Source: an uncultured Gemmatimonadales bacterium
Lineage (GTDB): Bacteria > Gemmatimonadota > Gemmatimonadetes > Longimicrobiales > Gaopeijiaceae
DNA length: 64,000 nucleotides
NCBI GenBank assembly: GCA_963809895.1
Contig: CAWELD010000003.1
Span: 2,240,001-2,304,000 of the forward strand
Reading direction: 5' to 3'
Part shown: piece after piece, positions 1 to 64,000 of the stretch
How the letters are laid out: every line of letters begins with the position of its first letter
How positions within the stretch are numbered: position 1 is the first letter of the stretch
Made by a program: the position numbers and the translations under genes
Notes under the pieces: generated by a model
Databases searched by the model: none
What the model was told of the DNA's origin: nothing
What the model saw: only the letters and a program-made list of their open reading frames with translations

Positions 1-558
1 GTGATCGGCGGGCTTGGGGACCGCACCCAGCAGCCCCTCTCCCACCGACGTGGTGGCCACAGCCCGATGGCACATCGTGCAGTTGGTGGCCGCCGTCATG
101 TGCGACTGGGGATCCCTGCCGTGGCAGGTGAAACACCGGTCCGGCGACAGCGACACCACCGCCATGGTCGGACCACCCTCCGCCACGTGGCACGAAGCGC
201 ACTGGACATCCCGCCCTTCCCGGGCTGCCCGACTCGCGTGGGCCGGATGGTCGAAGCGCAGGAACGGCACCTGCCGCTCCGGAGGCGTCCAGCTCACGCG
301 CCTCTGGTCTTCGCCGTTGTGGCAGTTCTGACAGAGGTCCGGGCTCGGCAGAAAGCGAGCCGAGTCACCGGTGGGGATCCCCGTGTGACATCCCGTGCAC
401 AGGGGGAACAGGCCCTGGTGGCGCTGGTGGGGGAATCCCCTGCGACGGGCCGTCTGCTGCGCACCCGTCTGCTGGGCCGCCACGGGCTCGTGCACCACCG
501 CGACCGCCGGCAGCGCCAGCGCCAGCATCATGATCAGGCGAGAGACGAGGCGTTTCAT
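1..558 (-). CDS. Multiheme cytochrome c, exported (partial; runs off the window start; not in ORF track)
   Basis: Manual translation from ATG at 558 (ATGA overlap with the upstream stop at 555-557): MKRLVSRLIMMLALALPAVAVVHEPVAAQQ signal peptide, then CTGCH, CQNCH, CASCH, CFTCH, CTMCH with FPHQRH and FDHPAH distal-His motifs. Open for 186 codons to the edge. Confidence 0.93.
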   Translation of the reverse strand, partial: MKRLVSRLIMMLALALPAVAVVHEPVAAQQTGAQQTARRRGFPHQRHQGLFPLCTGCHTGIPTGDSARFLPSPDLCQNCHNGEDQRRVSWTPPERQVPFLRFDHPAHASRAAREGRDVQCASCHVAEGGPTMAVVSLSPDRCFTCHGRDPQSHMTAATNCTMCHRAVATTSVGEGLLGAVPKPADH

Positions 559-2021
559 CGTGCCCTCCGGCGGAGGCCCGGGTCCTCACCGAATGCGTAC
601 CGGAGCCCGAACCAGCTCCGGTTCTGATTCCAGACATCGTCGGGCGCGTCCCGTCCGGCGTCCTGACGGAGGACCAGGAATCCGCCGTTCAGGCTCACCC
701 GCGGCGACACCTCCCAGGTGCCGTCGAGCCCTCCGCCCACGGCCCGGCCGTCTCCGACCCGGAAGGCCTCGAACTGCTGGAAGCTGGTCCCGGTGAGGCG
801 CAGGCTGAGCGAGGAGAAGGGCTGGTACCGGACCGCGGCATCCACCGACTGCAGGAAGGCCGAGGCCCCCCAGTCGATCCGGTACGAAGCCTCCAGGCGC
901 ACGGCATCCGACGCGCCCCAGAATCCCGTGGCCTCGCCCTGCCAGCCGGTGTCCTCCAGCGGTCGGAAGACCGAGGTCGTGGAGGGATCCCCGTAGCTGC
1001 GACGCGCGAAGGCGAGTTGCACGCCGGTGCCCCGGGACAGGCCTGCGCTCACGCGGATGCGGCCCTCGTGATACGGCACCGGGCTGAAGAAGCCCCATAC
1101 GGTCGACAGCTCGAAGTACGGCACGTAGCGCCGCGCCTCCACCTCGGTGAGCAAACGTCCCGACCAGAAGGCCCGCTGCAGCGTCAGGTGAGCCTTGCCC
1201 ACCCGGTCGAAGGGCACGTCGTAGTCCACCGAGCCCCGGACGCGCACCGCCCACGGCAGCACCGAGGCCATGTCGAGCGACGCACGTTCGCCCACCAGCC
1301 CGGATCGGTCGGCGATGATCTCGCGCTGGTAGCGGGCCGCCATGGAGGTGGCGCCGAGGCGGAAGCCCGCCGCGCCGCCCCACAGATACGCCTCCTGATC
1401 GGGCACGAAGTCCTCGATGCCCCGGAGGGCCTCCCGGCGGGTCTCGCTGAGACCCCTGGCCAGGCTACGGCCTCCGTAGGCCTCCACCCACCAGGTCGGC
1501 TCGTCCCAACGCACCGCGCCACCGTCGAAGCCGCTGAAGCCCAGCCCCGACGGCGTCTCCTGCCGTCCGGCCCGCAGCCGCAGGCGGCCCCGTTGAAGCT
1601 GCGCGTAGCCGACCAGGACGTCGAAGCGGTCGTCGGACAGCGGCCAGGTCAGGTCGCCGGAGAGCTGATCGCGCCCCCGGACCAGGCCCGTGAAGCTGAG
1701 ACCCTGCATCCCCAGTCCCCAGGCCGTGAAGCCCACGTCCTGTGATCCGAGCCAGGCGCCCTGCACCGCATCGGGCCGATAGAAGACGCACGGTGAGGTG
1801 GCGTCGCACTGGACGGCCCGGCCGTCCACGCGAAACACACCGTCGGGACCCTGAACGATCTCCTCGGGCTGGGCCGTGTCGGCCATGATGGGCCGCAACT
1901 CGAAATAGCGCACCGTGGTGCTGGCCCATCCACGCACGCCCTGCCCCGCGAGGGAGCCGGCGCATGCGAGGAGGGTTGCGAGGGCCAGGACCGCCGAACG
2001 GACGGGCCGGGCGGACGTCAT
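555..2021 (-). CDS. Putative outer-membrane beta-barrel (porin) of a cytochrome operon, 488 aa
   Basis: True start MTSARPVRSAVLALATLLACAGSLAG at 2021 (ATGA overlap with stop at 2018-2020). Signal peptide, many alternating Gly/aromatic strands, C-terminal WFGLRYAF strand, no heme motifs. Lies between multiheme cytochrome genes. Confidence 0.72.
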   Translation of the reverse strand: MTSARPVRSAVLALATLLACAGSLAGQGVRGWASTTVRYFELRPIMADTAQPEEIVQGPDGVFRVDGRAVQCDATSPCVFYRPDAVQGAWLGSQDVGFTAWGLGMQGLSFTGLVRGRDQLSGDLTWPLSDDRFDVLVGYAQLQRGRLRLRAGRQETPSGLGFSGFDGGAVRWDEPTWWVEAYGGRSLARGLSETRREALRGIEDFVPDQEAYLWGGAAGFRLGATSMAARYQREIIADRSGLVGERASLDMASVLPWAVRVRGSVDYDVPFDRVGKAHLTLQRAFWSGRLLTEVEARRYVPYFELSTVWGFFSPVPYHEGRIRVSAGLSRGTGVQLAFARRSYGDPSTTSVFRPLEDTGWQGEATGFWGASDAVRLEASYRIDWGASAFLQSVDAAVRYQPFSSLSLRLTGTSFQQFEAFRVGDGRAVGGGLDGTWEVSPRVSLNGGFLVLRQDAGRDAPDDVWNQNRSWFGLRYAFGEDPGLRRRAR

Positions 2022-3787
2022 GGTTTCGTCCCTCCAGGGACGTCGGGCAGCACGTGGCAGACGACGCACTCCCGCCCTGGCTGGTGATCCTGCTGTGCCT
2101 GGTGGCACACGAGGCAGGCGTTCCGCTGCCGGGGCACGCCCTGGAAGGGCGGAGTGACGTGACACGCGCTGCCGGTACAGCCCACGTGTGCGGTGGCGGT
2201 ATGGGCGGATGCAGGCGGCTGCACGTGGCACGAGGTGCACTGCGCCGTCGCCTGATGGTGATCCTCGTGACAACTGTTGCACGCGGTCTGGTCCACCGGA
2301 CGTTGCAGACCGCTGCCGTGGCAGGTCGAGCACTCCACCCGCTGGTGGTTCCCGTGGTCGAACGGCAGCTCCCGCATGATCGGTTGGGGAGCCACGCTCA
2401 GGTCCATCTCCTTGTCGATGGAGAGCGCCGTGCCGTTGAGCGAGCCCGGCACGTGGCAGTTCTGGCACTGGTTCGAGGTCGGACCCTGGTGGTGGCAGCT
2501 CCGGCAGTCCTGGATGCCCTGGAGCTTGACCGCCCCGTGTCGATCCGACGACGAGTGACATTCGGTACAGGCCACGGTGCGGTGGTCGGCGTGCTGGAAG
2601 ACCACCTGCCTGCGGCCCGGGGTCGCCTGGGCAGGGCTCTCTCGCACGGCGACGTCGCCACTGCTCCGGGCGCCGTGTCGATAGAGTCCCGGAGGGATCG
2701 TCAGGTCCAACGTCGCGAAGCGCACCCCCGGCACCGGATCCGACATGGGAACCGCCGCAGGCACCGCCACCGGCGCCGCCGACGCGGTGCGCCCCGGTGT
2801 CGCCGACGCCGAATCCCCTGCTCCGGGCTCACGCCGCTGGAAGATGTCCTGGTGGCAGGCGAGGCAGTCGTCGCCCTGCACGCGGAAGGTGTGCGCCTTG
2901 TGGCAGGTCGTGCAGTCCTCGACGTCGCGGTGGTTGAGCCCGCGATGGAACGGGCTCAGTGTCTCGACGTTGTCGTGGCACCCGGACTGCGCGCAGGTCT
3001 CCACCGCCTGATGCGGCGTGGTCTGCGTATGGGGGTTGTGGCATGTGGAGCACACCGCCCGGTGCGGCTCGTCAGGCGGGATGTCCACCAATGTTCGCAT
3101 GACGTGACACGACAGGCATTCGTTGCTCGTCGGCGCCAGTACGGCCCGGGCCTGCGTGACGCTGGTCTGCGCCTCCACCGGGGCGTTGAACGAATGACAC
3201 GCCACACAGTGGATTGTGAAATTGCCCATCTTGCCCAGCTGGATCTTGACGTCCGTATGACAGCCGGACTGCGCGCAGGTCTCGTCGGTGGCAGCAAACT
3301 GATGCAGTGACGTGGAGTGGCACTGCACGCACTGGAGTCCCTGAAGCGACGGATCGTCGGATTCCAGGTGGACCCGATGCCCCGCGGTGTTGGCGATCAC
3401 CTCCCACTTCTCGGGATCTCCCTCGATGTGGCAGGACGCGCACTTCTCGTTGGGCACCTCGGCGTGTGTCGCCAGCGAGTCCGGCTGCTCGATGATCTGC
3501 GTGAGCGCCATCTGGCTGCGGGCCGCGAAGGTCGGATGGTGGCACGCCTTGCATCCCAGGCCCCGGTGCGCGCTCTGGGCGAACAGCTGATAGGGCTGCT
3601 GCATGAGGTGGCACGACAGGCAGAAGTCGTTGTCGTGCTGTACCCAGTCGTACGTCTGGTAGGCGTAGTAGCCGCCCGAGCCCACACCTGCCGCCCCCAG
3701 CAGGGCGACCGCGGACAGGACCCAAACAGGTCGCCGGGCGGCCCATCCGCGCATGCGGTGGACCGCCCGGCTTATCAACCCGTTCAC
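2018..3787 (-). CDS. Membrane-anchored multiheme cytochrome c, NapC/NrfH-like N-terminal domain; 17 CxxCH + 3 CX4CH
   Basis: N-terminal hydrophobic helix, then NDFCLSCHLM...SAH...CKACH (NapC/NrfH pattern with CxxCHxM). 17 CxxCH counted, plus CAQSGCH twice and CTGSACH. Pro/Ala linker in the middle. Confidence 0.92.
   Translation of the reverse strand: MNGLISRAVHRMRGWAARRPVWVLSAVALLGAAGVGSGGYYAYQTYDWVQHDNDFCLSCHLMQQPYQLFAQSAHRGLGCKACHHPTFAARSQMALTQIIEQPDSLATHAEVPNEKCASCHIEGDPEKWEVIANTAGHRVHLESDDPSLQGLQCVQCHSTSLHQFAATDETCAQSGCHTDVKIQLGKMGNFTIHCVACHSFNAPVEAQTSVTQARAVLAPTSNECLSCHVMRTLVDIPPDEPHRAVCSTCHNPHTQTTPHQAVETCAQSGCHDNVETLSPFHRGLNHRDVEDCTTCHKAHTFRVQGDDCLACHQDIFQRREPGAGDSASATPGRTASAAPVAVPAAVPMSDPVPGVRFATLDLTIPPGLYRHGARSSGDVAVRESPAQATPGRRQVVFQHADHRTVACTECHSSSDRHGAVKLQGIQDCRSCHHQGPTSNQCQNCHVPGSLNGTALSIDKEMDLSVAPQPIMRELPFDHGNHQRVECSTCHGSGLQRPVDQTACNSCHEDHHQATAQCTSCHVQPPASAHTATAHVGCTGSACHVTPPFQGVPRQRNACLVCHQAQQDHQPGRECVVCHVLPDVPGGTKP
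2982..3283. repeat. 20-nt exact direct repeat inside the cytochrome gene (ETCAQSG codons)
   Basis: ccggactgcgcgcaggtctc at 2982-3001 and 3264-3283. Confidence 0.85.
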
Positions 3788-3812
3788 GTGATTACCGTGT
3801 CGTGGCTGTCCG

Positions 3813-5249
3813 TCACTGCGTCGCGCCGACCAACTGGCGCTGGAGGCTCAGGCTGGGCGAGACCGCGGCCAGGCCGTAGTCCGCCTTGACCTGGCGGATG
3901 CTGCCGATGAGCAGCGCTTCCGTCAGGAAGGGGTTGTGGGCGGCAGTACCGCTCATCCGCGCCAGCTCCACGTTGAACTTCGCACCCTCGCCCGTGGTGT
4001 ACCGGTTGTCCGTGGTGCTGAACTCGGACGCGGGCACCTGGTCCACCAGCGCTTCCAGCTCGTCCGCCAGGTCGTTCAGGCGCACGTGAGCTGTGAAGAG
4101 CGCGCTGCGGGCCGCAGCCTCACTGCCGTGGCAGCCAGAGGCGGTGCAGGCACCGAAGGCCTTGTCGGTCTCCTCGCAATTGCCACCGGGCACCGGCACG
4201 CCGTTCTCGTCGAGGCAAGGCGTGGCTTCGAACAGGTGTCCCGCGACGCCCTGGATGAAGACCCCGTCGGCATCCGTGACGTCGAAGGCATTCACGTGAC
4301 AGCCGGCGCACAGCTCGGGGTTGGCCTCGGACCCGTGCGTGGCGATGACGCCGCCCGCCGGGATCTCGAGCATGGGAGGCCACCAGCCGCCCTCACCCAC
4401 CAGCAGGGGACCCTGCGGCGAATGGGGACCACGCGAGGACGTCGGATCCGGCTGTCCACGCTTGTGATGGCACTTCATGCACAGGTTCTCTTCGACGCTC
4501 GCAACGGTGATGGGGAACCGGAGCTGCGCCGTGTTCGGCGACCCGTGCGGATCGTGGCAGACACCGCAGGTGATGGGGAGGTGATCCCCGGCCTCGGCCG
4601 CCTGCTTCTCCAGATACGGATCGTTGATTCCCCAAGCGGCCAACGCGCCCTCGCCCGTGTGGCAGGACTGGCACTCTTCGTTGTCCGCCGCGTGGCTGTT
4701 GACCTCGGCGTGCAGCGACTGGCCCCACTCCTCGACGAACGGGTGGTGGGAGCCCTGGTGGCACTCACCGCAGCCGGTCGTCAGGTCGAGCCCCACCGAC
4801 AACGGCGCCAGCGGCACCGTCTGGGTCGTGGGATTCTCCACGTGGGTCAGGCCCGGACCATGACAGCTCTCACACTGGACGTCGTGATAGCGATCCTCCC
4901 CGGTGGCGTTGTAGCCGGCCGCATCGGTGACCGAGTTACCCAGCTCGTTGACCGTATGGCAGCCCTCGCACACGGCGGAGGCGTGCCCGCTGGCCTGCAG
5001 GCCTTCCCACGCACCGGCGTGCGCCGTGGTGGCCCACTGGGCCTGCGGGCTGACGTGGCAGTTGCCACAGGTCGTCAGCCCCTGATCCACATCGCTGTAC
5101 CCGAGCATTCCCTGGGCCGCCGGGAGAGGATCCGTGAACAGTTCGCGATCACGGAAGACAATCTTCTCATCGGTGCAGGACGTTGCGGCCAGGACGCCCA
5201 GGACCAGCGCGAGGGAGCCGCACGCAGCCCTCATGATTCCTGGTCTCAT
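3813..5249 (-). CDS. Multiheme cytochrome c lipoprotein; 8 CxxCH + 1 CX4CH
   Basis: Lipoprotein signal ...GVLAATS-C. CGNCH, CEGCH, CESCH, CGECH, CQSCH, CGVCH, CMKCH, CAGCH, plus CTASGCH. CxxCH-x7-W-x3-H c554-like repeats and C-terminal AHNP motif. Confidence 0.92.
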   Translation of the reverse strand: MRPGIMRAACGSLALVLGVLAATSCTDEKIVFRDRELFTDPLPAAQGMLGYSDVDQGLTTCGNCHVSPQAQWATTAHAGAWEGLQASGHASAVCEGCHTVNELGNSVTDAAGYNATGEDRYHDVQCESCHGPGLTHVENPTTQTVPLAPLSVGLDLTTGCGECHQGSHHPFVEEWGQSLHAEVNSHAADNEECQSCHTGEGALAAWGINDPYLEKQAAEAGDHLPITCGVCHDPHGSPNTAQLRFPITVASVEENLCMKCHHKRGQPDPTSSRGPHSPQGPLLVGEGGWWPPMLEIPAGGVIATHGSEANPELCAGCHVNAFDVTDADGVFIQGVAGHLFEATPCLDENGVPVPGGNCEETDKAFGACTASGCHGSEAAARSALFTAHVRLNDLADELEALVDQVPASEFSTTDNRYTTGEGAKFNVELARMSGTAAHNPFLTEALLIGSIRQVKADYGLAAVSPSLSLQRQLVGATQ

Positions 5250-5311
5250 CTCTTGTCGCCCCCACCCGGCTTCATCCGGGCCATTCGGGTGACTGTTAGT
5301 TGCTTCGCTAG

Positions 5312-5434
5312 AACGGGTCAGAGGACCCGTTGGGAGGGTGCTTCTAGTATCGCCTCCGTAGATCTACGGATGCAAGGGAGGGCGGACCGTTTTGGCGTCG
5401 GGATTCGTAACCGTTCTGTGAAGGGGATTCCCCT
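5312..5434 (-). promoter_or_regulatory. Putative sigma70 promoter and operator palindromes of the cytochrome operon
   Basis: Minus strand TTGCAT(5375-5370)-N18-GATACT(5351-5346). Perfect 16-bp palindrome TCCGTAGATCTACGGA at 5355-5370. Further inverted repeats AACGGGTC-N4-GACCCGTT (5312-5331) and AGGGGA-T-TCCCCT (5422-5434). Confidence 0.5.
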
Positions 5435-5499
5435 ACACGACCCCGAATGCCGCATCGCGTTGCGACACACCGGACGGTTGTGGGCTTCGGGCGCACGAC

Positions 5500-6045
5500 C
5501 TACCCGCCGGAGGCAGCGGTGCAGGAGCCGGCTTGCAGCCGCCACCGGCGCGGCGAGGGATCGTCACTCCCGCCGTCCACCGTCACCGTCAGCCCCGACC
5601 GGGAGCGCTCGTAGCGGATCCGCTTCGGATACTCGTGCTGCGGTGCCTCGAAGCTCGCCCATCCCCGGCCGGCCGCCCGGAGCACGAAAAGGTCTTCGGA
5701 CGCCCGCCCCTTCGGGTGTGGCAGAAGAGCCGGGCCCTCGGGCGTGGCTCGCAGCGCCGAAAACTCGAAGTCCACGGCGCGGCCATCGCGGAAGTACCGG
5801 GTGGTCCCCAGCATCATGCCGGCTTCCGGCGGCGTCCAGCGCTCATCGATGACGGTGCGTCCGTCGCTGCTGGTGCCCCGCCAGCATCCCGCCATGAAGG
5901 CCACGCTCGCCAGAGGGCCGGCCCCCGGAGGTCTGGCCTCGACGGGATCCAGCCGCACGTCCGGCGTGACCCGGCTCCCGCCCATGCACGCGACCGGTGC
6001 CAGCGCGCAGAGGCACAGCAGCAGACCCGCCCCCCGGAGCCCCAT
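5500..6045 (-). CDS. DUF6265-like exported/lipoprotein
   Basis: Signal ending in PVAC; motifs FMAGCWRG, ERWTPP, MLG, HEYPKRIRY resemble DUF6265. Confidence 0.7.
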   Translation of the reverse strand: MGLRGAGLLLCLCALAPVACMGGSRVTPDVRLDPVEARPPGAGPLASVAFMAGCWRGTSSDGRTVIDERWTPPEAGMMLGTTRYFRDGRAVDFEFSALRATPEGPALLPHPKGRASEDLFVLRAAGRGWASFEAPQHEYPKRIRYERSRSGLTVTVDGGSDDPSPRRWRLQAGSCTAASGG

Positions 6046-6047
6046 CG

Positions 6048-7232
6048 TCAGAACGCGGCCAGGCCCGTGACCGCCTGGCCCAGCACCAGGGAGTGGATGT
6101 CGTGCGTCCCCTCGTAGGTGTAGACCGACTCCAGGTTGGCCATGTGCCGCATGGAGTGGTATTCCACCAGGATCCCGTTGGCGCCCAGCAGCCGCCGCGC
6201 TTCGCGCGCGACCTCGCAGGCCATGTCCACGTTGGCGCGCTTGGCCAGCGACACCTGCTGCGGCGTCATGGTGCCCCGGTCCTTCAGGCGGCCAAGCTGG
6301 AGCACGAGGAGCTGCGCCTGGGTGATCCCCGTGAGCATCTCGGCCAGACGCACCTGCTGGATCTGCTTGGCGCCGATGGGCTCGCCGAACATGACCCGCT
6401 CAACGGCGTAGCTCCTCGCTTCGTCGAAGCACGCCATGGCGGCGCCCACGGCACCCCACGCGATCCCGTAACGGGCCTGGGTGAGGCACATGAGCGGGTG
6501 CTTGAGGCCGCCGTCGCTTCCGGGCATGAGCGCCGAGTCGGGCACCTCCACGTCTTCCATGTGCAGCTCGCTGGTGTCGGACGCGAGCAGCGACAGCTTG
6601 CCCTTCTGATCGCGGGCCGCGAATCCGGGCGTGTCGGTGGGCACCACGAACCCGCGAATCCCCCTGGGGTCACCGATGTCGCCGGTCTGCGCCCACACCA
6701 CCGCCACGTCGGCCATGGAGCCGTTGGTGATCCACATCTTGGTGCCGTTGAGCACCCAGCCACCGTCCACCTTCTTGGCGGTGGTGATCATCCCGCCCGG
6801 GTTGGAGCCGTAGTCGGGCTCGGTGAGGCCGAAGCAGCCGATCTTCTCCCCACTGGCCAGCAGCGGAAGCCACTCGCTCCGGTGCTCCTCGCTCCCGAAG
6901 CTGAAGATGGGATACATGACCAGCGCTCCCTGCACGGAGGCGAAGGAGCGCAGCCCGGAATCCCCCCGCTCCAGCTCCTGCATGATCAGCCCGTAGGCCA
7001 CGTTGTTCAGCCCCGCGCAGCCGTACGTTTCGGGCAGATTCGCGCCCAGCATCCCCAGCTCGCCGAGCTCGGGAATCAGCTCCGTGGGAAAACGGTGCTC
7101 GATGTAGGCGTCGCCGATGACCGGCATGACACGGTCCTCGACCCATTGCCGGACAGTGTCGCGGATCATCCGCTCCTCTTCGTCCAGGAGCGAGTCCATG
7201 TCGTAGAAATCGATGCCCTCGAAGGTGCTCAT
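6048..7232 (-). CDS. Acyl-CoA dehydrogenase, glutaryl-CoA dehydrogenase-like
   Basis: Start MSTFEGIDFY at 7232. GCFGLTEPDYGSNP, KMWITN, LGANGI, YTYEGTHDIH motifs. Confidence 0.9.
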   Translation of the reverse strand: MSTFEGIDFYDMDSLLDEEERMIRDTVRQWVEDRVMPVIGDAYIEHRFPTELIPELGELGMLGANLPETYGCAGLNNVAYGLIMQELERGDSGLRSFASVQGALVMYPIFSFGSEEHRSEWLPLLASGEKIGCFGLTEPDYGSNPGGMITTAKKVDGGWVLNGTKMWITNGSMADVAVVWAQTGDIGDPRGIRGFVVPTDTPGFAARDQKGKLSLLASDTSELHMEDVEVPDSALMPGSDGGLKHPLMCLTQARYGIAWGAVGAAMACFDEARSYAVERVMFGEPIGAKQIQQVRLAEMLTGITQAQLLVLQLGRLKDRGTMTPQQVSLAKRANVDMACEVAREARRLLGANGILVEYHSMRHMANLESVYTYEGTHDIHSLVLGQAVTGLAAF

Positions 7233-7281
7233 GATGTCCTCGAAGCAGGGGTCCCGCGAGTCGGTATGACGTGGTTGTGGC

Positions 7282-8532
7282 TCAAGGCTCGCCCTTCCGC
7301 GAGCGGCTGACAAGGTGGTCCTCGGCAGGAGGTCCGAGGACCCCGTCCCGCCGGAGCTCGGCGATGGCGTCGTCGTCGTAGCCCAGCTCCCGGAGCACGG
7401 CCTCGGTGTGGGCTCCGGGCTCGGCCGAGGGATGGCGCACACCGGGGCGTCGGCCGTCGAAGCGGAGGGGAAGCGCTACCGTGGCGCGGGCCCGGCCCAC
7501 CTCGTCCTCCGCCTGCGTCAGCATGCCGGCAGCATCGGTCTGCGGCTCCGCCAGCACCCCCGGCATATCCAGGATCGGCGCGCACGGCACTCCGGCCTCG
7601 CGCAGCCGGTCGAGGAGCTCCGACGACGAGAGCTCCGCCGTGCGCGCGGCCACCGCCTCGTTGAGCTCCGCACGATGCGCGACACGGTCGGGATTGTGGG
7701 CGAAGCGTGGGTCACCCGAGGCCTCGTCGAGCGCCAGCGCCCGGCACAGGCGCTGAAACAGCGCGTCGCTCCCCACGGCCACCATGACCGGCGCGTCTCG
7801 GGTCGGGAAGGCACCGTAGGGACAGATCAGGGGAAGCTCGGTCCCGTGACGGCCGGCGACAGCGCCGCCCAGCGCTCCCAGCAGATGGTACCCGCTCAGC
7901 GCCAGCGCGGTGTCGAAGAGCGAGGCGCTCACCCGCGAGCCCCGTCCGGTGCGCTCCCGCTCCCGGAGGGCCGCCAGCACCGCGAGCGCCGTCCACATCC
8001 CGGTGCTCATGTCCACCACCGAGGTCCCCACGCGCACGGGCTCGCGCCCGGGCTCGCCGGTGCACCACATGATACCCCCGTGGGCCTGCATGAGGGGCTC
8101 GTATCCGGGGAGCGTGGCCAACGGACCCTCTTCGCCGTACGCCAGAACCGAGGCGTAGATCAGGCGCGGGTTGAGCGCGCGGGCCGCGTGCCATCCCAGC
8201 CCGAGATCGTCCAGCGCACCGGGCCGGAGCGACTGTACGAGCACGTCGGCCTCGGCCACCAGGCGGCGGAGCGCCTCCATGCCGCGCGCGTCGGTCAGGT
8301 CCAGGCGCACGACCCGCTTGTCGGGGTTCGCCAGGGCGAAGATGGTGCCCTGGCCGCTCTGGAAAGGCGGACCCCAGGCGCGGGCGGCGTCGCCCTCCGG
8401 CGGCTCCACCTTCACGACCCCGGCGCCCAGTCCCGCCAGGATACGGGCACACCAGGGACCCGCGAGGTTCTGGGCGACCTCCACCACCCGGATGCCCGCC
8501 AGTGTCCGGGCCGGATCGGGCCCGTCGCTCAC
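7282..8532 (-). CDS. Family III (CaiB/BaiF) CoA transferase
   Basis: LAGIRVVEVAQNLAGPW, VKVEPPEGD, catalytic-type Asp in SVVDMSTG, GAHTEAVL. Confidence 0.9.
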   Translation of the reverse strand: MSDGPDPARTLAGIRVVEVAQNLAGPWCARILAGLGAGVVKVEPPEGDAARAWGPPFQSGQGTIFALANPDKRVVRLDLTDARGMEALRRLVAEADVLVQSLRPGALDDLGLGWHAARALNPRLIYASVLAYGEEGPLATLPGYEPLMQAHGGIMWCTGEPGREPVRVGTSVVDMSTGMWTALAVLAALRERERTGRGSRVSASLFDTALALSGYHLLGALGGAVAGRHGTELPLICPYGAFPTRDAPVMVAVGSDALFQRLCRALALDEASGDPRFAHNPDRVAHRAELNEAVAARTAELSSSELLDRLREAGVPCAPILDMPGVLAEPQTDAAGMLTQAEDEVGRARATVALPLRFDGRRPGVRHPSAEPGAHTEAVLRELGYDDDAIAELRRDGVLGPPAEDHLVSRSRKGEP

Positions 8533-8897
8533 GATGCGTCGGACAGCGTCGGGGGGGCGGCCTCCGCCGCCCGACGATTCTTGAAGCGCATGACGCCGTA
8601 GGTCAGCTCACGGGCGACCTTGGAGCCGATCCACGCCATGGCCACCACGGTGGCGATCCATCCCCCCACCACCAGATTCGACGGGTGGACCACGAGCCAG
8701 ATCCAGGCAGCGAGCAGAAGGGCCGCCCCGACTCCGGCCAGCCAACCGATCCATCCCGCGCGCGCTCGCGCACGCTCGCGGCAGTCCCGGCACCAGAGCA
8801 GGCGATCCACCTGCGCCGTGTCCCGCACCTCCAGGCAACGGACGCAGGTCACCTCTTCACCGAACCGGTCCCGCCACGACACCTCTCGTTCAGCCAA
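8529..8897 (-). CDS. Small membrane protein with CxxC...CxxC zinc-ribbon-like motif and two TM helices
   Basis: CVRC and CRDC followed by two hydrophobic segments. Overlaps both neighbours (translational coupling). Confidence 0.75.
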   Translation of the reverse strand: MAEREVSWRDRFGEEVTCVRCLEVRDTAQVDRLLWCRDCRERARARAGWIGWLAGVGAALLLAAWIWLVVHPSNLVVGGWIATVVAMAWIGSKVARELTYGVMRFKNRRAAEAAPPTLSDAS

Positions 8898-9915
8898 CGG
8901 CGTGCTCCAGTGCCCGGATCACCGCATCCGTGTATTCCGCGGTGCTCGCGGAGCCTCCCATGTCGCGCGTGCGTACCTCACCGGCCCGGACCACGGTGTC
9001 CACCGCGCCCCGGATGCGGTCCGCCACGTCGAACGCCTCGAGATGATCCAGCATCATGCATGCGGACAGCAGCAGCCCGGTGGGATTCGCGATCCCCTGC
9101 CCCGCGATGTCCGGCGCCGAGCCGTGTACCGCCTCGAACATGGCCACGTCCTCACCGATATTGCCAGCCGGCGCGAAACCGAGCCCCCCGATGAGGCCCG
9201 CCATCAGATCGGAGAGGATGTCGCCGAACATGTTCTCCATGACCAGCACGTCGAACCGGTACGGGTCGAGCACCATCCACATGGCCGTGGCGTCGATGAT
9301 GCGGTCCTCGAACTCGATGTCGGGGTAGTCCGCCGCCACCTCGCGGGCCACATCGAGAATCAGGCCCTGGGTGTACTTCAGGATGTTCGCCTTGTGGGCC
9401 ACGGTCACCTTCCTGCGACCGTGGGTGCGGGCGTACTCGAAGGCGTAGCGTACGATGCGCTCGGTACCGAAGCGGGTCACGATCATGACCGACTCGGCGG
9501 CGGCCCGGGAATCCCCACCCATGCCGATGTAATGCTCCACGCCGACGTACAGTCCCTCGGTGTTCTCGCGGATGAGCACCAGGTCGATGTCGTCGTAGCG
9601 GCCTCCGGGAACCACGGTGCGAGCCGGCCGCACGTTGGCGTAGAGGTCGAATTCCTGGCGGATGGCCACGTTGATGCTGCGGAAACCCGAGCCCGACGGC
9701 GTGGTCAGGGGGCCCTTGAGCGCGAGGCGCGTGCGGCGCACGGAGTCCAGGGTCGCGTCGGGGAGCGGCGTCCCCACCTGCTCCAACGCGGTCACGCCCC
9801 CCAGCTGCTCGTCGAATTCCAGGTCCGCTCCGGCGGCTGCGAGAATGCGGAGCGTGGCCTCGGTGACCTCGGGGCCGATGCCGTCCCCGGGGATGACCGT
9901 GATGGTGGTCGCCAT
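8890..9915 (-). CDS. Isocitrate/isopropylmalate dehydrogenase family protein (NAD-type)
   Basis: Start MATTITVIPGDGIGPEV at 9915. LKGP, RENTEG, HKANI, NMFGDILSD, FEAVHGSAPDIAG motifs. Confidence 0.92.
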   Translation of the reverse strand: MATTITVIPGDGIGPEVTEATLRILAAAGADLEFDEQLGGVTALEQVGTPLPDATLDSVRRTRLALKGPLTTPSGSGFRSINVAIRQEFDLYANVRPARTVVPGGRYDDIDLVLIRENTEGLYVGVEHYIGMGGDSRAAAESVMIVTRFGTERIVRYAFEYARTHGRRKVTVAHKANILKYTQGLILDVAREVAADYPDIEFEDRIIDATAMWMVLDPYRFDVLVMENMFGDILSDLMAGLIGGLGFAPAGNIGEDVAMFEAVHGSAPDIAGQGIANPTGLLLSACMMLDHLEAFDVADRIRGAVDTVVRAGEVRTRDMGGSASTAEYTDAVIRALEHAVG

Positions 9916-9946
9916 ACGGGCTGTCCTTTCTCGCTCCCGCCGCGCC

Positions 9947-10429
9947 TCAGCGGAAGAAGCGTTCGTTGTATTCGAAGTCGGTGTGGTCCTCTCCCCACTC
10001 GACGAGGTCTTCAAGGAGGGAGGGCCGTTCGGAGCCGTCACGACGCGCGCGCCCGGCGATGTTGAGCGCGCGCTTCCACGTGATGGCATTGAGCTCCTGG
10101 CGCTCCAGCGTCGCGCGTGCCACCTCGGTCCCCGAGGGTTCCCGGATGATGACCCGCACCGCGGCCAGGCCGCCGAAGTCGGTGAAGAGCTGCCGCGTGG
10201 GATCGCTGAACAGGAAGATGTAGGGGCCGACCTTGGCCCACAGGGTGCCGCCACGTCGGAGCTGGTCCGCGGGCTGATAGACCGTCACCTCGGCGACGTT
10301 GCCGTTCATGTCGGTGTCCAGCGCCCACTCGGAGGTGTAGGCCGCCTCGACCTGGTCGGCGTCGGGCAGGGCCAGATCCCCGGTCCCGCCCCGGCAGCCG
10401 GCCAGGCCCATGGCCGCCACCAGCGTCAA
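9947..10429 (-). CDS. Hypothetical lipoprotein
   Basis: LAGC lipobox and GC3-rich codon usage. Start uncertain: the GTG at 10478 that overlaps the upstream stop is one base out of frame, possibly an indel. Confidence 0.7.
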   Translation of the reverse strand: MTLVAAMGLAGCRGGTGDLALPDADQVEAAYTSEWALDTDMNGNVAEVTVYQPADQLRRGGTLWAKVGPYIFLFSDPTRQLFTDFGGLAAVRVIIREPSGTEVARATLERQELNAITWKRALNIAGRARRDGSERPSLLEDLVEWGEDHTDFEYNERFFR

Positions 10430-10474
10430 CGACGCCCGAGCGCGCCAGCGTGCCCGGCGCCCGCACGACGCGGG

Positions 10475-11107
10475 TCACCGGCCCGCCTCCGGCATCGCCC
10501 CCGCCCGCCGCGGGGCGAACCAGCGGCCCAGGGCGTCCATGGCACCTGCCAGCGCGCCGGGATCGGCTCCGCCGCCGGCGCCGGCCTCCACGCCGTACCA
10601 CAGCACGCGTCCGGTGCGGACGTCCATGAGGGCCACCGAGATCTGCACCTCACCGCCGCCGTCGGCCGAGGGCGGCACTGCCAGCGCCGCCACGGGGAGA
10701 ACCGCGAGGTCGGCCCCGGTGAGCGCCCCGAGCCGACGCAGCACGCCGTAGACCGGGTCTCCCATTCGCTGGACCTCGGTGCGCAGAAAGACCTCCACCG
10801 GAAGTCCGGTCAGCGGCGCCTCCAGCGCGGGCGACGCCCTGAGGGCGCTCCGGATCGAATCCGGAAGGATCCACCCCACGTTCGGCGCGTGGCTCCTCAG
10901 GGTGAAGGCGAGCTCCGCATCGGGATCGCCGGCCACGCCCTGGTTGATCTGCACCGGCAGGACCATGACCGGCTGCCCCGCCAGATCCGGCACGGCGCCT
11001 CGGGTCTCACCGGGGGCCGGCGGCCTCGTCGACGCACAGGCCCACGACGCCACGACGGCGACGACCGCCGCCGTGCGAAGTCCAGAACGCGCGAATGTGG
11101 ACGACAT
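10475..11107 (-). CDS. Hypothetical lipoprotein
   Basis: MSSTFARSGLRTAAVVAVVASWA-C. C-terminal LMDVRTGRVLW motif recalls CsgG/LpoB-like folds. Confidence 0.7.
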   Translation of the reverse strand: MSSTFARSGLRTAAVVAVVASWACASTRPPAPGETRGAVPDLAGQPVMVLPVQINQGVAGDPDAELAFTLRSHAPNVGWILPDSIRSALRASPALEAPLTGLPVEVFLRTEVQRMGDPVYGVLRRLGALTGADLAVLPVAALAVPPSADGGGEVQISVALMDVRTGRVLWYGVEAGAGGGADPGALAGAMDALGRWFAPRRAGAMPEAGR

Positions 11108-11145
11108 GGAAATCCCGGGTATCGGGTGTTGTGAAGCCCATGAAC

Positions 11146-11553
11146 CTATCCGGGCTCTTTGTCCAACTCCAGGGCCGCGGAGTTCAGGCAGTAGCGGAGC
11201 CCGGTGGGCTGGGGTCCGTCGGGAAACAGATGCCCGAGGTGGCCGCCACACGCCGCGCACAGCACCTCGGTGCGGTGCATGGCGTAACTCCGGTCCTCTT
11301 CCGTGGCCACCGCTTCCTCGCTCATGGGCGCGTAGAAGGAGGGCCATCCGGTGCCGGAGTCGTACTTCGTCTCCGACGAAAACAGCGGGGTGCCACACCC
11401 GCGGCAGCGATAGACGCCGGACTCCTTGCTATTCCAGTAACGCCCGGTGAACGCCCGCTCGGTCCCCTTGTCCCTGAGGATCCGGTATTCCTGCTCCGAG
11501 AGCTGCTCCCGCCACTCCCGGTCCGACTTGTCCTTCTTCTTCGGCTCCGTCAC
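11146..11553 (-). CDS. msrB: Peptide-methionine (R)-S-oxide reductase
   Basis: [53 protein letters not shown] start at 11553. Confidence 0.96.
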
Positions 11554-11708
11554 GCGACCCCCTTGCTCATGGTTGCACCGAGATCGTCCTACACCAGGCG
11601 CCCCGGCCTCGTTTCGACCCCGTGCAACCCTCGCGGGCCCCATCGCGTCTCACCTTGCAGCGACCTATCTTACACTTCTACTCAATCCCCGGTCACCGAG
11701 AACCCTTC

Positions 11709-12023
11709 ATGCCCCGACCCCTGGGAGTTTCGTCGCTGCGCATCCTGGCAGCCGTCCGCGACGGCGACGCGTACGGACTCGAGATCGTGGCCCGCACCGG
11801 GCTCCCGTCGGGCACCGTCTACCCGACGCTGGGGCGCCTGCAGCGGAGCGGACTGCTCCGGTCTCGCTGGGAAGACGCAGCGCTGGCCGGCGAAGAGGGG
11901 CGACCGCGACGCCGCTACTACGAGCTCACGGCCGACGGCACCGACGCGCTGGCGCGGGGCATCGCCAGGATCCGCGAGACGGCCCTGCAGCTCGATCCCC
12001 GGCGGGCGGGAGAGACCGGGTGA
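11709..12023 (+). CDS. PadR-family transcriptional regulator
   Basis: YGLEI, SGTVYPTLGRLQ, RPRRRYYELT. Stop overlaps the permease start. Confidence 0.9.
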   Translation: MPRPLGVSSLRILAAVRDGDAYGLEIVARTGLPSGTVYPTLGRLQRSGLLRSRWEDAALAGEEGRPRRRYYELTADGTDALARGIARIRETALQLDPRRAGETG

Positions 12024-14653
12024 GGAGCTGGCGCGCGGCCCGCGGCCTGCTGCGGGTCCTCGCCCTGGTGGTGCCTCGGCGCCATCGCCGGGACTGGCTC
12101 GAGGAATGGCGTGGCGAGATGGAGGCGCTGGAGCGCGTACGCCGCTTCGGCAACCCGGGTCGCTATCCCACGCCGGTGGGGTTCGTCGTGGGGGCGATCC
12201 CCCACGCCCTGTGGATGCGGAAGGAGGAGTGGAGCATGGAACGGGTGATCCAGGATCTCAGGTTCGCGCTGCGGATGTTGCGCCGGAGCCCCGGATTCGC
12301 CGCGGTGGCGGTGCTGACGCTGGCGCTGGGGATCGGGGTGAACGCCTCCATCTTCTCGCTGGTCAACGGCCTGGTGCTGCGCGATCCGGCAGGGGTGGAA
12401 GCACCGGACCGTCTGGTTCAGATCGCCCGTTCGTACGAAGACGACCCACGCTGGGACAACTGGTCCTGGCCCGCGCTCCAGGAGATCCGGCGCTCCGGGC
12501 GCGTCTTCGACGGCGTGGCCGGGTACAGCGCCGCCGGCTTCCTCATCGGCGAGGGCGCCGAAGCCCGCACCGTCCTGGGTGACCTGGTCACCGGCAACTA
12601 CTTCCAGGTGCTGGGCGTGGAGCCGGTCGCGGGGCGACTGCTGGGGCCCGCCGACGACATCACTCCCGGTGCGCACCCCGTGGTGGTACTCTCCTGGGAC
12701 CTGTGGCAGGAGCGTTTCGGCGGCGATCCGGCGGTGGTGGGACGCACGCTGCGCATGGGCGGCCAGGGGTACCAGGTCCTGGGCGTGACGCCCCGGGGAT
12801 TCCGCGGCGTGGAGACCGTGGGCTCTCCGCCCCAGTTGTTCGTGCCCGCCACCATGCACGAGCCCATGCGCGGGAATCTCCCCTTCGATCGCTGGGGCTG
12901 GTCCTGGATCCAGGTCACGGGACGCCTGGCCGACGGGGTGTCCATGGAGCAGGCCCGGGCCGCCGTGCAGGTGGCATCGACCCGGCTCCGCGAGGCGGAT
13001 CCGGTCAACGAGGGCATCCAGATCCTGCTGGCTCCCGGTGTGGGGCTGAGCCCCTCGGAGCGGGCGGAGGCCAATCGGATCAGCCTGCTTCTCATGGTGA
13101 TCGCGGGGCTGGTGCTCCTCCTCTCCTGCGCCAACGTGGCCAACCTGTTCGTCGCCCGCGCCACCACCCGGGCCAGCGAGATGGGCGTGCGGCGGGCGCT
13201 GGGCGCAGGACGCGGACGGCTGGTGGGACAGGTGGGGACGGAGAGCCTGGTGTTGTCGCTGCTGGCCGCGGCGGTGGCCGCTCCCCTGGTCTGGCTCGCC
13301 GGGGGATTCCTGCCGTCGTTCGTCCCCTACACGCTGTCCGCCACCCTCCGGCCCGACGGGCGGGTGGCCGCGGTCCTGATCGCCCTGGGACTGGTCGCCG
13401 GCGTGCTCTTCGGGGCCGGTCCTGCCGTCATGCTCACGAGGCGGAGCCTGGCCGCGGCACTCCGCGACGGCGGCACCACCGGCTCGACCGGGAGGACCCG
13501 CGGCCGGGACCTGCTGGTGGTGGGCCAGCTGGCGGTGTCGCTGGGGCTGCTGGCCTCCGCGGCGCTCCTCGGTCGCAGCATCCTGAACGCGAACCACGCG
13601 GATCCCGGCTTCGAGCCCCGGGGGCTCATGGTGGGCGCGCTCAATCTGGACCTCACGGGCCGGTACGATCGACCCCAGGCCCTGGACTTCTACCAGCGCC
13701 TGGAGCAGGCGTCCCTGGCGCTCCCGGGCGTCGAGGCCTTCACCGTGGCATCGAGGGCACCCTTCCTGGGGCCGTTCTCGCGGGCCACACGAGCACCCCT
13801 GGACCGTCCGGGCGACCCGTCCGTGGAGATCGAGGCGGAGGAGACCTTCGTGGGCGCCGACTACTTCGAGACCATGGGGATCCCCCTGGTCCGTGGCCGC
13901 ACCCTGCGGGAGCCCCGCCAGGAAACCGAGCCGGTGGCGGTGATCAACGAGGCGCTGGCGCGCAGGTTCTGGCCCGGAGAGGATCCCGTGGGCAAGCAGC
14001 TGACCGGCGAGGTGCCCCTGCGCGTGGTCGGCGTCGTGGGCGACGTGCACGAGCGCTCCTTGCGGGGGCAAGCGCTGCCTGGGGTCTACCGGCCGCTGTC
14101 CCAGGCCTACGGCCAGCAGGTGGTGGCGCTGTTGCGCACTCCGGGGGATCCCCGCGCCCTGGTCCGCCCCTTCCGGCAGGCCGTCGCCGGCCTCGACCCC
14201 GGCCTTCCCGTCAGCGGCGCCACCGACGTCTACGGCCTCATGGCCGGCTCGCTGGGCGAGACGCGCACCATCGGACTCCTGGTGGGCACGTTCGCGGCGC
14301 TGGCGCTCCTGCTGTCGCTGACCGGGCTCTACGGGCTCATCGCGTACGGCGTCTCGCAGCGCGTGCGCGAGATGGGCATTCGCATGGCGCTGGGCGCCCG
14401 TCCGGAGAGCCTCGTGCGCATGATCCTCCGGCGGGGGCTGATCCTCACGACGCTGGGCCTGGTGGCCGGGCTGGGTCTGGCCCTCCTGCTCGGGCGCGGA
14501 ATCCGCGGCCTGCTCTACGGCGTCGAGGCCACCAGCCCCACCATGCTCGGACTGGCCGCGGTAACCCTCCTGGTCGCCTCCACGGTTGCGGCCTGGATAC
14601 CGGCCCGACGCGCCACCCGCGTAGACGCGGTGCGATCCCTCCGGAGCGAGTAG
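12020..14653 (+). CDS. ADOP-type duplicated MacB/FtsX ABC permease (no ATPase adjacent)
   Basis: QDLRFALRMLRRSPGFAAVAVLTLALGIGVN, CANVANL, EMGVRRALGA, EMGIRMALGA, RRATRVD. Paired with PadR as is typical of this family. Confidence 0.92.
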   Translation: MRSWRAARGLLRVLALVVPRRHRRDWLEEWRGEMEALERVRRFGNPGRYPTPVGFVVGAIPHALWMRKEEWSMERVIQDLRFALRMLRRSPGFAAVAVLTLALGIGVNASIFSLVNGLVLRDPAGVEAPDRLVQIARSYEDDPRWDNWSWPALQEIRRSGRVFDGVAGYSAAGFLIGEGAEARTVLGDLVTGNYFQVLGVEPVAGRLLGPADDITPGAHPVVVLSWDLWQERFGGDPAVVGRTLRMGGQGYQVLGVTPRGFRGVETVGSPPQLFVPATMHEPMRGNLPFDRWGWSWIQVTGRLADGVSMEQARAAVQVASTRLREADPVNEGIQILLAPGVGLSPSERAEANRISLLLMVIAGLVLLLSCANVANLFVARATTRASEMGVRRALGAGRGRLVGQVGTESLVLSLLAAAVAAPLVWLAGGFLPSFVPYTLSATLRPDGRVAAVLIALGLVAGVLFGAGPAVMLTRRSLAAALRDGGTTGSTGRTRGRDLLVVGQLAVSLGLLASAALLGRSILNANHADPGFEPRGLMVGALNLDLTGRYDRPQALDFYQRLEQASLALPGVEAFTVASRAPFLGPFSRATRAPLDRPGDPSVEIEAEETFVGADYFETMGIPLVRGRTLREPRQETEPVAVINEALARRFWPGEDPVGKQLTGEVPLRVVGVVGDVHERSLRGQALPGVYRPLSQAYGQQVVALLRTPGDPRALVRPFRQAVAGLDPGLPVSGATDVYGLMAGSLGETRTIGLLVGTFAALALLLSLTGLYGLIAYGVSQRVREMGIRMALGARPESLVRMILRRGLILTTLGLVAGLGLALLLGRGIRGLLYGVEATSPTMLGLAAVTLLVASTVAAWIPARRATRVDAVRSLRSE

Positions 14654-14753
14654 GAGTCGTGGGCCGGCGAGTCCCGCGCGGGTTGACACGGCGCCGGCCA
14701 CGGCGCCCATTGGCGGGGCTCGCCTCACGTCACCGCTTCAGGAAGGTCGCCCC

Positions 14754-15137
14754 ATGTCCGCCTCCGCCCGTCACGTACCCTGGTCCGAGCTGGAGTGGGA
14801 GGAGGTCGTTCCCGGCATCCGGCGGCGCATCGTCAACGGCGACGGCATGATGATGGCGCAGGTCTTCCTGGACGAGGGTGCAGTGGTGCCCAAGCACCAG
14901 CACGTGAACGAACAGTTCACCTACATCCTCGAGGGAGCGCTCCATTTCTGGCTCGGTGACGACCTGGAGCGCGAGGTCGTGGTGCGTGCCGGCGAGGTCC
15001 TGCATATCCCGGCCAACGTGCCCCACAAGGCCGAAGCCATCGAGGACACGCTGGACCTGGACGTCTTCCATCCCCCCAGGGCCGACTGGCTCGACGGCAC
15101 CGACACCTACTTCCGCGCCGACCGCGAGGACGGCTGA
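14754..15137 (+). CDS. Cupin-domain protein
   Basis: PKHQHVNEQFTYILEG and GEVLHIPANVPH cupin motifs. Confidence 0.88.
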   Translation: MSASARHVPWSELEWEEVVPGIRRRIVNGDGMMMAQVFLDEGAVVPKHQHVNEQFTYILEGALHFWLGDDLEREVVVRAGEVLHIPANVPHKAEAIEDTLDLDVFHPPRADWLDGTDTYFRADREDG

Positions 15138-15138
15138 C

Positions 15139-15942
15139 GTGGAGCTGGGTCTGCGCGACCGCGTCGCCCTCGTCGGGGGTGCGTCGTCGGGGCTGGGGCG
15201 GGCCTGCGCCATCGAGCTCGCGCGGGAGGGGTGCGACGTGGTCGTCTGCTCCCGCACCGAAGAGTCCATCATCCGGGCTGCCGAGGCCATCGAGGACGAG
15301 ACGGGCCGCCGGGTGATCCCCGTGGCGGCCGACCTGTCCACCGAAGACGGGTGCGCCCGCGTGGTGGACGCCGCCCGTGAGGCCTTCGGGCGCGTCGACG
15401 TGCTCGTCACCAACACCGGGGGCCCGCCCGCCGGCGCGTTCGAGGAGCACGACATGGAGGCGTGGCACCGCGCCACGGCCCTCCTGCTGGAGAGCGTCCT
15501 TCATCTGGTCCGGCGCGTGCTGCCGGGCATGAGGGAGCGCCGCTGGGGCCGGATCATCCCCATCACCTCCATCGCCGTGAAGCAGCCGGTGGACGGCCTG
15601 GTGCTGTCCAACGCGCTGAGGGCGGGCGTGACCGGCCTGGCGCGCACCCTGGCCAACGAGGTGGCGAGCCAGGGCATCACCGTGAACACGGTCATGCCCG
15701 GCTACACCCGGACCAACAGGCTGGTCAACCTGGCCACGAGCCAGGCCGCCACGGGGGTTCAGGAGCGGGGCCAGGACCTGGACGAGGTCTACCGCCGCTG
15801 GACCGACCAGGTCCCCGCGGGCCGCCTGGGCGAACCCGAAGAACTGGCTGCCCTCGTGGCCTTCCTGGCGTCCGAACGGGCCGCCTACATCACCGGCCAG
15901 TCCATTGCCGTCGACGGCGGTTGGATCCGGTCGCTGCTCTGA
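15139..15942 (+). CDS. SDR-family oxidoreductase
   Basis: GTG start at 15139. MELGLRDRVALVGGASSGLG, VTNTGGPP, SNALR atypical active site, YITGQSIAVDGG. Confidence 0.9.
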   Translation: MELGLRDRVALVGGASSGLGRACAIELAREGCDVVVCSRTEESIIRAAEAIEDETGRRVIPVAADLSTEDGCARVVDAAREAFGRVDVLVTNTGGPPAGAFEEHDMEAWHRATALLLESVLHLVRRVLPGMRERRWGRIIPITSIAVKQPVDGLVLSNALRAGVTGLARTLANEVASQGITVNTVMPGYTRTNRLVNLATSQAATGVQERGQDLDEVYRRWTDQVPAGRLGEPEELAALVAFLASERAAYITGQSIAVDGGWIRSLL

Positions 15943-15966
15943 CTTCACTTCAGACGAGAATCATCC

Positions 15967-16899
15967 GTGTCCACTGGCATCACCGCATCCGATTGGATCT
16001 GGAAGGACGGCGAGTTCCTCGCCTGGGAAGAGACGCGCGTCCACCTGTTGAGCCTCGCCGTGCAGTTCGGCTCGTCGGTCTTCGAGGGGATCAGGGCCTA
16101 CGACACGCCACGGGGGCCCGCCATCTTCCGGCTGGATACCCACATCCGGCGCCTGTTCGATTCCTGCACCATCTACCGGATGCCTCCGCAGCATTCGCGG
16201 GCCGACCTGGAGGAGGCGTGCCGCGCCACCGTGCGCAAGAACGGTCTCCGGGACTGCTACATCCGACCCACGGTCATCCGGGGATACGGCTCCGCGGGGC
16301 TCAACCCCGCCGCGTCGCCGGTGGAGAGCTACGTCGCCGCCTGGCCCTGGGGCACCTACCTGGGTCCCGACGCCCTGGAGCGCGGTGTGGACGTGTGTAC
16401 CAGCTCCTGGACCCGGGCAGCGCCCAACACCTTTCCCGTGTCGGCCAAGGCCGCGGGCCACTACGTCAACGCCCAGCTCATCAAGATGCAGGCGCTGGCC
16501 GACGGTTACGTGGAGGGAATCGCGCTGGGCCCGGACGGGCTGGTGAGCGAGGGCTCGGGCCAGAACCTCTTCCTGGTCCGGGACGGCACCCTCATCACGC
16601 CCTTCCTGGACGGGACGTCGCTGGCCGGAATCACCCGTGACGCGATCCTGGTCATGGCCCGGGACATGGGCATCCCTGTGCGCGAGCAGCACGTGCCCCG
16701 GGAGTCACTCTACGTGGCCGACGAGCTCTTCTTCACCGGCACGGCGTCGGAGGTCACGCCCATCCGCAGCGTGGACCGCATCGAGGTCGGGGCGGGGCGT
16801 GCCGGACCCGTGACGCTACGGCTGCAGAAGGCCTTCCTGCAGCTGGTGAAGGGCGAGGCCGACGACCCCCACGGCTGGCTCACGTACGTGGAGGACTGA
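15967..16899 (+). CDS. ilvE: Branched-chain amino acid aminotransferase
   Basis: VFEGIRAY, FRLDTHIRRL, AKAAGHY (PLP Lys), EGSGQNLF, GITR, TGTASEVTP. Confidence 0.93.
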   Translation: MSTGITASDWIWKDGEFLAWEETRVHLLSLAVQFGSSVFEGIRAYDTPRGPAIFRLDTHIRRLFDSCTIYRMPPQHSRADLEEACRATVRKNGLRDCYIRPTVIRGYGSAGLNPAASPVESYVAAWPWGTYLGPDALERGVDVCTSSWTRAAPNTFPVSAKAAGHYVNAQLIKMQALADGYVEGIALGPDGLVSEGSGQNLFLVRDGTLITPFLDGTSLAGITRDAILVMARDMGIPVREQHVPRESLYVADELFFTGTASEVTPIRSVDRIEVGAGRAGPVTLRLQKAFLQLVKGEADDPHGWLTYVED

Positions 16900-16909
16900 G
16901 CCGCCCCTC

Positions 16910-18682
<1,773 letters not shown>

Positions 18683-18722
18683 ACCAATGCTCCTACGGGG
18701 GGTGTGGTACGGGAGGCTGAAG

Positions 18723-19154
18723 CTACTCGCCGACTTCCGGACCGGCCAGCAGGGCGCGCAGCTCGGCGACGCGCTCGGCGGTCTCCGGAAAGCCTCGCGC
18801 CACGAGCGACGGATCAAGCAGCGCGTAGAGGCGCAGCGCCCGCTCGGCGCGGTCGGCGGTCGTGACGGGGTCGTCCTCCAGGTCGGCGCGATAGGCCTCG
18901 GCGGACAGGAGCTCGGCGGCGATCCAGCATCGGCCCACCTCCGGCTCACCTCCGGGCGAGACCAGGCGCACCATGGTGTCCAGGTCCACCCCGGTGAGCA
19001 CGTCCAGATCCAGTCCCACGTCCCGGGCCGAGGCCCGCACCTTCTCGGCGGCCTCCGACGGACTCAGCTCTCCGGAGCGCAGACCCCGCAGGATCTCCTG
19101 GAGGACTCGTCCCATGGTTTCGATCAGTCGGAGAATGTAGTCCTGCGCAGCCAT
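18723..19154 (-). CDS. Hypothetical helical protein (DUF6483-like)
   Basis: Start MAAQDYILRLIETMG at 19154 with AGGAG RBS. The longer ORF call is antisense to dctP. Confidence 0.7.
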   Translation of the reverse strand: MAAQDYILRLIETMGRVLQEILRGLRSGELSPSEAAEKVRASARDVGLDLDVLTGVDLDTMVRLVSPGGEPEVGRCWIAAELLSAEAYRADLEDDPVTTADRAERALRLYALLDPSLVARGFPETAERVAELRALLAGPEVGE

Positions 19155-19256
19155 GGGGGCTCCTGATTTGCCGGAGGGGGGACCCGGCATTACTTCATTG
19201 CCGGGATCGCCCGCGCAACGGGTGCGGGTCCCGGACCCCCCGACAGCGAGGACGGC

Positions 19257-20411
19257 ATGGAGCGAGTGGATCGTCGCGACTTCCTGAAGAAGGCCGCAGC
19301 AGGTGCCACCGGCGCGACCCTTCTGGCAGCCTGCGACTCCTCGGGAGGTGGACCGGCCGTGGCGACGGCGGAGGCGGCGGTCCAGGGTCCGGAGGTGAGC
19401 TGGCGTCTGGCCACGAGCTTCCCTCCGAGCCTGGACATCCTGCACGGGGCGGCAGAACGGCTGGCAACGCGCGTGCAGGCCCTCACCGGCGGTCGCTTCC
19501 GGATACGCGTCTACGCTGCCAACGAGCTGGTCCCTGCCCTCCAGGTCATGGACGCCGTGCAGCAGGGGACCGTACAGGCGGGGCTGACCGGCGGCTACTA
19601 CTACATCGGCAAGAGCCCCGCGCTGGCCTTCGACTCCACGGTGCCCTTCGGCTTCACCGCCCGGCAGCAGACCGCCTGGCTCCACTACGGCGGCGGACTG
19701 GAGCTGCTCACCGACGTCTACGCCGACTTCGGCATCGTGCCGCTGCCCTGTGGCAACACCGGCGCCCAGATGGGGGGCTGGTTCCGCAGGCCGGTGAACT
19801 CCCTCGCCGACCTCCAGGGTCTGCGCATGCGCATTCCGGGGATCGGTGGCGAGATCATGAGCCGCCTGGGTACCTCGGTTCAGGTCCTGGGCGGACCGGA
19901 GATCTACCCGGCGCTGGAGCGCGGCGCCATCGACGCCACCGAGTGGGTCGGGCCGTACGACGACGAGAAGCTGGGGTTCTATCAGATCGCCCCCAACTAC
20001 TACCTGCCCGGGTGGTGGGAGCCGGGCCTCTCGGCGACCCTGCAGATCTCCAAGGCGGCGTGGGACGAGATCCCGGCGGCCTACCAGGAGCTGCTGAACA
20101 CGGCGTGCCGCGAGTCCAACGAGGACATGCTCGCCAGGTACGATGCCGAGAATCCCCTGGCCCTGCTCAGGCTGGTGAACGACCACGGCGTGCAGCTGCG
20201 CGCCTTCTCCGACGAGATCCTCCAGGCCGCCTGGCGCGAGAGCAACGCCTATCTGGAGGAGCAGGCCGCGTCCGACGCGACCTTCAAGCGGGTCTACGAT
20301 TCCTGGAAGGCGTTCCGCGAACGGGTCTTTCCGTACTTCGCCGGCAACGAGCAGCACTACGCGCGCTTCGCCTTCGCCCAGATCCCGTCGAACCTCCACA
20401 TCCAGGAATGA
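19257..20411 (+). CDS. dctP: TRAP transporter substrate-binding protein (TakP-like), Tat lipoprotein
   Basis: DRRDFLK twin-arginine signal with LLAAC lipobox. WRLATSFP, GNTGAQMGGWF, MRIPG, EWVGPYDD, PGWWEP. Confidence 0.92.
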   Translation: MERVDRRDFLKKAAAGATGATLLAACDSSGGGPAVATAEAAVQGPEVSWRLATSFPPSLDILHGAAERLATRVQALTGGRFRIRVYAANELVPALQVMDAVQQGTVQAGLTGGYYYIGKSPALAFDSTVPFGFTARQQTAWLHYGGGLELLTDVYADFGIVPLPCGNTGAQMGGWFRRPVNSLADLQGLRMRIPGIGGEIMSRLGTSVQVLGGPEIYPALERGAIDATEWVGPYDDEKLGFYQIAPNYYLPGWWEPGLSATLQISKAAWDEIPAAYQELLNTACRESNEDMLARYDAENPLALLRLVNDHGVQLRAFSDEILQAAWRESNAYLEEQAASDATFKRVYDSWKAFRERVFPYFAGNEQHYARFAFAQIPSNLHIQE

Positions 20412-22447
20412 GCGCGACCCCCGGCAGACCGCGCGTGCCGCCGTGGCTCACGGCGACGCTGGTGGTGGTCCTGCTGGGCTCCGCCGGGGTCGCCCTCGAC
20501 CGCTCCTACCGTGCCGAAGCCCTGGCACGCGGCCGCATGGCCGTGGCACAGCGCCTCCAGACCCAGGCGCGCGCCCTGTCCATCGCCCTGGCCCAGCGCA
20601 TCACCCTGGTCGAAGGGCTGAGGGCCTGGCTGGCCACGACATCGGGCCAGTCCCTGCAGGGATTCGACGTGGTGGCCAGCACCCTGTACGGCACCGCGCC
20701 CGGCATCCGCGCGCTCCAGGTCGTGGAGGACGGGGTCATCGTCCGCTCCTACGCCCCTGGCGACGATCGGTCCATGCTGGGAGCGAACCTCCGCGAGCAC
20801 CCCGACCCTCGCGTGGTGGCCGACCTGGAGCGGGCAGAGGGGGGCGACAGTCTCGTCACGACGCCCACCCCGGAGCTCCTGCAGGGTGGGCCTGGCGTGG
20901 TCATGCGCAGGCGCGCCGCCCCCCGTGAGGGTCATGTGCGGCTGGCCACCGCGGTGCTGGACCTGGAGCCATTGCTGGACGGGGCTGGGCTGGGGCCCGA
21001 TGCACCGGCAGGCTTCGTCTTTCGACTCCGGGACGCCGCCGGCCGCGTGATCGCCGGTGCGGACAGCTTTCCAGGCCGCGAGAGCGTGGCGGCCGACATC
21101 CCGGTGGCGGGTGAGAGCTGGCACCTGTCCACACCGGCCCCGGTCTCTGCGGGTCTCGAAGGGCAGGGCGCGCTCCACCTTGCGGAGGGTGCGGGCATCC
21201 TGGCCCTGATCCTGATCGGATTCACGGTCTTCCAGCGCGCCGACCGCCGACGGCGACTCGAAGAAGCGGTGACGCTGCGCACCGACCAGCTCGCCCGGGC
21301 CAACCACGAGCTTCAGGAGGCCCTGGCTTCGCTGCGGGCCCAGGACGATCGCCTGGCCATGGCGCTGAAGGCCGGAGGCGTCACCACCTGGGAGTGGAGC
21401 CTGGCGCGCGACACGGTCCGGCACTTTCCAGGAAGCATGGACGGACTCGAGAGTGACTCCGAGACCGGCGAGGTCGCCTTCGAGGCGGTGGCCGAGCGCG
21501 TGCACCCCGAGGACCGTTGCCGCTTCCGCGAAGCGGAGCAGCGGACCCGAACCTCCGGCGCGGATTTCGACGTCGAGTACCGAATCCAGCTCCCGGACGG
21601 GTCGGTCCACTGGCGTCACGACGCGGGTCGGGTGGATCCGGAGCGGCAGTCCGTGCATGGCGCCGTCGCCGACATCACCCGGGCCAAGGAGCTCGAGGAG
21701 CAGCTCGACCACGCACGCCGCCTCGAGGCCGCGGGACAACTCGCCGGTGGTATCGCTCACGACTTCAACAACCTCATGCAGGTGATCCTGGGAGAGACGA
21801 CGCTGCTGCGGCTCGATCACCCCGACGCCGAGCTTCAGGAGGGCCTCAACGAGATCTCCCAGGCGGCCGAGCGCGCCAGCCGACTCACGGCGCAGCTTCT
21901 GGCCTTCAGCCGCAGGCGACCGGTGCGTCCCGAACCCCTGGACCTGGAGGTCGAGGTGGGCGTGGCTTCGACCATGTTGAGCCGACTGCTGGGAGCGAAC
22001 ATCCACCTGGTGCAGGAGGCGAGCGACCGGCCCGTCATCGTCCTGGTCGACCCCTCGCAGCTCACGCAGATCCTCGTCAACCTGGCGGTGAACGCCCGCG
22101 ATGCCATGCCGGAGGGCGGCAAGCTCACGCTACGCACCGGTGTACGCGAGCTCACCGAGGGGCTCGACGGGGTCCTGGAGCACGGGTCGTTCGGTGTGCT
22201 GGAGGTGGAGGACGAGGGCGAGGGGATCATGCCCGAGGCGCTGCCCAGGATCTTCGATCCGTTCTACACCACCAAGGCGCCTGGAAAGGGCACGGGACTC
22301 GGGCTGGCGTCGGTGTACGGCGCGGTGCGCCAGGCCGGGGGTCACGTCACCGTACGGAGCGAGCCCGGGGTGGGCACGACCTTCACCGTCTATCTGCCGC
22401 GGGCGGCACGTGGCGTCGCGGTGCCCGACGCCGACGAGACCGTCTGA
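20408..22447 (+). CDS. Membrane sensor histidine kinase (CHASE-like periplasmic domain, PAS, HisKA, HATPase)
   Basis: ATGA overlap with dctP. Two TM helices, VHPEDR PAS, AGGIAHDFNN, NLAVNARDAM, FDPFYTTK, GTGLGL. No receiver domain. Confidence 0.9.
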   Translation: MSATPGRPRVPPWLTATLVVVLLGSAGVALDRSYRAEALARGRMAVAQRLQTQARALSIALAQRITLVEGLRAWLATTSGQSLQGFDVVASTLYGTAPGIRALQVVEDGVIVRSYAPGDDRSMLGANLREHPDPRVVADLERAEGGDSLVTTPTPELLQGGPGVVMRRRAAPREGHVRLATAVLDLEPLLDGAGLGPDAPAGFVFRLRDAAGRVIAGADSFPGRESVAADIPVAGESWHLSTPAPVSAGLEGQGALHLAEGAGILALILIGFTVFQRADRRRRLEEAVTLRTDQLARANHELQEALASLRAQDDRLAMALKAGGVTTWEWSLARDTVRHFPGSMDGLESDSETGEVAFEAVAERVHPEDRCRFREAEQRTRTSGADFDVEYRIQLPDGSVHWRHDAGRVDPERQSVHGAVADITRAKELEEQLDHARRLEAAGQLAGGIAHDFNNLMQVILGETTLLRLDHPDAELQEGLNEISQAAERASRLTAQLLAFSRRRPVRPEPLDLEVEVGVASTMLSRLLGANIHLVQEASDRPVIVLVDPSQLTQILVNLAVNARDAMPEGGKLTLRTGVRELTEGLDGVLEHGSFGVLEVEDEGEGIMPEALPRIFDPFYTTKAPGKGTGLGLASVYGAVRQAGGHVTVRSEPGVGTTFTVYLPRAARGVAVPDADETV

Positions 22448-23085
22448 TCAAGCCCCTTCGGGCAGCTCGATCTCCAGCGCTCGCCAGCAATACCACGCCG
22501 CGGCACTCCTCCACGGGCGGAATTCCTCGCCCAGCGGGTGCAGCTCCTTCGCGCTGGGCGCCTCGTCCAGGCCGAAAATGCGGGCCCACCCCGACCGAAC
22601 GCCCAGATCCAGCGTAGGCCACACGTCGGGCCGGTGCAGCCGGAACATGAGGAACATCTGCGCCGTCCACGGGCCGATCCCCCGGACCCGGGTCAGATGC
22701 GAGACGACCTCCTCGTCGTCGAGCCTCTGCAGCGCCTCCAGGGTGACATCGACCTCGCCGGATCCAGCCCTGGAGGCCAGGTCCCGGATGGCGGCGAGCT
22801 TCGGTCGCGACAGACCCGCACCCCGCAGGGCGTCGTCGCCGGTGCTGTGCACCCGTGCCGGCGTGACCTCGCCGCCGAGGGCCTCCAGCACCCGGCCGTG
22901 AATGGTCCGCGCGGCGGCTCCCGCGAGCTGCTGGTACACGATGCCGCGCACCAGGTACTCGAAGGGAGCCTCTTCGGACAACGACACGGTCACCGGGCCG
23001 ACGCGCTCCACCAGCGGACCGAAGGCAGGGTGCTCACGCAACGCACCGTGCCCGTCCTTCCACACCACTCCCTGATCCGCCGCGC

Positions 23086-23089
<4 letters not shown>
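22448..23089 (-). CDS. DNA-3-methyladenine glycosylase II (AlkA family)
   Basis: IVYQQLAG, GLSRPK, HhH motif VRGIGPWTA, PDVWPTLDLG, PWRS. Start at 23089. Confidence 0.9.
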
Positions 23090-24395
<1,306 letters not shown>

Positions 24396-24396
<1 letters not shown>

Positions 24397-24968
24397 CAGG
24401 CCTGTCCCCGATGCAGTTCGGCCTCGGACTCCTCACCAGCGTCGGGCACGGCGATCCCCCGCAGCACCTCGAGCTGGCGAACGATGTGCGCCAACGCCTG
24501 CAGCAGCAGCAGCGCGAAGCATACCAGGATCACGGCCTTGATGGGATACCGGGGCAGCCCTCCCGGATCCGGCGAGGTCTCCCGGACGGCCCAGGAGTCC
24601 ATGACGGTGGGCCAGGCCACCACCAGCATCACCGTGCAGAACGGGATCAGGAAGAACACGCTTCCCAACAGGTCGATCCAGGCCCGCCCGCGGGCCGTCA
24701 GCCTCTGGTACAGGACGTCCACGCGCACGTGCACGTCGTGCTTGAGGCCGTACGCCGCGCCCATCAGGAAGATGAGGCTGAAGAGGTACCACTGGAGCTC
24801 GTTCAGGGCGTTGGAGCTCAGCGATACCCCCGCGTAGCGCGTGAGGTAGCGCGCCACGGCGTTGTAGGCCCCCATGAGGACCATGACCAGGGCCAACCAA
24901 CGCAGGGCGCGCCCCAGCCCGTCGTTGAGACGATCGACGGCCCGGGCAAAATTCTGGAGAATTCGCAT
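24396..24968 (-). CDS. dctQ: TRAP transporter small permease
   Basis: ELQWYLFS, HVRVD, ETSPDPGGLP; four TM helices. Confidence 0.92.
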
Positions 24969-25015
24969 CCGCTCGGGATGCGGGTGCGCTGCAGGGCTCC
25001 CCTCGGGATCGACCT

Positions 25016-25942
25016 TCACAAAAGGTATCCCCCGTCCACCGGGATCACGGCGCCGGTGATGTGGCGCGCCGCCTCGGAACACAGGAAGACCACCACCGCC
25101 GCCACGTCACGGGGATCCCCCAGGCGCCCGAGGACGCTCTTCTCCCGGGCCCGGTCCAGGATCTCGGCGGGCACGCGGTCGGTGAGGCGGGTGGTGCGGA
25201 TGTAGCCCGGGGCCACGGCGTTGACGTTGATGTTGCGGGGTCCGAGCTCCACGGCGGCGCTCACCGTCAGCCCGATGAGCCCTGCCTTGCTCGCCGTGTA
25301 GTTGGCCAACCCGAACTCGCTCCGGATGCCGTGCACCGACGAGATGTTGACCACCTTGCCCCACTCCTGGGCTCGCATGTGAGGCGCCACGGCCCTCAGG
25401 GCGTAGAACGCGCCGTCGAGGTTGGTGCGCAAGACCGCTTCCCACTCGTCGTCGCTCATGTGCCAGAGCGCCCGGTCCACGCCGATGCCGGCGTTGTTGA
25501 TGAGCACGTGCACCCCGCCCAGCTCCTCCACCGCCCCGGCCACGAACGCCCGCACATCGTCGGGGTCGCGGACATCGCACGAGCGGCAGTGGACCCGGAC
25601 CTCGAGCTCGCGCAGCTCCCGGGCCGCCTGCTGCGCCTCCGCCCGGGACGCGGCCCCGTCGTCCAGGTAGTTGAAGGCGATGTCGAGCCCGGCGCGCGCC
25701 AACTCGATGGCCACCGCCCGGCCGATCCCGCTGGAGCCACCGGTGACGATCGCCACCCTGCCCCGCAGCTCCTCGGTGCCCATCAGCCCCTGGGACTGCG
25801 GGTGGGGAACCGCGACCTCCTCGATGAGCTGCTCCACGGCGTCGCCCATGTCGGGCGCGGGGGCGGTGGAGAGGCTCGGCTCGCTCCGCTGGCGCTCCTC
25901 ACGGGAGACGCTCGCGCGAGGGTCTGGAATGAGGTCGGACAT
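25016..25942 (-). CDS. FabG-like SDR oxidoreductase with N-terminal extension
   Basis: TGGSSGIG, NNAG, YTASK, NAVAPGYI, ITGAVIPVDGG. Start uncertain. Confidence 0.88.
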   Translation of the reverse strand: MSDLIPDPRASVSREERQRSEPSLSTAPAPDMGDAVEQLIEEVAVPHPQSQGLMGTEELRGRVAIVTGGSSGIGRAVAIELARAGLDIAFNYLDDGAASRAEAQQAARELRELEVRVHCRSCDVRDPDDVRAFVAGAVEELGGVHVLINNAGIGVDRALWHMSDDEWEAVLRTNLDGAFYALRAVAPHMRAQEWGKVVNISSVHGIRSEFGLANYTASKAGLIGLTVSAAVELGPRNINVNAVAPGYIRTTRLTDRVPAEILDRAREKSVLGRLGDPRDVAAVVVFLCSEAARHITGAVIPVDGGYLL

Positions 25943-25986
25943 CGGGCCAGGATACGCGAACGACCCCACCGTTCGCAACGACGGGT

Positions 25987-26712
25987 TCAGGCCTCCTCGT
26001 CCTTCTCGTCCGCCTGCTCGCCGGCCCCCCGCGCCTCGGCGTGGTGCTTGATGGTGCGCCCTTCCACCAGGAAGACCACGTCCTCGGCGATGTTGGTGGA
26101 CAGGTCGGCGATGCGCTCGATGTTCTGGGAAACCAGGAGGAGTTCCAGCGCCGGGCTGATGCGGCGCGGGTCCTCCAGCATGTGGGTCACCAGGATCCGG
26201 AAGAGGGAGCGACGCAGGTTGTCGACCCGGTCGTCACGGGTGCACACCATGCGCGCCGTGCCCGCGTTGCGCGAGACGTACGACGCCAGCGCGTCGGAGA
26301 GCATGCCGCGAGCGATCTCCACCATCTCCTCGATCTCGGGGACCTCGGGGAGCGCAGACATGCCCGAGAGGCGGCGGGCCGCCTTGGCGATGTTCACGCC
26401 GTGGTCCCCCACCCGCTCCAGGTCGTTGGAGACCTTGAGCGTGCTCATGATCAGGCGCAGGTCCTTGGCCATGGGCTGCTGGAGCGCCAGGAGCTCCAGC
26501 GCACGCTCGTCGATCTCGATCTCCAGCTCGTCCACCCGGTCGTCGCGCGCGGTGATGGAATCCGCGGCGCCGCCGTCGCGGGTCATGGCCGCGGTGGTGG
26601 CATCCGCCACGATCTCCTCGACCAGGCCCGCCATCTCCACCAACCGGTCCTGGAGGGCGTCCAGCTCTCCCTGAAAGTGCCGGCGAGGCCGGGGCTGTTG
26701 CTCTGCCATCAT
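25987..26712 (-). CDS. phoU: Phosphate signalling protein PhoU
   Basis: [36 protein letters not shown]. Confidence 0.96.
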
Positions 26713-27494
26713 CCGAACCGTCCCGTCACGTAGGCCTCGGTACGCTCTTCGCGCGGATTCGTGAAGATGGTGTCCGTAGGGCCGTACTCGATGAGCTCGC
26801 CCATGTAGAGGAACGCCGTGTAGTCGCTCGACATCGGGCGGCCTGCTGCATGCTATGGGTAACGATCACGATGGTGTAGTCCTTCTTCAACTCGTAGATG
26901 AGCTCCTCGATGCGCTGGGTCGCGATGGGGTCCAGGGCGGACGCGGGCTCGTCCATGAGCACGACCTCGGGCTTCACCGCCAGGGTGCGGGCGATGCACA
27001 GCCGCTGCTGCTGACCTCCGGAGAGGGCGTAGGCCGAGTCGCCCAGGCGGTCACTCACCTCGTCCCAGAGCGCGGCCTGGCGCAGCGACGCCTCCACGAT
27101 TTCGTCCAGATCGCCCTCGAAGCCGTTGACCCGGGGGCCGAAGGCGGTGTTGTCGTAGATGGACTTGGGAAAAGGGTTGGGCTTCTGGAACACCATCCCG
27201 ATGCGGCGTCGCACCTCCACCGGATCGACGCCCGCGTCGTACAGGTTCTGCCCGTGGAAGAGGACCTCGCCCGTCGATGCGCGCCGACTCCACCAGATCG
27301 TTCATGCGGTTGAAGCAGCGCAGCAGGGTGCTCTTGCCGCAGCCCGACGGTCCGATGAGCGCGACCACCTGGTTCGCCGGCACCACCAGGCTGATGTCCT
27401 TCACGGCCTGCTTGTCGCCGTAGTAGACCGAAAGGTCGCGAGCTTCCAGGGCCGGCGCGCGGCCCCCGGTATCGATGGCGTGGATGGTGGGCAT
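26709..27494 (-). CDS. pstB: Phosphate ABC transporter ATPase (frameshifted at ~27272 and ~26832, probable sequencing insertions)
   Basis: [16 protein letters not shown] in one frame, [30 protein letters not shown] in a second, GELIEYG...YVTGRFG* in a third. Confidence 0.9.
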
Positions 27495-28387
27495 CTATCG
27501 ACGCTGCTCGTAGCGGTTGCGAAGCAGGATCGCCACCGCGTTCATGGACAGGAGAACGGCCAGCAGGACCAGGATTCCCGCCGCGGCCAGGTCGCGGAAC
27601 TCGGCCTGGGGCCTGGAGACCCAGGTGTAGATCTGGAGCGGAAGCACCGTGAAGGGGTCCATGACGCTCCCTGGGCGTGAAGGCGAGGAAGCCCACGGCG
27701 CCCACCATGATCAGGGGAGCGGTCTCACCCACCGCTCGGGACAGCGCCAGGATGGTCCCCGTCAGGATCCCGGGCAGCGCCATGGGGAGCACCTGGTGGC
27801 GCACCACCTGCCAGCGCGTGGCCCCGAGCCCGTACGCCGCCTGCCGGATGGAGTCGGGCACGGCCCGGATGGCCTCCTGGGCGGCCATGATGATGACCGG
27901 CAGGATCAACAGCGACAGGGTGAGCGCCCCCGAGAGGATGCTCCGCTGGAAGCCCAGCGCCCGCACGAAGACCGCCAGCCCCAGGATGCCGTACACGATG
28001 GACGGCACGCCCGCCAGGTTGGCGATGTTGGTCTGGATGACCCGGGTGACCCAGTTGCGGGGCGCGTACTCCTCGAGGTAGATGGCCGCGCGCCACGGCC
28101 AGACGGGAAAGCGAGAACAGCGCCGTCAGCGTCAGGATCCAGATCGGTCCCGACGAGGGCGGCCTTGACCCCCGCCCGCTCCGGGAAAGCGCGAGGCGAA
28201 GCTGGTGAGGAACTGTGCGTCCAGCCATGCGGAGCCCATCGTGCGCCACGTCGGCCAGGAGCACGACCAGGGCCACCACGCCCACCAGGGTGGCCAGGCC
28301 GCACATCACGGCGAAGAGCACCCCTTTCACCCGGCGCACGCGATCCCGGCGGGGCCGCCTGCCCCAGCGTGTCGGCACCGCGCTCAT
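27495..28387 (-). CDS. pstA: Phosphate ABC transporter permease (multiple frameshifts)
   Basis: Pieces [58 protein letters not shown] across frames. Confidence 0.88.
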
Positions 28388-29341
28388 TCGTACTCCTCCC
28401 GGAAGCGAGAGAGGACCCACTGGCTCAGGACGTTCATGGCCAGCGTGATGAGGAAGAGCGTCATGCCCACGGCGAACAGGGTCTGGTAGACGATGCGTCC
28501 CCTGCGGCGTGTCGCCCAGGCTCACCTGGACGATGTAGGCCGTCATGGTCTGGATGGACTCGCAGCGGATTCAGCGTCAGGTTCGGCAGGTTGCCGGCGG
28601 CGATGGTTACGGCCATGGTCTCGCCGATGGCCCGGGAGATGGCCAGGATGAACGAGGCGAAGACCCCCGAGAGGGCCCCGGGCACCACAACCCGCGTGGA
28701 GACCTCCAGCTTGGTGGCGCCCAGCGCCGTAGGCGCCCTCACGGAGCGACGTCGGGCACCGCCCGTAGGGCGTCTTCGGAGAGCGACGACACCATGGGGA
28801 TGATCATGATCCCAACCACGATGCTGGCCGAGGCCGCGTTGAAGACGTCGGTTCCGGGCAGAACGGACCGCAGCAACGGCGTGACGAAGGTCAGCGCGAA
28901 GTAGCCGTACACCACCGTGGGGATTCCCGCCAGGATCTCCAGCACCGGCTTGAGCACCGTGCGCACCCGGCCCGGGGCGTACTCGCTCAGGAAGATGGCG
29001 GTCAGAAGCCCCACCGGCAGCGCGATGACCGCGGCCCCCACCGCCACCAGCAGCGAGCCGGTCAGGAGCGGCGCGATGCCGAAATGCTGCTCCTGGAAGA
29101 TGGGCGTCCAACGGGTGTCGGTGAGGAAGTCAGCGAAGGGAGACCTCGCGAAAGAACGCCACGGTCTCGCGTGAGGAGAACCGCGACGATTCCCAGCGTA
29201 ACCAGCGTGGACACCCCGGCGCACGCGAACAGGAGCCATCCCGATCACGCGCTCCTGGAGGTCACGCGTCCGGTTGTGGCCCAACGCCAGGGGGCCGGGT
29301 CCTGCGCCCGACGCCCTGGCGGGTCCCGATGCGTTCGCCAC
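28384..29341 (-). CDS. pstC: Phosphate ABC transporter permease (multiple frameshifts)
   Basis: [49 protein letters not shown] across frames. Confidence 0.88.
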
Positions 29342-29354
29342 GGTCCGTCCGGAG

Positions 29355-30288
29355 TCAGCTTTCGGCGTCGAACTGGGCCTTCAGCTCGTTGTAGCGGGCC
29401 GCGTCCAGCGGATGGTAGCCCGTGGAGGGGACCAGCTCCGCCGCGTGCGGCCAGCAGGAAGTCCACGTAGGCCCTGACCTCGGGGCGCTGCATGGCGGCC
29501 TTCTTCACGTAGATGAAGAGCGGGCGGGAAAGAGGGGCATAGGTGCCGTCGGCGATGGTCGCGTCACTGGGCTTCACACAACCCGATCCGCCATCTACTC
29601 CCAGCAGCTTCAGCCGGCCGGGGTTCTCCACGAAGTAGGCGTAGCCGAAGTAGCCCAGGGCGTACTGGTCGCCCGCAACGCCCTGAACCAGGATGTTGTC
29701 GTCTTCCGACGCCTGGTAGTCGGCCCGGCTGGACTTCGCTTCACCCACGATGGTCTCGGTGAAGTAGTCGAACGTGCCCGAGTCCGTCCCCGGTCCGTAG
29801 AGGCCGATCTCCTCGGCCGGGAACTCCGGACGCACGTCTCGCCAGGTCGTGACGGTGCTGTTCGGCTCCCAGATGCGCTTGAGCTCGTCGACGGTGAGGC
29901 ACTGTACGAAATCGTTCTCGGGATTCACGACCACCGACAGGCCGTCCCAGGCCACGGGGACCTCCACGTACTCGATTCCGGCGGCTGCGCAAGCCTCCTT
30001 CTCGGAGTCGCGGATCGGCCGGGAGGCGTCCGAGATGTCCGTCTCGCCGTTGCAGAAGCGCTTGAAGCCGCCTCCGGTACCCGAGAAGCCCACGGTGACA
30101 CGGACGTCGGGGTTGGCGATCTGGAACTCCTCACCTACCGCGACGGAGATGGGATAGACGGTGCTGGAGCCGTCGATCTCCACCCGGCCGGTGAGCCCGT
30201 CCGAGGCGCTTCCGCTCTCGCCGCCTCCGCAGGCCGCAAACACCAGGCCGACGGTCAGGGGCGCCAACACGCGAAGAGACTTCTTCAT
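29355..30288 (-). CDS. pstS: Phosphate-binding lipoprotein (PstS family; +1 insertion near 29450)
   Basis: MKKSLR...FAAC lipobox. [40 protein letters not shown]-terminus continues in the adjacent frame to TGA at 29355. Confidence 0.92.
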
Positions 30289-30320
30289 GCGTTCCTCCAA
30301 TGGGGTGACGTGTGCCCCGA

Positions 30321-30396
30321 AGCATAGGGCGGCCACCACGCACTTTCGTGACGTTCGTGTAACAACGACGTAAAGACCGCGACCGTCTCGTTACAG
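30321..30396 (-). promoter_or_regulatory. PHO-box-like promoter of pstS
   Basis: 11-nt periodic heptamers TCTTTAC(30376-70), TTGTTAC(30365-59), ACGTCAC(30354-48), plus CTGTAAC(30396-90). -10 TATGCT at 30326-21. Confidence 0.72.
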
Positions 30397-32211
30397 ACCA
30401 TCCACTTCGTCGTCGTCCGTGGGAACGGACCCGGAGCCGGAGCCGGTTCCTCTGAACGCCGGCACCGAGAATCCCATGACCGTCCCCTGCCCCAGCTCGC
30501 TCCGGGCCCACACTTCACCGCCCATGGCCTGGACGAGATGGCGTACGATGGCCAGACCGAGCCCCGTGCCGCCCACGTCGCGGGCCCGGGAGTTGTCCGC
30601 CCGGTAGAAGCGCTCGAAGATCCTCGGGAGTGAGCGCGACGGGATCCCCAGCCCCGTGTCCTCCACCTCCACGGACCACCGCCGGGGGCCCGTATCCCCC
30701 GGGCCCTCCCCGATGCGGACCACCACCGTGCCACCGTCCGACGTGTAACGACGGGCGTTGTCCAGGAGGTTGCGAAGCACCTGCTCCACGCCCTGCTCGT
30801 CGGCCAGGGCCACGCCGTCGCCCTCCACGCGGAACTCCAACCCCCGCTCCGGGCCGCCGGCGTCCAGATCCTCCCAGACCCGTTCCGCGACCACTGCCAG
30901 ATCCACGGCCTCCCGGCGCGCGGACCACCCGCCGGACTCGAGCCGGGACAGATCCAGGAGGTCGTCCACCAATCTCTGCAGGCGCACCGTGTTCAGGCGG
31001 ATGGAATCCAGGAACTCGCGCTTGAGATCGGGCGGCGGCTCGTCGTCCAGCAGCGTCTCGGCGAAGCCCCGGATCGAGGTGAGCGGCGTCTTGAGCTCGT
31101 GCGAGGCGTTGGCGACGAAATCCCTCCTGACCTGCTCCAGGCGGCGGATCTCCGAAACGTCCAAGAAGGTGGTCACCGCGCCCCCCTGATCCAGGAGGCG
31201 GCTGGACACGATGAGGTGGCGCTGATCCAGGACGACCTCCCGGGCGCTCACGGGCTGGACCACCGATTCCTCCAGGAGATCCCGGAGCTCCGGCTGGCGC
31301 ACGATGGTGCCTACCGGCGCGAAATCCGTGACGTCGGGGAGCCCGAGGAGCTCGCGCGCCGCTCGGTTCGTGCGCAGCACCCGGGCATCGTCGGTGAGGG
31401 CGACGACGCCCTCGGCCATGCAGTCGATGAGCGCCTGCATCTCGTCCCGCTCCCGGCCGAGCTCCCGCAGGCGGGCCTGGAGCTCGTCGGCGAGGCGGTT
31501 GAAGGCCTGGGCCAGCTCGTCCATCTCCTCCACGCGGGTGCTGCGGGGCACCCGGCGAGAGAAGTCCCCCTGAGCCAGATCCCGAGCCCGATCCGACAGG
31601 ATCACCAGAGGGTGCGTCAGCGCCCGGCTCACGCCGTACGCCGCCAGCAGCGCCACGAGCATGGCCAGCAGCCCGGCGACCGCCACCGCCCGCAGGCTCC
31701 GGCCCAGGGTGGCCCGCACCTCGTCCAGGGGCGCGGCGATGCGCAGCACGATGGGAACCGTGCCCAGCTCCGACGGCATGGCCCCGTAGACGAAGCGGAT
31801 GCCCCGGGTGGCGCTCAGGCGCTCGGCGAATCCCGTGCCGCCCCGCAACGCCTCGACCACCTCGGGCCGCGTGGCGTGATTCTCCATCTCGCCCAGCCCC
31901 GAGGCGCGCACGTCGGAGTCGCCCAACACGGTGCCGTCGCGGGCGATGAAGGTGACCCGGTGGCCGATGCGCGCCGTGATCGCCCCCGCCAGGGAATCGG
32001 CGTCGGCGGCCGGAGGCGCGGCCTCCACCAGGAGACGCGCCAGCTCCAGTTCCCGGCGGACGTCTTCCTGGGTCATGCCCACCAGTTCCCGCCTGAGGCC
32101 GGTCCCCACGAACGACACCACGAGGATCACCACCAGGGCCACGACGCCCAGGAAGCCTGCGAACAGGGGATGATGGATGCGAACCCGCATGGGCCCCGCC
32201 GGCTCGGACAT
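30391..32211 (-). CDS. phoR: Phosphate regulon sensor kinase
   Basis: ENHATRPE sensor motif, HAMP, PAS, RDFVANASHELKTPLT, FERFYR, GTGLGL. Between phoB and pstS. Confidence 0.92.
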   Translation of the reverse strand: MSEPAGPMRVRIHHPLFAGFLGVVALVVILVVSFVGTGLRRELVGMTQEDVRRELELARLLVEAAPPAADADSLAGAITARIGHRVTFIARDGTVLGDSDVRASGLGEMENHATRPEVVEALRGGTGFAERLSATRGIRFVYGAMPSELGTVPIVLRIAAPLDEVRATLGRSLRAVAVAGLLAMLVALLAAYGVSRALTHPLVILSDRARDLAQGDFSRRVPRSTRVEEMDELAQAFNRLADELQARLRELGRERDEMQALIDCMAEGVVALTDDARVLRTNRAARELLGLPDVTDFAPVGTIVRQPELRDLLEESVVQPVSAREVVLDQRHLIVSSRLLDQGGAVTTFLDVSEIRRLEQVRRDFVANASHELKTPLTSIRGFAETLLDDEPPPDLKREFLDSIRLNTVRLQRLVDDLLDLSRLESGGWSARREAVDLAVVAERVWEDLDAGGPERGLEFRVEGDGVALADEQGVEQVLRNLLDNARRYTSDGGTVVVRIGEGPGDTGPRRWSVEVEDTGLGIPSRSLPRIFERFYRADNSRARDVGGTGLGLAIVRHLVQAMGGEVWARSELGQGTVMGFSVPAFRGTGSGSGSVPTDDDEVDGL

Positions 32212-32231
32212 GTTCAGGAACAAGCGGCGCG

Positions 32232-32996
32232 CTAGGCGTCCCCGTCCGGAACCCGCAAGCGATATCCGAAGCCCCGGACGGTCTCCACCCAGTCACCGAC
32301 GTCACCCAACTTGGCACGCAGACGCCGGACGTGCATGTCCACCGTGCGCGTCTGGATGCGGTCGGAGATGTCCGACCCGACGTCCCATGCCTTCTCCAGG
32401 AGCTGCCTGCGACTCTGGGTGCGGCCGCGGCGCTCCATGAGCGCCTGCAACAGACGGAACTCGGTGGGCGTCAGGTTGAGCTCCTCACCGCCGAGGGTGG
32501 CCTGATGCGCGCTCACGTCGATCCGGAGCTCCCCCACCTTCAGAACCCGGCCGCCGCCGGCCGCGCCCGGCTCCTGCATGCGCCGCAGGATGGCCTGACA
32601 GCGCAGCACGAGCTCGCGGGGCGAGAACGGCTTGGTGAGGTAGTCGTCGGCACCCAGCTCCAGGCCGGCGATGCGATCCTCCTGCTCCCGCTTCGCCGTC
32701 AGCACCAGCACCGGAATGGACCGGGTGGCCGACTCCTGCTTCAGGCTCTTCAGGACCTCGTCGCCCGAAAGCCCCGGCAGCATCCGGTCCAGGACCACCA
32801 GGTCGGGAATCTCCCGATGGACCGCCTTGAGCGCGTCGGGACCGTTGCTGGAGGTCTCGACCCGGAATCCCTCGCGGGTGAGCTGATAGGCGATGAGCGC
32901 CGCGATGTCGGGCTCGTCCTCCACCACCAGGACCCGGGGTGCGGCGTCGGCGCGGGGGGCAGCTTCCATGATGCTCCTCAGCACGGCAGTGCTCAT
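32232..32996 (-). CDS. phoB: OmpR-family response regulator of the phosphate regulon
   Basis: VVEDE, LDRMLP, GADDYLTKPF, LTPTEFRLL, RTVDMHVRRLR, TVRGFGY. Adjacent to phoR-pst. Confidence 0.9.
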   Translation of the reverse strand: MSTAVLRSIMEAAPRADAAPRVLVVEDEPDIAALIAYQLTREGFRVETSSNGPDALKAVHREIPDLVVLDRMLPGLSGDEVLKSLKQESATRSIPVLVLTAKREQEDRIAGLELGADDYLTKPFSPRELVLRCQAILRRMQEPGAAGGGRVLKVGELRIDVSAHQATLGGEELNLTPTEFRLLQALMERRGRTQSRRQLLEKAWDVGSDISDRIQTRTVDMHVRRLRAKLGDVGDWVETVRGFGYRLRVPDGDA

Positions 32997-33054
32997 GAGG
33001 TCTGGCCCGCTCGCACCGGCGCCGGAGCACTGCCCGGCGCCGGGGCACCGGGGA

Positions 33055-34287
33055 TCAGTCTCCGCGCACCAGCGCCTCGAGCTCCTCCTCCGTAAGGGTG
33101 TGGTCCGTGTGCTTGGCGGCCTCGAAGAGCTTGTGGCAGAGCGCCTCGTCCTCGGCGTCGTACCCCCTGTGCCGCAGCCAGTACTTCACGTTGGACAACC
33201 CCGACATGGGGCTGATCTCGATCTCCTGATGTCGCCCGATCATGGAGGCTGGGATGCCCGAATAGACCCGGTCCGCCAGCCAGGCGTCGCCCTTGTGCTC
33301 CGCCTTGGCGATGGCCGCCGCGTGGACCCCGGTCCCGGTGCGGAAAGCGTCGCGTCCGACCGCGGGGTAGTTGTGCGCCAGCGGCACCTTGCACGCCCGT
33401 GCAGTCAGCTCGCAGTACTCGGGCAGCGCCCGCAGGTCGCCGTCGTGGAGACCGAGAAGCGCCAGGTTCACGAGCAGGAGATCCATCTCGGTGTTGCCCA
33501 CGCGCTCGCCGATCCCCAGGGCGCACCCGTGCAGGCGCGTCGCCCCGGCCTGGAGCGCCGCCAGAGCGTTGGCCAGACCCAGCCCCCGGTCCCGGTGCCC
33601 GTGCCAGTCCACCTTCACGTCCTCGCCCGACGGACGCACGATCTCGTCCAGGACGAAGCGCACCACCGCACGGGCGCCGTCGGGGGTCGCGTGGCCCACG
33701 GTGTCGGCGATGCACACCCGGCGCGCGCCCCACTCGATGGCCCGGCCGTAGAGCGCCTTGAGCGTCTCGGGGCGCGCCCGCACCGTGTCCTCGGTGACCA
33801 TCATGACCGGGAGCCCTTCGCTCACCGCGAAGGTCACGGCCCGCTCCGCCGCCGCCACCATCCGGTCCAGCGTCCAGTCCTCGGCGTACTGGCGGATGGG
33901 CGAGCTGCCGATGAAGGTGCACGCCTCGATGGGCAGCCCCACCTGCTGGGAGATCTCGGCGATGGGCCGCACGTCGGCCACCACCGTGCGGGCCGCGCAG
34001 TTGGCCTCGATGTCGAGCTTCTGCTCCGCGATCTCCCGGGCCAGCGCCGTGACGGCCTCCACCGCTCGGGGTCCGGCGCCGGGCAGCCCCAACGCCGCGG
34101 AGTGGATCCCCAACTCCTCCATGAGGTGGAGCAGACGGATCTTGTCCCCGATGGGAGGATCGGTCACCGAGGGATTCTGGAGCCCGTCCCTGAGCGTCTC
34201 GTCGTCCAGCTCCACCGATTTCACCGTGGACCAATCGAAGGTCCCCGATACGGTGTTCCAGTCGTAGATGAGGTCCTTCTCGTCCAA
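33055..34287 (-). CDS. LeuA-family DRE-TIM metallolyase (2-isopropylmalate/homocitrate synthase-like, short form)
   Basis: DETLRDGLQ, ADTVG, WHGHRDRG, GIGERVGN, GVH. 410 aa, no C-terminal regulatory domain. Confidence 0.85.
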   Translation of the reverse strand: MDEKDLIYDWNTVSGTFDWSTVKSVELDDETLRDGLQNPSVTDPPIGDKIRLLHLMEELGIHSAALGLPGAGPRAVEAVTALAREIAEQKLDIEANCAARTVVADVRPIAEISQQVGLPIEACTFIGSSPIRQYAEDWTLDRMVAAAERAVTFAVSEGLPVMMVTEDTVRARPETLKALYGRAIEWGARRVCIADTVGHATPDGARAVVRFVLDEIVRPSGEDVKVDWHGHRDRGLGLANALAALQAGATRLHGCALGIGERVGNTEMDLLLVNLALLGLHDGDLRALPEYCELTARACKVPLAHNYPAVGRDAFRTGTGVHAAAIAKAEHKGDAWLADRVYSGIPASMIGRHQEIEISPMSGLSNVKYWLRHRGYDAEDEALCHKLFEAAKHTDHTLTEEELEALVRGD

Positions 34288-34326
34288 CTCGACCCTCCGG
34301 CCGCAGCGTGCGTAGCGAGCTCATGA

Positions 34327-34881
34327 TCACAGCTCGTCGTAGTTCATCAACTTCCACGCGCCGCCGTACTCCACCAGGACGTCGAAGCTGGGGAGCACCC
34401 CTTCCTGGCCCGTGTCCTCGCGCCGGACCACCACCCGGGCGCCGGGACGGAGCGTGAAACTGTCGTAGACCTCGGGGTCCTCCTCGTACCGGATGGAAAC
34501 GAACTCGAGCTCGAGGCCGCCGTACTCCTCCAGGAGTTGGGCCAACCCCTTGCGGTTGTTCACCTCCGCGAGGCTCCACACGAAGTCGAAGGGCGTGTAC
34601 TTCCCGTCCGGCATCTCCGGCCACAGAAGGTGCTCGTACTCGTCGCGACTCACCAGCAGCGACGCCAACGCGTCCTCGTCCCGGGCCGCCACGGCATCCA
34701 ACACCGACTGGATCAGCGCCTTCTCCGAGCGCTCCGCGCCGGCCAACGGCGGGCGCGCCACCGCATCCGCGCAGCCCGCGAACAACAAGGGCACAGCCAG
34801 CGCGAGCCAGAGAGGGGAAGTCCCGCCCCGCCTCAAGATGGGACGAGGGAATCGGAACCGCGAGGGCAGAAGGGCCGCCAC
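34327..34881 (-). CDS. Hypothetical lipoprotein
   Basis: LLFAG-C lipobox. Starts 4 nt after the upstream lipoprotein stop. Confidence 0.75.
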   Translation of the reverse strand: MAALLPSRFRFPRPILRRGGTSPLWLALAVPLLFAGCADAVARPPLAGAERSEKALIQSVLDAVAARDEDALASLLVSRDEYEHLLWPEMPDGKYTPFDFVWSLAEVNNRKGLAQLLEEYGGLELEFVSIRYEEDPEVYDSFTLRPGARVVVRREDTGQEGVLPSFDVLVEYGGAWKLMNYDEL

Positions 34882-34885
34882 CGGA

Positions 34886-36698
34886 TCAGTTCCCGCTCTG
34901 GTTCGGCCGGGAGTCGCTGCCGTCCACGGACCAGACGGTCCATCCGTAGTACCAGGCGTCCTCCAGCGCCGTACCGGGCGCCACCGCTCCGGGATAGTCG
35001 GTCTTGACCAGCACCCGTCCGTCGGTGGGAGCCACCAGGTTGGTGCCGTCCATGGGAATGGCGCTCACGTCCACCGCCGTGTACCCGTCAGGCACCGCCG
35101 TGGCGATGATGTCCGGCGGGATCGGACTGTGAGCCGATCTTGTTGTAGCCCGCCCGCAGCATGGGATCGACCAGCATGTTGCTGAAGCCGGCGTGCATGA
35201 AGAACGCCTTGTTCTGCGCCAGCGTGTAGCCTGAGCAGTCCTGGAAGTTCAGGTCGCTGTCGTCGGCCGCGCCGTTGTTCCACAGGATCACACCCTCCAG
35301 CGAGAGCGTCGTCTGCGGATCGGTCTCACCGGCCAGGCGGTTGTCGGCGTTGGCCGCCGTCGCCGGATGCTCCACGCAGAACCCGGCGCCGCCGAAGTCC
35401 CGCAGGATCGAGTTGTAGAGACGGTAGTGCGACGCCTCACGGAACTGGACGCCGTGGGTCCCCTTGGCACCGCCGATCTCGCCACTCTGCACGATCTCGT
35501 TGCCGCCGATCATGGTGGCGTTGGCCAGCACCGCCGTGGAGCGCGGCGTGCGGTCGGCCTTCTCACCGTCGTTGGAGATCTCGAAACCCTTGTCGCCGTC
35601 GTCGCCGCGCTGCTGGCCGATCAGGAACTGCATGAAGCCCCGGTAGCCGTCGGTGCCGTCGAAGGTGTCGTCGCCGATGCCGGTGGACACGATGTGCGTC
35701 ATGCTGACCGTGCCGCCGAAGGGCTCGGTGCCATCGTCCACGTTGTAGTGGATCTGCACGTAGTCGATGGTGGTGCCGGCGCCCACGCCCTGGGGCGCGA
35801 GGCCGTTGAGCTCGTCGGTGGGCGTCACGCGGTCGCCGGCGAACTCGATGCGCACACCGCGCAGGATGCCCGAGCTGTCGTTGTCGTCGTTGCCGCCGTA
35901 GAAGCCCGAGTCACCCTCGCCCTCGGCCTCGTTCCCGGCGTTGGTGCTGGCGCGGCCGTTGATGACCAGGCCGCCCCAGTCCCCGCGGTCCCGCTCACCG
36001 CGCGGCTTGTCCGAGGTGAAGACGATGACGTCTTCGGGGTTCGGCCGCGCGTTCTTGTCGCTGCGCTGAGCGTTGGCGTCGGCGATGATCCTGGAGCCGC
36101 GGTTGATGACGAGATACGCGCCACGCACGCCCTGGGGCAGGTCGGTCTTGCCCACCACCGTCGTGCCAGGCTCGATGGTCAGCGTGGCCGGTGCGCAGTC
36201 GGGGTCCTGGCCGTCGGCGCCGCAGTCCACGCCCACGAAGATGGGCTGCGTCAGGACCCAGACCTTGTCCTTGGTCCAGGTGGTGTTGTTGAGGACGTCG
36301 GTGGTGATCTCCACGAACGTCGCGGGCGCCTCGGGGATCTTGGCCGTCCTGGCCGTGGAGGCCGCCTCGCCGGCGCTGTTCTCCGCGAACACCTGGGCCG
36401 TGTAGGTCTGGCCCTCGGTGAGGCCGGAGAAATCGATGCTGGTGGTCGAAGCGTCCGTGGTGCTCTGCGTGCGGTCGGCCTCGCCGGGAGCCGTCAGAAC
36501 CACCCGGAAGCTGTTCGCGCCACTGCCACCGGACCAGCTCACGGTGATGGTGGTGCCGTTGATCGTCATGGTGACGCTGGTGGGCGCATCCGGCGTGTCG
36601 ACCGTCGGCTCGGTGCCGTTGTCGTCGCTGCACGCCGAGAGGCCGAACGAGGCGAGGGCGACGATGGCCAGGAGGGTCAGCAGTCTCGTCCACTTCAT
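34886..36698 (-). CDS. Surface lipoprotein with FN3 domain and beta-helix-like repeats (+1 insertion near 35118)
   Basis: MKWTRLL...FGLSA-C. FN3 (PTSV...VSW...FSGLTEGQTY...VFAEN), LTIEPGT, VFTS, GDWGGLVING, DSSGILRGVRIEFAG, DDGTEPFGG. C-terminus in ORF 34886..35095. Confidence 0.85.
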
Positions 36699-36742
36699 GA
36701 TGGTCGTTGCTCCAGGTGGATACGGGTTCAGCAGGGCGGGAG

Positions 36743-39539
36743 TCAGAACTCCCACGAGAGGCCGACGGAGAAGGTCCGTCCGACCGCGTAGCGGCGTTGC
36801 ACGAGGGTGATGTCGTTGGCGGTCTGCTCGAAGCGGTAGTCGGCGTCGAGCAGGTTCGTGGCCTTGATCCTGGCCGACGCGCCCCCGGGCAGCGGGAAGC
36901 CCACCGAAGCGTCCAGGGCGTTCCGGGGCTGCTCGTAGATGTCCGGGATGCCCAGCCCGCCGGCGGCGGTCAGACGCGCCCCGAAGCGATTCAGGAACAC
37001 GCCGGCCTGGAAGCCGGCGGGGTCCGCGTAGTTCAGCCCCACGTTGAGGACGTAGGGTGCCTGGCCTTCCAGGGGCCGGGTGAGGTTGGTGGGCTCGAAG
37101 CCGGACACGCCCTGGCGGACGTGCACCTTCGAGTCGATCCAGGAGTAGTTGAGCTGCGCCGAGTAGTTGCTCAGGGCCGGGCTGATCCGGTCCAGGCCGA
37201 GCTGCGTGTCCAGCTCCAGGCCGAAGATGCGGGCGTCTCTGGCGTTCTGGAACGAGTAGGCGGCGGAGGCGGCGGCCACGAACACCTGCTCGATGGGGTC
37301 CGTGAGCGTCTTGTAGAATCCCCCGACCGAGATCATCTCGCCGGGCCGCAGGAACCAGTCCATGCGCAGGTCGGTGCTGACGATCTCGGCCGGGACCAGG
37401 TTCTCGTTGCCGTACAGCTGCCTGAGGCTGGTGGCCTCGGTGAACTGGAAGGGCGCCAGCTCGCGGAACTCGGGGCGGTCCAGCGTGCGGCTCACCGCGC
37501 CGCGCAGCTTGACCTGATCCGCAGAGGGAGTAGACCAGGTTCAGCGAGGGCGCCAGGTCGGTCTGGTCCATGCGCGCCAGCGTGTCACCCCGGGAGTGGA
37601 GTTGGAGCTTGTACTGCTCGACCCGGGCTCCGACGATGGCCTGCAGTCGCTTGGTGACGGGCAGGTCCATGAGCAGGTAGCCGGCCCGCCTGTCGTCCCG
37701 GGCATCGTACAGGTCTCCGGGCTCCACCACCTCGTCGATGGAGAGCTCACCGCGGTTGCGGGCGTTGGCCACGATGCGCGCCGTGTCCAGAGCTTCGTCC
37801 AGATTGACGATCACCCCACCGAGGAACTTCCAGTTGAGCCGGCGCGCCGCGAACTCCCGGCTGCGGGTGCGGTATTCGCCGCCGAACTTCACCGAGGCGT
37901 CCCGACCGGCGAGCTGGAAGGGGAAGGTCCAGTCCAGCGCGCCGCTGAGGTCGTCGTCGGTGAGCGTGCTCCAGAAGTAGCGGCCCGACTCACCGATGTT
38001 GTGGAGCTTGAAGGCGCCGTTGTAGTCGAGGTAGACGGCCTCCCGCAGCATGGGCTCGTCACGGTTGGCCCGGGCGGCTGTGGCGCGCCACTCCAGACGG
38101 GAGTCTCCGAAGAGCCGGTGCTCGCCCGAGAGCTGGCTCCACAGCATGAGGCGCGACACGAAGCGCAGGCGGTCCGACCTCACCTCACCGCCGATGTCCT
38201 CGCTGTTCAGGCCCTCGTAGGTGCGGGCCTCGTCCTCGGTGTTGAGGTTCACCGCGGTGCGCAGGCTCAGCTTCTGCCCGGGATCGGGCTTGAAGGTGAC
38301 GTTGCCGATGGTGCCCCACGCGATGGTGCGGCTGCCGCGCTGGAAGGCGTAATCCACGTTGGCCGTGGGGTTGCCGTCCGGATACAACTCCTCGTTGAAC
38401 GACGACACGTCCCACTTGCGCTCCACTTCGTCGTCGTGGATGGCGTAGTCGTCGCTGTACGTGCCCGCGACGAAGTAGCCGAGCTCCCCCTCGTCGAACA
38501 CGTCGTTGCGGCCGCCCACCGAGAGGTTGAACGACCGGTTCATGGGCGTGCTCTCGGTCCGGGGCGTGAAGCCCTGGCCCAGGCTCTGAAGCGCCTGGCC
38601 GATGGCGATGCGCTCGGCGGGATCGGCCGGCAGCCGCTCACCCGAGGTGATGTCGCCCATGAGCCGTTTGACGATGTCGGGCTGGGCCCGGGTGCCGTCG
38701 TCGAAGCCGAGGAAGTCCCGATGGCCCCCGGCGTACCACAGGAAGCCGTCCTGGAACTGGCTCCTGGAGTTGACGCTGGTCCCGACCCCCACGCGCAGGG
38801 TGAAGCGGTCGGGGAAGTCCCTGGTCCGGATCTTCACCGAGCCGCCGGAGAAGTCGGCAGGCAGATCGGGGGTGTAGGACTTCTGGGTCTCCAGGCTCTC
38901 GAGGAATCCCGACGGGAACAGGTCCAGCGGCACGACCTCCCGCTCGGGCTCGGGGCTGGGAAGCGACGAGCCGTTGAGTGTCGTCTGCGAGTAGCGCTCT
39001 CCCAGGCCCCGCACGAAGACGTACTTGCCGTCGCTCACCGTGACGCCCGTGAGCCGCTGCGCCACGTCGGCCGCGTCGGAGTCGGGACGCTTCGCGATCT
39101 CCGTCGCGCCCACGGCCTCCACCATGGCATCGGACGTGCGCCGCTGATCCATGAGGTAGGCGTTGCTGCCCCGCTCCCGCTCGGCGGACACGGTGATGCC
39201 CCCGAGCTCCAGCGCCTGCTCCGAGAGCGTGACGTCCAGGGCCACGACCTGGTTCGCGGTCACGGCCACGTCGGTGATGGTCTTGGTGCCGTAGCCCAGG
39301 CTCTGCACCGAGAGGCTCACGACCCCCACGGGAACGTCGTTGAGCACGTAGCGACCGTTGAGGTCCGACACCGCGCCCGTGCCACCCTCGATGTAGACCT
39401 GCGCTCCCGAGATGGGTTTCGCGGACGACGCGTCCAGGACACGGCCGATGACCCGCCCCCTGGATTGGGCGCGGAGTCCCGTCGCGAGCAGGAGCGTCAA
39501 CAGTGCGGCCAGCGGCCAGGCACGAAGGTATCGCGGCAT
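36743..39539 (-). CDS. TonB-dependent outer-membrane receptor (+1 insertion near 37523)
   Basis: Signal peptide, carboxypeptidase-regulatory-like N-domain, plug VRGLGERY...PLDLFP...KSYTPDLPADFSGG, RPEFRELAPF, C-terminal WEF. Confidence 0.93.
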
Positions 39540-39591
39540 GGTGTCCAGTCCCGGCGTTCTCGAATCGAGAGGGGCTTCGGAAGTCCCTTCA

Positions 39592-39647
39592 AGCCTAGGC
39601 GCGTGCGGTAACGACCGAGACCGACTCCGGTAACAAGCGGGTAAAGT
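39592..39647 (-). promoter_or_regulatory. PHO-box-like promoter of the TonB receptor operon
   Basis: ACTTTAC(39647-41), TTGTTAC(39636-30), TCGTTAC(39614-08) on an 11-nt register; -10 TAGGCT (39597-92) 10 nt downstream. Same layout as the pstS promoter. Confidence 0.75.
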
Positions 39648-39728
39648 CGTTCCCGGCCCGATCCGCACGCTCCGAGCGCCCTCCGCCGCGCATTGACGTT
39701 CGACACGGCCTCCGGCGAGACTCCTTTC

Positions 39729-41000
39729 ATGCCCGGAGAACTCTCGAAACCCCCGTCCGACGGACCCACCGCCGCCCCGGCCGACGCATCGTTGGACGCC
39801 CGCGCCAAACGCCTCATGCGCGGCCGGGGGATGCGTGCCGCCCGTGCTCTGCTGGAGCGCGACGATGGGCGCACCCTGAGCGAACAGCGCGAGCTCACCG
39901 AGATCGCGGCGCCCCCCTTCGGCGAGGGCGAGCGGGCCGCTCGCATGGCGGAGCTCATGGTGCGCTCGGGGTTGACCGACGTGGCCGTGGACGCCGAAGG
40001 CAACGTGGTGGCCGCACACGCCGCGTCCGCCCCGGACGCGGCTCACACGCTGGTGGTGGCTGCCCACCTGGACACCGTTTTCCCCGGGGGAACGCCGGTG
40101 ACGGTGCGGGAGCGGGACGGACGGCTGTGCGGTCCCGGGATCAGCGACGACGGGCGCGGGCTGGCGGCGATCCTGGCGCTCTCCCGGGCCCTGTCGGCAG
40201 GGGGATGGAGCCTCGGGCACCGCCTCCTGGTGGTGGCGACGGTGGGCGAGGAGGGAGCGGGTGACCTACGCGGTGTGCGGCACCTCTTCTCCACGGAAGG
40301 TGCCGCGGGCTCTGGGTGCCGGGGTTTCGTCTCGCTGGACGGCGCCGGCCTGCGCCGCATCGTGAACGCGGGCCTGGGATCGCTGCGATATCGTGCCCGG
40401 GTGCGCGGCCCCGGCGGCCATTCGTGGGTGGACTGGGGGACACCGAACCCGATCCACGCCCTGGGGCGTGCCGTCACGGCGCTCACGTCCATCCCCCTTC
40501 CCACCAAGCCCGCGGCCACGTTGTCCGTCGCCCGATGGACCGGTGGGACCAGCATCAACGCCATCCCGCGAGAGGCCTGGATCGACTTCGAGATCCGCAG
40601 CGAGGATCAGGACGTCCTCGCCGAGCTCGACCGGCAGGCGCGCGAGGCTCTCGGCGAGGTGGTCGCGGCCGAGGACCCGGTGGGCGCTCGCGGCCGGGCA
40701 TTGGAGCTCTCGGTGGAGGTCACCGGAAACCGACCAGCCGGCTACACGCCGCAGGAGACCCACCTGGTGCGCAGCGCCGCCGCCGCGACCCGTGCACTGG
40801 GCGCGGCCCCGGAGCTCGCGGTCTCCTCCACCGACGCCAACATCCCCATGGCGCTGGGGATCCCGGCGGTGACCATGGGCGCCGGGGGCGAGGCGGGCCT
40901 AACCCACACGCCGGGGGAGTGGTACCGCAACGTGCGGGGTCCCGACGGCATCGTCCGCGCCCTCCTCACGCTCCTGTTGGCCGACGGCCGGCCGGGCTGA
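39729..41000 (+). CDS. M20/M25/M40-family metallohydrolase
   Basis: AHLDTVF, DDGRG, GEEG, GGHSW, STDAN, HT..EW. Confidence 0.9.
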   Translation: MPGELSKPPSDGPTAAPADASLDARAKRLMRGRGMRAARALLERDDGRTLSEQRELTEIAAPPFGEGERAARMAELMVRSGLTDVAVDAEGNVVAAHAASAPDAAHTLVVAAHLDTVFPGGTPVTVRERDGRLCGPGISDDGRGLAAILALSRALSAGGWSLGHRLLVVATVGEEGAGDLRGVRHLFSTEGAAGSGCRGFVSLDGAGLRRIVNAGLGSLRYRARVRGPGGHSWVDWGTPNPIHALGRAVTALTSIPLPTKPAATLSVARWTGGTSINAIPREAWIDFEIRSEDQDVLAELDRQAREALGEVVAAEDPVGARGRALELSVEVTGNRPAGYTPQETHLVRSAAAATRALGAAPELAVSSTDANIPMALGIPAVTMGAGGEAGLTHTPGEWYRNVRGPDGIVRALLTLLLADGRPG

Positions 41001-41014
41001 GGGCGCCCGCCGGG

Positions 41015-42016
41015 TCAGCCCTCGTGATCGACCACCGAGTGATCGGCGATCCGCACCGAGCCCCGCACGCCGCTCACATGCGCGTGCGCCCCCACCAGGC
41101 TGTCCCGGAGGCTCACCCCTTCCAGGTGGGCCCGGGCGCCGATGATGGAGTCGCGCACGACGGCGTCCTCCAGCACGGCGCCACGCTCCACGGTGACGCC
41201 GGGCCCCACCGAGCCTCCGCGAACCACCGCACCCTGCTCGATGCGCACGGGCTCGTGGATCTCGGCACCCTCGATCGTGGCGCCCGACGAGACCCCGCCC
41301 CGGCTGGTGGCCAGCAGGTGGGCATTCGTCTCCAGGAGCGTCTCGGGCTTGCCGCAGTCGTACCAGCCCGCCACCGGCGCGGTGAGCAGGCGGGCGCCCT
41401 GGTCGACCATGTACTGGAAGGCATCGGTCAGGTAGAACTCGCCACCCTTGCCGGGCTCGCCCTCCAGGGTGTGATTGATGCCTTCGAAGAGCAGGCCGTA
41501 GTCGCGAATGTAGTAGACGCCGATGTTCGCCAGCTTCGAGATGGGCTCTCGCGGCTTCTCGACGATGCGCTCCATGGTCCCGTCGGGCCGGGTGACGATG
41601 ACGCCGAAGCGCTGGTAGTCCTCGACCTCCATGGCCCACAGGATCCCCGCGTCGCCCTGGTCGAGACGCTGTGCGAGGGACAGATCCGCGTCGAAGAGCG
41701 TGTCGGCGAAGAGGATCATGAGCTCGTCGTCGGCCCATGGCTCCGCGAGCTTCACGGCTCCCGCGGTTCCGTCCATGGTCTCCTGGACCACGAAGTGCGG
41801 CTTGAGCGCGGGATACTCGGACGCGATGAAATCCCGGATCACGTCTTGCAGGTATCCCACCACGAAGACGATCTCCTCGACCCCCAGGGCCAGGACGTCG
41901 TCCAGCAGGTAGCTCAACACCGGCCGGCCGCCGACCCTGACGAGGGGTTTCGGAGTATGATAGGTCAGCGGACGAAGGCGCGTCCCGCGCCCCGCCAGGG
42001 GGATGATGGCCTTCAT
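41015..42016 (-). CDS. Sugar-phosphate nucleotidyltransferase with C-terminal hexapeptide region
   Basis: AIIPLAGRGTRLRPLT..PKPL, EKP, GEFYLTDA, WYDCG. Confidence 0.9.
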   Translation of the reverse strand: MKAIIPLAGRGTRLRPLTYHTPKPLVRVGGRPVLSYLLDDVLALGVEEIVFVVGYLQDVIRDFIASEYPALKPHFVVQETMDGTAGAVKLAEPWADDELMILFADTLFDADLSLAQRLDQGDAGILWAMEVEDYQRFGVIVTRPDGTMERIVEKPREPISKLANIGVYYIRDYGLLFEGINHTLEGEPGKGGEFYLTDAFQYMVDQGARLLTAPVAGWYDCGKPETLLETNAHLLATSRGGVSSGATIEGAEIHEPVRIEQGAVVRGGSVGPGVTVERGAVLEDAVVRDSIIGARAHLEGVSLRDSLVGAHAHVSGVRGSVRIADHSVVDHEG

Positions 42017-42158
42017 GGATCTTCCGTATGGGGGTCCTGGATGACTGCGGGCTCCGTCGCGCCGGACGGCCGCGACGGGGGCGTCTGAACCTTAACCGGG
42101 GCTGTCACGGCCGGGCAACGCGTCCGCCACGAGCCACCAACGATCACGGAGTCTTGTC

Positions 42159-42920
42159 ATGTCCCGCACTTCTCGCTGGTTCTCGCTCCTGCCGCTGGCG
42201 CTACTGATGGCGGGATGCGCACCCGCCCGCGCCGCCACGCCCGAGCCCCGTGTCGCCCCGCTGGCCCCCGCGGGGGCCGCGACCGCCGACACCGGCACCG
42301 TGGTGGTGACCGGTACGGCCTCGGTGAGCGTGGCGGCGGACCGCGCCCGCATTCGCTTCGCCGTCGAGCGCGAGGCGGCCACCGCAGGCCAGGCGGTGGC
42401 CGACAACGCCGCCGCCATGGACCAGGCGCTGAGCGCGGTGCGGCAGGCGCTGGGCGGCGCCGGCACGCTGGAGACCAGCGGGTACGGACTGTCGCCCGTG
42501 TACCGACAGCCCCCCCGGGATCAGGGCGGCGAGCCCACCATCGTGGCCTACCGGGCCGTCAACCATGTCGAAGTGACCGTGAACCGCGTCGACGACGTGG
42601 GCCGCATCCTGGATGCGGCGGTGGGAGCCGGCGCCAACCGCATCGCCGGGCTGTCGTTCTACGCCTCGGACACCAGGGACGCGCGCCTGGAGGCGCTTCG
42701 CCAGGCCACGGCCAAGGCCCGTGACGAGGCCCGCGTCCTCGCCGAATCGCTGGGCGTGCCGCTGGGCGCGCCGCTGCAGGTGCAGAGCTCGGCGGAGATG
42801 CCCACGCCCCAGCCGCAGATGTTCCGCGCCATGGAGGCTGCCCAGATGGCGACGCCCACCGAGGCCGGTGAGCAGGAGGTGTCGGCCACCGTCACCATCA
42901 CCTATCGGCTGGGTGGCTGA
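42159..42920 (+). CDS. SIMPL/DUF541-domain lipoprotein
   Basis: MAGC lipobox. VVTGTASVSVAADRA, GANRIAGLSF, GEQEVSATVTITY. Confidence 0.88.
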   Translation: MSRTSRWFSLLPLALLMAGCAPARAATPEPRVAPLAPAGAATADTGTVVVTGTASVSVAADRARIRFAVEREAATAGQAVADNAAAMDQALSAVRQALGGAGTLETSGYGLSPVYRQPPRDQGGEPTIVAYRAVNHVEVTVNRVDDVGRILDAAVGAGANRIAGLSFYASDTRDARLEALRQATAKARDEARVLAESLGVPLGAPLQVQSSAEMPTPQPQMFRAMEAAQMATPTEAGEQEVSATVTITYRLGG

Positions 42921-43326
42921 CAGCGCATCCGGCCGCCCTTCGCACCGGCTCGTGGGCCGGACCTACGCCATCCCCTTCGATCGGGTGTGGCGGGAGGCGC
43001 TGGCGCTGGCGTCGAGGGGAACCGGCGCCGGCGGGTGGACGGTGACGGAAGCCGACGACGGCACGGGCGTCATCGTCGCCGAGGCGCCCAGACGGCTGCC
43101 GCCGGGAACGGATCGCATCCGACTGCACGTCACCCTGGACCCCGATGCCCAGACCCGGCTGGACCTGGAGTCCGTTCCGGTGTCCGGCGCGCTGAGCCTG
43201 GGTGCGGGGCGGCGACGCCTGCGCGGGTTCTGTGCGGCGCTGGACCGAGCGCTGGGGACCCGGCCCGGAGAGATGCTCCGTCCGGGAAATGAAGAGTCGA
43301 GCAGGGTGTTACCTTCCCGGCCATGA
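42913..43326 (+). CDS. Hypothetical protein (DUF1499-like)
   Basis: GTG start at 42913 overlaps the upstream gene; stop overlaps the next ATG. GRTYAIPF..VW, GW...D...GVIVAE, TRLDLES pattern. Confidence 0.6.
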   Translation: MADSASGRPSHRLVGRTYAIPFDRVWREALALASRGTGAGGWTVTEADDGTGVIVAEAPRRLPPGTDRIRLHVTLDPDAQTRLDLESVPVSGALSLGAGRRRLRGFCAALDRALGTRPGEMLRPGNEESSRVLPSRP

Positions 43327-44279
43327 TCGCTCGCCTTCGAACCCGCGCCGCGTGGCTTCCGTCGGTGCTGACCCTGTGGGCGGCCCTGGCCTGTAGCGGC
43401 GAGCCCGCTCCGCCCGAGGCCGCCACCGACTCCGTGGCCGACTCGGCACCGGTTGCGCCGGCGATCGTGCGCAGCTTCGAGCGCGACGTGGTCTTCCTCA
43501 CCACTGCGCGGGACACCACGCTTCTGGTTCCGTGGCTGCTGGAGGCCACCACCGGGCCCGATGGCGTGGACCGCACCGCGCGCGCCTGGCTGCTCAGGGG
43601 CGGGGCCTGGGAACCGTTCCTGGACCAGCACTGGTCCACGCCTCCGACCCGCGTTCCGTGGCGCATCCTGCCCGTGGGCCCCCTGCATCTCGTAGTGGGA
43701 CCCGACGAAGCGCTGGAACGCCTGATCTTCGATGCGGCCCCCCGGGAGTTGGAGGTCGCCCTGGACGAGCCCCTGGTGGAATGGACGGGGCGCCAGGGGG
43801 AGGTCTTCCGGATCCTGGAGGGGGGCCTCCTCCTGGGCGGTCGTCGCTCGAGCGGCGTGGTCCTCGACCTGAGCCGGGGCGGAGAGTCCGACCGACCCCC
43901 GCCGGGCGACTGGGCCTTGCTGGTCTCGGGGGATTCCCTGCAGCTCGTGCTGCACGCCACGCCGGAGGACGGGGAGAATCTCTACGAGGGCTGGGCTCGT
44001 CTGGACTTCCGGGAGCTGAGCTTCCCGCAGCTGGAGGTGGCGTGGGCCGATGTGCGCGCCTTCGAGCGGGCGCGGCGCGACGTGCCCGTGGCCTGGACTC
44101 TCCAGGAAGAGAGCCCCAGCGTGCAGGGCCGGCTCGACGTGGTCACCGCCCACCTGGAGACCGGCGAAGGCGAAGGCCCGCTGCTCCCCGTGGATGCCCT
44201 GTTCGAGGTTTCGGGCAGCCTGACCCTGGAAGGGTCGGACTATCCTGTCCGGGGCCTGTTTCGACACACCCAGCGCTGA
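43323..44279 (+). CDS. Hypothetical beta-rich lipoprotein
   Basis: ALA-C lipobox, Trp-rich, coupled to neighbours. Confidence 0.75.
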   Translation: MIARLRTRAAWLPSVLTLWAALACSGEPAPPEAATDSVADSAPVAPAIVRSFERDVVFLTTARDTTLLVPWLLEATTGPDGVDRTARAWLLRGGAWEPFLDQHWSTPPTRVPWRILPVGPLHLVVGPDEALERLIFDAAPRELEVALDEPLVEWTGRQGEVFRILEGGLLLGGRRSSGVVLDLSRGGESDRPPPGDWALLVSGDSLQLVLHATPEDGENLYEGWARLDFRELSFPQLEVAWADVRAFERARRDVPVAWTLQEESPSVQGRLDVVTAHLETGEGEGPLLPVDALFEVSGSLTLEGSDYPVRGLFRHTQR

Positions 44280-44286
44280 GAAAGCC

Positions 44287-45855
44287 GTGTCCGACGAACT
44301 CGTGCGCGCCCTGGTGACGATCGTCTTCGGCGCCCTCGCCGGGGGTCTCACCAACACCATCGCCATCTGGATGCTCTTCCACCCCTACGAGCCTCCGCGC
44401 ATCGGGCGCTGGCGTCCCGGGTGGCTCCAGGGCGCGGTACCCAAGAACCAGGCGCGCCTGGCGGCGGCCATCGGGCGCACCGTGGGCAACCGACTGCTCA
44501 CGGCCGACGACCTGACCAGGATCTTCGCCCAGACCGAGTTCCGGAGTGCGTTCGACGAGCGTCTGGCGGCATTCCTGGACGAGATCCTGAACCACGAGAG
44601 GGGATCCGTCCGCGAGCTCCTGCCACCGGCCGTGCTACCGGAGGTGGAGGGCCTGGTGGCCGATGTCCTGGACCACAGCCTGGTGCGACTCCAGGGCTAT
44701 CTGGAGTCGGAGCGCTTCGAGCAGGCGGTGGGGCGGCGGGCCAACGAGATCGTGTCGGCGGTGGCCGACGAGCCGGTCGCCAACCTTCTCGGGGCGGAGC
44801 GTGAGGCGGTCCTCACCGAGGCGGTGGAGTCCTGGCTGGCGTCGGCGGTGGAGAGCGACGACTTCCGCCAGGCGCTGGACGACTACCTGCACCGGGTCAG
44901 CCACCGGCTGCTCGGACCCGATCGCACCTTCGAGGAGATCCTCCCGCTCGGGCTGGTGGGCTCGCTGGAGCACGCCATCAAGGGCTACCTGCCCCTGGCC
45001 ATCGAGCGCCTGGGCTCACTCCTGGAGGACCCCGCCGCGCGATCGCGCTTCGAAAGCGGCCTGCGCGAGCTCTTCCACCGCTTCCTGGGGGACCTGAAGT
45101 TCCACCAGCGGGTGGTGGCTCGACTCGTGGTCAACGACGAGACGCTGGAGCGGGTTCTCGACACCATCGAGGCCGAAGGAGCCGAGCGCCTCTCGGAGAT
45201 CCTGCGGGAACCCGCCGTTCAGGAGGCCATGGCCCGGGGCGTGAACGAGGCCATCGTGGACTTCCTGCGTCGCCCGGTGCAGTCGGTGCTGGGCGAGCCG
45301 GACTCCGCCGCGGTGGTGGAAGCCCGCGACACGCTGGCCGGCTGGATCATCAACATGGCGCGGGACCCACAGACCCGCACCTTCCTGGTCGCCAAGATGC
45401 GATCGGGTCTGGAGAAGGCCGGGGGCCACACCTGGGGCGACGTCTTCGAGCGCCTCCCCCCCGAACGCATCGCCGGATGGCTGGTGACCGCTGCCCGCAG
45501 CGAGGGAGCCTCACGCCTCTACGCCGAGGTGGCTCGCCGAGGCGCTGAAGCGCTCATGACCCGACCCATCGGCAGGCCGTCGAGCTGGCTCCCGGACCAG
45601 GCACCCCGACGCATCGAGGAAGGGCTGGGACCGGTGCTGTGGGACTGGCTCCAGACCCAGGTCCCCGACGTCATTCAACGCCTGGACGTGGCGCGCCGCG
45701 TGGAGGAAAAGGTGATGGACTTCCCCACGCCGCGCATGGAAGAGCTGGTGCGACGGGTCACGGACCGTGAGCTGCGCCTCATCGTCCACCTGGGGTACGT
45801 GCTGGGGGCGTTCGTCGGGGTGGTGCTGGTGCTGGTGAACGCCCTGCTGCCCTGA
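44287..45855 (+). CDS. DUF445-family membrane protein
   Basis: GGLTNTIAIWMLFHP...QGAVPK N-terminus and ELRLIVHLGYVLG C-terminus around a long helical region. Confidence 0.88.
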   Translation: MSDELVRALVTIVFGALAGGLTNTIAIWMLFHPYEPPRIGRWRPGWLQGAVPKNQARLAAAIGRTVGNRLLTADDLTRIFAQTEFRSAFDERLAAFLDEILNHERGSVRELLPPAVLPEVEGLVADVLDHSLVRLQGYLESERFEQAVGRRANEIVSAVADEPVANLLGAEREAVLTEAVESWLASAVESDDFRQALDDYLHRVSHRLLGPDRTFEEILPLGLVGSLEHAIKGYLPLAIERLGSLLEDPAARSRFESGLRELFHRFLGDLKFHQRVVARLVVNDETLERVLDTIEAEGAERLSEILREPAVQEAMARGVNEAIVDFLRRPVQSVLGEPDSAAVVEARDTLAGWIINMARDPQTRTFLVAKMRSGLEKAGGHTWGDVFERLPPERIAGWLVTAARSEGASRLYAEVARRGAEALMTRPIGRPSSWLPDQAPRRIEEGLGPVLWDWLQTQVPDVIQRLDVARRVEEKVMDFPTPRMEELVRRVTDRELRLIVHLGYVLGAFVGVVLVLVNALLP

Positions 45856-45873
45856 CGAAACCGGATCACCCCG

Positions 45874-46122
45874 TCAGTCGTCCGGAGGCGACTCCGGCGC
45901 GGCGGTGCGGAAGTGGTGCCGTTGGCGCCGACGCTCCGAGCCCCGTTCTTCCTTCCGGAACCAGTCCAGGGGCGTGAAGTGCCGCTTGACCGTGTTGCGG
46001 CGGGCGCCGCCGCGCTCCATGGCGCGATTGAGGTCGTCGGTGGTCTGGGTGTAGCGGCCAGGGAGCCCGAGCCAGATACCCAGTGCCAGAGCCAGCACGC
46101 CGAGGATGATCTTGATGAGCAT
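45874..46122 (-). CDS. Small membrane-anchored hypothetical protein
   Basis: N-terminal TM helix, basic tail, GC3-rich codons. Confidence 0.65.
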   Translation of the reverse strand: MLIKIILGVLALALGIWLGLPGRYTQTTDDLNRAMERGGARRNTVKRHFTPLDWFRKEERGSERRRQRHHFRTAAPESPPDD

Positions 46123-46130
46123 GTCTCATG

Positions 46131-46173
46131 AAAAACCGGGGCGGCCGCCGGGTTCCCTCCCGACGGCCGCCCC
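46131..46173 (-). terminator. Rho-independent terminator
   Basis: 15-bp stem 46138-46152/46159-46173 followed by GGTTTTT on the minus strand. Confidence 0.8.
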
Positions 46174-46203
46174 CATGGCTTCGAGCCGGGGCTCGGCGAG
46201 CCG

Positions 46204-46353
46204 CTAACGCTTCTTGAACGACTCCATGGCCAGAATGCCCACACCCACCGAAAGCATGATGGCGACGATGTTGGTGCCCACGGCCACCATGCCCACGACA
46301 GTCCAGAAGACGAGGTGGATGAAGAGGTAGCCACCGGGGACCAGATTGCGCAT
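46204..46353 (-). CDS. 49-aa hydrophobic small protein (not in ORF track)
   Basis: MRNLVPGGYLFIHLVFWTVVGMVAVGTNIVAIMLSVGVGILAMESFKKR*. GAGGTG RBS 7 nt upstream; own promoter and terminator. Confidence 0.78.
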   Translation of the reverse strand: MRNLVPGGYLFIHLVFWTVVGMVAVGTNIVAIMLSVGVGILAMESFKKR

Positions 46354-46393
46354 CGCTCGTCACCTCGAGAAGGGGTTTTCGTTGAAGCGCCGT

Positions 46394-46422
46394 ATTGTAG
46401 CGACCGCGCCGGCGTCAGTCCA
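46394..46422 (-). promoter_or_regulatory. sigma70-type promoter for the small protein
   Basis: TGGACT(46422-17)-N17-TACAAT(46399-94). Confidence 0.62.
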
Positions 46423-46909
46423 CCGGCGGTGCGCCGTCCCGCGGCAAGTGGGTCTGCTCGTAGCGTTTCCGCGCCTCCGACAGGTAGGCCATCTTGAGCC
46501 CCAGCAGATGGCTCACCTTGCGCATGAGGTAGTCCTCACGGTTGGACAGCTTGCCGTCGGAGTAGACGAGCCCCCACATGACTTCCACCAGCACCATCTT
46601 CTGGCCCAGCGAGTAGTTCTCGCGGATGAGGTTGGTGAACTGGAAGAGGTCCGTGGCCGTCTGGCGCGCTCGCTCCGCGTAGCGCAGCAGCTCGTCCACC
46701 TGTTCCCGGCCGAGCCCGAAGTGGCGGCGAATGGCGCCCCTGATGTGGCGCCGCTCGTCGTCGGAGAAGTCGTCGTCCACATGCGCGAGCTCCAGCAGGA
46801 GCGCGCACGCGGCCAGGCGTACCTCGCGGTCTCGGCTCTCGGGCTCCGGCTCCTCCTCGGGCATCATGGAGGAGCGGAAGAACGATTTCAGGGCCTCGAG
46901 CATGGCCAC
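46415..46909 (-). CDS. TerB-family protein
   Basis: LAACALLLELAHVD, DLFQFT, MWGLVYSDG...E...RKVSHLLG. Confidence 0.88.
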   Translation of the reverse strand: MAMLEALKSFFRSSMMPEEEPEPESRDREVRLAACALLLELAHVDDDFSDDERRHIRGAIRRHFGLGREQVDELLRYAERARQTATDLFQFTNLIRENYSLGQKMVLVEVMWGLVYSDGKLSNREDYLMRKVSHLLGLKMAYLSEARKRYEQTHLPRDGAPPVD

Positions 46910-46966
46910 CTCGTGCGAAGCTGAAGGGCGTGATCGGCCGCGGCTGGATGGGTCGAATCTAACAGG

Positions 46967-48664
46967 TCACGGGGCGGGAAGCGCCCGGATACGCCGGATT
47001 CCGGCCCGCAGCGGAAGCCAGATGGCGCCGCCCGTAACCAGCGCGGCCCCGGCGAATCCGGCGGCCACGGGCAGCCAGCCCGGCCCCCCTCCCCGCAGGC
47101 GCCCGCGCAGGAAGAGCCATACCGGCCACGCTTCGAGCGCGACCACGGCCCCCAGGTAGAGCACGGCGGCCATCATGAAGAGCAGGCCCCCGAACGAGGT
47201 GGGGATCTCGGCGACGTTCTCCGTCTCGTAGTTGGGATAGAGCGCGCCGAACCCCAGGGCCAGCGCCGTCAGGGCGAGGGTCATGAACACCATGGTCACG
47301 GTGGTGGCCCCGAGAATGAACGGCGAGGCGCGCATGAACAGGTTCGTGACCACGATGAGGGGAAGCGCGATGCACAGCAACGGGAGCGTCCCCACCCAGT
47401 ACTTGGACCAGAACACGGACTCGATGCGCGTGGGCGAGGAGCGCAGCAGCCACATCATGCGCCCCTCCAGCGACATGGCCGGAAAGACGAAGCGGGCCGC
47501 GATGGCGGCCACCACGAAGCCCGCCAGCCCCAGGTTCAGGAACGCCACCAGGTTGATGAGAAAGAAGGAGAGCTGCTCCCCGGTGTAGAGGGGCAGCTGC
47601 TGGATGTTGTAGACGTACACCACCACCAGGACCGCCAGCAGGATGAGCTGGGACCACTGGGTCGTGTCCCGGAAGAAGACGCGGACCTCTTTCTGGACGA
47701 GCTGGCGGGTGGCGGGGGCCAGCCGGGACAGCAGGACCTCCAGTCCGCGGGCGCGCCGGCGCCCGTGGCGACGCTCGGCACCCTCCTGGGCCCGGGTGAA
47801 GCCCGGGGCGTGGAAGCGCCCGTGCAGCGTGGCCCCGAGGACCACGAAGGCGGCCGCCGTGCTCACCAGCAGGACGAGGGGGAAGGGATCGAAGACGCCG
47901 TTCAGCCAGCCCATGAGGGTGTCGGTCACCCATTGGCTGGGGAGCCAGGGCGAGGTCGGCGTGCGCAGCACTCCGACGAAGTCCACCAGGCTGCGGAACT
48001 CCTCGGGCCGCACCAGCCGCTCGGGACGGAGGAAGCGGAACAGCGCCACCACACCGGCCGCCGACAAGAGGGCGATGAGCGCCAGCAAGTCCCGGGTGCG
48101 GCGGGCCGGGAACACGTTGACCAACAGGAGGGTGAACGCCGCTCCCACCACGGCCGGGAGTACCAGGAAGGCGGCGGTGGCCACCAGCGCCACCAGATAG
48201 AACCCCGCTCCGGCCGCGTACACGAACCCGTACGCCGCCAGCAGGGGAATCGCCATGAGGGCCACCATCCACGACGAGTCCGCCACCGTCTCGGCCAGGC
48301 GCGCCCCGTAGAGCTCGGCACCCCCCACCGGTGCCGCCATGAGCAGCTCGAGATCGTCGGCGAGGAAGAAGGTGCTGAGGGCGGTGATGACGTTGGAGAG
48401 GAGCAGGATGCCCAGGAAGGTGAGAAAGGCGATGCCCAGCAGCTTGCCCGCCAGCAGGTCGCCGATGCCCTGCGTGCCCCGGAAGTAGAGGAGCATGCGG
48501 GTGATGACGGCGAAGACGAATCCCCAGAAGAGAAGGCCCACGAACCCCAGCAGCAGGCCCTTGAAGAGGCGACCCTCACCGCCCCTGAGCTTGTTGCGGC
48601 GCGTGCGCCACTTGGGCCCCAGCAGGGTGGCGACGCCGGCCGTTCCGGCGCTGCCCCCGCTCAC
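46967..48664 (-). CDS. Putative ABC exporter permease
   Basis: Many TM helices. DLELLMAAP, KEVRVFFRD, ARFVFPAMSLEG. Coupled to the ATPase. Confidence 0.82.
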   Translation of the reverse strand: MSGGSAGTAGVATLLGPKWRTRRNKLRGGEGRLFKGLLLGFVGLLFWGFVFAVITRMLLYFRGTQGIGDLLAGKLLGIAFLTFLGILLLSNVITALSTFFLADDLELLMAAPVGGAELYGARLAETVADSSWMVALMAIPLLAAYGFVYAAGAGFYLVALVATAAFLVLPAVVGAAFTLLLVNVFPARRTRDLLALIALLSAAGVVALFRFLRPERLVRPEEFRSLVDFVGVLRTPTSPWLPSQWVTDTLMGWLNGVFDPFPLVLLVSTAAAFVVLGATLHGRFHAPGFTRAQEGAERRHGRRRARGLEVLLSRLAPATRQLVQKEVRVFFRDTTQWSQLILLAVLVVVYVYNIQQLPLYTGEQLSFFLINLVAFLNLGLAGFVVAAIAARFVFPAMSLEGRMMWLLRSSPTRIESVFWSKYWVGTLPLLCIALPLIVVTNLFMRASPFILGATTVTMVFMTLALTALALGFGALYPNYETENVAEIPTSFGGLLFMMAAVLYLGAVVALEAWPVWLFLRGRLRGGGPGWLPVAAGFAGAALVTGGAIWLPLRAGIRRIRALPAP

Positions 48665-49437
48665 GTGTCGCCGTCCCGCAGCGCCGACACCACGTCGGCC
48701 ACGGCCCCTCCCCCGGTGACCTTGAGGAAGATCTCCTCCAGGTGAGCCGCTCCGAGCCGGGCTTCTTCGCGGAGCTCGTCCATGGTTCCCAGCGCCCGCA
48801 CGCGGCCCGCCGACAGGATCGCGATGCGGTCGCAGAGCGCCTCGGCCACCTCGAGGGTGTGGGTGGAGAGGAAGACCGAGCCGCCGTCGTCGGCGAAGGT
48901 CCTCAACAGCTCTTTGAGGATGCGGGCGGCGCGAGGGTCCAAGCCCACCATGGGCTCGTCCACGACCACCAGGGCCGGCCGATGCAGGAGCGCCGAGGTG
49001 ATGAGGAGCTTCTGGCGCATCCCGTGCGAGTAGCTCTCCACCAGCTCGTCCTTCCAGTCGGCGAGGCTGAAGAGCCCGAGCAGCCGATCGGCCCGCGCCT
49101 CCACGGCGGCCCCCCCTTCACCCCACAAACCCGCCACGAAGCGCAGGAACTCGGCTCCGGTGAGCTTCTCGTAGAGGAACGGTCGATCCGGGATGTAGCC
49201 CACCCGGCGCTTGGCTTCGCGGGGACTCCGCTGCAGGTCCACGCCGTCCACCAGGACCCGGCCGGCGCTGGGCTGGAGGACCCCGGCCACCATGCGGATC
49301 GTGGTGGTCTTGCCGGCTCCGTTGGGGCCGAGGAAGCCGAAGATCTCGCCCCGGGGTACCTCCAGATCCAGGCCGTCCACCGCGGTGAAGGAGCCGTAGC
49401 GCTTGGTGAGTCCTTCCATCCGCAGCATGGCGCTCAC
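48661..49437 (-). CDS. ABC transporter ATP-binding protein
   Basis: GPNGAGKTT, YSHGMRQ, VVDEPMVGLD, STH. Confidence 0.93.
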   Translation of the reverse strand: MSAMLRMEGLTKRYGSFTAVDGLDLEVPRGEIFGFLGPNGAGKTTTIRMVAGVLQPSAGRVLVDGVDLQRSPREAKRRVGYIPDRPFLYEKLTGAEFLRFVAGLWGEGGAAVEARADRLLGLFSLADWKDELVESYSHGMRQKLLITSALLHRPALVVVDEPMVGLDPRAARILKELLRTFADDGGSVFLSTHTLEVAEALCDRIAILSAGRVRALGTMDELREEARLGAAHLEEIFLKVTGGGAVADVVSALRDGDT

Positions 49438-50999
49438 CGGGGGGCCTCCGGATCCACGACGTCGATGTCCAGCCGCCCGATGAGGCGGAGGAGCTCCACC
49501 TGCTCCGCCAGGCCACCCACCAGGAAGCGGATGTGGGCGGCATCGGCGGGCGCCTGACCGAAGGTGGGATCCACCGCGACCCAGCGGCCCAGCCACACCT
49601 CCGGCCAGGCATGGTAGTAGAAGGCGCCGTCCACGTAGACCAGTCCCACGGCGGTGCGGGCCGGCAGGCCCAGGGCCCGGGCCAGAGCCACGTACAGGAC
49701 CGTGTGCTCGTTGCAGTCGCCCTGGCCCGACGCCAGCACCTGCAGCGCGCTGGGCACCGAGAAGGTGATCTCCTTCTTCAGCCGGTCGTACACGCCGTTC
49801 GTCAGCATCTCCGCCGCCCGGCGGGGATCGTCCGTGCCCCGGTAGCGCCGGTGCGTCATGGCCCGGGCGACCTCGATGATCCGGGGGTCGTCGCTCTGGA
49901 TCAACGGCTCCGGCTCCAGCGCCTCTCTCAGATCCATGCGCTTGTACGGCAGCGTGTAGCCCGCCTCCAACGCGTCCCAGCCTTCGCGTCGCACCACGAG
50001 GGTGTCGCCGTGGAGCCGCTGGCGACCCCCGTCGAGATCGAAGCCGGCCAGCTCCACCCCCTTCAGGACGAAGCGGAGCTCCCCACGGCTCTCCACGTCG
50101 TCCAGCGGCACGTCGCTCTGGATGGCGGTGGCCAGGATCACGTCGTCGTCCACCGCCGCCGCGCCCTGCGTGCGGCTGTCCTCCAACGCCTGACGAGCCA
50201 GCTCGAACTCGGTGCGCTCCATGGAGAATCCCAGCGGCGACGTGGCGCGCAGAACGCGGCCGTCCCCGTCGATCCAGCTCTCCATGGAGACGCCACCGAA
50301 CACCTCGGCGATGCGCCACGCCGGCACGGAATCCCATCCCGCGGTGCTCCAGCGGCCATCGTCTCCCATGACCACGCTGTCGGGAATGGCCAGCGTGTCG
50401 TGCTCGAGAACCCGCACCTCCACCGTGCGCGTGGACAGCGTCGAAGGGTCGAACACGGGAAGCCGGAGCCGCTTGCCCACCTCCAGCCCCTCACCCAGAG
50501 CCACCCGGATGGGGACCACGGCCGAGAACACCGGTGGCGAAGCCATGCGGAAGCTCAGCGTCTCGGCGTCGGGCGCGCTACCGAGGTGCACCTCCAGGAG
50601 CGTGTCGCCCCGTACGTCACCGTCGGCCTGGAAGCGGCCCACGTCGGAATCGAGGGAGAACTGGAAGCGGTCCATGCGCAGCGCCGAGTCCAGCTCCACC
50701 CGCGTGCGCACCACGGCGTTGCCCGTCCGGCCCAACGCCGGCAGCTCCAGGATCATGCGATCCTCGAGCTGGAATCCCCCGTCTACCGTGTCCAACGACG
50801 AGGTGGCCTGCCCCACCGCCCGCTCACCCATGCGCAGCGTGTAGAAGGTGACGCCGGGATCCAGGGTGAGCGCCGCTTCGGCCAGACGCGCGGTGGCAGG
50901 CCGCCCGTACTCGCGCCGGGCGTGCAGGCTCAGCACCACCAGCCACACCGCCACCACGGCCGTGCCCAGGACCCTGCGACGGCGCCCGGCGGACTCCAA
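49434..50999 (-). CDS. Transglutaminase-like domain protein, N-terminally anchored
   Basis: N-terminal TM. Intact Cys-His-Asp triad pattern GDCNEH, YHAWPEV, VDPTF. Confidence 0.9.
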   Translation of the reverse strand: MESAGRRRRVLGTAVVAVWLVVLSLHARREYGRPATARLAEAALTLDPGVTFYTLRMGERAVGQATSSLDTVDGGFQLEDRMILELPALGRTGNAVVRTRVELDSALRMDRFQFSLDSDVGRFQADGDVRGDTLLEVHLGSAPDAETLSFRMASPPVFSAVVPIRVALGEGLEVGKRLRLPVFDPSTLSTRTVEVRVLEHDTLAIPDSVVMGDDGRWSTAGWDSVPAWRIAEVFGGVSMESWIDGDGRVLRATSPLGFSMERTEFELARQALEDSRTQGAAAVDDDVILATAIQSDVPLDDVESRGELRFVLKGVELAGFDLDGGRQRLHGDTLVVRREGWDALEAGYTLPYKRMDLREALEPEPLIQSDDPRIIEVARAMTHRRYRGTDDPRRAAEMLTNGVYDRLKKEITFSVPSALQVLASGQGDCNEHTVLYVALARALGLPARTAVGLVYVDGAFYYHAWPEVWLGRWVAVDPTFGQAPADAAHIRFLVGGLAEQVELLRLIGRLDIDVVDPEAPR

Positions 51000-51002
51000 A
51001 GG

Positions 51003-51521
51003 TCAGTCCGAAGGGCGCAGGGGTGCGAGCGCCCGATCGAAGATGTCGCGCTCGTAGTCGTTCTCCACCACGACCACCACCTCGTCCAGGCCTCCTTCAC
51101 CGGTGGCGGGGTGTGTCGCCAGCACCTCGGCCAGCAGACGCGCCGCCTCTTCGGCCTCCAGAGCGCCGGCGCCCACGCCCAGCGGGGGGAGCGCCAGGCT
51201 GCGCAGCCCCCAGTCGGCCGCCCGGGCCAGCCCCTGCTCCAGGGCCCGGCGCACGCTGGCGCGGCTCACGGGCTCCTCCGACGATTGCACCACGAAGTGC
51301 AGGAGGTACGGCACCGGCAGCGATCCACCCGGCGTGAGCACCGCGCCGCCCAGGGGAATCTCGCCCAGGGATCCGAGCTGCCGGGCCACCGAAGGACCGG
51401 CGGCCAGCTCCAGCCTACGGCCTGCCGGCGTGATGGACGCGCCGTCGGTACGGGCCGCGCGGACCACCACGTCGACGCCGGCGTCGTGCAGTTCCCCAAC
51501 CTGGACACGCACCACCGTCAT
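51003..51521 (-). CDS. Macro domain protein (divergent)
   Basis: VQVGEL...VDVV, GGAVLTPGGSL...LLH, SLALPPLGVGAG. Confidence 0.8.
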   Translation of the reverse strand: MTVVRVQVGELHDAGVDVVVRAARTDGASITPAGRRLELAAGPSVARQLGSLGEIPLGGAVLTPGGSLPVPYLLHFVVQSSEEPVSRASVRRALEQGLARAADWGLRSLALPPLGVGAGALEAEEAARLLAEVLATHPATGEGGLDEVVVVVENDYERDIFDRALAPLRPSD

Positions 51522-52225
51522 CGCCCGGACAGCTCCCGTGCGCGCCGGTACATGCGGGCCGCCTGCTGCGGTAGATGCTGCCGGTCGAACAGGATCCCCA
51601 GCGTGTGGTACGGCCGGGGGTCGTCAGGACGAAGGCGGGCAGCCTCGTGGAGCACCTCCATGGCCTCCTCCACCCGGCCCAGGCGATTCAACGCCTCTCC
51701 GCGGTAGAAGTGCGCGTCGGCGTGCTGCGGCTCGTCGAAGCAGACCTTGCGCAGCTCGACCTCGGCCTCGGCGTACAGCCCGCGCCGGAAGAGGACCATG
51801 CCCAGCGCCGCGCGCACCTCCACCGACTCCGGCTGCAGGCGTTGCGCACGCCGCAGCTCCCGCTCCGCGTCGTCGAAGCGGCCCATGGCACCCAGCAACG
51901 ACGCCACCCGGGCCACCACGACGGGATTCTCCATCTCCAGGCGGAGGGCTTCGTCCAACGCCTGGCGGGCCCGGTCGTGCGAGCCACGGGCCACCAGCGA
52001 CTCGGCCCGCTCCAGGGCCGCATCGGCCGGGCCGGCGCGCGGCGGGGTCCGCGGCTCCGGGGGCGGCGGCGGGGATGGCGACGCCTCGCCCGCAGGCTCG
52101 GGCGGATCGCGAGGCGACCGGGCCTCGCGCGGCGAAGCTCCGTCGCCCGGCGTGCCCGAGCCTCCCGATCCGTTTCCCAGCAATTCGGCCTGATCGCCGA
52201 ATCCGTCTCCGTGAGGGCCCTTCAT
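51518..52225 (-). CDS. Tetratricopeptide repeat protein
   Basis: Several TPR units (e.g. AHFYRGEALNRLGRVEEA) after a Pro-rich N-terminus. Confidence 0.85.
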   Translation of the reverse strand: MKGPHGDGFGDQAELLGNGSGGSGTPGDGASPREARSPRDPPEPAGEASPSPPPPPEPRTPPRAGPADAALERAESLVARGSHDRARQALDEALRLEMENPVVVARVASLLGAMGRFDDAERELRRAQRLQPESVEVRAALGMVLFRRGLYAEAEVELRKVCFDEPQHADAHFYRGEALNRLGRVEEAMEVLHEAARLRPDDPRPYHTLGILFDRQHLPQQAARMYRRARELSGR

Positions 52226-52279
52226 CCTGCGTCCACTCCTCCACCGGCCCGTCTCTAAGGGCGAGCAGCATGCGTCGTG

Positions 52280-54136
52280 TCAGTCGCGTTCCACCAGGAC
52301 CGTGCGAGCCTCGTTGCGGGGCTCGTAGAAACGGTCGATGAGACGTTCGAAGCGCTCCTGCACCACCCTGCGCTTCACCTTCTGCGTGGGGGTGAGCGTA
52401 CCATTCTCGATGGTGAACTCCTCGGTCAGGAGCGCGAGCTTCTTGGGCCGCTCGTACCCCGAAAGGGGGCCGAGATGGTCCATGATCTCGTGCTCCATGA
52501 GGGCCTGGACCCTGGGCTCGTGGAGAAGCGCGTGCCGATCGGAAGCGACGATCCCCTGCCCCTTCGCCCAGCTCTCCAGCGCCCCGAACTCCGGCACCAC
52601 CAGGAGCGCCGGGAACTTGCGCTTGTCTCCCACCATCACCACCTGGTCCACGTAGGTATTGGAAAGGAGGCGATTCTCGATGGGCTGCGGCGCGATGTTC
52701 TTCCCACCCGCCGTGACGATCAGGTCCTTCTTGCGGTCGGTGATGCACAGGCAGCCGTCTTCGGCGATCTCGCCCACGTCACCGGTATGGAACCAACCCT
52801 CGTCGTCGATGACCTTGTCCGTCTGTTCCGGACGGTTGAAATAGCCCTTCATGACCTGGGGTCCCCGCACCAGGATCTCGCCGTCCTCCGCAATGCGGAT
52901 CTCCGTTCCGGCGACCACGGGTCCCACGGTCCCGATGTGAACGTGCTCCTCACGGTTCACGTTGGTGACCGGGCTGGTCTCCGTGAGGCCGTAGCCCTCG
53001 AGGATGACCAGTCCCACCGAATAGAAGAAGCGGTTGATGGCCGGCGACAGCGGGGCGCCGCCGCTGACGAAGAACCGGATGCGGCCTCCCACGCCCTCAC
53101 GAATCTGGCGGAAAACGATGCGGTCGGCCAGCGCGTACTGCGCCCGTACCAGCGCCGACGGCTCCCGGCCGCCGAGGCGGGCCTCGGCCCAGCGATCCGC
53201 CACGCGACGCGCCCATGCCACGATCCAGGCCTTCACGCCGCCCACTTCCCTGACCCGGGCGTAGACCTTCTCGTACAGGCGGGGCACGGACACGACGATG
53301 GTGGGCCGGATCACCAGCAGGTCTTCGGCCACCGTGTGGATGTCGTGTCCGTAGGCGACGGTGCAGCCCCGGGAGAGCAGCAGGTAGTCCACCATGCGCT
53401 GGAGCACGTGGCTCAGCGGCAGGAAGGAGAGCGTGACGTCGGCCGGACTCACGCTCAGCGCCTGGCCCGCCTGCCACACGTTGGCGTGCAGGTTGTCGTG
53501 GGTCAGCATGACGCCCTTGGGGTCACCGGTGGTCCCGGAGGTATAGAGAATCGTGGCCACGTCGCCGGGCTGGATCTCGCCGGCCCGGGCACGAAAGGCC
53601 TCCATGGGCCCCGAGCCCACCGCCTCGCGTCCGCGGGCCACAAGCTCCTTCCAGGTCAGGTCGGCCACGCCGTCGGTATCGTCGTCGAAGCCCACCAGGG
53701 TCACGTCCTGATCGACCAGGTCCGCCGCCTTGCGGGCCTTCTCGACCTCGCCGCGGGTGGATGCGAAGACGAGGCGGGCTCCGGAATCCCGCAACATGTA
53801 GGCGACCTGCTCGGGAATCAGCGTGCTGTAGACGGGCACGTCGATCACACCGGACAGCAGGCAGGCGTAATCCGCCAGCGACCACTCCGGACGGTTCTCC
53901 GACAGGATGGCGACCCGATCACCGGGTGAGATGCCCAGGGTCGTGAGGCCGTGGGCCACTTCGCGGGCCCGGATCAGGGCCTCGGCATACGAGATGTCGC
54001 GGGTCTGCTCGCCCTGGTCCACGAAGTAGCGGAAGGCAGGCGCGTCCTGGAAGCGGTCCACGGCGTCCAGAAACAGACCGCACAGCGTTCCACGGGGGAC
54101 CTCGACCTCGTTGGCCACGTAGGTGCGCTTTTCCAT
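52280..54136 (-). CDS. Long-chain fatty acid-CoA ligase (AMP-binding)
   Basis: YTSGTTGDPKG, SFLPLSH, EGYGLTET, GWFHTGD, LTPTQKVKR. Confidence 0.93.
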   Translation of the reverse strand: MEKRTYVANEVEVPRGTLCGLFLDAVDRFQDAPAFRYFVDQGEQTRDISYAEALIRAREVAHGLTTLGISPGDRVAILSENRPEWSLADYACLLSGVIDVPVYSTLIPEQVAYMLRDSGARLVFASTRGEVEKARKAADLVDQDVTLVGFDDDTDGVADLTWKELVARGREAVGSGPMEAFRARAGEIQPGDVATILYTSGTTGDPKGVMLTHDNLHANVWQAGQALSVSPADVTLSFLPLSHVLQRMVDYLLLSRGCTVAYGHDIHTVAEDLLVIRPTIVVSVPRLYEKVYARVREVGGVKAWIVAWARRVADRWAEARLGGREPSALVRAQYALADRIVFRQIREGVGGRIRFFVSGGAPLSPAINRFFYSVGLVILEGYGLTETSPVTNVNREEHVHIGTVGPVVAGTEIRIAEDGEILVRGPQVMKGYFNRPEQTDKVIDDEGWFHTGDVGEIAEDGCLCITDRKKDLIVTAGGKNIAPQPIENRLLSNTYVDQVVMVGDKRKFPALLVVPEFGALESWAKGQGIVASDRHALLHEPRVQALMEHEIMDHLGPLSGYERPKKLALLTEEFTIENGTLTPTQKVKRRVVQERFERLIDRFYEPRNEARTVLVERD

Positions 54137-54170
54137 GGAGGTCTCCCGTCGGCACGGAGGGCCGGTCCGA

Positions 54171-54581
54171 TCACATGCGACGGATCCGGATCTCCACGTC
54201 CAGGTCGGTTCGCAGCGTGTGGAGAACGCTGCAGTACTTGTCACGAGACAGCGCCACGGCCCGCTCCAGACGCGTCTGGTGCTCCTCGCCGGGACCCCGC
54301 ACGCGATACTCCAGCCGCAGCGCGGTGTACCGGCGCGGCGACGTATCGGGGCGGTCGCCGTCCACCACCACCTCCAGCTCCTCCACCGGCACGCGGGCCT
54401 TCTGGAGGATCAGCACCACGTCGATCCCCATGCACCCGGCCAGGGAGATGAGCAGGAAGTCCATGGGAGACGGTGCGGCGCCGCCTTTCCCGTCCAACAG
54501 AACGCTGGGACCACCCTCGGGTCCGCCACGGAACTGCTCGCCCTCGCCGGTCCACCGGAGCAGGACCCGCTTAGATGCCAA
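54171..54581 (-). CDS. OsmC-family protein
   Basis: SPMDFLLISLAGC and KYCSV. Start uncertain (TTG 54581 or GTG 54608). Confidence 0.85.
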   Translation of the reverse strand: MASKRVLLRWTGEGEQFRGGPEGGPSVLLDGKGGAAPSPMDFLLISLAGCMGIDVVLILQKARVPVEELEVVVDGDRPDTSPRRYTALRLEYRVRGPGEEHQTRLERAVALSRDKYCSVLHTLRTDLDVEIRIRRM

Positions 54582-55035
54582 GGGAGCCCTCCTCCTCGTC
54601 TTCGGCACCGGCCGGCGCGCCGCCCTCGCCGGTGATCTCCGCCAATGTCGCGCGGGCGTGCTCCACGTGCTCGCCCGCCGCCGGGTCCCGGGGCGCGTGG
54701 GCCAGGAACGCCCTCAGATGACGCACGGCCTGCTCCTGCTCACCTCCGTGCAGATAGAGGAAGGCGAGGCCGTAGTGCGCGCCCGGCGCGTCGGGATCGC
54801 TCCGCAGGACGTGCCGATAGGTCTTGGCGGCCTCTTCGGTCATGCCGATACGGGTGTAGGCGATGGCGATCTGCTGAAGCACCACCGGATCCCCGGGGGA
54901 CTCCTTGAGAGCCAACCGGAACGACGTCAGCGCCTCGTGGAACTTGCCGTCCGTGAGGAGCTCCAGCCCCTCCTCGTAGTAATCCACTCGGTGCTGGTCG
55001 CCCGAGCTTCCGAAGAGCTTGTTCCACCAGGACAT
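54571..55035 (-). CDS. Tetratricopeptide repeat protein
   Basis: Three TPR-like units (YYEEG, AIAY...G, AHYGLA). Confidence 0.85.
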   Translation of the reverse strand: MSWWNKLFGSSGDQHRVDYYEEGLELLTDGKFHEALTSFRLALKESPGDPVVLQQIAIAYTRIGMTEEAAKTYRHVLRSDPDAPGAHYGLAFLYLHGGEQEQAVRHLRAFLAHAPRDPAAGEHVEHARATLAEITGEGGAPAGAEDEEEGSLGI

Positions 55036-55147
55036 GGGCGCGGGGGGATCCGTGGCGTGGGAGGAGCGGTCCGGACCCGGGCGAGCCCCGGGTCGGGGGT
55101 GGCATCAACCTAACCGGGGCCTCGTAAGCGCGGCAACGCAGGGGCGT

Positions 55148-55774
55148 TCAGCGTGCCGCCACCAGGATCCCCGGGCCCGCCACCGTCTCGGGCAGACCCA
55201 CCGCGGCCAACCGGTCCGCGAGATCGGGCTCGGGATCGAGCACCACCACGCGGTGGCGGGGGGCCAGGATGCGGGCCGCCTCGGCAAGGACCTCGTCGGG
55301 CGGCCCGCCGTGGAGGACCACGCCGCGGATCACGCCGTCGAAGAAGGGCAGGCCCGGAGCGGCGGTCATGCGGTTGATACGGGGAGCCTCCGGCCAGGCT
55401 CGCGTGCGTGCGTCCAGGGCCACCAGCTCCACCTCGGCCAGCGCCTTGCTGAGCGGCAGGGCCACACCGACCGCCTCGCCCACCAGGACGGTGACCCCGG
55501 CGCCCTCGGCCGCCCCCAGCGCCGCCGCCACCGCGGCGACGGTGTCGGCCCCGACGGGAGCGGGATCGGCTGCCACCTCCGGCTCCAGCGCCGCGCGCGG
55601 CGGGGCGCGCAGGTCGCCGAACCCCTCACGGACCGGGAAGCGGTCACGACAGTTCGGGCACCCCAGCGCTCCCTCCAGCACCCGGCGCTCCTCCATGCGG
55701 TCGGCCAGCAGGATCAGGCCGAAACGGGGGCCGCAGCGGGGGCAGGTGAGGCGGTCCGTGAGGAGGATGTGCAC
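55148..55774 (-). CDS. Trm112-like zinc-ribbon protein fused to a degenerate methyltransferase-like fold
   Basis: LTCPRC...EGALGCPNC...FPVREG. Later LVALD, LPF.DG, EAARILAP; no GxGxG motif I. Confidence 0.72.
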   Translation of the reverse strand: MHILLTDRLTCPRCGPRFGLILLADRMEERRVLEGALGCPNCRDRFPVREGFGDLRAPPRAALEPEVAADPAPVGADTVAAVAAALGAAEGAGVTVLVGEAVGVALPLSKALAEVELVALDARTRAWPEAPRINRMTAAPGLPFFDGVIRGVVLHGGPPDEVLAEAARILAPRHRVVVLDPEPDLADRLAAVGLPETVAGPGILVAAR

Positions 55775-55780
55775 GCCGTG

Positions 55781-56203
55781 TCAGGCCCCTTCCTGCATGG
55801 AGGGCGCCCGGTGGGCGGGTACCGTCACCGGGCGTTCGCTGTACTGCGCCCACTGCATGGGCGTCTCCCAGACGCGGGTGTACAGGAGACCGTCGGCCAA
55901 CGTCGGGGGCAGGCGCTTCTTGAGCTCGTCGAAGAACCAGCGAGCCTGGTTTTCGGCGCTGGTCTCCACGGACTCGAACGCCGGAAGATCGTTCAGGTTG
56001 TAGTGGTCCAGCTCTTCGGCCAGCGCCCTGAGCTCCCGCTTCAGGTCCACGAAGTCGTAGGCGATGCCGGACTCGTCCAGCTCCTCGGCCTGGAGCGCCG
56101 CCTCCACCACGTAGCGGTGACCGTGCAGACGCTCGCACTTGCCCTTGTAGTGGCGCAGGAAGTGGGCGGCGTCGTAGTGGGCCTGAACACTGACGGTGTA
56201 CAT
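55781..56203 (-). CDS. queD: 6-carboxytetrahydropterin synthase (PTPS-I/QueD type)
   Basis: YDAAH, CERLHGH (CX3HGH), DF, LDH..LN, TSAEN, WET. Confidence 0.82.
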   Translation of the reverse strand: MYTVSVQAHYDAAHFLRHYKGKCERLHGHRYVVEAALQAEELDESGIAYDFVDLKRELRALAEELDHYNLNDLPAFESVETSAENQARWFFDELKKRLPPTLADGLLYTRVWETPMQWAQYSERPVTVPAHRAPSMQEGA

Positions 56204-56209
56204 GAAGGA

Positions 56210-56941
56210 CTACCCTCGCTCGATCTGCAGAAGGGGGATGCGCACGTGGAGGGGGCGCGTGAGCACGAACTCGACGGCGTCGGCCACGTCGTCGGGCCGG
56301 AGCATGGCGTCACGGTCCGGAAGGCCCGGGACCCGCGCGGCATCCACGGCGTCCCACAGCGGCGTGTCGGTGGCGGCGGGCTCGATGAGCGTCGCACCGA
56401 CGCCGGTTCCGCGAAGCTCCTCCACCAGGACCTCGTGGAGGCCGCGGAGCCCGAACTTGGAGGCGGCATAGGCGGCATTGCCGGGCAGGGCGCGCCGGCC
56501 CGCCACCGACCCCAGATTCACGATCCGCCCACGGTTCCGTTCCAGGAGGGCCGGCAGCAGCGTCCGCACGACCAGGAAGCTCCCTCTGAGGTTCACGGCG
56601 ATCTGGCGATCGAAGTCGGCCACCGAGGTCTCGGCGAAGGGAGCCAGGGAGAAGGCGCCCGCGGCGTTGACGATCGCGTCGGGCGGACCACCGAGCTGCT
56701 CCTGCAGGCCCTCCACGGCCGCCCACACCTCGGCGTCGTCGGTGAGGTCCGCGGGCCATGGCGCACCCCCCGAGCTCGTGGCGAGGTCCTCGACCGGGGC
56801 CGGGTCGCGGCACAGCACGTGAACGCGCGCCCCACCCTCGGCCAACCGACGGACCACCGCTTCGCCGATCCCCCGGCTCCCGCCGGTGACCAGCACCGTC
56901 CCGCCGCTCAGCTCCACCGGCTGCTTCTCCGGTCCGCGCAC
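56210..56941 (-). CDS. SDR oxidoreductase, candidate sepiapterin reductase
   Basis: TGGSRGIG, YAASKFGLRGL, PAATDTPLW. Located between folE and a PTPS gene. Confidence 0.75.
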   Translation of the reverse strand: MRGPEKQPVELSGGTVLVTGGSRGIGEAVVRRLAEGGARVHVLCRDPAPVEDLATSSGGAPWPADLTDDAEVWAAVEGLQEQLGGPPDAIVNAAGAFSLAPFAETSVADFDRQIAVNLRGSFLVVRTLLPALLERNRGRIVNLGSVAGRRALPGNAAYAASKFGLRGLHEVLVEELRGTGVGATLIEPAATDTPLWDAVDAARVPGLPDRDAMLRPDDVADAVEFVLTRPLHVRIPLLQIERG

Positions 56942-56948
56942 GCGTGTC

Positions 56949-57587
56949 TCACGACAGGGGGTGATGCGTGGCCATGGAGAGCCGCAGGAACTCGTCCCGG
57001 GTCCGGGGATCCTCGAGGAAGGCGCCCCGCATGGCCGACGTGATGGTCTTGGAGTTCTGCTTCTGCACGCCTCGCATCATCATGCACAGATGGTAGGCCT
57101 CCACCACCACGCCCACCCCCTGCGGCTGGATGATGTCCCACAGGGCCTGGGCGATCTGCTCGGTGAGACGCTCCTGGACCTGGAAGCGGCGGCTGAACAC
57201 CTCCACCAGCCGGGCGGTCTTCGAGAGCCCCATGATCTGGCCGTCGGGGATGTAGGCGACGTGCACCTTGCCGAAGAAGGGCAGCAGATGGTGCTCGCAC
57301 AGCGAGTACATCTCGATGTCCTTCACGAGCACCATGTTGTGGTGATGCTCTTCGAAGAGCGCATCGCCGATGACCCTCTCCGGCGACGACTCGTAGCCGT
57401 GCGTGAGAAAGCGCATGGCCTTCTCCACGCGCTCCGGAGTCTTGACCATCCCCTCGCGCTCCGGATCGTCACCCAGACGGCGGATCATCTCGGCCACGAG
57501 GTCGGTGAAGGCCACGCCGGAGAGGTCCGGGCGGGTCGAGCCGGCACCGTGGGCCGTCGTTCCTTTGTTCGTCGTCGTTTCGGGCAC
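56949..57587 (-). CDS. folE: GTP cyclohydrolase I
   Basis: TPERV, SLCEHHLLPFFG, GLSK, QVQERLT, HLCMMMRG. Start at GTG 57587 (GAGGAG RBS) or GTG 57617. Confidence 0.95.
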   Translation of the reverse strand: MPETTTNKGTTAHGAGSTRPDLSGVAFTDLVAEMIRRLGDDPEREGMVKTPERVEKAMRFLTHGYESSPERVIGDALFEEHHHNMVLVKDIEMYSLCEHHLLPFFGKVHVAYIPDGQIMGLSKTARLVEVFSRRFQVQERLTEQIAQALWDIIQPQGVGVVVEAYHLCMMMRGVQKQNSKTITSAMRGAFLEDPRTRDEFLRLSMATHHPLS

Positions 57588-57613
57588 CTCTATCTCCTCT
57601 ACCGACGGGGAGC

Positions 57614-58030
57614 TCACTCCCCGGAGTATTCCACGTAGTTGCGGGGCGTCTCCCACAGCAGCAAGCGCTCCAGGGCGACCCCGTCCGGCATGCGATCCAC
57701 CAGGCGCTCCCACACGGCCACGACCAGGTTCTCGGTGGTGGGAATACGGCCTCCCATCCAGGGCACCTCGAGGTTGAGGTTGCGGTGGTCCACGTCGTCC
57801 ACCACCTGCTCCTGGACGAGCTCCTTGAGCGCCTTCAGGTCCAGCACGTATCCGGTCTCGTCGTCCACGTCGCCGGACACCGTGACGTCGAGCTCGTAGT
57901 TGTGGCCGTGCCAGTTGGGGTTGGAGCAGGCACCGAAGACGTCGGCGTTGCGCTCGTCGGACCAGTCGGGACGAAAGAGGCGGTGTGCCGCGCTGAAATG
58001 GACTCGGCGGGTGACCCTGACTCGGGGCAT
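57614..58030 (-). CDS. 6-pyruvoyltetrahydropterin synthase, PTPS-II (biopterin) type
   Basis: FSAAHRL...N..VFGACSNPNWHGHNY (CX5HGH), DHRNLN, PTTEN, ET..N. ATG at 58030 with GGAG RBS. Confidence 0.85.
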   Translation of the reverse strand: MPRVRVTRRVHFSAAHRLFRPDWSDERNADVFGACSNPNWHGHNYELDVTVSGDVDDETGYVLDLKALKELVQEQVVDDVDHRNLNLEVPWMGGRIPTTENLVVAVWERLVDRMPDGVALERLLLWETPRNYVEYSGE

Positions 58031-58145
58031 GCTGCTCCACTCCTGGAAGGCCGTAGCGGACGCGCCGGACGGCGAGAAGATACCCCGCCCCCGACCGGCT
58101 GCATGCTTACCCACCCTGCTGCAAATCGGTCCCGCCCGAAGCGGA

Positions 58146-58177
58146 GGAGCCGGCGCCCCCACGGGGACGCCGGCTCC
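58146..58177 (-). terminator. GC-rich hairpin after the BNR-repeat gene
   Basis: GGAGCCGGCG/CGCCGGCTCC 10-bp stem. No U-tract. Confidence 0.4.
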
Positions 58178-58206
58178 GGACCGCGCACGGTGGTGACGAC
58201 GGCGCC

Positions 58207-61200
58207 TCAGGACACCAGCCGCACCCGGATCTTGGACTCGTCGACGATGATGCGCGGACCGTCGGGGCCGAGCCTTTCGTTGAGCTGACGAATGGTGGTG
58301 TTCCACACCTGCCAGACGGCATCGATGGCCTCCTGGGCTTCGGTGTGGACCTCCCGCAGCCGCAGCATCTGCGGGTCGGTGGGCGGCGCCTCCACCCCCG
58401 AGATGGAGCGCGTCAGCGAGCGAACCTCCTCGCGCACCCGGGGACGTTGCCGGTACCCCATGTTGGGCGGGGGCCTGCGCAGCAGCGAATCGGTCACCTG
58501 CGCCATTTCGGCCCGGGCCCGCGCCACGTCGTCGCGTAGATCCGCGGCGCCCGGCAGCGCCCCGGGCTCGTCGCGGAGCGTCTCGTCGAGGGCGTCGAGC
58601 TGCTGGAGCACGCTCTCGGCCACGCCGACGGCGCCGTCCACCTGTCCCGCGAGCTCGCCCAGCGACGTCACCGCCTCGAACTGCGCGCGGTAGTCCGCGG
58701 CGGTCATCTCCACCCTGGGATCCCCGCGCACCTCCACCGACCGGGACTTCTCCCAGCCCGGCCCCACCAGCGCCACCGTGTACGTGCCCGGAACCGCCGT
58801 GGGTCCACCGCCCCCGAAGAACCCACCGCCGCCGCCCTGTCCGCCGGCCGGATCGTCGTAGCGCAGGTCCCAGGTGACCCGGTTGAGCCCCACCCTGGGC
58901 TCGCGCACCGGGAGCGTACGAACGGTGTCACCGGCCCCGTCGCGGACTTCGACCCGCAGCCCGCCGTCGGGGACCGACGCCAGGTAGAAGTTCACCATGG
59001 CGCCGTAGTCCGGGTTCGGCGCCGCGTACGCGCGCTGGCCCTGGTTGGCGTCGGTTCCGGCCATCTCCCACCGGGTCGCCCGCCGGACCGGAAAGAGATA
59101 GGGAGCCTCGTCCAGCGCACGGGGCAGATCCTGCAGCACCCTGGCGTCGTCCAGGACGTACGCGCCCCGGCCGTGGGTGCCCAGCACCAGATCGTCGTAG
59201 TCCGGCTGCATCTGGATGTCGCGCACCGAGACCGGAGGCAGATCGGCGCCTCGCAGGTCGTGCCAGCTCGAACCCCGGTCGAAGGAGACCTGGAGCCCCC
59301 TCTCCATTCCCACGTAGAGGATGTCCGGGTCGGTGAGGTCCTCGCGGATCACCTTCACGTAGTCGTCCTGGGGCAATCCCTCCGCCAGGCTCCGCCAGGT
59401 CGCGCCGTAGTCGTCGGTGACGAAGGCGCTGGGCGCGAAGTCGTCCATCTGGTGATTGTCGACGGCGATGTAGGCCCGCCCACCCTCGAAATTCGACGCG
59501 TCCACCTTGGCGATCCACGCTTCATCGCGCAGGCCGGCGCGCTTCAGGTTGTCGGTGACGTCGGTCCAGCTCTCGCCGCCGTCGCGGGTCACGTGCACCA
59601 GCCCGTCGTCGCTTCCCGTCCAGATGACGCCGGCCTCCACCGGCGACTCCTCGATGGTCAGGATGGTGGTGTGGAACTCGGCCGCCGTGTTGTCGAGATA
59701 GATCTCCCCGCCGGAATCCAGCTGCTTCTCCGGGTCGTCGGTGGTGAGGTCCGGGCTGATCACGTCCCAGGACTGGCCGAAGTCGGTGCTCCGGAAGACC
59801 ACGTTGCCGCCGAAGTACACGGTGGCGGGATCGTGGGGCGAGATGTGGATGGGCGCGTTCCAGTTGAAGCGGTACTCGTGGTTCACCATGGCGTCTCCCG
59901 CCGACCCCACGATCTTCGGGTACGGATGGATGCGCCGCGCGGCTCCGGTGCGGGTGTCCACCAGGGCGATGTTGCCGCCCTGGGAGTTGGTGTAGACCAG
60001 CCACGGCATGCCGGGCACCGACTGGCTGTAGAAGCCGTCGCCGCCGGAAAGGTTGAACCAATCGTCCTTCAGGATCCCTTCGCTGTGCAGCGAGTTGGAG
60101 GGACCGCACCAGTTGCCGTTGTCCTGCAGCCCGCCGCACACCCAGTACGGATCCCGGTCGTCGACGTCGATCTGGTAGAACTGGGACAGCGTCACGGTGT
60201 TCAGGATGTCGAAGGTCTCCCCTCCGTCCAGCGACACCTGGAATCCCCCGTCACTCCCCGAGAGGTAGCGCTGTGAATCCTGGGGATCGATCCAGAACGA
60301 CTGATGATCGCCGTGCACGTCGCGGGCGATGCGCTGAAAGGTGCGTCCGCCGTCCGTGGACTTCGACAAGCCCCCGGACAGGGTGATCAGCACCTCGGGG
60401 TTGGTGGGGTCCACCCTCAGATCCGAATAGTAGAACGGGCGGAAGTTGATGTCCCTGGAGTCGTTCACCGTGCGCCAACTCTGACCCCGGTCGTCGGAGC
60501 GCCACAGCTGACCCTGGGTGCGCGTCTCGGAGATGAGGTAGACCGTTTCCGGCGCACTCTGGGCCACCGCCACGCCGATGCGGGCCATGGGCTCGGTGGG
60601 CATCCCCGGCCGATGGGCCAGCGACTGCCAGGTCTCCCCCCCGTCGCTGCTACGCCACAGGGCGGTCTCGCCGCCACCGTCGTCGAAGCGCCAGGGCCGG
60701 CGCCGGAAGGTCCACATGCCCGCGTACAGGACGCGCGGGTTGGAGGCTTCGAGGTCCAGGTCGCTGCAGCCGGTGTCCTCGTCCACGTACAGGACCTTGT
60801 CCCAGGTCGCCCCGGCGTCGGTCGTGCGGAAGACCCCGCGTTCCGGGTTGGGTCCCCAGGCGCGGCCCAGGGCGCACACCCACGCGACATCCGGATCGTC
60901 CGGATGCACGCGGATACGCTTGATGCGCTCGGTCCCGTCCAGGCCGAGATAGCTCCAGGTGTCCCCACCGTCGGTGGATCGGTACACCCCGTTGCCGTAG
61001 GAGGAGGAGTTGCGGGGATCCCCCTCGCCGCTCCCGAGCCAGATCACGTTGGGATCGGAGGGTGCCACGGCCAGCGCCCCCACGGAGTAGACCGGCTGGT
61101 CCGTGAAGAGGGCCTCGAAGGTCGTGCCCCCGTTGCGGGTCCGGAACACGCCGCCGTCGGCACCTCCCACGTAGAAGGTGCGCGGGTCGCCCGCCACCCC

Positions 61201-61371
61201 TTCGATGGCGCTCACCCGGCCGCCCATGTTGGTGGGCCCCAGGGGACGCCACTCCAGTTGGGCCAACGCCGTGGACATGGGGTCCCGGGCATCCTGCGCC
61301 AGGACCGGCGGGGGCGAGAAGAACGCCGGAGTGAGGGTCAGGACCAAGAGAAGCCGTCGGGGAATACGCAT
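58207..61371 (-). CDS. Secreted VPS10/sortilin-like BNR-repeat beta-propeller protein (putative glycosyl hydrolase), 1054 aa
   Basis: Signal peptide. WRPLGP.NMGGRV, repeated SxDGGxTW Asp-boxes, GGLQDNG, RFNWNAP, LGTHGRG. Confidence 0.9.
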   Translation of the reverse strand: MRIPRRLLLVLTLTPAFFSPPPVLAQDARDPMSTALAQLEWRPLGPTNMGGRVSAIEGVAGDPRTFYVGGADGGVFRTRNGGTTFEALFTDQPVYSVGALAVAPSDPNVIWLGSGEGDPRNSSSYGNGVYRSTDGGDTWSYLGLDGTERIKRIRVHPDDPDVAWVCALGRAWGPNPERGVFRTTDAGATWDKVLYVDEDTGCSDLDLEASNPRVLYAGMWTFRRRPWRFDDGGGETALWRSSDGGETWQSLAHRPGMPTEPMARIGVAVAQSAPETVYLISETRTQGQLWRSDDRGQSWRTVNDSRDINFRPFYYSDLRVDPTNPEVLITLSGGLSKSTDGGRTFQRIARDVHGDHQSFWIDPQDSQRYLSGSDGGFQVSLDGGETFDILNTVTLSQFYQIDVDDRDPYWVCGGLQDNGNWCGPSNSLHSEGILKDDWFNLSGGDGFYSQSVPGMPWLVYTNSQGGNIALVDTRTGAARRIHPYPKIVGSAGDAMVNHEYRFNWNAPIHISPHDPATVYFGGNVVFRSTDFGQSWDVISPDLTTDDPEKQLDSGGEIYLDNTAAEFHTTILTIEESPVEAGVIWTGSDDGLVHVTRDGGESWTDVTDNLKRAGLRDEAWIAKVDASNFEGGRAYIAVDNHQMDDFAPSAFVTDDYGATWRSLAEGLPQDDYVKVIREDLTDPDILYVGMERGLQVSFDRGSSWHDLRGADLPPVSVRDIQMQPDYDDLVLGTHGRGAYVLDDARVLQDLPRALDEAPYLFPVRRATRWEMAGTDANQGQRAYAAPNPDYGAMVNFYLASVPDGGLRVEVRDGAGDTVRTLPVREPRVGLNRVTWDLRYDDPAGGQGGGGGFFGGGGPTAVPGTYTVALVGPGWEKSRSVEVRGDPRVEMTAADYRAQFEAVTSLGELAGQVDGAVGVAESVLQQLDALDETLRDEPGALPGAADLRDDVARARAEMAQVTDSLLRRPPPNMGYRQRPRVREEVRSLTRSISGVEAPPTDPQMLRLREVHTEAQEAIDAVWQVWNTTIRQLNERLGPDGPRIIVDESKIRVRLVS

Positions 61372-61484
61372 GACTCGGCTCCGTGCGGGGATTCGCCAGC
61401 GCGCCGTCCCGGGAGGGCGGCGCCGGAACGGAAGCAACGTGCGCCTCTCGAGCCCCGCGGGCAAATCCCGTCCTCACCAGCACG

Positions 61485-61526
61485 AGAAACGGGGCCGGCG
61501 CTCCCTGACGGGTGGCGCCGGCCCCG
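61485..61526 (-). terminator. Rho-independent terminator after the 6S-like RNA
   Basis: 12-bp stem 61490-61501/61515-61526 followed by TTTCT on the minus strand. Confidence 0.72.
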
Positions 61527-61529
61527 AAA

Positions 61530-61679
61530 CGCACCGGAGGGGTTTTATTGAAGCCCGGGCAGTATTGATGGTGACCTCCCCGCAACTTCCGTCTTCCTTC
61601 ATCGAGGCGTGACGTCCATCTCGGGAGTCAGTCCCGGCTTCTCTTGTGTTGGCTCAATAATGATGGCCCTCCGGTACGC
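61530..61679 (-). ncRNA. ssrS: Probable 6S RNA
   Basis: Rod-like fold: CGUACCGGAGGG/CCCUCCGGUGCG closing stem, UAUUGAGCC/GGCUUCAAUA stem, A-rich central bubble AACACAAGAGAAG, inner UGACUCCCG/CGGGGAGGUCA stem. Own promoter and terminator. Confidence 0.7.
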
Positions 61680-61684
61680 ACTCC

Positions 61685-61714
61685 AATATACCGGGGGGCA
61701 GGGGGGCGGGTAAA
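61685..61714 (-). promoter_or_regulatory. sigma70-type promoter for the 6S-like RNA
   Basis: TTTACC-N18-TATATT, about 5 nt upstream of the closing stem. Confidence 0.6.
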
Positions 61715-61767
61715 GCGATCCCCCACGGATTTCAGGGGTAGCCAGGACGTCGTGTCCGCTCCCGGCG

Positions 61768-61797
61768 TTGACATTTCGCCCGGCGCGCCCCTAGCCT
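61768..61797 (+). promoter_or_regulatory. sigma70-type promoter of the metal-uptake operon
   Basis: TTGACA(61768-73)-N18-TAGCCT(61792-97), 8 nt before ATG 61806. Confidence 0.62.
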
Positions 61798-61805
61798 GGT
61801 CGTTC

Positions 61806-62141
61806 ATGGACCACATGCGCTACAACCTGGCCCGCTGGTTGGGGATTCCCCTGACGGCGGTCCTTCTGGCCCTCACCGTGGCCCTGCCCCTCATGGAGAG
61901 CAGGGATTGGCGTGGTGGGCCCGTGCTGGAGGCCAAGCACGACCCGGCGCACTGCATCCAGGGCCACGACCACCGCCTGTGCATCCTGGGCGGGGTCCTG
62001 CGCACGCTCCTCCCGGCGAGCCGTCCAAGGCCGCTTCCCGAGACCCAGGTGGAAGGCCTGCGCGAGGCGCGCTGGGCCGAGATTCCCGGCCGCATCCTCC
62101 ACCCGCTCACCCGCTCCCGGGCCCCTCCCTTCTCGCTCTGA
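61806..62141 (+). CDS. DUF2946-like leader peptide with His/Cys motif and C-terminal RAPP arrest motif (111 aa)
   Basis: Hydrophobic signal-like N-terminus, HDPAHCIQGHDHRLC, C-terminal RSRAPPFSL*. First gene of a metal-uptake operon. Confidence 0.78.
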   Translation: MDHMRYNLARWLGIPLTAVLLALTVALPLMESRDWRGGPVLEAKHDPAHCIQGHDHRLCILGGVLRTLLPASRPRPLPETQVEGLREARWAEIPGRILHPLTRSRAPPFSL

Positions 62142-62245
62142 ACCCAGCTCCATGCGCCGCCGTCTCGCCGATCCGCGGACGGGCGGTCGCCGTGCAGGCC
62201 CATGGGGGCCCTGCACGCGCTGAACCCAGAACCGAGATGTGGAGG
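62124..62245 (+). promoter_or_regulatory. Anti-Shine-Dalgarno structure coupling the RAPP codons to the next gene
   Basis: CCTCC(62124-28)/GGAGG(62241-45) and TCTCG(62131-35)/CGAGA(62233-37) are complementary. Inner hairpin CGTGCAGG/CCTGCACG at 62191-62217. Confidence 0.6.
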
Positions 62246-62252
62246 TCTACGC

Positions 62253-63578
62253 ATGCGCGTTCCCCAGAGATGGCTCGCGGGCACCGTGGTGGTGCTCGCC
62301 GTCATCACGACGTTCCCCACCCCCGGGGCAGCCCAACAGCAGGCTGCCGATTCGGTGGCCGCCCGCCTGGCCCGCCTCCAGGCCCGGGTCGACAGCCTCG
62401 AGGCCCTCGTCCGCCGGCTCCAGGCCACCGGTCAGGAGGAGGCGGCCCAGAGCGCCGCCGAGCAACTCCGCGCCGCGGCCCGTGCCGCGGCCGCCGCGGG
62501 CGCCGCCCCCGACACCACCACCAGCGCCCAGGGAGGCCAGACCTTCGTCGGGCGCCAGCGCTCGCTTCAGGCGCTGAATCCCGAGATCAGCGCCACCGGT
62601 GATTTTCTCGTCCAGGCCGACAAGGACGACACCAACGCCGACAACTTCATCGCGCGGGAGTTCGAGTTTTCCTTCCAGGCCTCGCTGGACCCCTACTCCC
62701 GGGCCAAGATCTTCGTGAGCAACCACCGCCCAGGCGGTGAGCTGGTCCCCTTCGCCACCGATGACGGAGGCGAGGAGGAGGGCGGCACCGCCGTGGAGGA
62801 GGGCTACGTGCAGTGGGTGAACCTGCCCGGCGGAACCAGCCTCACCCTGGGACGCTTCTTCCAGCGCTTCGGCACCCTCAACCGCTGGCACGGCCACGCG
62901 CTGCCCTTCCAGACCCGCTCGCTCCCCCATCTGGCCTTCCTCGGTGAGGAGTCTCTCACCCAGACGGGAGCGTCGCTTTACTGGCTGGTCCCGGTGCACG
63001 GGGGCGGGACGTACGAGACCTGGCTCGAGGTGACCCGGTCCGAGAACGCGGCCCTCTTCGGGGACAACCACGGGCTGTCGGTCCTGGGACACGTCAACGG
63101 CTTCTGGCAGCTCACCGACGCCACCGATCTGGATGTGGGCCTCTCCTGGATCAACGGCACCCGGGAGTCCGGCGACGCCCTCATGGACCAGAATCTCTAC
63201 GGGGCGGAGATGGCCTTCACCTGGAGGCCTCCGAACCGCAGCCGCTACCGCGACTTCACCTTCCGCGGTGGCGTCATGGTCAAGGATCCGTCGTCGGCGA
63301 CCGTGAACGCGCGCAGCGCCAAGGGCGTCTGGAGCATGGCCGAGATGCGCCTGTCGCCGAGCTGGCTGGTGGGCGGACGCTACGACTGGGTCGAGAATCC
63401 GGACGACCCGGACCAGACCGCATCGCTGGTCTCGCCCACGCTCACCTGGTGGCAGAGCGAGTTCGTCCGCGTGCGCGCCGAATACGACTTCCTGCGCCGC
63501 TCCTTCGGCGAAGACACCGGCAAGCTCGTCATGCAGGTGACCTTCGCCATGGGCCCCCACAAGCACGAGAACTACTGA
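62253..63578 (+). CDS. Outer-membrane beta-barrel with N-terminal coiled coil, metal-uptake associated (441 aa)
   Basis: Signal peptide, coiled coil, NPEIS, E.E..FQASLDPY, EEGY, FGTLNRWH.H, SEF..VR.EY, His-rich C-terminus GPHKHENY. Confidence 0.8.
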   Translation: MRVPQRWLAGTVVVLAVITTFPTPGAAQQQAADSVAARLARLQARVDSLEALVRRLQATGQEEAAQSAAEQLRAAARAAAAAGAAPDTTTSAQGGQTFVGRQRSLQALNPEISATGDFLVQADKDDTNADNFIAREFEFSFQASLDPYSRAKIFVSNHRPGGELVPFATDDGGEEEGGTAVEEGYVQWVNLPGGTSLTLGRFFQRFGTLNRWHGHALPFQTRSLPHLAFLGEESLTQTGASLYWLVPVHGGGTYETWLEVTRSENAALFGDNHGLSVLGHVNGFWQLTDATDLDVGLSWINGTRESGDALMDQNLYGAEMAFTWRPPNRSRYRDFTFRGGVMVKDPSSATVNARSAKGVWSMAEMRLSPSWLVGGRYDWVENPDDPDQTASLVSPTLTWWQSEFVRVRAEYDFLRRSFGEDTGKLVMQVTFAMGPHKHENY

Positions 63579-63627
63579 CCCCCTGGAGGGCCCCACGGCG
63601 GGCCGTCCCAGTCACGGAGACGACATC

Positions 63628-64000
63628 ATGAAAACGCATCTCGTCACAGGTCTGGCCTTGATGATCGGCGCGCTGAGCGCTGGTCCGGCCCGGGCCGACA
63701 CGCACCCCGACGGCGACGGGCCCGCGCGCTTCGCGCCGGTGCGGGTGGTGGCCACCCTTCCGGTCTACGGAAGCATCGTCAAGGAGATCGGCGGCAACGA
63801 GGTGGAGGTGACCTCCATCGCCGACCCCGACGAGGATCCCCATTTCGTGCGGCCGAAGCCCAGCTTCGCGCTGGAGCTGCGCAGGGCCGACATGTTCATC
63901 ACCACCGGACTGGACCTGGAGCTGTGGGCTCCTTCGCTCCTGGACAAGGCGGGCAACAGCAAGGTCATCGAAGGCGGCCCGGGCTACGTCACCGCGTACA
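63628..64000 (+). CDS. Zn/Mn ABC transporter substrate-binding protein, ZnuA/TroA family (partial; not in ORF track)
   Basis: Manual translation: MKTHLVTGLALMIGALSAGPARA signal, VRVVAT, EIGG, EDPHFVRPKPS, ADMFITTGLDLELW. Confidence 0.9.
   Translation, partial: MKTHLVTGLALMIGALSAGPARADTHPDGDGPARFAPVRVVATLPVYGSIVKEIGGNEVEVTSIADPDEDPHFVRPKPSFALELRRADMFITTGLDLELWAPSLLDKAGNSKVIEGGPGYVTAY

Follow-up and report, generated by a model that had tools for sequence, protein, structure and literature searches.

The question raised by this locus is whether a single operon of an uncultured Gemmatimonadales bacterium encodes the whole electron path from the quinone pool to the cell surface. The window, a stretch of 64,000 nucleotides, begins with four co-oriented genes, all on the minus strand. 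Gene 1 (3813–5249) encodes a 478-aa lipoprotein with 8 CxxCH motifs and 1 CX4CH motif, gene 2 (2018–3787) a 589-aa cytochrome with 17 CxxCH and 3 CX4CH (20 in all), gene 3 (555–2021) a 488-aa protein with a signal peptide and no heme motifs, and gene 4 (1–558, its 5' part) an exported cytochrome. ATGA overlaps at 2018–2021 and 555–558 join genes 2, 3 and 4, and a gap of 25 bases separates gene 1 from gene 2. These positions, overlaps and motif counts bear out the initial annotation, which listed gene 4 as having at least five CxxCH motifs and being cut by the window edge. Sequence retrieved beyond the window start from the assembled genome (G000) completes gene 4 as a 498-aa protein with 16 CxxCH motifs (G000:C3:2239062-2240558), and adds two co-oriented genes with 4-base overlaps that lie outside the window: gene 5 (C3:2238676-2239065), encoding a 129-aa TPR-like lipoprotein, and gene 6 (C3:2238197-2238679), encoding a 160-aa monoheme lipoprotein. 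The operon as a whole consists of six genes on the minus strand carrying 46 heme motifs (42 CxxCH and 4 CX4CH). Shuffled sequences (2000 per cytochrome) reached a maximum of 2–3 CxxCH motifs, so the counts in the cytochromes are far above chance. Promoter and terminator scans gave nothing above shuffles. The six genes probably form one trans-envelope heme wire running from the quinol pool to outside acceptors, such as Fe(III) or Mn oxides or humic quinones.

Gene 3, described initially as a heme-free, barrel-like protein, models as a barrel with a lumen. The AlphaFold2 model (pLDDT 86.6, pTM 0.77) has 22 strands, the first of which begins directly after the signal peptide. Against 22-strand TonB-dependent transporters (Z 18.7) it aligns with the barrel and leaves out the plug; these structural alignments start at transporter residues 135–289, past their plug. 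Identity as a TonB-dependent transporter was rejected because gene 3 has no plug domain. Gene 3 matches nothing in Pfam, NCBIfam or the PDB sequences, and five distant relatives gave one weak match only to Pfam. The model thus predicts a plugless 22-strand outer-membrane barrel belonging to a family without a name. The fold-match lists for gene 3 contain no Geobacter porin, although such porins may still be kin to it. The gene 3 barrel profile does not match another barrel-like gene of the genome, at C3:570.6-572.3 kb, that lies close to multiheme genes.

Gene 4 has 16 conserved non-motif histidines for its 16 hemes, and the barrel is predicted to pair with the 7-heme module at its C-terminus. 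Prediction of the complex of barrel and 16-heme protein, folded without hemes, gave a score of 0.72, against 0.00 for the best of three controls, with the C-terminal module seated in the outer half of the lumen and among the long loops. Of 157 solved complexes, 116 attain the mark that was applied, as do 2 of 215 mismatched pairs, counts that are approximate with the alignments used. Agreement between runs may be as low as 9% of contacts, the partner pLDDT is 53 or more, and one of the three runs scored 0.39. Part of this result may stem from likeness to MtrAB (6R2Q), a similar complex of known structure. The 94 interface residues of the barrel fall in long-loop connectors (63) and strands (31), with none in short turns. 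The interface includes 30 of the 67 highly conserved barrel positions (Fisher p 7e-7, a value that is tied to the alignment used). The MtrC domain II/IV family PF22113 passes its cut-off over the heme-rich residues 54–217 of gene 4 (44.6 against 30 bits). Relatives of gene 4 with 7, 9, 10, 12 and 13 hemes also exist. In heme spacing, the C-terminal module presumably resembles OmaB. Searches with this module toward OmaB/OmbB returned Gemmatimonadota fragments, unnamed proteins of 215–240 aa and Myxococcota cytochromes, with no named Geobacter, Anaeromyxobacter or Ignavibacterium sequences among the matches listed; plasmid sequence searches toward the same proteins gave no match. Neighbours of the module in the atlas include a Thermodesulfobacteriota cluster of 230 aa as well as clusters from Ignavibacteriota and Myxococcota, at 0.90–0.95, noted as a lead only.

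The arrangement is conserved across genomes. Of 301 Gemmatimonadota genomes sampled, 133 carry the gene 3 barrel, and 79 of 80 related loci are labelled Gemmatimonadota, the phylum to which the set was first assigned. A cytochrome gene directly follows the barrel gene in 76 of 78 close loci and in all 20 distant loci. Two divergent metagenome loci (L123 and L128) carry a two-gene form in which the barrel is paired with a 7- or 13-heme cytochrome (E 2e-19 and 3e-18, with no match to reversed controls). The lipoprotein gene is duplicated in some loci. No cultured carrier of the operon was identified in the present analysis. The initial annotation also held that this lineage is not known for extracellular electron transfer, which stands insofar as hits are few and scattered; however, homologs of MtrCAB and DFE_461-465 are reported in some Gemmatimonadota genomes, in accounts given without experiments (PMC8805035, PMC11316326). 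A description of the present operon was not found in the literature.

The product of gene 2 is the predicted inner-membrane input and periplasmic wire. It consists of an N-terminal hydrophobic helix (hydropathy peak at residues 21–39), an NrfH/NapC-like tetraheme domain, a middle heme domain, a linker of low conservation and a C-terminal 9-heme c7-like module. As in NrfH, NapC, CymA and ImcH, the membrane helix is followed by a CxxCHxM heme 1, the order that characterises the NrfH/NapC/NirT family. Met62 of this motif is present in 46 of 49 homologs and aligns with Met49 of NrfH, and an arginine lies beside heme 1 in 47 of 49. The protein has a profile match to NrfH (2J7A), but falls below cut-off for both PF03264 (18 bits, cut-off 24.1) and TIGR03153 (22.8 bits, cut-off 134.2). 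It further differs in carrying 16 additional hemes and in the region corresponding to Lys82 and Asp89 of NrfH. Lys82 falls in an 8-residue alignment gap of gene 2, while Lys78 aligns with Arg90 and Asp89 with an invariant methionine (Met93), although the gap leaves this register uncertain.

The initial claim that the whole path from quinone to surface lies in one unit is supported by the NrfH-like anchor, yet weakened by the subthreshold scores, the altered quinol-site residues and the absence of the domain from 16 of 60 related operons, in which gene 2 is missing (10) or cut to its C-terminal module (6). The altered residues and the operons without the domain favour a reading in which the outer-membrane conduit exists as proposed while gene 2 does no more than carry electrons through the periplasm from its membrane tether, quinol being oxidised elsewhere by a Rieske/cytochrome b or alternative complex III system, and the encoded path is incomplete. 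A Rieske gene is present in 11 of 80 loci, often alongside full gene 2. The C-terminal module of gene 2 also occurs as a separate cytochrome gene next to a Rieske/cytochrome b cassette, and the two modules share 40% identity over 182 aa. The input end of the operon appears to be swappable, because G000 also has a paralogous operon whose last genes encode Rieske and cytochrome b proteins in place of the NrfH-like domain. Against this reading, the anchor, the CxxCHxM methionine and the arginine are conserved, and the distal position varies within the NapC/NrfH family in any case, a His/Gln arrangement being predicted for ImcH (bioRxiv 2023.05.03.539133). Moreover, 6 of the 10 genomes whose operons lack gene 2 carry a close NrfH-like domain elsewhere. 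We regard this reading as rather unlikely, and retain the direct quinol input by gene 2. When bc-linked modules are counted along with NrfH-like ones, 8 of these 10 genomes have an input module outside the operon, in line with the proposed wire; none was found in the other two with the queries used.

Gene 1 is predicted, from its modelled fold, to encode the terminal cytochrome at the cell surface. Its lipobox cysteine (Cys25) is kept in 66 of 67 homologs. The protein gives profile matches to OmhA of Carboxydothermus ferrireducens (6QVM, E 2e-17, residues 91–450) and OcwA of Thermincola potens (6I5B, E 4e-12). The structure model (pLDDT 89.1) aligns with OcwA at a VIA Z of 18.4 (rmsd 3.3, 326 residues aligned) and with OmhA at 17.3, and in Foldseek these two are the sole chains with E of 0.001 or less (1.2e-7 and 5.7e-7). 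It combines c554-like and NrfA-like heme modules with a C-terminal three-helix bundle, as OcwA and OmhA do, has nine hemes like OcwA and appears to share the His-His motif over heme 2. This motif, H168/H169, is present in 62 and 51 of 67 homologs, respectively. At the second His-His site of OcwA, H276 is kept in 66 of 67 but is followed by Ser/Ala rather than His. Both sites were matched by reading profile alignments. Seven further invariant histidines fit the seven other hemes. It was considered that nine spare histidines might make all nine hemes bis-His, but this was dropped because two of them map to non-bonding histidines of OcwA. Judging from the aligned residues, gene 1 probably keeps the open hemes 2 and 5 of OcwA, and it may thus have a catalytic role. 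Gene 1 also differs from its relatives in the CX4CH motif of heme 9 and in an invariant Cys345/Cys358 pair. Whereas OcwA and OmhA come from Gram-positive thermophiles, where they sit in the cell wall or S-layer with no porin, gene 1 encodes a lipoprotein tied to a barrel. The lipobox cysteine is followed by an acidic pair (Asp in 64 of 67, Glu in 62 of 67), which we take to resemble the Bacteroidetes surface-export signal, as a lead only.

The open hemes bear on whether gene 1 could instead be a reductase of a soluble substrate (nitrite, hydroxylamine, NO or the like), acting either as a periplasmic NrfHA-like enzyme or in detoxification at the surface, and not in mineral respiration. NrfA and ONR are its next structural neighbours (Z 13.5–13.9), an NrfH-like gene lies directly downstream, and full-length NrfA was not found in G000, where one 57-residue match only was seen. 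OcwA, which reduces iron oxides and electrodes, is reported to reduce nitrite and hydroxylamine in vitro as well; however, its reported nitrite kcat of 1 per minute is far below that of NrfA (PMC6703420). In addition, CxxCK, the motif of the Lys-ligated catalytic heme of NrfA-type enzymes, occurs in none of the six operon proteins, gene 1 included, and gene 1 has no match to PF02335 in the Pfam search. Gene 1 lies upstream of the barrel and 16-heme genes in all 60 close loci, even in the 16 where the NrfH-like domain is missing, a link that a periplasmic NrfHA-like pair would not need. A soluble-substrate enzyme is unlikely on this evidence. As for the initial view of the lipoprotein as a surface cytochrome rather than an octaheme enzyme, the predicted fold and the lack of CxxCK are in its favour, but possible catalysis at the probable open hemes tempers it.

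In the trans-envelope wire favoured here, the NrfH-like domain of gene 2 would oxidise quinol at heme 1, and the other 16 hemes of this protein, on a flexible linker, would span the periplasm to the N-terminal half of gene 4. Gene 4, with enough histidines for all its hemes to be bis-His, would pass electrons through the barrel to the gene 1 lipoprotein, which would hand them to the acceptor on the outer face. The TPR-like lipoprotein encoded by gene 5 probably acts in assembly, whereas that of gene 6, with its single heme, may be an optional side partner. The same wire could also run inward, feeding oxygen or nitrate respiration with electrons drawn from reduced minerals, from humics or from other cells. 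Conduits of the porin-cytochrome kind can in principle work in both directions (Mto/Pio), and two-gene barrel and cytochrome forms exist. In 38 of 63 loci the last gene of the operon encodes a monoheme cytochrome, and monoheme cytochromes occur in clusters of Fe(II) oxidisers. Cassettes of bc type are found nearby, and G000 encodes subunit I of two heme-copper oxidases as well as alternative complex III. However, the only characterised close structural relatives of gene 1 are reductases, and NrfH/CymA/ImcH-type proteins are described mainly as quinol oxidases, which makes inward flow quite improbable. That the array is a redox capacitor or sensor for oxic-anoxic swings rather than for sustained respiration is very improbable indeed, since despite the 46 hemes per unit and the aerobic oxidases of the carrier, such a role would call for no dedicated barrel and no surface-type reductase, both of which are conserved across the phylum.

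Comparison with known conduits places the outward wire closest to the porin-cytochrome (Pcc) clusters of Geobacter type. Examples are OmbB-OmaB-OmcB and the Anaeromyxobacter and Ignavibacterium (IALB_1837-1840) clusters, for which a porin of 18–22 predicted strands and a periplasmic cytochrome of 5–14 hemes are reported (PMC4245776, Shi et al. 2014). The present barrel falls within this range and adjoins a cytochrome gene. As in the Pcc clusters described, the porin is grouped with a periplasmic multiheme cytochrome and an outer-membrane cytochrome with atypical heme motifs; inner-membrane cytochromes are described in some Pcc clusters, and two-gene forms exist. The present operon differs in the 16 hemes of gene 4, against the 5–14 reported in 2014, and in adding an OcwA/OmhA-fold lipoprotein, a 20-heme NrfH-anchored subunit and TPR-like and monoheme lipoproteins. 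With MtrCAB and CymA (6R2Q) it shares, by prediction, a cytochrome in a barrel, a lipoprotein cytochrome and an input of the NapC/NirT family. However, the components do not resemble MtrA or MtrB, as was proposed at the outset: the MtrB/PioB family PF11854 has no match in the whole of G000, and the decaheme MtrA/DmsE model TIGR03508 has no match to gene 4 and scores 39.7 and 17.6 for genes 1 and 2, against a cut-off of 192.2. The barrel has 22 strands rather than the 28 predicted for MtrB (PMC4245776), the terminal subunit is unrelated in fold to MtrC/OmcA, and the operon encodes its own input subunit. Our best reading is that the system is not Mtr but works like the Geobacter Pcc, whether or not its barrel and cytochrome are homologous to OmbB/OmaB.

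RNA data offer some context for the operon. In a sediment RNA library (X1; one run from one study, with DNA carry-over possible), near-identical contigs cover all four in-window genes. Contig depth is 152 for gene 1, 9–23 for genes 2–4 and about 6 or less for neighbouring genes, values that cannot rank the genes, and none of the contigs bridges any gene junction by 31 bases. Two further RNA runs (X2 and X3) contain next to nothing of the 64-kb stretch. The genome itself has a match to the Ccm family and encodes a NiFe hydrogenase; a link between the hydrogenase and the operon was not seen, its large subunit lying ~1.2 Mb away.

Porin-cytochrome conduits are already known, and what sets this one apart is a barrel without a family model together with an OcwA-type terminal subunit, a type so far characterised only in Gram-positive thermophiles. 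It is quite conceivable, if somewhat short of probable, that nearly half of Gemmatimonadota species carry this undescribed family of envelope-spanning conduit, combining a surface reductase of Gram-positive type with OcwA fold and open hemes, a 22-strand barrel of its own and plug-in NrfH-like or bc-type inputs joined through a shared 9-heme adaptor module. If true, Gemmatimonadota, an abundant phylum common in soils and sediments, would reduce metals and humics there on a major scale, unrecognised so far and missed by screens with Mtr and Omc markers. Should the function hold, estimates of iron, manganese and humic reducers omit a widespread player, and the operon is of use as a marker and as a small unit open to testing in work on electroactive cells.

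As a whole, this gene set probably functions as porin-cytochrome conduits do. Re-reading of the window bore out the four genes of the initial annotation, with their positions, minus-strand orientation and heme counts: a lipoprotein with nine heme motifs (gene 1, 3813-5249), a membrane-anchored cytochrome with 20 (gene 2, 2018-3787), a heme-free barrel-like protein (gene 3, 555-2021) and a cytochrome cut by the window edge (gene 4, 1-558). Genes 1 and 2 are spaced by 25 bases, and two ATGA overlaps join genes 2, 3 and 4. By chance, CxxCH reaches a maximum of 2-3 per protein (2000 shuffles of each). Completed from the source genome (11 contigs, 95% complete), gene 4 encodes a signal-peptide protein of 498 aa that contains 16 CxxCH. 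Behind it lie two further genes, both overlapping their predecessor by 4 bases: gene 5, for a 129-aa lipoprotein whose TPR hits are sub-threshold, and gene 6, for a 160-aa monoheme lipoprotein matching PF13442 above cut-off. The full unit consists of six genes and 46 heme motifs. In one sediment RNA library, contigs are 95-100% identical over all four in-window genes, and one spans gene 1 (3797-5329). Because these are contigs alone, from a single run of one study with no DNA control, they show presence in an RNA library, not transcription.

The barrel has no sequence match in Pfam, NCBIfam or the PDB, and its closest Atlas clusters are unnamed Gemmatimonadota proteins. The AlphaFold2 model (106 sequences; pLDDT 86.6, pTM 0.77) contains 22 strands, with long connectors on one side and turns of 2-6 residues on the opposite side. 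In structure it comes closest to TonB-dependent transporters with 22 strands, aligning with their barrels and leaving the plugs unmatched (Z 18.7, rmsd 4.5, 373 aligned); MtrB compares at Z 15.1 and rmsd 6.1. Since the model is a 22-strand plugless barrel, a protein lacking either a barrel fold or a lumen is not what is predicted here. The set does not qualify as MtrCAB-type, and no MtrB-family gene was found in the source genome. A cysteine pair in the first long loop (Cys72/Cys78, window 1788-1808), outside heme motifs, is invariant in 106/106 sequences; gene 1 has a similar pair (Cys345/Cys358), invariant in 67/67. Both are possible disulfides.

The 16-heme protein of gene 4 has 16 conserved non-motif histidines, sufficient for all-bis-His ligation, a capacity that, judged from sequence, would fit a wire as expected. 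Homologs of its C-terminal 7-heme module exist as stand-alone proteins of 215-240 aa, and the module also forms part of Myxococcota cytochromes of 370-400 aa. In two divergent metagenome contigs (L123:4624-6992 and L128:4719-7558, the latter locus with a copy, L179) a distant barrel homolog directly precedes a 7-heme or a 13-heme version of the module, respectively, with neither the lipoprotein nor gene 2 in the stretch examined. The barrel matches have E-values of 2e-19 and 3e-18, and reversed-sequence controls gave none. These two-gene loci make the barrel and the 7-heme module look like a core pair. The 370-400-aa relatives of the L123 and L128 cytochromes carry the names Myxococcota/Polyangiales.

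Complex prediction for barrel residues 27-488 with module residues 325-498 scored 0.72, against 0.00 for the best control; the mark used is reached by 116/157 solved complexes and 2/215 mismatched pairs, counts that are approximate for the alignments used here. Three runs gave 0.72, 0.39 and 0.76, with contact agreement of at least 9% and partner pLDDT of at least 53. Predicted contacts involve the long loops and alternating residues of strands 18-22 and none of the short turns, and conserved barrel positions are enriched among them (30/67). Because the complex was modelled without hemes and an MtrAB structure already exists, the prediction supports, but does not show, binding of the module by the barrel.

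The gene 1 lipoprotein retains its lipobox Cys25 in 66/67 homologs. Profile searches match residues 91-450 to OmhA (E 2e-17) and also hit OcwA (E 4e-12). The model (pLDDT 89.1) is closest to OcwA (Z 18.4, rmsd 3.3, 326 aligned), followed by OmhA (Z 17.3); NrfA/ONR (Z 13.5-13.9) and HAO/MccA (~9) score much lower. OcwA is described, in the available text of PMC6703420, PMC9250108 and PMC7829351, as a surface terminal reductase of iron oxides and electrodes, in which hemes 2 and 5 are open beneath His-His motifs and which acts weakly on nitrite and hydroxylamine. In gene 1 the first His-His motif is retained (H168/H169), the second is His-Ser/Ala (H276), and seven invariant histidines remain for seven hemes; two open hemes are likely on this residue pattern. 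The alternative of a periplasm-facing catalytic octaheme enzyme fails as NrfA membership, because the protein matches OcwA and OmhA and contains no CxxCK, but a catalytic role is possible. Gene 1 also has a distant homolog (E 3.5e-18) encoded on its own at G000:C3:2019400-2020686 (plus strand), a 5+1-heme lipoprotein that includes a collagen-like stretch.

Gene 2 begins with a single hydrophobic helix followed by a CxxCHxM heme. Its best PDB match is NrfH, with family profile scores under cut-offs. When it is aligned to NrfH, a gap stands opposite NrfH Lys82 and an invariant Met opposite Asp89, with a near-invariant Arg nearby (roles of the NrfH residues from the portion available of bioRxiv 2023.05.03.539133). 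The initial annotation placed the whole quinone-to-surface path in this operon. The NrfH-like start agrees with this, but the low scores, the apparently altered quinol-site residues and the loci without gene 2 weaken it; the claim is plausible and is the weakest step.

The C-terminal 9-heme module of gene 2 also occurs as a separate gene, replacing gene 2 in some loci, and elsewhere precedes a cassette of 9-heme membrane cytochrome, Rieske and cytochrome b. A paralogous operon in the source genome (G000:C10:1137370-1145579, minus strand) has the order 8+1-heme lipoprotein, 9+1-heme lipoprotein, barrel (37% identical to gene 3), 16-heme cytochrome, 9-heme membrane cytochrome, Rieske and cytochrome b; its 9+1-heme lipoprotein is a homolog of the module. 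Menaquinone-synthesis-like genes lie nearby. Ten genomes have the operon without gene 2: six carry a close NrfH-like domain elsewhere and five a bc-linked 9-heme protein, so that with the queries used here eight have at least one input module and two have neither. The outer part would thus be fixed and the inputs exchangeable, joined through a shared adaptor module.

Other multiheme genes occur in the same genome. A second, unrelated candidate porin-cytochrome cluster (G000:C3:569291-577662, minus strand) contains a 545-aa barrel-like ORF that does not match this barrel profile, a 307-aa membrane protein and a number of multiheme ORFs, rich in repeats and perhaps split by frameshifts. About 50 kb from the operon (G000:C3:2185651-2193245) are three multiheme genes (11, 12 and 15 CxxCH), one ending in a cytochrome-b-like segment, and an adjoining two-component system. 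In related loci L025 and L027-L030 the operon itself is flanked by pairs of this sort, with 11 and 12+1 hemes. An octaheme cytochrome anchored in the membrane (G000:C10:1160898-1162400, minus strand) matches PF02335 over a short stretch and looks HAO-like.

Among the matches listed, barrel homologs with names belong to Longimicrobiales and Gemmatimonadota. The genome collection yielded 94 confirmed loci, of which 80 were retained for counts; 79 carry Gemmatimonadota-type titles and one is 'uncultured bacterium'. The barrel profile matches 133/301 genomes sampled across the phylum (source genome counted) and the single barrel protein 22/41 near relatives, all counts coming from kin genomes that are not independent. 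Its distribution is patchy: the barrel has no match in several complete genomes from the same taxonomic family. Where sequence 3' of the barrel is available, the 16-heme gene lies directly after it in 76/78 loci; the remaining two have the hemes continuing the barrel's reading frame, read here as frameshifts or fusions. Gene 1 is upstream in all 60 loci with sufficient DNA. Of these, 44 have a full-length gene 2, 6 keep just its C-terminal module and 10 lack it. The TPR gene is present in 55/63 loci, the monoheme gene in 38/63 and a Rieske gene in 11/80. In 20 distant loci, chosen on long contigs from 19 of the 133 genomes, the cytochrome immediately follows the barrel in every case, and the lipoprotein is at the same position in 16, further upstream in two and missing from the fetched stretch in two. 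Loci L103, L108, L114 and L120, from distant genomes, have enlarged operons in which this barrel is preceded or followed by cytochrome b and by genes for 21+1, 19 and 11 hemes. A few kb past the operon in another locus (L001:7905-11805), an integrase-like gene and two ORFs, one small and excisionase-like, the other phage-tail-like, adjoin a tRNA-like end and together suggest an integrated element.

By strand number and gene order the set fits the Geobacter-type Pcc at the level of the description in PMC4245776. In the portions available, reports cover a Gemmatimonas MAG with MtrCAB (PMC8805035), Gemmatimonadota with three MtrABC operons and with Cyc2 and DFE_461-465 homologs that are widely annotated (PMC11316326), ImcH/CbcL homologs (PMC6295460), and PCC groups, some with bc1 genes, in a text that does not name Gemmatimonadota (PMC13264449). 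DFE clusters, by the excerpts of PMC5815863 and PMC7005843, have beta-propeller proteins instead of barrels. The accessible text of PMC12545173, PMC6137239, PMC9769843 and PMC13055281 holds nothing on this operon, and no account of it was found in the available literature on Gemmatimonadota porin-cytochromes, EET and iron reduction, a body that mostly leaves out subscription papers. The operon is a real, phylum-wide and apparently undescribed variant of the porin-cytochrome machine. It is very probably a trans-outer-membrane conduit, whichever the direction, and the reading moderately favoured here is respiration directed outward, in which gene 2 would take in electrons from quinol.

What the first reader, a model, noticed from the sequence alone, without database searches (positions are those of the whole stretch)
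61768..64000. Metal-sensing ribosome-arrest leader (His/Cys + RAPP) gating a porin-ZnuA uptake operon via an anti-SD helix
Seen: a near-leaderless 111-aa ORF with a signal-like N-terminus, HDPAHC-x3-HDH-x2-C and terminal RAPP. The Pro-Pro-Phe-Ser codons (CCTCCCTTCTCG) are complementary to CGAGAtgtGGAGG, the SD region of the next gene, and an inner hairpin shortens the loop. No Fur/Zur-like box was seen. Known: RAPP-type motifs stall ribosomes (ApdA/ApdP), and DUF2946 leaders CruR and CutF use CxxC plus a Pro-rich C-terminus to control copper genes. Inference: a variant with a His-rich site instead of CxxC senses periplasmic Zn/Ni/Co/Mn during export. Stalling would free the SD, and metal-triggered release would shut uptake off, extending this mechanism beyond copper.
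Basis: partly seen in the sequence, partly recalled or inferred. Interest (0 to 1): 0.82.

Follow-up and report, generated by a model that had tools for sequence, protein, structure and literature searches.

The report
Ribosome-stalling leader before zinc-uptake genes
A small conserved gene in front of a pore and two zinc-type import genes ends in a motif known to jam ribosomes, and it likely switches the import genes on when metal, probably zinc, is scarce, a trick so far demonstrated only for copper.

Summary
Observation confirmed. The 111-codon ORF (61806-62141) has a hydrophobic N-terminus, a His/Cys cluster and RAPP. Its last Cys lies 45 residues before RAPP, the spacing of CruR. It heads a porin-ZnuA-ZnuB operon of a Gemmatimonadota genome. 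Such leaders precede 94 of 103 homologous porins (chance 47 of 2000). The RAPP codons pair with the porin SD better within a locus than across loci (-3.0 kcal/mol, controls near 0), although no alignable consensus helix was found. Two corrections: 41 of 93 orthologous leaders keep CxxC, so 'His instead of CxxC' is a clade variant and does not identify the metal; and a C-rich, rut-like tail makes Rho termination a live second output. Zinc is favoured: the binding protein has three conserved His, a Vibrio homologue operon has Zur boxes and no leader, and no Zur was identified here. Stalling, metal and direction are untested. It is a new variant of the CruR/CutF (DUF2946-like) leaders. This scan noted the same system before (21 findings, at least 19 genomes), and a 2025 supplement lists similar uORFs without comment.

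The parts
61768..61797 (+). Predicted sigma-70-type promoter (TTGACA, 18 nt, TAGCCT), giving a near-leaderless mRNA
   Evidence: Read; missed by the scanner. TANNNT lies 5-10 nt before 57 of 94 leader starts and 0 of 94 porin starts. The start choice rewarded this motif, so the count is partly circular.
61806..62141 (+). Leader ORF, 111 aa, CruR/DUF2946-like RAPP arrest-peptide candidate
   Evidence: no Pfam or NCBIfam hit at E<=0.1
61851..61895 (+). Hydrophobic segment (residues 16-30), predicted Sec signal or signal anchor
   Evidence: 15-aa hydropathy 2.37; >=1.5 in 91 of 94 leaders; AF2 helix 3-33
61938..61982 (+). His/Cys cluster H45, C50, H54, H56, C59 (predicted metal site)
   Evidence: Kept in 27, 26, 29, 29 and 29 of 30 same-family leaders; phylum alignment H45 74, H54 87, C59 93 of 94
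62118..62129 (+). RAPP arrest motif, 45 residues after C59
   Evidence: RAPP 80, RGPP 10, RSPP 4 of 94; Cys-to-Arg spacing 43-48 in 90 of 93
62088..62147 (+). C-rich stretch, candidate Rho-utilisation site
   Evidence: (C-G)/(C+G) 0.50 here, mean 0.36 across 94 loci; C:G at four-fold sites 674:384 in the last 20 codons against 2219:2150 elsewhere
62124..62140 (+). Anti-SD strand (Pro-Pro-Phe-Ser-Leu-stop codons)
   Evidence: cognate versus non-cognate test
62145..62222 (+). Two inner hairpins (62154-62190, 62191-62217) closed by a 4-bp helix, bringing the anti-SD and SD together
   Evidence: similar multibranch folds in most of 30 family loci
62227..62245 (+). SD-side strand, with GGAGG at 62241-62245
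62253..63578 (+). Outer-membrane beta-barrel porin with N-terminal coiled coil and invariant HxH and GPHxH motifs; not a TonB-dependent fold
   Evidence: AF2 mean pLDDT 87.7; Foldseek top hits are general porins OmpM1, chitoporin, OmpU; conserved columns
63628..64000 (+). 5' part of a ZnuA-family binding protein (358 aa; runs on to C3:2304704), followed by an ABC-3/ZnuB permease at C3:2304726-2305574; no ATPase gene in the operon
   Evidence: PF01297 E 2e-45 and PF00950 E 4e-28; ORF list; only ZnuA-family gene found in the genome

Best explanation
The ORF is a conserved leader in front of a porin-ZnuA-ZnuB operon that likely stalls its ribosome at RAPP when metal (probably zinc) is scarce and thereby likely turns the operon on. 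Shown by sequence and comparison: the leader, its signal-like N-terminus, the His/Cys cluster at a fixed 45-residue distance, and RAPP codons that are complementary to the porin SD in each locus. Inferred steps: (1) The leader is translated from a near-leaderless mRNA and enters the Sec translocon. (2) The ribosome arrests with the two Pro codons in the P and A sites, as shown for CruR. (3) It covers 62124-62140, frees the porin SD and probably also shields a C-rich Rho-loading stretch, so the uptake genes are expressed. (4) When Zn2+ is plentiful it binds H45/C50/H54/H56/C59, which at this tether length would lie at the translocon exit. The resulting folding would pull the chain and release the arrest. 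(5) The ribosome then terminates four codons later, the anti-SD helix re-forms and Rho polarity would silence the rest. The leader would do the job that Zur does for the homologous Vibrio operon.
For: Leader in 94 of 103 loci against 47 of 2000 random windows. Also 60 of 68 in a second porin subfamily (a few overlapping the first set), 21 of 23 further family loci and 20 of 30 Acidobacteriota loci. Spacing 43-48 in 90 of 93 matches CruR's 45 (PMC9426467), and CruR's RAPP arrest was shown by toeprinting (PMC12992588). Footprint-SD pairing of at least 4 expected bp in 52 of 82 loci against 9 of 82 for a control window. Cognate duplex residual -3.0 kcal/mol (permutation SD 0.32; three controls +0.1 to +0.5). 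Native codons pair better than synonymous recodings in 64 of 82. First Pro codon is CCT in 34 of 94 against 83 of 921 other leader prolines. Removing RNA up to the footprint lowers the SD-opening cost by at least 2 kcal/mol in 57 of 82 loci against 7 of 76 control starts, and here from 11.3 to 7.0. For zinc: the binding protein keeps His at all three aligned ligand positions (98 of 98, 97 of 97, 95 of 95), and its closest solved relatives are labelled zinc-uptake binding proteins. The homologous Vibrio campbellii operon (E 3e-10, 9e-34, 2e-23) has overlapping Zur-motif matches right before the porin (6 matches, 1.2 expected) and no upstream same-strand ORF of 90 aa or more. The two Fur-family proteins here match Fur and PerR better than Zur.
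Against: No experiment on this system. RNAalifold found no consensus structure in 25 family sequences, so there is no column-level covariation. If RNA 5' of the stalled ribosome may re-pair, the SD core of this locus opens no more easily (9.7 against 9.7 kcal/mol), and a control mask lowered the cost almost as much as the footprint (13.9 against 12.2, from 16.5). CCA is also enriched at the first Pro (23 of 94), which GGAGG pairing does not explain. Porin starts were picked partly by SD strength and 12 doubtful loci were dropped. Many orthologues keep the CxxC used for copper by CruR. Cluster A-I binding proteins with three His can also carry Mn or Fe (own knowledge), and the fourth ligand position varies. 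CutF uses the opposite polarity and CruR does not need its signal peptide. The kin are not independent, so the statistics overstate.
Confidence: 0.5

Rival explanations
1. Same metal-sensing arrest peptide, but the main output is Rho-dependent termination as for CruR, and the helix is secondary.
For: C over G skew peaks at RAPP and holds at four-fold silent sites, 674:384 against 2219:2150. rho is present. CruR works this way (PMC9426467). No consensus helix was found.
Against: Locus-specific complementarity to the SD and the SD-opening contrast with control starts are not needed for a pure Rho model. The two outputs can coexist.
Confidence: 0.2
2. The leader senses another metal (Mn, Co, Ni, Fe or Cu) rather than zinc, or several of them.
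For: 41 of 93 orthologues keep CxxC. His-only CutF-like proteins sit before Ni/Co genes (PMC9973294). The binding protein scores below all curated cut-offs, with MntC second to AztC. The genome also has a ZIP-family transporter.
Against: Three-His binding protein, Zur boxes before the Vibrio homologue, and a mixed His3/Cys2 cluster without Met, which suits Zn2+ (own knowledge).
Confidence: 0.2
3. The leader monitors secretion or periplasmic redox (a C50-C59 disulfide), like SecM or ApdA, and couples porin synthesis to envelope capacity and not to metal.
For: Signal-like N-terminus in 91 of 94. RAPP leaders are known before sec and Dsb genes (PMC12992588). Two conserved Cys.
Against: His residues are as well conserved as the Cys, some orthologues have a single Cys, and the cargo is a metal importer in 99 of 103 loci.
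Confidence: 0.08
4. The ORF and the pairing are chance products of GC-rich DNA.
For: The leader has no family hit and no relative by single-sequence search other than its own cluster. Pro codons are always partly complementary to GGAGG.
Against: 94 of 103 against 47 of 2000; 2538 cluster representatives match the profile at E<=0.001; ESM Atlas top hit 0.97.
Confidence: 0.01

Closest known systems
CruR (Bp2923) of Bordetella pertussis, DUF2946/PF11162 (PMC9426467: parts 2 and 4 of 7 and passages read; arrest shown in PMC12992588, passages)
   Same: First gene of a metal-uptake operon; signal peptide; Cys 45 residues before a C-terminal RAPP; C-rich 3' end; outer-membrane transporter next; arrest would mean ON and metal OFF.
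   Different: HxHxxC plus an upstream H-x4-C instead of CxxC; cargo is a general-porin-fold barrel with ZnuA and ZnuB, not a TonB-dependent copper receptor; a clear anti-SD helix; below the DUF2946 cut-off.
CutF of Rhodobacter capsulatus (PMC9973294 and bioRxiv 10.1101/2025.02.05.636593; passages read)
   Same: Exported nascent sensor whose stalled ribosome opens a stem-loop hiding the next SD.
   Different: CutF has CxxxC and a Pro-rich end, stalls when copper is bound and induces a detoxifying oxidase; here RAPP, uptake genes and the opposite predicted polarity.
RAPP/RGPP uORF catalogue of Fujiwara et al. 2025 (PMC12992588: abstract, passages, supplement file 8 searched, cut when stored)
   Same: Small exported RAPP proteins before metal genes. 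His/Cys-bearing SLIV_16130 and SLIV_18480 arrest in vitro and are proposed as metal sensors. [quoted passage not shown]
   Different: The main text never mentions zinc, and no Gemmatimonadota, ZnuA or helix analysis was found in what was held. That those receptors are homologues of this porin is likely by size and context but was not tested.
SecM, ApdA and ApdP arrest peptides (PMC10951233: search listing only; otherwise recalled)
   Same: RAPP-type arrest; a stalled ribosome frees a sequestered SD; release by a pulling force.
   Different: They monitor secretion, have no metal site and control sec or yidC genes.
Zur-repressed zinc uptake operons (PMC6103462; passages read)
   Same: Same kind of cargo; the Vibrio homologue carries Zur-motif matches.
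   Different: Here there is no Zur box and control is predicted to be post-transcriptional.

Membership tests
DUF2946/CruR (PF11162) | Profile score above the gathering cut-off (23.7 bits) | tested here: not met
   No hit for this protein at E<=0.1. 10 of 94 orthologues hit at E<=0.1, best E 1.5e-4, which is 23.0 bits. ESM Atlas names the nearest cluster 'putative DUF2946' with no common Pfam family.
DUF2946/CruR (PF11162) | CxxC motif | tested here: not met
   HxxC here; CxxC in 41 of 93 orthologues
DUF2946/CruR (PF11162) | C-terminal RAPP | tested here: met
   R105-A-P-P, three residues before the stop
DUF2946/CruR (PF11162) | About 45 residues between the last Cys and RAPP | tested here: met
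   45 here; 43-48 in 90 of 93; CruR 45
DUF2946/CruR (PF11162) | N-terminal export signal | tested here: met
   Hydrophobic segment with a positive N-region in 91 of 94; cleavage not tested
DUF2946/CruR (PF11162) | Heads an operon of copper homeostasis genes | tested here: not met
   Cargo is porin-ZnuA-ZnuB: ZnuA in 99 of 103 loci, the other 4 truncated
DUF2946/CruR (PF11162) | Rho-dependent termination controlled by the arrest | tested here: inconclusive
   rut-like C richness and rho present; no functional test
CutF-type translational switch | Stem-loop hiding the downstream SD within reach of the stalled ribosome | tested here: met
   Predicted only; no alignment-level covariation
CutF-type translational switch | Metal induces stalling (metal ON) | not testable with these tools
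   Uptake cargo argues for the opposite polarity (inference)
RAPP arrest peptides | RAPP-dependent ribosome arrest shown in vitro or in vivo | not testable with these tools
   Shown for CruR and seven Streptomyces peptides (PMC12992588), not for this one
Zur regulon member | Zur box at the promoter and a Zur gene | tested here: not met
   No match in the window at up to 3 mismatches; best 4 or more mismatches upstream of all 94 leaders with the E. coli motif; Fur-family genes best match Fur and PerR. A divergent Zur or box cannot be excluded.
TonB-dependent receptor (for the barrel) | 22-strand barrel with a plug domain | tested here: not met
   441 aa, about 16 long strands and no plug in the model; top structural hits are general porins

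The most novel reading that the evidence does not exclude
A ribosome-based zinc sensor: in Gemmatimonadota and other little-studied phyla, a nascent His/Cys peptide replaces the Zur repressor and gates an ATPase-less porin-ZnuA-ZnuB importer through both an anti-SD helix written into the arrest codons and Rho polarity.
Probability: 0.4. Interest if true: 0.75.

Novelty: new variant of a known kind. Interest (0 to 1): 0.52.

Why it matters
Roy et al. note that no riboswitch is known for copper or zinc and that CruR was the first uORF shown to respond to a transition metal (PMC9426467). In five searches of the held library I found no paper that tests a zinc-sensing arrest peptide. If this leader senses zinc, it would show how bacteria without a recognisable Zur control zinc uptake. 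It would also give a compact natural series (CxxC, HxxC and single-Cys forms before one operon) for asking how metal binding releases a RAPP arrest, which both CruR papers leave open. The assays are standard (PURE toeprinting, reporter fusions).

Tried and rejected
A single-sequence protein search of the leader found only its own cluster; relatives came through the porin. Pfam, NCBIfam and Rfam gave nothing for the leader or the intergenic region. The AF2 model of the leader (pTM 0.40) shows two helices and no defined metal site. No second leader of this family was found in the genome by profile, PF11162 or rule-based search. One metatranscriptome run (X1, share 0.19) has contigs at about 98-100% identity over parts of the leader and intergenic region, but contigs cannot show transcription, strand or level, so this is not used as evidence. 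Zur/Fur-type motif scans of five leaderless Gemmatimonadota loci and ten leaderless Acidobacteriota loci found no match better than 4 mismatches, so leader and Zur box are not shown to be mutually exclusive beyond the single Vibrio case. Three of those motifs were recalled consensus strings; only the E. coli one comes from a paper. The alternative porin start at 62202 was rejected because it has no SD. The genome-contig scan returned almost only Gemmatimonadota. File S1 of PMC9973294 was not among the 3 small files held, and files of PMC12992588 were cut or too large; either may list ZnuA-operon leaders.

Full report
Observation. The ORF at 61806-62141 encodes 111 aa with a hydrophobic segment (residues 16-30), H45-x4-C50-x3-H54-x-H56-x2-C59 and R105-A-P-P three residues before the stop. 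A TTGACA / 18 nt / TAGCCT promoter ends 8 nt before the ATG; the scanner did not call it. The region 62100-62270 folds with z = -2.76 and pairs the Pro-Pro-Phe-Ser-Leu-stop codons with the GGAGG of the next gene across two inner hairpins. Downstream lie a 441-aa outer-membrane barrel that resembles general porins, not TonB receptors, a ZnuA-family binding protein and an ABC-3 permease, with no ATPase gene. Named relatives place the genome in Gemmatimonadota, near Longimicrobiales.

Conservation. The porin matched 104 of 301 genomes of the phylum. I fetched 104 loci, leaving out two second-match fragments. One gave no hit in my script, so 103 were examined. A frame of at least 70 aa with R[AGS]PP within 14 residues of its stop lies upstream in 94 of them (80 RAPP, 10 RGPP, 4 RSPP), against 47 of 2000 random windows. 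One of the 94 has no Cys and may be frameshifted. Of the other nine, one has RAPP with a longer tail, one has RPRPPP, two are cut by contig ends and five lack a leader. A ZnuA gene follows in 99 of 103 and the other four are truncated; an ATPase motif appears in only 4 of the 59 longest loci. Leaders also precede 60 of 68 usable loci of a second porin subfamily (12 of 80 too short; a few duplicate the first set), 21 of 23 further family loci and the 20 of 30 best loci from the phylum of a Vicinamibacterales genome. The leader profile matches 2538 cluster representatives at E<=0.001.

Relation to DUF2946. CruR has CXXC and RAPP 45 residues apart, and the spacing matters (PMC9426467). Here C59 is 45 residues from R105, and the spacing is 43-48 in 90 of 93 leaders. 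Forty-one keep CxxC, 16 have HxxC and 36 have another residue there. Ten of 94 hit PF11162 weakly, the best at E 1.5e-4 and 23.0 bits against a cut-off of 23.7; this protein does not hit it. It is therefore a DUF2946-like relative that fails the formal profile test. The His-for-Cys change is a clade variant (H45, C50, H54, H56, C59 in 26-29 of 30 family members) and does not by itself identify the metal.

The helix. After dropping 12 loci with doubtful porin starts, the predicted ribosome footprint pairs with the SD window by at least 4 bp in 52 of 82 loci, against 9 of 82 for the adjacent 30 nt. Duplexes of the RAPP region with the SD region are 3.0 kcal/mol better within a locus than across loci after removing row and column effects (permutation SD 0.32), while three control pairings give +0.1 to +0.5. 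Coding positions alone give -1.0 (SD 0.22). Native codons beat synonymous recodings in 64 of 82, and the first Pro codon is CCT in 34 of 94 against 83 of 921 elsewhere in the leaders. Folding only the RNA 3' of the footprint lowers the SD-opening cost by 2 kcal/mol or more in 57 of 82 loci against 7 of 76 ZnuA starts treated alike; here it falls from 11.3 to 7.0.

Against the helix. RNAalifold found no consensus. CCA is enriched too. In this locus the SD core can re-pair with a stretch just 5' of the footprint at no loss (9.7 against 9.7). Porin starts were chosen partly by SD strength, and kin are not independent. The 3' end of the leader is C-rich, also at silent sites, as in CruR's rut site, and rho is present. 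Translational occlusion and Rho polarity probably act together; which dominates is open.

Which metal. The binding protein has His at all three aligned ligand positions in every homologue covered, and its best solved relatives are labelled zinc-uptake binding proteins. It is the only ZnuA-family gene found in the genome, beside a ZIP transporter. A Vibrio campbellii record has the same porin, binding protein and permease without an ATPase. Overlapping matches to the E. coli Zur motif (PMC6103462) lie just upstream of it, and it has no leader ORF of 90 aa or more. This window has no such box, and its two Fur-family proteins best match Fur and PerR. This favours zinc, but it rests on one distant operon and on ligand type. 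Leaderless loci elsewhere showed no Zur box. Mn, Co, Ni, Fe or Cu are not excluded.

Mechanism, with status. Shown: the anatomy, its conservation and the complementarity. Known from relatives: RAPP arrest of CruR with the two Pro codons in the P and A sites (PMC12992588); metal release in CruR; stem-loop opening by the stalled CutF ribosome. Inferred: export of this peptide, arrest when metal is scarce, zinc-driven folding that pulls the chain free, and closing of the helix with Rho polarity afterwards. Confidence in the whole chain is about 0.5; confidence that it is a cis-acting arrest leader is about 0.9.

Novelty. Metal-sensing RAPP leaders are known, and non-copper forms have been proposed in print. 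[quoted passage not shown] Five literature searches found no test of a zinc-sensing arrest peptide, but subscription papers and some supplements were not visible. This scan had already noted the same system in 21 findings from at least 19 genomes; those notes are not counted as support. What this analysis adds is the quantified locus-specific anti-SD pairing, the rut-like silent-site bias, the CxxC-to-HxxC series within one orthologous set, and the Zur-box counterpart in Vibrio. Verdict: new variant of a known kind, interest 0.52.

Papers seen: PMC9426467, parts 2 and 4 of 7 and passages. PMC12992588, abstract, passages, supplement searches and one part of file 8. PMC9973294, passages and three small supplements. 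bioRxiv 10.1101/2025.02.05.636593, passages. PMC6103462, passages. PMC10951233, search listing only.

Noticed in passing
window about 61680 to 61500, minus strand: A conserved, apparently unannotated non-coding RNA diverges from the leader promoter. It has its own sigma-70-like promoter, a long hairpin with a central bubble and a terminator-like hairpin. It matches 34 of 41 related genomes, nearly always once, and an RNA-library contig at depth about 650 covers 61560-61669. The shape is 6S-like, but Rfam gives no hit here and RF00013 finds nothing in the genome. It is unlinked to the operon in relatives.
   Followed up: partly
G000 C3:2301480-2306633; loci L194-L205: In several relatives an endonuclease IV-like gene lies directly upstream of that RNA. 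Here the leader-porin-ZnuA-ZnuB operon sits between the two, which suggests an insertion. The operon is patchy: 88 of 251 family genomes.
   Followed up: partly
window 63628 onward; loci L032-L105; L190: Most of these operons, and the Vibrio one, have a binding protein and a permease (two permeases in L090, L095, L098, L099) but no ATPase gene; only 4 of 59 long loci carry one. The energy source of the importer is unexplained.
   Followed up: partly
L006, L020, L035, L083, L097: Five Gemmatimonadota operons lack the leader; most show a -10-like element shortly before the porin and none has a Zur-like box, so they may be constitutive.
   Followed up: partly
L255, upstream of the porin: A leaderless Acidobacteriota locus has an AT-rich Fur-family-like stretch overlapping a TTGAC promoter.
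   Followed up: no
G000 C3:2320274-2321515 and C3:850478-851581: Two rho-like genes, one above the TIGR00767 cut-off and one below.
   Followed up: no
window 55781-58306, minus strand: A folate/queuosine cluster read from ORF translations: two QueD/PTPS-like genes, a FolE-like GTP cyclohydrolase and a short-chain dehydrogenase (names recalled from sequence, not searched).
   Followed up: no
PMC12992588 supplement file 8: Many actinobacterial RAPP uORFs ending in a conserved GLDVLRRSxDRAPP stretch precede TraR/DksA C4 zinc-finger genes, a separate leader family with no obvious metal site.
   Followed up: no
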